The notes beneath the pieces are model-generated. The model made no database searches. It saw only the letters and a program-made list of their open reading frames with translations, and was not told the DNA's origin. A program made the translations under genes and the position numbers. 18,831 nucleotides of DNA from an uncultured archaeon (lineage in GTDB: Archaea > Asgardarchaeota > Lokiarchaeia > Sigyniarchaeales > SOKP01), in NCBI GenBank assembly GCA_964632315.1, contig CAZWEM010000063.1:1-18831 (forward strand), given 5' to 3'. Shown one piece after another: positions 1 through 18,831 of this stretch (positions are counted from its first letter, which is position 1; each line of letters opens with the position of its first letter).

Positions 1-99
1 AATGCGTTAAGAAAGGTAATTCGCAGGATTACAAACAATACACCGCATAAGATAAAAGTTTATACTGGGAGAAGTCCCAGGCTATATGAGGCTATTTAA
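1..99 (+). CDS. 3' end of a gene truncated by the window edge (unknown product)
   Basis: Frame 1 is open from base 1 (NALRKVIRRITNNTPHKIKVYTGRSPRLYEAI) to TAA at 97-99, followed by an AT-rich intergenic stretch. Confidence 0.55.
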   Translation, partial: NALRKVIRRITNNTPHKIKVYTGRSPRLYEAI

Positions 100-159
100 T
101 AGCTTCATGTAATATTTTGGCAAAAATATTATTTAAATTAAGAGAAAATGATGATATAA

Positions 160-453
160 ATGATTAGATGTCCTGAATGTGGTATTGAATATTCTTACGG
201 AAGAAATTTGTGCCATGTATGTGAGAATAAAATCATCTTTCATGGTTCAATATTTTTCAAACAACGGAAGGAGTATGCTTGGAACTGTAGTTGTACAGAT
301 ATAAAAGCGACAAAACCTTCCAAGAAAGAACTTCCATCATTTTTAAAACACGAAGAAGAAGAGGCAATTCGACATCCATGGAATTCACTTGATTCGTTCA
401 GTTGTGAAATTATTCCAATAATAGAAAAGAAAAGTAATCTATTATACGAATAA
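160..453 (+). CDS. small zinc-ribbon protein
   Basis: N-terminal CPEC-x10-CHVC double CxxC motif; further Cys in WNCSC and FSC; AT-rich TATA-like sequence upstream. Confidence 0.7.
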   Translation: MIRCPECGIEYSYGRNLCHVCENKIIFHGSIFFKQRKEYAWNCSCTDIKATKPSKKELPSFLKHEEEEAIRHPWNSLDSFSCEIIPIIEKKSNLLYE

Positions 454-501
454 GCTTCATTTACTGATATAAGCTCTTAGTGCCAAAATCCCGACATTCT
501 A

Positions 502-567
502 GAGGTAACCCTTATCGGATTGAATAATATGCAATTATTCACAATGATAGGGGTGCCTCCTTATTAT
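502..567. terminator. long hairpin between convergent genes (terminator or structured RNA)
   Basis: GAGGTAACCCTTATC (502-516) pairs with GATAGGGGTGCCTC (546-559). An inner perfect stem TGAATAAT/ATTATTCA (521-528/534-541) closes a 5-nt loop. T and A tracts follow. Confidence 0.5.
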
Positions 568-604
568 AATTTTAAATTTTTTTTAAAAAAAGAAAATAAA
601 GAAG

Positions 605-2392
605 TTAAACTAATTTTTCTAGTTGATTTACAAATTCTTCATATTGTTTTATACCTAATTTCCAAAATTCGGGTTTTGAAATGTCAAATTCCATGATCTT
701 TCCAAGCTCAAGTGGAGGTCGACTCCCTCCCGCACTAAGAAGTTCCTTAAATTTAGGGATGAAATCTTTTCCTTCTTTTTTATATACTTGATAAAGGGCA
801 TACACGAATAGTTGAGCATAAACGTATGGATAATTATAAAACCTGAACCCTGGTCTGAAATAATGGGGTTTCATAGTCCACTCCCATTTCAATTCATCGA
901 AAAAATCGATAGTATCACTATAAATTTTCTCTCTTCCTTTTAACCAGTAATTGGAAATTGTTTGACCATCTAAATATTCATCTTGTTCGATTGCTTTGTA
1001 TAAACCCTCTTCAAACCAATAGCGAGCACTCACCTGAAAAACAGCCATACCTGCTTCATCTAACACGTGCGCGAGAATGGCCTTTTTCATTTCATTAGAA
1101 TCTGACGTTTTGAGCAATAAATCTGTCATTAATAGCTCTCCAAATATGGACGCGCATTCAGCCGTGGTATAACCGGGATGCAAGTTTAAGAGTGTTTGGT
1201 CATGAGAGCTCAAATAGTCGTGAATCGCATGTCCAAGTTCATGAGTGACAGTATAGATATCAGTCATTTGACCCGAGTAATTTGATAGTATGAACGCAGA
1301 TTTACCGTTATACCATGATGCACAATATGCTCCATTTCGTTTTCCCATTCTAATGGAAGCATCTATATGGTTCCTTTCAAACATGTCTGACGCATAGCTT
1401 GCAAATTCATCATCAAAATTTCGATAGGCTTTAAGAATTAAATCCTTAGATTCCTCCCAAGTATATTTCTTATCTGGCATTTCAAGAAGTGGAGCAAGCA
1501 CATCTGCGTAATTCAATCGTTTCAGCTTTAACAACTTAGCTTTTAATTGGAGATATCGTTGATATACGTTAGCATTTTCTTCCACGGTTTTCATTAAACT
1601 CTCGATAATTGGCTGTGATGTGTCATTTACAATGAGACTATGATGCAAAGCGTTATTATATTTTCGCCTCTTGACCATTTTCATCCAATTGCTGCAAATA
1701 TTTCTTAGGGCAGTGGAAAATATATATTCATCTTTCCCTAGCGTTCCATATATCGATGTATCCGCAGAAATTCTCGTGTCTCTGTCTGGATGACTCAACA
1801 GGGCATTTGCTTCACCATAGGACAAAATTTTTTCCTCCCCTTCGACCTTTACCTGAAATTCTCGCGTGTTTAACCATTTCCCTTGAAGTTGACTCCATTG
1901 GTCCACTCCGAATTGATCTTTTTCTAGGATCAATTGTTCTTCAACCTCAGAAAGAAGGTGTGGATGAGCTCTCACGATTTTCTCCATGTAATGCTTGTAA
2001 TTTTTTAAGGATGGCTCGTCAAGCAATCCTTGATTTTCGTACACGTACTTGCTTACTTCTAAATCCAAGAAAGTAAGTTTACTCGAAACCTCGGTAGTGA
2101 AATTTGTGACCTTGTTCTTCAAAGCTTCATGCTCTACAATGTTCATATTCGCATCATAGAGAATATATGCAAATGTTTCAAGTTCATCTAAATTCGCTTC
2201 GAATTTTTCGTACCTTTGAAATAAACCTAATAAATCATTAGCCGAAAATTCAGGTTTTTTGATCTTTCCCTTGTAATCCTCTATAAATTTTTCGACTTCT
2301 TTTCTGGATTCTTCTATTAATTTATTAATTTTGGGATCCTCATGACCACTATAAAGTTCCGTGAGATCCCATGCTATTTCTGTCTCTTTCAT
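605..2392 (-). CDS. pepF: oligoendopeptidase F (peptidase family M3B)
   Basis: N-terminal WDLTELY; GKRNGAYC; zinc-binding HELGH plus downstream AECASIFGE; C-terminal HYF...FYNYPY. ATG at 2392 preferred over the TTG at 2401. Confidence 0.93.
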   Translation of the reverse strand: MKETEIAWDLTELYSGHEDPKINKLIEESRKEVEKFIEDYKGKIKKPEFSANDLLGLFQRYEKFEANLDELETFAYILYDANMNIVEHEALKNKVTNFTTEVSSKLTFLDLEVSKYVYENQGLLDEPSLKNYKHYMEKIVRAHPHLLSEVEEQLILEKDQFGVDQWSQLQGKWLNTREFQVKVEGEEKILSYGEANALLSHPDRDTRISADTSIYGTLGKDEYIFSTALRNICSNWMKMVKRRKYNNALHHSLIVNDTSQPIIESLMKTVEENANVYQRYLQLKAKLLKLKRLNYADVLAPLLEMPDKKYTWEESKDLILKAYRNFDDEFASYASDMFERNHIDASIRMGKRNGAYCASWYNGKSAFILSNYSGQMTDIYTVTHELGHAIHDYLSSHDQTLLNLHPGYTTAECASIFGELLMTDLLLKTSDSNEMKKAILAHVLDEAGMAVFQVSARYWFEEGLYKAIEQDEYLDGQTISNYWLKGREKIYSDTIDFFDELKWEWTMKPHYFRPGFRFYNYPYVYAQLFVYALYQVYKKEGKDFIPKFKELLSAGGSRPPLELGKIMEFDISKPEFWKLGIKQYEEFVNQLEKLV

Positions 2393-2499
2393 AATCTTCA
2401 ATTTACAAATGTGGATATATTCACTAATCCCAAAAAAAATTAAAATTTATTTAAAACATGATGGAATATTTACATGGATGAAATTGAAAATACCCAATT

Positions 2500-4059
2500 T
2501 CATTCATATTCAATCGTACTTGGGGGTTTGTTGCTAATATCATATACCACTCGATTTATCCCTTTAACTTCATTAATAATACGAGTGCTAACTTTTTCCA
2601 AAAAGTCCCAATCTAACTTAGCAAAATTCGCTGTCATGGCATCGAGTGATTTAACTGCTCGAATTGAACAAATATATTCATAGGTTCTAAAATCTCCCAT
2701 TACGCCCACTGTTTTTACGGGAAGCAAGACACAAAAAGCTTGCCATAAATCATTATAGATTCCAGCATTCGTTATCTCTTCAAGTAAAATGCTATCTGCA
2801 TCTCTTACAAGATCTAACTTTTCTTTGTTAATAGAGCCCAAACACCTTACTGCTAATCCTGGACCCGGAAATGGATGTCTTTCTATTAATTCGGGATCTA
2901 ATCCAAGTTTTAATCCAATTTTTCGAACTTCATCTTTATATAAATCCTTTAATGGCTCAATTATCTTCAATTTCATGTTTTCTGGAAGAGTAAGATTATG
3001 GTGTGATTTTATTTTTGATGCTGAATAACTCGTTGCAGCTGTTTCTACTCGATCTGGATATATGGTACCTTGTGCTAAATAATTTATCGATGGAAACTCC
3101 TTTTCAAGTTCAGTTGTTTTACTTTCAAACACCTCAATGAATGTGTGTCCGATAATTCTTCTTTTTTCTTCGGGATCATCAATTCCATCTAAATTGTTTA
3201 AGAATAACTCTTGAGCATTAACATAATGGAAATTTTCAAACTGTAATTTTTCTTTAAACTGGCTTTGGACTTCAAATTCCTCATCTTTTCTTAATAATCC
3301 ATTATTTACAAATATGCAGTGAAGTCTACTTCCTACTGCTTTATGCAATAAGACTGCTGTTACAGAGGAATCAACTCCGCCACTTAACCCTAAAATTACA
3401 TTATCTTGTTGACCTAATGCATCTCTTATTTCTTCTATTTTATTTTCTATCCAGTTTTCTAATTTCCATTCTTTTTTAGCTTTAGCAATTTTACTGAGGA
3501 AATTTTCTATTATTTGATTTCCTTTTATCGTATGATTTACTTCAGGATGAAATTGAACCCCATACATGTTGAGCTTTTGATTTTCAAAAGCTGCAACTGG
3601 ACAGTTTTTCGTGCTAGCTATTGTTTTAAATTCAGATGGGAGTTCCTTTATTTGATCGCCGTGAGACATCCATACAATTTCGTTATTTTCTAATCCTTCA
3701 AATAGAGGTGAGGATCTTACTATTTGCAATTCTGTTTTTCCATATTCTTTATTTTTATGAGCCTCTATACTTCCACCAAGTTGATGCACGATTAAATGTA
3801 AACCATAGCAAATCCCCAATACTGGTATTTTCTGCTCTGAAGTAAATGAAAAGAATTCCTTCGGAAGTTGAGGACTTCCTTTCTCATATACGCTACTTGG
3901 ACCTCCAGATAGAACGATTGCTTTACATCCACTTGTTTTGAGAGCTTCAATGCTGACATTGTGAGGTAAAATTTCGGAATATACTCCTAATTCTCGTATT
4001 CTCCTTGCTATTAAATGAGTGTATTGAGATCCCATATCCAAAATGCATATTTTATCCAC
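2500..4059 (-). CDS. guaA: GMP synthase (glutamine-hydrolysing), fused GATase + ATP-pyrophosphatase
   Basis: LDMGSQYT, LSGGP, GICYG (catalytic Cys), MSHGD, QFHPE; PP-loop LSGGVDS; QGTIYPD, KSHHN, HPFPGPGL; C-terminal KPPSTIEYE. GTG start preceded by an SD-like GGTGG. Confidence 0.97.
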   Translation of the reverse strand: MDKICILDMGSQYTHLIARRIRELGVYSEILPHNVSIEALKTSGCKAIVLSGGPSSVYEKGSPQLPKEFFSFTSEQKIPVLGICYGLHLIVHQLGGSIEAHKNKEYGKTELQIVRSSPLFEGLENNEIVWMSHGDQIKELPSEFKTIASTKNCPVAAFENQKLNMYGVQFHPEVNHTIKGNQIIENFLSKIAKAKKEWKLENWIENKIEEIRDALGQQDNVILGLSGGVDSSVTAVLLHKAVGSRLHCIFVNNGLLRKDEEFEVQSQFKEKLQFENFHYVNAQELFLNNLDGIDDPEEKRRIIGHTFIEVFESKTTELEKEFPSINYLAQGTIYPDRVETAATSYSASKIKSHHNLTLPENMKLKIIEPLKDLYKDEVRKIGLKLGLDPELIERHPFPGPGLAVRCLGSINKEKLDLVRDADSILLEEITNAGIYNDLWQAFCVLLPVKTVGVMGDFRTYEYICSIRAVKSLDAMTANFAKLDWDFLEKVSTRIINEVKGINRVVYDISNKPPSTIEYE

Positions 4060-4218
4060 TATAAACCCACCAGTATAAATTATTATGTAATTTAACTGTA
4101 TCTTAGGATTAATGAAATTTACTATATTATTAATTGTAAACTATATAGATATATCATAAAATTATCGCTTAAAAACAAAAAATTCAAAAAAATGAAAAGA
4201 AAAAAATGATTCGTCTTT

Positions 4219-5469
4219 TTAAAGCCATCCTCTTAATTTCATTGCTGAAATAACTCTTTCAACAGCAATACTATAAGCCCCCATCCTATTATGGGTGTTA
4301 TAACTTTTTGCTTCTTCTATGGTTGAATGATATGCATTTGTCATGACACGATCTAATGCAGCAAAGACTTCTTTTTCCGTCCAGAAGTAACGGTAATATC
4401 CCTGTACCATTTCGAAATAGCTCACTGTAACTCCCCCAGCATTGCAGAGAAAATCGGGGATAACCAAAATATCACTCTTAAAGAGTACTTCGTCTGCATA
4501 AGGCGTGGTAGGACCATTTGCAAGTTCTGCAACTATCTTCGCATTAATTTTATGAGCATTATCTTTTGTGATCTGGTTTTCCAGTGCCGCAGGAATTAAT
4601 ACATCACATTCTAATTCCAGTAATTCGTCATTAGTAACCTCTTGGGTATCTTTAAGCCCTACGACAGTACGAGTTTTCTCCTTTTGTTCCGCGGCAGCAT
4701 ATGCATCAATGCCATTCTTATTGTATATTCCCCCTTTAGAATCTGATACTGCGATTATATTGCATTTGTGTTCATCCTGCAAAAGTTTTGCAGCCCATGA
4801 TCCGGCATTACCATAACCTTGGACTACTACATTAGCTCCTTTCAAGTCAAGTCCAATATCATTTGCTGCCTCTCGAATGGTGTATACTCCTCCTTGAGCA
4901 GTAGCAATTGATCGCCCGGCACTTCCACCAATAGGTATGGGTTTTCCCGTAATAATTGAAGGGGTTTGTTCACGAACAATAGTTTCATATTCATCCATCA
5001 TCCACGCCATTATTTGTGGAGTGGTGTAAACATCTGGAGCAGGAACATCAACACGTGGTCCAAGAAGATCTGCTAATCTTCTAATATAGGCTCTTGCAAG
5101 TCTTTCTTGCTCAGAAGCACTCATTTCTTTCGGGTTGCAAATAATTCCTCCTTTAGACCCTCCCAAGGGAATATCAACGCAAGCAGTCTTCCATGTCATC
5201 CACGCACTCAAGGCTTTTACCAATGATGCGCTTTCTTCTGGATGCCATCTAATTCCTCCTTTCCCAGGACCTCTTGCTGTATTGTATAGACTCCTAAAAC
5301 CTCTAAAAGTTTTAAGGGATCCATCATCCATTTTAATAGTGATTTTAGCTTCTACAAATCTTTCTGGTTCTCTTAGAGCATTATAGATTTCTCTATCATA
5401 GCCTTTCATGTTGCAGGAATCTAATAATTGCCTTTGCGCAATTGAAAAAGGGTCGAGATTTTCACTCAT
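4219..5469 (-). CDS. gdhA: glutamate dehydrogenase (Glu/Leu/Phe/Val family), Thermococcales-like motifs, probably NADP-preferring
   Basis: [18 protein letters not shown] (catalytic Lys), DVPAPDV, TGKP, GYGNAG Rossmann motif, [24 protein letters not shown]. Confidence 0.93.
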
Positions 5470-5510
5470 GATTTTTAAACTTCCAAGTTTTTGATTAAGT
5501 ATATTAAGTT

Positions 5511-5559
5511 ATTAAACAAATTTTAGAATTTAAGCTTTCTTTTATTAGATTTGTTTAAT
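5511..5559. promoter_or_regulatory. 11-bp perfect inverted repeat in the divergent gdh-gdh promoter region (candidate operator)
   Basis: ATTAAACAAAT (5511-5521) and ATTTGTTTAAT (5549-5559) with a 27-bp spacer. Confidence 0.4.
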
Positions 5560-5697
5560 GAATGGGAAATTGTTGGGTATTTTTCTGAAAATTCTCAAAG
5601 TGTTTTCTCTTCGATGACTTTCTTGAAATAAAAGTTAAATTTCACAGATCTTATTTCTTCTTGTATCAATTTTATCACAATTATTTATTAGAGGAAC

Positions 5698-6960
5698 ATG
5701 CATATGGTCGAAGAAATAAACCCATTCGAAGTAGTTAAGACTCAAATCGATATTGTAGCAAAGGAGATAGGATTGGATCCCAATGTGGTGGAATACCTTA
5801 AAAGAATCGAAAGAGCTTTGATAGTGACCATTCCAATCTTGATGGATGATGGGTCACTTCAAATTTTTGAGGGTTATCGAGTTCATCATTCTACCGTGAG
5901 GGGTCCTGGGAAAGGAGGAGTAAGATTTTCACCTCACGTGTACCTTGATGAAGTAAAAGCACTTGCAACTTGGATGACGTGGAAAACCAGTCTTTTAAAT
6001 CTTCCACTTGGTGGAGCTAAAGGAGGTGTCTGCGTAGATCCCAGGAAATTATCGAAAAAGGAATTAGAACGCTTGACTAGACGCTATACTGCAGAAATTA
6101 TTAATCTTATTGGACCAGACATTGACATCCCTGCTCCTGACGTAAATACAAATGCTCAAATAATGGCGTGGATGATGGATGTGTATTCAATGCAAAAGGG
6201 AAGAACTGTTCCCGGAGTCGTGACGGGCAAGCCAATTGAAATTGGAGGGAGTGTAGGTAGAGAATCAGCCACTGGAATGGGATTATATTTCGTACTTGAA
6301 GCTCTATGCGAAAAATTGGGACTCAAACTTGAAAATCAATCAATTATAGTTCAAGGATTTGGAAATGTTGGTGGAAATATAGCTGAATTACTATATAATA
6401 GAGGATGCAAAGTTTTAGCTGTTTCTGATATATCAACGGGAATTTATTGCCAAAATGGGGTTGATGTAGAAAAGTTATTAGAATGGGTAAAACAAGGCAA
6501 ACTTTTAAAAGATTATGAAGAAAAAAATTACAAAAATATTACAAATGAAGAATTGTTGACACTCGAATGTGATATTTTAGTTCCCGCTGCTATTGAAAAC
6601 CAAATTACCGAAAAAAATGCAAATGCTATCAAATCTAAAATTGTATTAGAAGGGGCTAATGGTCCAACAACTCCAGAAGCAGACGCAATTTTATTTAAAA
6701 AAGGCATCCATGTTGTTCCGGATATCTTAGCTAACAGTGGGGGTGTATGTGTCAGCTATTTTGAGTACATACAAGATATTCACTCGTATTTCTGGAAGTT
6801 AGACAGAATTAATGAAGAATTAAAGAGAATCCTCTTGGAAGCATTTGAAGAGACATATAAAATCTCTCAAGAGCGCAATATATCTCTACGAACAGCGGCG
6901 TATATTATTGCTGTGACTAGAATTGCTAAAGCAATCGAATTACGAGGGATTTTTCCATAA
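5698..6960 (+). CDS. gdh: second glutamate dehydrogenase (Glu/Leu/Phe/Val family)
   Basis: KGGVRF, MTWK, GGAKGG, DIPAPDV, TGKP, GFGNVG, EGANGP, NSGGVCVSYFE. Start may be ATG 5698 or 5704. Confidence 0.93.
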   Translation: MHMVEEINPFEVVKTQIDIVAKEIGLDPNVVEYLKRIERALIVTIPILMDDGSLQIFEGYRVHHSTVRGPGKGGVRFSPHVYLDEVKALATWMTWKTSLLNLPLGGAKGGVCVDPRKLSKKELERLTRRYTAEIINLIGPDIDIPAPDVNTNAQIMAWMMDVYSMQKGRTVPGVVTGKPIEIGGSVGRESATGMGLYFVLEALCEKLGLKLENQSIIVQGFGNVGGNIAELLYNRGCKVLAVSDISTGIYCQNGVDVEKLLEWVKQGKLLKDYEEKNYKNITNEELLTLECDILVPAAIENQITEKNANAIKSKIVLEGANGPTTPEADAILFKKGIHVVPDILANSGGVCVSYFEYIQDIHSYFWKLDRINEELKRILLEAFEETYKISQERNISLRTAAYIIAVTRIAKAIELRGIFP

Positions 6961-6971
6961 TTTATATGCTA

Positions 6972-8348
6972 TTACGCATTTTTCTTTTTCCTGTAATGAG
7001 GTAAAAAAATCAATACAATTAAGACTGGTATACAGAAATAGAAAATTATCATAAAAATGAAATTTAATAGCGCTAAGAGATAAAATAACGAGAATGCGAT
7101 ATGAATCAATGCAAATGTCGCCCCAATCTTTAATAATCGTTTATAATTGAGGTTTTCTACACCAGAATCTTGTGCAACCTTTAAGGTCATCATATCAGCC
7201 GCAGCACCTTGAGGTACTAAATTTCCTCCAAGGTTAATTGCGATTATAAATGAGAATAATAATGGTACATCGGGAAAATTAAATTTAGTTATTAAAAGCT
7301 GAATTATTGGTATAAATATTAGGGCAGTAGGTGTATTAGCCACAATTCCTGAAATAACACTGATAAAAATCAATAACAAAAAGGCAACTATGATTGGATC
7401 CATTTGATGAAAAGGAATATTAGCAAAGAGTTGATCGAATCCTGCTAATCCTAAACTCCCTACTATAATATAAAGAGCGATAAAGAAGAATATAATTTCC
7501 CATTCAATATCTTTCAAAAGAGTTGCCATGGATTTTTTTGTATATCGTCTATTTACCAAAACCAAAATCATTGCCGATATAATCGCAGTTAGAAATAATA
7601 AAGGCAAAATCGCAAATAATAAGATGGTAACGATTATGGCGAAGCTATTAAAATAAAACATTTTCTTGTTCTTTATCATAATATCAGCATTCACCAACTC
7701 TAATACAAATTTTTTTTGTTGATCTTCGATTTTTGGTTCTTTTGATAAGAGCAGTCTATCAATTAAAAAAATAGTAACAAGAAGTAAAAAGAAAGAAAAA
7801 ATCCAGAAATTTTCTATAAAATATAATGTATCTAAATGAAAAGCTGTCGATATAATGATATTTTCACCACTAGAAAAAGGCGTGATTATTGAGCCAATAT
7901 TAATACAAATTGTCATTGCTAAGAGATAAGTTCCTGATCTTATCTTGAGAAAATGGCAAAGTCGTACTACTACAGGAGCTAAAATCAACACGACTACGAC
8001 ATCAGTTATGATCGCCGCTAATAAGGTTGTAATAATGCATAACAGGTATAGAAAAACAGACTGATTTCCTCGCGATAGCCTAAATAACTTTACTGCTATA
8101 TATTCTAAAACATTAGAATCCTGAGCAATTTTGGTAATGATACTCATGCTTAAAATGATGATTATTGCTTGCCAATTGACCATATTTATGAAACTCTCGA
8201 AAGTGGTTCCTAATATCAAGCCAGTCACCGTAGCTCCAAAGAACATGCATAATAAAGAAATTGCTACAAAATCTAAGTTTTTAAACGAATAGCTGAAAAT
8301 GATCAAAAAGAAAAGAATAAAAAGTATTATTAGTAATATAAGATCCAT
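6972..8348 (-). CDS. ion-transporter superfamily permease (ArsB/NhaD/SLC13/P-protein-like)
   Basis: Highly hydrophobic with many TM segments; two internally repeated hairpin motifs, INIGSIITPFSSGENIII and INLGGNLVPQGAAADMM; 'IEWEIIFFFIALYIIVGSL' is typical of the family. Confidence 0.8.
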   Translation of the reverse strand: MDLILLIILFILFFLIIFSYSFKNLDFVAISLLCMFFGATVTGLILGTTFESFINMVNWQAIIIILSMSIITKIAQDSNVLEYIAVKLFRLSRGNQSVFLYLLCIITTLLAAIITDVVVVLILAPVVVRLCHFLKIRSGTYLLAMTICINIGSIITPFSSGENIIISTAFHLDTLYFIENFWIFSFFLLLVTIFLIDRLLLSKEPKIEDQQKKFVLELVNADIMIKNKKMFYFNSFAIIVTILLFAILPLLFLTAIISAMILVLVNRRYTKKSMATLLKDIEWEIIFFFIALYIIVGSLGLAGFDQLFANIPFHQMDPIIVAFLLLIFISVISGIVANTPTALIFIPIIQLLITKFNFPDVPLLFSFIIAINLGGNLVPQGAAADMMTLKVAQDSGVENLNYKRLLKIGATFALIHIAFSLFYLLALLNFIFMIIFYFCIPVLIVLIFLPHYRKKKNA

Positions 8349-8469
8349 TCAATCTCAGCTCATTAAAATCAGAATATATTTAATACTTTTAGTAAATTGC
8401 TTTTAATAAATCTAATTAAAACACATTAGATTGATATAGCGGTTCAGATTAATTACTTCTTGATAGAAT

Positions 8470-9321
8470 TTATCTTTTTTTCAATAGAAATAGCTGAAGA
8501 AGGAATTTAAATAAATTCAATTCATTTAATAGTGATAAATTAGAGATTAAGTATTCAAAAATGTTTTCTTCAATAAAGAATTTTAATGAATTTTGATGCC
8601 CTTCTTCTGTTTTAATCATTTGTACGATTCTTCTAATTAAATTAATGATTTGCTTTTCTACTACAAGCATATCACAATTAGCTGGATTAATATTGATAAT
8701 GTTAATTCCAGATTCACGGTCAAAAGTGAATTTTCTGAGTTCTTCATTATTCTTTACATAGTCATGGCTTAAATAGTTTTTAAACATGGTATCGATTTTA
8801 TAATAAATTTTTGCTTTCTTAACTGGATGGCTATGTGCTTCAATCACATTCATTAATAAATTAAGAATCTGCTGAAATACTCCTAGAATGTTATAATATT
8901 CTGCAATATCTGTCACTTTCTCTGCCGTAATCCATTGACTATAATATTCATCAATAGTATCCTTGAAAGGAATGTATGATTCTGTATTTCCCTTCCAAGA
9001 TTGTTTCCACTGTTCTTGATCGGGAATATATTCTTGTATGAAGGCTTGCTTGATGACGTTTAATCTAGCTTTTAAAATATCTGAATTTACGTTTTTTTCT
9101 GAAGCAGCAATAAAAAGTAAATTTAAATCTTTATCCTCTAAATAAACCCATCTTAACCCTCCCATTTCTATACTTTCGATCCCTTCTTGAAATTCGAAGA
9201 CAGTAAATTGATTCAGTGCTGCTAGTAATCCACTTACAAGATCTTCATCTAATGACAGGTCCATAAATGCTTTATAGAGCAACGTGATCCCACTTTCGGA
9301 ATCCAATATCCAGATATTCAT
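8470..9321 (-). CDS. N-terminal longin-like domain protein with a helical C-terminal domain
   Basis: MNIWILDSESGITLLY...DEDLVSGLLAALNQF...IESIEMGGLRWVY...LLFIAA follows the beta-beta-alpha-beta-beta-beta-alpha longin pattern common in Asgard proteins. Confidence 0.65.
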   Translation of the reverse strand: MNIWILDSESGITLLYKAFMDLSLDEDLVSGLLAALNQFTVFEFQEGIESIEMGGLRWVYLEDKDLNLLFIAASEKNVNSDILKARLNVIKQAFIQEYIPDQEQWKQSWKGNTESYIPFKDTIDEYYSQWITAEKVTDIAEYYNILGVFQQILNLLMNVIEAHSHPVKKAKIYYKIDTMFKNYLSHDYVKNNEELRKFTFDRESGINIININPANCDMLVVEKQIINLIRRIVQMIKTEEGHQNSLKFFIEENIFEYLISNLSLLNELNLFKFLLQLFLLKKR

Positions 9322-9387
9322 GAGTTAAGTCCTTATGACTTAATTTGCAATGCTAATTATTAAAATTATGCATAAAAAAAAAGGTTT

Positions 9388-9879
9388 TCATAACCCAGAA
9401 AAAGTCCTTAAATCTTTCATCTTACATAACTTTTGTAAGTTCCGCATCATTTCCGTAATCTTTGTTTGAAGAATAACATCCGCAGCTCCACCCAATAAAC
9501 CTAAAAATTCATTACTAAAGGAAAGAACATCAATAAATATCCCTACTTTTGATTTAGATTGGCTTAAAGCTTTTATTCTTAATCGACCTTCCATGTTTTT
9601 TATTTCATTATTATTTCTAATGTTAATCTCAATTAAACGTCCTTTTCCGGCTTGTTCCCCTTTATCTGAGAAAACCATTTCACTTTCCAACTCTATTGGA
9701 ACCTTGATTAGTGAAACTTGATCATAAATTTTGTTATAAAGAACATTAGGTGCGATAAATTTCGCTTCTACCTTTTGAGCAGGAGTAATTTCTTTCCAAA
9801 ACTCAGATTTATAAATAGCTTCAATTAAATCTTCTTTTTTGCAATTTTCGATTTCCAACACTTTAGAAATATTAGTCAT
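9388..9879 (-). CDS. SRPBCC/START-fold (CoxG-like) protein
   Basis: 163 aa. N-terminal strand plus helix 'KEDLIEAIYKSEFWKEITP', multiple strands and a long C-terminal helix fit the helix-grip fold (pattern-based inference). Confidence 0.5.
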   Translation of the reverse strand: MTNISKVLEIENCKKEDLIEAIYKSEFWKEITPAQKVEAKFIAPNVLYNKIYDQVSLIKVPIELESEMVFSDKGEQAGKGRLIEINIRNNNEIKNMEGRLRIKALSQSKSKVGIFIDVLSFSNEFLGLLGGAADVILQTKITEMMRNLQKLCKMKDLRTFSGL

Positions 9880-10001
9880 AATCTCTCTCTTTTCCTTTTG
9901 ATAAATTTAAATAATTCTTATAGCCTCAGACTTCCTTTGATTATTTCATTTTTCGACCAAAAGTCAAATGTTTTTTTTCATCATTGGCTTATAATATTGA
10001 A

Positions 10002-10202
10002 TTAAGTAGCTCTAAATAATCTGCTCTTTTCTAATTTTAATTCTCTCTTACAATGAGGACAAATCCACGTGGTTTCATTTTTTTTAACAGAATTAATACA
10101 ACTACTACATATCGTAATATCACATATGCAATAATAACTAGTTTCAATTGATTTTCCTAAATCTTTTTCACATATATAACAGTTAGGTGGATTCTTAGAC
10201 AT
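10002..10202 (-). CDS. stand-alone C4C4 RING-finger protein (Not4/CNOT4-type spacing)
   Basis: C-x2-C-x13-C-x-C-x4-C-x2-C-x12-C-x2-C; final CPHCK matches the RING CPxC[RK] signature. Confidence 0.75.
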   Translation of the reverse strand: MSKNPPNCYICEKDLGKSIETSYYCICDITICSSCINSVKKNETTWICPHCKRELKLEKSRLFRAT

Positions 10203-10281
10203 CTCAGTAAACCATTAAACTCATTTACAATAATCTATTATAAAGCTTATAATATTAAAAATTATATCTTTTGAGAATAAA

Positions 10282-10470
10282 ATGAGTAAGTATCGATCTA
10301 GAATACAGTTACTTAGTTTATTTTCGATTTTTTTCATTTATAGAGCAATTTCTTCACTTCTCGAAGAGAATACGACCGAATTTTATATATGGTTGCTAAT
10401 TACGATAATCTATTTAGTAACTTTAGCGGTTCTCTATTTCGTGTTAAAAAGATCTTCAAAATATTCATGA
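10282..10470 (+). CDS. small two-TM membrane protein
   Basis: 62 aa with two hydrophobic segments and basic termini; TATA-like sequence upstream. Confidence 0.65.
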   Translation: MSKYRSRIQLLSLFSIFFIYRAISSLLEENTTEFYIWLLITIIYLVTLAVLYFVLKRSSKYS

Positions 10471-10734
10471 TTATTTTCGTCTTTTTAGGAAATCTGGAAT
10501 TACACCATCTATTCCCAACGACTTCATGATTGTATCTTTAATATCCATTTGAATTTTTAAGTTCATTGTTTCTTCAACCATCTTTGAGAGACTAGCAGTG
10601 AGCGATTGAATACTTTCAGAGGTTGTTCCTAAGGACTCCCGAAGTATTTTATTAGTTTCATGAATCTCTTCTGTCATTTTTTCCATGCTTTGTCTCATTG
10701 CTAATAGTTCTTCTCGTAAATCTTTCAATCCCAT
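10471..10734 (-). CDS. small coiled-coil protein
   Basis: 87 aa with heptad-like helical composition; ends in GVIPDFLKRRK; its stop abuts the stop of the convergent gene. Confidence 0.7.
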   Translation of the reverse strand: MGLKDLREELLAMRQSMEKMTEEIHETNKILRESLGTTSESIQSLTASLSKMVEETMNLKIQMDIKDTIMKSLGIDGVIPDFLKRRK

Positions 10735-10891
10735 AGTTTAAACCATAATTTTTATAATTAAGTGAGTGACATTATCTTATTAGAATTTTAAATTTAATTC
10801 ATTTAACAAGATAAGTTATCTAATATAAAAATAAGTCTTAAATTCTTAAATACTCTTTAAAATACTAATATAAGTACATTATGTGAAAAAA

Positions 10892-11044
10892 ATGTCTGAA
10901 TGGAAAAAAAGGATTGAGGCTCATCAAAATGATGAGTGGTGTTCCACTACTGGTTGAGGGATCGCTGACGGTATAGTTTCACTAATTCAATCTATTTTGA
11001 ACAAAAACAAGCAAAAAAAATCAAATAAAAAATCTCAAAGTTAA
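10892..11044 (+). CDS. unannotated small ORF with an in-frame TGA (candidate selenoprotein, 50 aa; 21 aa if TGA terminates)
   Basis: ATG 10892 is preceded by GTGA (SD-like) and AT-rich TATA-like sequence. Translation is MSEWKKRIEAHQNDEWCSTTG[TGA 10955-57]GIADGIVSLIQSILNKNKQKKSNKKSQS, then TAA 11042-44. A hairpin follows immediately. Confidence 0.5.
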
Positions 11045-11102
11045 TCCAAAAATGGTAGGGGTTAATTTTTAAAGTTCTGCCCGAACTGGAGATAATTGTG
11101 CT

Positions 11103-12470
11103 TTATTTTTTTAATTTGAATCCTCCTCCCACTTTACGATAAATAAACCCTGTATGTTCCATTAAGTTAGTATTAAAAATATTGCGACCATCGATCACAA
11201 TGGGAGTTTTCATTAATGATTTCAATTTTTGAAGATCGAGATTATAATATTGCCTGTGATTCGTGGCAAAAATCAATACATCTGCCTGAGAAACAGCTTT
11301 TTCAATATCATCAGTTAAGGTAGTTAGACTAAAATCCTTCTCTTTAACGTAAGGGTCATGAGCATAATAAATGATATTATGAGAATGGTATCGATTCATT
11401 AATATCTTTATTATATTTTCGGTAGGAGTGTTTCGGGTATCGTCGGTATTTGCTTTATATGACACGCCTAATAATGCAATCTTAATATTATCTACAAGTT
11501 TATGAGCTTCCCGAAAAGCATCCTCCATTAATTCTACAACATGTTTTGGCATGAAATCATTCAATTCTCTGGAATCTGGAATTAATTTAATTTTATCTTT
11601 ATTTTCTTTCTTGGTGTATTTATCATGGCCATATAGTAGCAACCATGGATCTTTTGTCAAACAATGCCCTCCCACACCGGAACCGGGGTAATGCATCATC
11701 CTATCATGTCGCATGTTTATAAGTTCAATTACTTCAAAAATATCGCGATCAAAGTCTTCGCATAATAAAGCACATTCATTTGCAAATGCAATATTAACAT
11801 CTCTATAAGCATTTTCCATGCACTTCGTTAATTCTGCTGTTAGAGTATCAGTGACTTTCAGTTCTTTTTTAACTACTTTCCCATATAAAAATTTTGCTTT
11901 CTCGTTAGCTTTCTCGCACCCTCCTCCAATAACTCTAGGAAAGTCAATTATATATTCAAGTAATTTACCGGGCATCACTCTTTCAAATGAAAAAACCAAG
12001 TAAAAATCTTCTCCTCTTTTTAATCCACTTCCTTCCTCTAATATTGGTTGTACAACACGATTAGTTGTTCCAGGAGCTACAGTAGATTCAATAATGACTG
12101 TCACGCCTTTTTTCATGCATTTTGAAATTCTTTCAGAAACTTCTATCAATGATTCATATCTAGGTACTTTGCTCTCCAATTCTACAGGCGTTTGTACGTC
12201 AATTAAAATGAAGTCAGCATCCTTGCACGCATCATAGTTATCGGTAACATGAAATTTTTTATTTTCAACGATACGTGCGATTAAATCATTTAATCCTGGC
12301 TCATCGCCCTCAAAAGGATTTTTTCCATTATTAAGCCAACCGATTTTCCAGCCAGATCTAACAGATCGTCTCTGAATACCAGTCACATGAAAATCATCAA
12401 CATCTGCTAACAAAGCAGCCATCGGAATTCCTACATAGCCCATCCCAATAACGACAACACGTTGCTCCAT
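11103..12470 (-). CDS. UDP-glucose/GDP-mannose dehydrogenase family nucleotide-sugar dehydrogenase (WecC/WbpA-like)
   Basis: VIGMGYVG, VQTP, ESTVAPGTT, ERVMPG, AELTKCMENAYRDVNIAFANE, catalytic GVGGHCL, LLGVSYKANTDDTRNTP, IDGRN. ATG 12470 preferred over TTG 12479. Confidence 0.92.
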   Translation of the reverse strand: MEQRVVVIGMGYVGIPMAALLADVDDFHVTGIQRRSVRSGWKIGWLNNGKNPFEGDEPGLNDLIARIVENKKFHVTDNYDACKDADFILIDVQTPVELESKVPRYESLIEVSERISKCMKKGVTVIIESTVAPGTTNRVVQPILEEGSGLKRGEDFYLVFSFERVMPGKLLEYIIDFPRVIGGGCEKANEKAKFLYGKVVKKELKVTDTLTAELTKCMENAYRDVNIAFANECALLCEDFDRDIFEVIELINMRHDRMMHYPGSGVGGHCLTKDPWLLLYGHDKYTKKENKDKIKLIPDSRELNDFMPKHVVELMEDAFREAHKLVDNIKIALLGVSYKANTDDTRNTPTENIIKILMNRYHSHNIIYYAHDPYVKEKDFSLTTLTDDIEKAVSQADVLIFATNHRQYYNLDLQKLKSLMKTPIVIDGRNIFNTNLMEHTGFIYRKVGGGFKLKK

Positions 12471-12682
12471 CTTTATCAAATAATTTCATTTAATTTAATT
12501 TTTATCCTTATATTATTCCTAATAACGCATTATTCAAAAATCTAAAAGATTATAATTAAAAGAAAAAGAAAAAAATTTTAAGATTTTTTTTTCTGCCTAG
12601 ATGGCTAATATTAGATTTCTTGATATTTATAAATCTAGTTAATAAACGATAAATTCTAATTCAAACCGAGTTTATTGTACCC

Positions 12683-13867
12683 ATGAAATTATTAAGATCT
12701 AGTCTTGGAGACATTGCTCGGATAAGACCAGATACAATGAAGAGACGAAGAATTTCGAGTTATGATCGTACTGGGGGAAACAACGATTGGATTGATATAA
12801 AGCCCCAACAAAACATCATAATTGGAGAATTGGAAGCTTCTGGATGCATAACTCACATTTGGTGCACTATGAGATGTAAATCTAAATATTATTTACGAAA
12901 TATTATTCTGCGAATGTATTGGGATGGAGAAGAAGATCCTAGTGTTGAAACACCAATCGGAGATTTTTTCGGGTTAGGACACGCTAAAAGAAAAAAATTT
13001 GTTTCACTTCCATTTCAGATGACCCCCCGCGGAGGGAGAGGATTTAATTGCTGGTGGCCAATGCCATTTTCCAAAAAGTTCAAAATAACTTTAGTAAATG
13101 AAAATAATAGAAACTTGCAATTTTATTACTATATTGATTATGAAATTTATGAGAATGGCCTTGAAAATGAGGAATCTTACGGTAGATTCCATGCACAGTG
13201 GCGTCGAGAAAATCCAACCAAGCCGAAATTGGTAGACAATGCAACAGGAGAGCGATTTAAAAAACTCAAACCTTTAGCTTTCAATTTTAAAGGTGGAAAA
13301 AATACTAAGCCATTAGAAGAAAATTATCGAATTCTTGAAGCTAAAGGAAAAGGTCATTATGTCGGATGTCATTTAGATATTGATAATATCACTCATCTCC
13401 CACACATTAATTGGCCAGGAGAAGGGGATGACATGATCTTTCTAGATGAAGATGTAGATAAAAGATCACCCACATTATACGGTACAGGAACAGAGGATTA
13501 TGTAAATCAAGCGTATGGACAAGCAGAAAAATTTTGTACTCCCTATTATGGTACGATTTTACCTGGTGGTTTTAATTTTTGGGGCAAAATCTCTTATTAC
13601 CGTTATCATATTGAAGATCCTATTTATTTTAATCAAAAGATAATAGTTACCATAGAACATGGTCATGATAATCATCGTAGCGACGATTGGTCATCAACTG
13701 CATATTGGTATCAAATAGAACCTCATGATCATTCACTTTATCCTATCCTTTTGGATAAAGAAGGAAGAAAACCTAGAAATCACCTTAAACATCTACTTAG
13801 AAAGGGAATATTCTTTTTATCCATGGTCGCTATAGTCTCATTTATCTTTATTTGGATTTTCATCTAA
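12683..13867 (+). CDS. DUF2961 / glycoside hydrolase family 172 protein with a C-terminal TM anchor
   Basis: SSYDRTGGNNDW, GCITHIW, LRMYWDGEEDPSVETPIGDFF, FNCWWPMPF, FHAQWRRE, catalytic-Glu motifs GEGDD and GTGTEDY, YRYHIEDPIYF, IEHGH, DDWSSTAYWYQ. Confidence 0.88.
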   Translation: MKLLRSSLGDIARIRPDTMKRRRISSYDRTGGNNDWIDIKPQQNIIIGELEASGCITHIWCTMRCKSKYYLRNIILRMYWDGEEDPSVETPIGDFFGLGHAKRKKFVSLPFQMTPRGGRGFNCWWPMPFSKKFKITLVNENNRNLQFYYYIDYEIYENGLENEESYGRFHAQWRRENPTKPKLVDNATGERFKKLKPLAFNFKGGKNTKPLEENYRILEAKGKGHYVGCHLDIDNITHLPHINWPGEGDDMIFLDEDVDKRSPTLYGTGTEDYVNQAYGQAEKFCTPYYGTILPGGFNFWGKISYYRYHIEDPIYFNQKIIVTIEHGHDNHRSDDWSSTAYWYQIEPHDHSLYPILLDKEGRKPRNHLKHLLRKGIFFLSMVAIVSFIFIWIFI

Positions 13868-13911
13868 ATTTCAAAAAAGATTTATTGAATTCTTTATTTT
13901 TCATAATACTT

Positions 13912-14919
13912 ATGGCTAATGAAGTTGATTTAGTATCCGTAATAGTCGGTATTATATTAGCACTAATTACTACCACATGTTTTAATCTTGCGTTTGTATA
14001 TCAGAAAAAAGGTTTGAATCAAGCTACACTCAAGGGTATTGAGATTAAATTTGAGGGAGGATTGAAAAAAATATTAAAATCTTTTGGTTGGTTATTTAAA
14101 AATAAAGCGTGGATGATCGGATTTTCTTTAGGAATAATCGGGTGGGTTCCTTACGTGATATCAATAGGTTTAATAGGAATTATTGTGACTGAACCCGTAA
14201 TGGCAACTGGTTTTATTGTATTTGTCGTTGCCGCCATAAAGATTTTAAATGAACGTGTAGGTATTTTAGAATATACTGCAATAGCAATGCTCACGATCTC
14301 TCCAGTTTTATTAGCTCTTGCTGGAATATCTGATGTAGATATTAACTTATTTAATTTTGTTCCTTCTTACATTATATTTTTGGGGATCGTAGTCCCTATA
14401 AGTATAATTTCCTTAATTATTGCTAATAAAGTAAAAAATGAGGGATTAGAAGGATTGCTGACGATGTTTGGGGGGGCAATATTATTTGCACTGGGAGGCG
14501 TAGCCACAAATATATTAGCTCAAGCCCTTATTCAAACTGGTGATGGGTTTCAGTGGTACACAATTTTTACATTGCCATTTGGCATCTTTTGGTTTATCTT
14601 TGGCGGTTCTTATGCTTATCTTTGGGTGTTTCTTGGGTTTTGGTTGATGGGGATTTTTAATATTTCGAGCGTACCTTTTTATCAGGGTGGTTTTCAACGT
14701 GGAAAGCTATTAATAATGTATCCAATTTTGGATACGATAGCACTTCTTTTACCTATTTTTGCGGGCTTATTTGTATTCCAACAAAGTTTCACGAATTACT
14801 TGTTATTCTCTATTGCTTTAGTATTTATTATATTTGCAACGATAATTTTGAGTAAATATCAAATAGCACTTGAAACTGTCGAATATAAGGAAGAATTAAA
14901 ACAAGAGAATGTAGTTTAA
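13912..14919 (+). CDS. DMT superfamily transporter, NIPA/EamA-like
   Basis: About 9-10 TM segments. 'GIILAL...FNLAFVYQKKG...KNKAWMIG...VTEPV...KILNER' parallels the NIPA N-terminal signature. ATG 13912 preferred over the overlapping TTG at 13852. Confidence 0.7.
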   Translation: MANEVDLVSVIVGIILALITTTCFNLAFVYQKKGLNQATLKGIEIKFEGGLKKILKSFGWLFKNKAWMIGFSLGIIGWVPYVISIGLIGIIVTEPVMATGFIVFVVAAIKILNERVGILEYTAIAMLTISPVLLALAGISDVDINLFNFVPSYIIFLGIVVPISIISLIIANKVKNEGLEGLLTMFGGAILFALGGVATNILAQALIQTGDGFQWYTIFTLPFGIFWFIFGGSYAYLWVFLGFWLMGIFNISSVPFYQGGFQRGKLLIMYPILDTIALLLPIFAGLFVFQQSFTNYLLFSIALVFIIFATIILSKYQIALETVEYKEELKQENVV

Positions 14920-15311
14920 TCTTCTTCTGAATCTTTTAATATCTTTTTAACATAGTCTAATAATTCCTTACCAGAAATAGCTTTTGGTAAATAGCCATCA
15001 GCTCCTAATTCTTTAGCTTTTTGAATATCTAATTGGAAATTCTTTACACTAAATAGAACGACTAATATGTCTTTATATTCCTCGTGCTTTTTAATTTCTT
15101 CTAAGACTTCATATCCACTTAGGATTGGCATCATTATGTCTAATAGGACTAAGCTAATCTCATGATGTCGATCTTGTATTACCTGGAGTGCTTCATCTCC
15201 ACTACGACATGAGAGGGTTTCATAATTTTGGAGATGTAAAAATTGTTCTGTGAGGTTTACAATGTCGCTTTCATCATCTACTATGAGGATTTTTGATCTT
15301 GATTGGATCAT
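14916..15311 (-). CDS. single-domain response regulator (CheY-like receiver)
   Basis: ILIVDDE, phosphoacceptor LLDIMMP, SGYEVL, FSVK, GADGYLPK. Its stop overlaps the convergent gene's stop (TTAA, 14916-14919). Confidence 0.92.
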   Translation of the reverse strand: MIQSRSKILIVDDESDIVNLTEQFLHLQNYETLSCRSGDEALQVIQDRHHEISLVLLDIMMPILSGYEVLEEIKKHEEYKDILVVLFSVKNFQLDIQKAKELGADGYLPKAISGKELLDYVKKILKDSEED

Positions 15312-15688
15312 TGGTTATCTATTCTCTCTGTTCTTATTTTTGGTGATTTTCCAGGAATTTCGCTAAGCGAGAAACGAGAAAAAACCAATCATTTAATTTA
15401 AAAGATAGCTATAATATTCATTCTCTCATATAAAAAACTTACCCATTAAGGTCATTGAGAGTACCATTGTAGAGAAAAAGTAAAATTCTTTGGATAAAAT
15501 GATAGTATTGAGAAACCATTGAGGTTAAATGTAACCCTAAGCAAACAAGCCATAAAACTTATCATCTTCAATATCATGTTGATATCCCCTCGACTTGCTT
15601 TGTATGGCTGAATTTCTTAACTTAAAGGAATAACTAAGTGAATAAAGGAGATCATCAATCAGGCTAAAATCTCGTACCTACCTTGATT

Positions 15689-16063
15689 TCATTTCTTTAA
15701 TAAGTCTTTAACATATTCTAAAAGATCACTACCAGAAAATGGTTTAGTTATGTATCCATCTGCACCTGATTCCTTACCTTGTTGAATGTCTTCTTTAAAA
15801 GACTTAACTGTAAAAAGGACAACTTTTATATGTTGATATTCCTCTGCGGACTTAATTTTTAGGAGAACGTCCTTCCCGCTAATGCCGGGCATCATAATAT
15901 CAAGTAAAACTAATGAAATGTCTCGATATCGTTCTTCTAATATTTTTAACGCCTCTTTCCCATTATTGCACGTTATAGTTTCAAATCCTCCTAATTGGAG
16001 AAATTTTTGGGTAAGAGCAACAATGTCTGGCTCATCATCTACGATTAATATAGTTCTAGGCAT
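15689..16063 (-). CDS. single-domain response regulator (CheY-like receiver), paralogue of the adjacent gene
   Basis: ILIVDDE, LLDIMMP, FTVK, GADGYITKPF. Confidence 0.93.
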   Translation of the reverse strand: MPRTILIVDDEPDIVALTQKFLQLGGFETITCNNGKEALKILEERYRDISLVLLDIMMPGISGKDVLLKIKSAEEYQHIKVVLFTVKSFKEDIQQGKESGADGYITKPFSGSDLLEYVKDLLKK

Positions 16064-16242
16064 CTTTAATAATCAAATTTGATCGTTTTGATCACTATTT
16101 ATTATAAAATGAAACTAATATATAAATTATTTAGCAGTCTAACTGACTACCTTCTAATATTAAAGTTTATGATCGGTTTGATATCTAATATATATTCATC
16201 TACTTATATAAATAATCTATTTCTTTAAGTTATTGAGTATCT

Positions 16243-16911
16243 ATGTCAAGAAAATGGTCTTCCCCAAAATTTCCAGACTCTTACGTTGGAAAGAACTCAA
16301 AAGACTATGAAGATTCCATCTGGATGGAACGGAATCAAAAAAAGACTACATTTTCTTGTATCGAATATTTATATGATGAAAATTTGAATAAACTCGGTAA
16401 ATTTGACCATCTTTCAAAAGAACGTTCATTAATTTTGGATATGGGATGTGGTACTGGGTTTTCATCTGAAATCCTCGTTTCTCAAGGATTTAGGGTTGTA
16501 GCTATAGATATCCTCGTAGATATGATATATAAAGCACGAGAAAAAAAGGAGTCCTACAAAGAATATGATTCTATAAGTCTCGTTTTGGCAGATATAAACT
16601 TTTTACCATTCAGGGATGAAATTTATGAAGTGGCAATTTCTGTTTCTGCTTTTAACTTTATTATTCACAATTTACATGAAATGGAAGAGAAAAGGAAAAG
16701 AGTATCTAAAACTGCAAGGAATTTATTTACTATTCTCAAACCTAAGGGAAGGATTGTTATAGAGTTTTATCCCTCTAATCAGAGAGAATTAGAAATGTTC
16801 ACTTCATCATTTACAAAAAATGGATTTAATGGATTCTTAATCAAAAAAAGAGAAATTCAGCAATCTGGTCAAACATTCTTACTCTTAAAGAAGGTAGGTG
16901 GATCTAAATAA
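16243..16911 (+). CDS. class I SAM-dependent methyltransferase, Bud23/WBSCR22-like
   Basis: Motif I ILDMGCGTG; AID; LADINFLPFR; AISVSA; LKPKGRIVIEFYP; GFNG. Confidence 0.8.
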   Translation: MSRKWSSPKFPDSYVGKNSKDYEDSIWMERNQKKTTFSCIEYLYDENLNKLGKFDHLSKERSLILDMGCGTGFSSEILVSQGFRVVAIDILVDMIYKAREKKESYKEYDSISLVLADINFLPFRDEIYEVAISVSAFNFIIHNLHEMEEKRKRVSKTARNLFTILKPKGRIVIEFYPSNQRELEMFTSSFTKNGFNGFLIKKREIQQSGQTFLLLKKVGGSK

Positions 16912-18044
16912 GTCATTGTAACTTCTGTAATAAGGATGGACTACTAATTTCAGAGGTATTAGGTGTTTATCCTAAGTGTATCATAAATCAGAACTGGAAT
17001 AAAATAAAAAAGCACGTGATGAATATTCATTATCAAGTGAGAAAAATAGCATCTCTTCCACCATTTCTTCCCAAGATATCCAACAAAAACAAACTGAGAA
17101 GTAACTTATGTATTAATGAGTGTGAGTTACAAAACGATATAACTAGTTATTGCGAACTCAGAAACCTTAATAAAGATCTAAAAGGGGAATTACCTCTTCC
17201 ATCAAAATATAGAGAATACATCCAAGGATATACTGATCCTAATCCAACCAACTGCTGCAATGCTTGGATTTGTCCTGCTGGCACTGAAATGGGATATCCT
17301 ATTTTCTAAGATATTAAACTTCCAGAATATAATACTTATAATTATACTGTATTCCTCTACGGATGTTCTTTCAATTGCTTATTTTGTCAGAATTCATCTC
17401 ACAAGCATTTTAAAAAATCGAATCTGACAGAAACAATTTCTATAGTTCAATCGGTTGTAAATAATGAAAAGATTATTTGCCTCTGCTTTTTTGGAGGAAC
17501 TCCCGAACCCCAATCACCTTTTACAATTAATCTTTCTAAATTAATACTAACTGAGATTAAATAAAGAAATCCAAATCGCAAATTTAGAATCTGTTGGGAA
17601 TGGAATGGAAGCGGAAATCAAAAAATGACTGAAAAATGCATGAAAATCGCAATAAAAACAGGAGGCCCCATCAAGTTCGACATCAAAATATTTGAAGAGA
17701 AAATACATATTCCATTATGCGGTAATTCAAGTTCTCGCACACTGGAAAATTTCAAATTTTTAGCGGAAAATTATTTTGGAAAAAGACAAAATTTACCAGA
17801 ACTGAGTGCTTGTACATTGCTCGTACCTGGATATATTAATTACGAAGAAATTGAAAAAATTTGTCTCTGTATTAGCGAAGTCAATGAAAATATTCCTTAC
17901 AGCTTATTAATTTTTCATCCAGATCATCAAATGAAGGATCTACCTATAACACCAAGGAAGGAAACGTTTAAATGTCTTGAAATAGCTAAAAAGTACCTGA
18001 AAAATGTTAATCTTGGGAATAGCTTTTTATTAACAGTAAATTGA
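16908..18044 (+). pseudogene. disrupted radical SAM protein (PFL-activating-enzyme-like / AmmeMemoRadiSAM-related archaeal family)
   Basis: One continuous frame joins the ORF-track fragments 17016-17309 and 17625-18044. The CxxxCxxC motif (GCSFNCLFCQN, Cys codons 17364-17387), FFGGTPEP and ICWEWNG lie in the gap between them. In-frame TAA at 17307-09 and 17562-64; the expected start reads ATA (16908). Confidence 0.85.
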
Positions 18045-18175
18045 CTCAACCTAATTCAAATTGTAAAATTTACAATTTATAGTGAATATTATTAAATAAT
18101 CTAAAAAAAAATTGATCTAAATCTTGTTATAATAAAACAAAATTAATTTTAACATAATAAAGTGAGATAAATAAT

Positions 18176-18481
18176 ATGGCAAAATATGATCAAATAATGA
18201 AAGTTTTAGCGATTTTAGGCGGGTTAATAGCTCTAATAGTAGGACTTTTAGATCTTTTCGGTTTCGGTTACGGCTTCGGAGCATTTTGGGGCGTTCCTTA
18301 TCTTTTTCCTATAATCGCAATAATTCTGGGTATCTTGGTACTTCTAAGTGCTTTTAAAGGAAAACCAATCCCTTTTACTGCAGTATGGTTATTAATTTTA
18401 GGTATTTTAATTCTAATCTTTGGAAGCTGGTTAGCAGCAGTTTTAGTGATTATTGCTGGAATTTTAGGGTTTTTTAATTAA
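18176..18481 (+). CDS. small Gly-rich 3-4 TM membrane protein
   Basis: 101 aa, almost wholly hydrophobic; GTGA SD-like motif upstream; T-tract downstream. Confidence 0.75.
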   Translation: MAKYDQIMKVLAILGGLIALIVGLLDLFGFGYGFGAFWGVPYLFPIIAIILGILVLLSAFKGKPIPFTAVWLLILGILILIFGSWLAAVLVIIAGILGFFN

Positions 18482-18697
18482 CACATGATAATTCAACTTA
18501 AACATTTTCTTTTTTTTAATTTCTCCAATAACTATAGAACAATAATTAAATTATTCCTTTATTCTTTGCCCAACTAAAGCAAACTAGATAAGACTTTGGG
18601 ATTTTCTATTATTATAAAGAAAACTGATAAAATTTAAATTTATTTTAAAAATACATTTTATATAATCGATTACAAAACAAAGATACCAAAGAAGCAA

Positions 18698-18831
18698 ATG
18701 ATCGAAAATATTATTGATAGTATCTGGATCTTAGAAATTGAATCTGGAATCGTTATTTATGAAGAAATTTATAAAGATATAACAAAACATGGAATATCAA
18801 CAGATCTGATTTTAAATTTTCTTTCAGCCTT
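18698..18831 (+). CDS. 5' part of a second longin-like domain protein (truncated by the window end)
   Basis: ATG 18698, open to the window end: MIENIIDSIWILEIESGIVIYEEIYKDITKHGISTDLILNFLSA. This resembles the N-terminus of 8470-9321 (IWILDSESGITLLY...DLVSGLLAA). Confidence 0.7.
   Translation, partial: MIENIIDSIWILEIESGIVIYEEIYKDITKHGISTDLILNFLSA

Follow-up and report, generated by a model that had tools for sequence, protein, structure and literature searches.

The stretch from 10892 to 11044 on the forward strand of the DNA analysed here very probably encodes a small selenoprotein of an undescribed family, a genuine gene that is unannotated and that appears to use a variant SECIS element. 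The window is the whole of an 18.8-kb contig (C63; 18,831 nucleotides) in a 4.45-Mb assembly, with 33% G+C, of an uncultured lokiarchaeon. Comparison of sequences with those of relatives establishes the gene, its conserved UGA, coding-type selection on both sides of that UGA, a structured RNA, and the association of the RNA with the TGA. That selenocysteine (Sec), and not another residue, is inserted at the UGA of codon 22 goes a step further, and we hold it to be highly likely. The original prediction of a hidden micro-selenoprotein is supported by the conserved TGA, by coding selection downstream of it and by the Sec machinery of the genome. In the mechanism we propose, 10892-11044 would be independently transcribed, the ribosome would read the UGA of codon 22 as Sec with the archaeal/eukaryote-type Sec machinery that the genome carries, and a three-way junction of about 62 nt, at the 3' end of the gene, would direct the recoding.

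The gene and its in-frame TGA

The coding sequence, its TAA stop included, occupies 10892-11044 on the plus strand, which also carries the upstream element, the Cys codon, the TGA and the structured RNA described below, and is defined by translation, by the orthologues, by pN/pS and by the openness of the frame. Read-through translation runs from the ATG at 10892 to the TAA at 11042-11044, and with the TGA at 10955-10957 (codon 22) read through, it gives a peptide of 50 residues identical to the one first proposed, laid out as MSEWK..C-x4-U..helix..Lys-rich tail. The Cys partner of the presumptive Sec in the CxxU/Cx4U motif is Cys17, encoded at 10940-10942. Because only 21 codons precede the TGA, an ORF listing made with translation table 11 misses the gene, so that the claim of an unannotated ORF is confirmed both by the read-through translation and by absence from the standard listing.

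How widely is this arrangement shared? Searched in six frames, 33 of the 36 other genomes of the genus yielded a match to the read-through peptide, at 38-60% identity and with one TGA each. A profile built from 32 sequences (A2) extended what we call family A to 103 of 134 further genomes in the GTDB family, in 13 genera, counts that overstate independence since the compared genomes are kin. Every credible match in the GTDB family has exactly one in-frame TGA, in the same column, and the conservation of the TGA, on which the prediction hinged, thus holds without variation in more than 100 genomes. The same profile gave no credible family A match in about 265 genomes from other Asgard families.

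The genus alignment comprises 34 extracted genes, the window's included, and both the TGA and the Cys17 column are constant in 34/34, with Cys encoded by TGT in 33 and TGC in one; the Cys is also invariant in profile A2. The MSEWK start, one Cys, the TGA and an Asp four residues past it are invariant or nearly so. The usual motif is Cys-[Thr/Ser]-[Gly/Ser]-Sec (CxxU), present in 30 of the 34 sequences, and a two-residue insertion makes it Cys-x4-Sec in the window and three others (4/34). The proposed Cys-x4-Sec motif is therefore right for the window but not for the family, for which CxxU is the rule.

Family A also occurs in a database of 5.8 billion proteins, which holds 23 members, all with W at the Sec column; in the two of these 23 entries that were checked, the TGA had been translated with table 4. 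Homologues with Cys at the TGA were looked to as further support; for family A neither the 400 genomes nor the 5.8-billion-protein database yielded one, and Sec/Cys pairs occur only in a tandem sister family, described below.

It might be thought that the TGA is a pseudogene's nonsense mutation confined to one assembly, or an artefact of assembly or contamination, the more so as the window comes from a metagenome-assembled genome (G000) with 8.6% estimated contamination. We regard this as having a negligible chance of being correct, given that the TGA is invariant across so many genomes and that the 23 metagenome database entries carry the family. The TGA at 10955-10957 is covered by contigs of four marsh/salt-marsh metagenome runs from four studies, none with any other letter, the check being of DNA contigs only and one of the four runs (X1) perhaps being the window's own source sample. 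Because the contigs of four runs show the same letters, an error of assembly does not account for the TGA; and a foreign contig is unlikely, because the synteny of the gene is kept across the genus. In 31 of 33 loci family A is flanked by a divergent gene for an 87-aa protein and by a convergent UDP-glucose dehydrogenase gene.

A conserved element upstream of the gene, at 10816-10849 (43-76 nt before the ATG), was recognised in the alignment of genus orthologues. It consists of a TATA-like box at about 10816-10830 followed by a GTCTT..TAAG box at 10835-10849, each of which keeps its distance from the ATG in most of the 34 sequences of the genus alignment, and it may serve as a promoter. The ATG of the original prediction stands; its TATA-like region does not, the conserved box lying at about 10816-10830 and not in the AT-rich run before the ATG, and the GTGA it had pointed to is unconserved. 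Two genus orthologues have ATA in place of ATG, and in both an in-frame GTG lies three codons upstream.

Is the UGA simply a stop? If so, the gene would encode a peptide of 21 residues (MSEWK...Cys-x-x), and conservation downstream would belong to an RNA element, such as a 3' UTR structure or a terminator. UGA does end about 21% of the long ORFs of this genome, the N-terminal 21 codons are well conserved on their own, and there is indeed a structured RNA downstream. The DNA past the UGA nevertheless behaves as coding sequence. Across the 34-sequence genus set pN/pS is 0.39 upstream of the TGA and 0.47-0.49 downstream, and codon third positions vary most. The invariant downstream Asp is GAT in 24 sequences and GAC in 10, and the conserved downstream Gly is coded by GGA, GGT and GGC. 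Differences in length among the orthologues all preserve the frame. Frame 0 remains open past the TGA for 23-33 codons, conserved at the amino-acid level, in 34/34, and it is the sole open frame: stops interrupt the other two, about 2.5 of them on average, and close them in 32-33 of the 34. The orthologues end with TAA (32) or TAG (2) and never with TGA, as against the share of about 21% among the genome's long ORFs. The structured RNA, for its part, does not begin until the last few codons. The downstream coding conservation offered as a check is thus present as synonymous variation. A true stop at codon 22 seems to us highly improbable, and a further observation against it comes from the sister family.

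A structured RNA at the 3' end of the gene

The 3' ends of 34 genes share an element of about 65 nt whose RNAalifold consensus is a three-way junction. In the window this SECIS-like junction spans 11032-11093, lying over the last codons and the stop; its start precedes the end of the stop codon by 11 nt, its end falls 49 nt past the stop, and in the genus orthologues the element lies at the stop or at most about 40 nt after it. The MFE fold of the window's 11032-11093 has the identical structure, at -15.2 kcal/mol. Helix I (11032-11036/11089-11093; consensus AUCUC/GAGAU) closes the junction. Helix II (11037-11047/11059-11069; 9-10 bp in the consensus) carries an 11-nt apical loop, AAAAAUGGUAG, at 11048-11058 (consensus AAAAAUnnUAG). 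Hairpin III, of 5 bp (11073-11077/11083-11087, loop 11078-11082), is followed directly, in the consensus, by the 3' strand of helix I.

Support for this fold comes from covariation as well as from energy. Pairing is kept in 96% of the cells of the alignment, compensatory changes occur at 13 of 19 pairs, none of 500 shuffles matches it, and slid registers collapse. A covariance model, R1, gives 73 bits on the window's element. Its scores are 72-88 bits for the element of orthologues within the genus and 50-79 bits for that of other genera and metagenomes, where it was recovered in 22 of the 22 loci tried. Among 23 elements outside model building, in an alignment that the model itself fitted, pairing is kept in 97% of cells, and 13 of 19 pairs again have compensatory changes. 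An earlier fold for 11045-11090, a companion hairpin pairing 11045-48 with 11087-90 and 11054-60 with 11075-81, did not hold up: in the 34-sequence alignment only 58% of its cells pair, much as in shuffles (314/500), and being unconserved it gives way to the three-way junction.

How specific is the element? Over the whole window no Rfam family reached its gathering score, and between 10850 and 11150 its SECIS families gave no match even with E values up to 10 allowed. Of about 8,255 first-look candidates in the window's own genome, the 150 that were followed up contained no significant further copy of R1, leaving only the window's. A loose hairpin scan of the genome, for a 9-bp helix with an A-rich loop ending in UAG, gave 23 matches against 12-19 in shuffled genomes, and because of this the apical loop alone is unspecific; the matches that stood out were only elements flanked by AUGA..GA and the element of the window.

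The weak matches of Rfam bear on another reading, in which the locus is a non-coding RNA gene such as a C/D-box sRNA, with the TGA flanked by two boxes, AUGAUGA (10928-10934) and CUGA (10965-10968). The sRNA families sR55 and GlsR10 do match over 10926-10991, at E of about 0.6-0.7, with 14-17 bits where the gathering scores are 35-75, that is, at the level of chance. The supposed boxes are window-specific codons (Asn-Asp-Glu and Ala-Asp) that are missing in the orthologues, and substitutions follow the pattern of codons. We have set this candidate aside as exceedingly improbable.

If the RNA is a SECIS, what kind of SECIS is it? The lokiSECIS is also named the Asgard eSECIS-like type I element, and to our knowledge every lokiSECIS, Asgard eSECIS-like or eukaryotic SECIS element described so far has the same AUGA..GA core. 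A lokiSECIS consists of AUGA, a 9-bp stem, an 11-nt loop with five A first and AG last, and then GA (Mariotti 2016, PMC4989117). A pattern scan located canonical lokiSECIS elements in this genome 4-17 nt past the stops of recognisable selenoprotein genes, two VhuD-like genes among them. At the PrxL gene the canonical element lies at the gene end, and its AUGA itself supplies the terminating TGA. The loops of these canonical elements, for example AAAAAUGUUAG, are essentially that of the new element, and three of them fold in the order helix I, junction, helix II, 3' hairpin, helix I.

The new RNA thus resembles lokiSECIS in lying close to the stop, in its 9-bp upper helix, in the 11-nt loop that begins with a run of A and ends in AG, and in its closing lower helix; with the canonical elements of this genome it also shares the 3' side hairpin and the three-way junction. 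It differs in that none of 57 elements has an [A/G]UGA..GA core (AUGA..GA or AUGA..AA) at the junction, and a motif scan that requires the core misses it. The 5' junction strand is 2-3 nt long, against about 8 nt in canonical lokiSECIS. The pairs at the foot of helix II covary as Watson-Crick pairs, and therefore no hidden kink-turn is seen. In euryarchaeal SECIS elements a GC-rich helix of 10 bp is separated from a GC helix of 3 bp by an asymmetric GAA/A bulge; on inspection the consensus has AU-rich helices and no GAA/A bulge. We suggest that the junction RNA would be a family-specific derivative of lokiSECIS that has kept the closing helix, the 9-bp helix, the 11-nt loop (A-run ... UAG) and the 3' hairpin, and has lost the AUGA..GA (kink-turn) core. 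Because that core is absent, we infer the competence of the RNA as a SECIS from its architecture and from its co-occurrence with the TGA. The expectation of a 3'-UTR SECIS is in this sense realised, by a conserved candidate SECIS-like RNA at the 3' end of the gene that tracks the TGA.

A tandem sister family and the selenocysteine machinery

In many relatives, 65 of the 134 genomes of the GTDB family, family A is followed by a second mini-gene, family B, which provides a natural control; family B was not found in the window's own genome. Its product has an acidic N-terminus, the motif C-Y-x-T-S-U, then S-L-I-x-M-W-Y and a basic tail. An hhalign comparison of A with B gave a probability of 25% and an E value of 7.5e-4 over 14 columns, which is suggestive of homology between the two.

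The RNA follows the TGA of family B with some precision. In 13 of 13 loci of the genus with a TGA-containing B there are two R1 matches, one behind each gene, and in eleven loci of the genus without B there is a single match. One locus, in genus g1, has a B-like gene bearing Cys, and it too has a single R1 match and no second element. In genus g28, two genomes with TGA in B have the RNA element right behind the stop, and three others have Cys at the Sec column of B. These three leave 50-70 nt between the stop of B and a convergent gene, and behind their Cys-bearing B, R1 run without filters reaches no more than 10.9 bits, where real elements score 50-88 bits. The Cys form of family B occurs in 4-5 genomes, and the cases of Cys without the RNA represent perhaps two evolutionary events. 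Presence of the RNA with TGA and its absence with Cys is the strongest argument that the RNA is a SECIS and that the UGA specifies Sec. It also speaks against a real stop, since the RNA vanishes where the sister gene has Cys for UGA.

A different arrangement is seen in genera g27 and g19, where A and B, with one UGA each, lie side by side and have a single element in common, behind the second gene. This is reminiscent of the hdrA-vhuD pairs, which have one SECIS for both genes (Mariotti 2016; Huang 2024). Unlike those pairs, the loci of the window's genus have one element per gene, and the window has gene A alone.

If Sec is to be inserted, the genome must of course be able to make and deliver it, and the machinery that the prediction proposed to look for is present. 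The tRNA-Sec scores 61 bits, ARAGORN finding the same tRNA, and SepSecS (471 bits) adjoins it. An EFSec-like GTPase gene lies on the same contig 3 kb away (237 bits, just under the NCBIfam cut-off), and a PSTK-like gene scores 158 bits, also under the NCBIfam cut-off; despite scores below the cut-offs, these two are the best full-length or N-terminal matches. There are two selD genes, each with an in-frame TGA. SepSecS is found in 130 of the 135 genomes of the GTDB family, and because it is so general its co-occurrence with family A is uninformative.

Might the UGA be read through as a standard residue, by a near-cognate Trp, Cys or Arg tRNA or a suppressor tRNA, with the RNA stimulating read-through apart from the Sec pathway? 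The missing AUGA..GA core would be in keeping with this. Against it, the lineage has a complete Sec pathway, and the RNA shares its loop, its helix length and its three-way architecture with the genome's own VhuD and PrxL SECIS elements. A Cys-x-x-U context is typical of selenoproteins, and it is in such a context that the UGA of family A lies. Family B alternates UGA specifically with Cys, and if a standard residue were inserted one would expect its codon to appear somewhere among the more than 100 genomes. We consider read-through as a standard residue improbable, and keep to insertion of Sec as the preferred reading.

The predicted protein and its place among selenoproteins

The read-through peptide matches nothing in Pfam or NCBIfam, in agreement with the statement that it belongs to no recognised family. 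AlphaFold2, run on the family alignment, predicts a helix at residues 3-12, a loop at 13-20 and a long helix at 21-49, with a mean pLDDT of 72 and values of 81-90 over residues 21-40. In this model Sec would be the N-cap residue of the long helix, a placement shared with CxxC/CxxU redox motifs. This helix has a hydrophobic stripe at i, i+1, i+4 and i+5, the invariant Asp and a G-x-x-x-G-like spacing, followed by the Lys/Arg tail; its hydrophobic moment is 0.27-0.37 and its mean hydrophobicity 0.02-0.30. Because the stretch after Sec contains only about 13 largely hydrophobic residues, the invariant Asp among them, the helix is best regarded as amphipathic and not membrane-spanning, and the description of the protein as membrane-associated thus finds no support as far as spanning is concerned. 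Association with a membrane through the amphipathic helix is possible.

The product would then consist of an N-terminal MSEWK helix, an acidic loop ending in Cys, a Sec-capped amphipathic helix (U-G-I-x-D-G-I-I...) and a Lys/Arg tail. The Cys/Sec pair could form a redox-active selenenylsulfide or a site for a soft metal, and the whole might act as a stand-alone thiol/selenol oxidoreductase or as a metal- or metalloid-binding mini-protein, the basic tail tethering it to an anionic surface. Whether redox or metal chemistry is the role of family A we judge to be evenly balanced.

VhuU, found in Lokiarchaeia, is a Sec-containing piece of the [NiFeSe] hydrogenase of about 50 residues that carries the C-terminal hydrogenase motif UxxC(xxH), and we know of no other archaeal selenoprotein of similarly small size. 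Family A is like VhuU in having about 50 residues and one Sec and in occurring in Lokiarchaeia; it is unlike VhuU in its CxxU/Cx4U motif, followed by the amphipathic helix and basic tail, and its peptide gave no match to a hydrogenase family in NCBIfam or Pfam at E values up to 1. With the Rdx/SelW-like thioredoxin-fold selenoproteins it shares Cys-x-x-Sec and the placing of Sec at the N-terminus of a helix. It departs from them in having two predicted helices and no strands (AlphaFold2), with no beta-alpha-beta fold, and in a Cys-Sec spacing of 2-4 residues. Haft and Zhang described small bacterial selenoproteins, namely the UXX-star families and the CC/Se motif family NF041239 (PMC13188914). 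Like these, the proteins of family A are short, are overlooked by gene callers and are recognised through comparative genomics only. There is no sequence similarity to them, and those are bacterial proteins with an in-ORF bSECIS, unlike family A, which is archaeal and has its element in the 3' UTR.

For the Asgard archaea seven selenoprotein families are listed (Mariotti 2016, PMC4989117; Huang 2024, PMC11227280; 2026 review, PMC13188914). All seven were found through homology to known families, and their SECIS elements are all of the AUGA..GA type (PMC4989117, PMC11227280, PMC13188914). The published survey methods needed either Cys homologues or a SECIS of that type (PMC4989117, PMC11227280). 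Family A resembles none of the seven; it is new, lineage-restricted and of about 50 residues. It escapes homology searches, SECIS-pattern searches and gene callers, and therefore archaeal selenoproteomes are probably undercounted.

Our wider proposal is that a SECIS lacking the kink-turn works, and that a Sec-only family, with a sister that toggles between Sec and Cys as the RNA is gained and lost, originated, possibly de novo, inside a single Asgard family; this we would call an even bet. The 50-mer can be synthesised chemically with Sec, so that its redox or metal chemistry is measurable without a cultured host. Eukaryotic SBP2 needs the AUGA..GA quartet, and as far as we know the archaeal/Asgard machinery is without SBP2. 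If the proposal is true, the Asgard SECIS reader would recognise the A-rich loop, the 9-bp helix and the geometry of the junction, not the AUGA..GA quartet. A signal that has no core makes it testable what the SBP2-less machinery of archaea recognises in a SECIS and also which parts of the eukaryotic SECIS functioned before there were eukaryotes.

Genes and signals around the window's very probable selenoprotein gene

The selenoprotein mini-gene of the window (family A) has two neighbours on the opposite strand, each kept in 31 of the 33 loci of the genus. The nearer, divergent from the selenoprotein gene, encodes an 87-residue protein (10471-10734, minus strand) that matches no family in Pfam, looks helical when judged by eye and, at 42-57% identity, is conserved to about the same degree as the selenoprotein. 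The other neighbour lies two genes upstream of the mini-gene and encodes a 66-residue RING/U-box-like zinc-finger protein (10002-10202, minus strand), whose match to zf-RING_4 (E 6.6e-6) falls slightly under the gathering score.

Two boxes, AUGAUGA and CUGA, flank the Sec codon itself, and the segment containing them (10926-10991, plus strand) gives weak matches, of 14-17 bits, to C/D-box sRNAs. Because the boxes are not conserved among orthologues, we judge these matches to be due to chance.

A tandem partner family

At related loci, none of them in the window, family A is followed in tandem by a second family of mini-selenoproteins (family B). Its members, as at L013:1858-2034, L016:1843-1980 and L060:1451-1585 (all plus strand), run from an acidic N-terminus through C-Y-x-T-S-U and S-L-I-x-M-W-Y to a basic tail, and the family is found in 65 of the 134 genomes of the GTDB family. 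The three-way-junction element, a SECIS-like RNA lacking the AUGA..GA core, accompanies family B either as its own copy or as one that is shared. Cys replaces Sec in family B of four to five genomes, and at all four of the Cys-form loci examined the three-way-junction RNA is absent.

Canonical lokiSECIS and the Sec genes of the source genome

Three canonical AUGA..GA lokiSECIS of the source genome, on contigs C8 (~107390, minus), C52 (~12478, plus) and C14 (~57672, minus), also form three-way junctions when each sequence is folded singly: a small hairpin follows the GA directly on its 3' side, and a helix closes the junction. We found no description of this feature in the consulted passages of the SECIS papers.

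Two further candidate genes precede canonical lokiSECIS. A 62-codon ORF (contig C3:40577-40762, minus strand; L097:278-463, also minus) ends 11 nt before one, has a predicted transmembrane stretch and G-G-G-G-U-G-C close to its C-terminus, and has TGA-containing homologues in five other genomes of the genus (35-38% identity); it is probably another small selenoprotein, not on published lists. A 157-residue ORF (C14, ~57.7 kb, minus strand; L098:201-674, also minus), without a match in Pfam, ends 17 nt before another and carries two adjacent TGA codons (..H-A-D-U-U-A-D..).

Three Sec genes are clustered inside 6 kb (contig C35:1160-6640): SepSecS (1160-2461, minus), tRNA-Sec (2542-2630, minus) and an EFSec-like GTPase (5750-6640, plus).

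Database entries with W at the Sec position

All 23 public database entries of family A (P0002-P0024) have W at the Sec position. The two that were looked up come from short, AT-rich metagenome contigs in which TGA was translated by genetic code 4. Hunting such 'W' artefacts could offer a cheap route to hidden selenoproteins.
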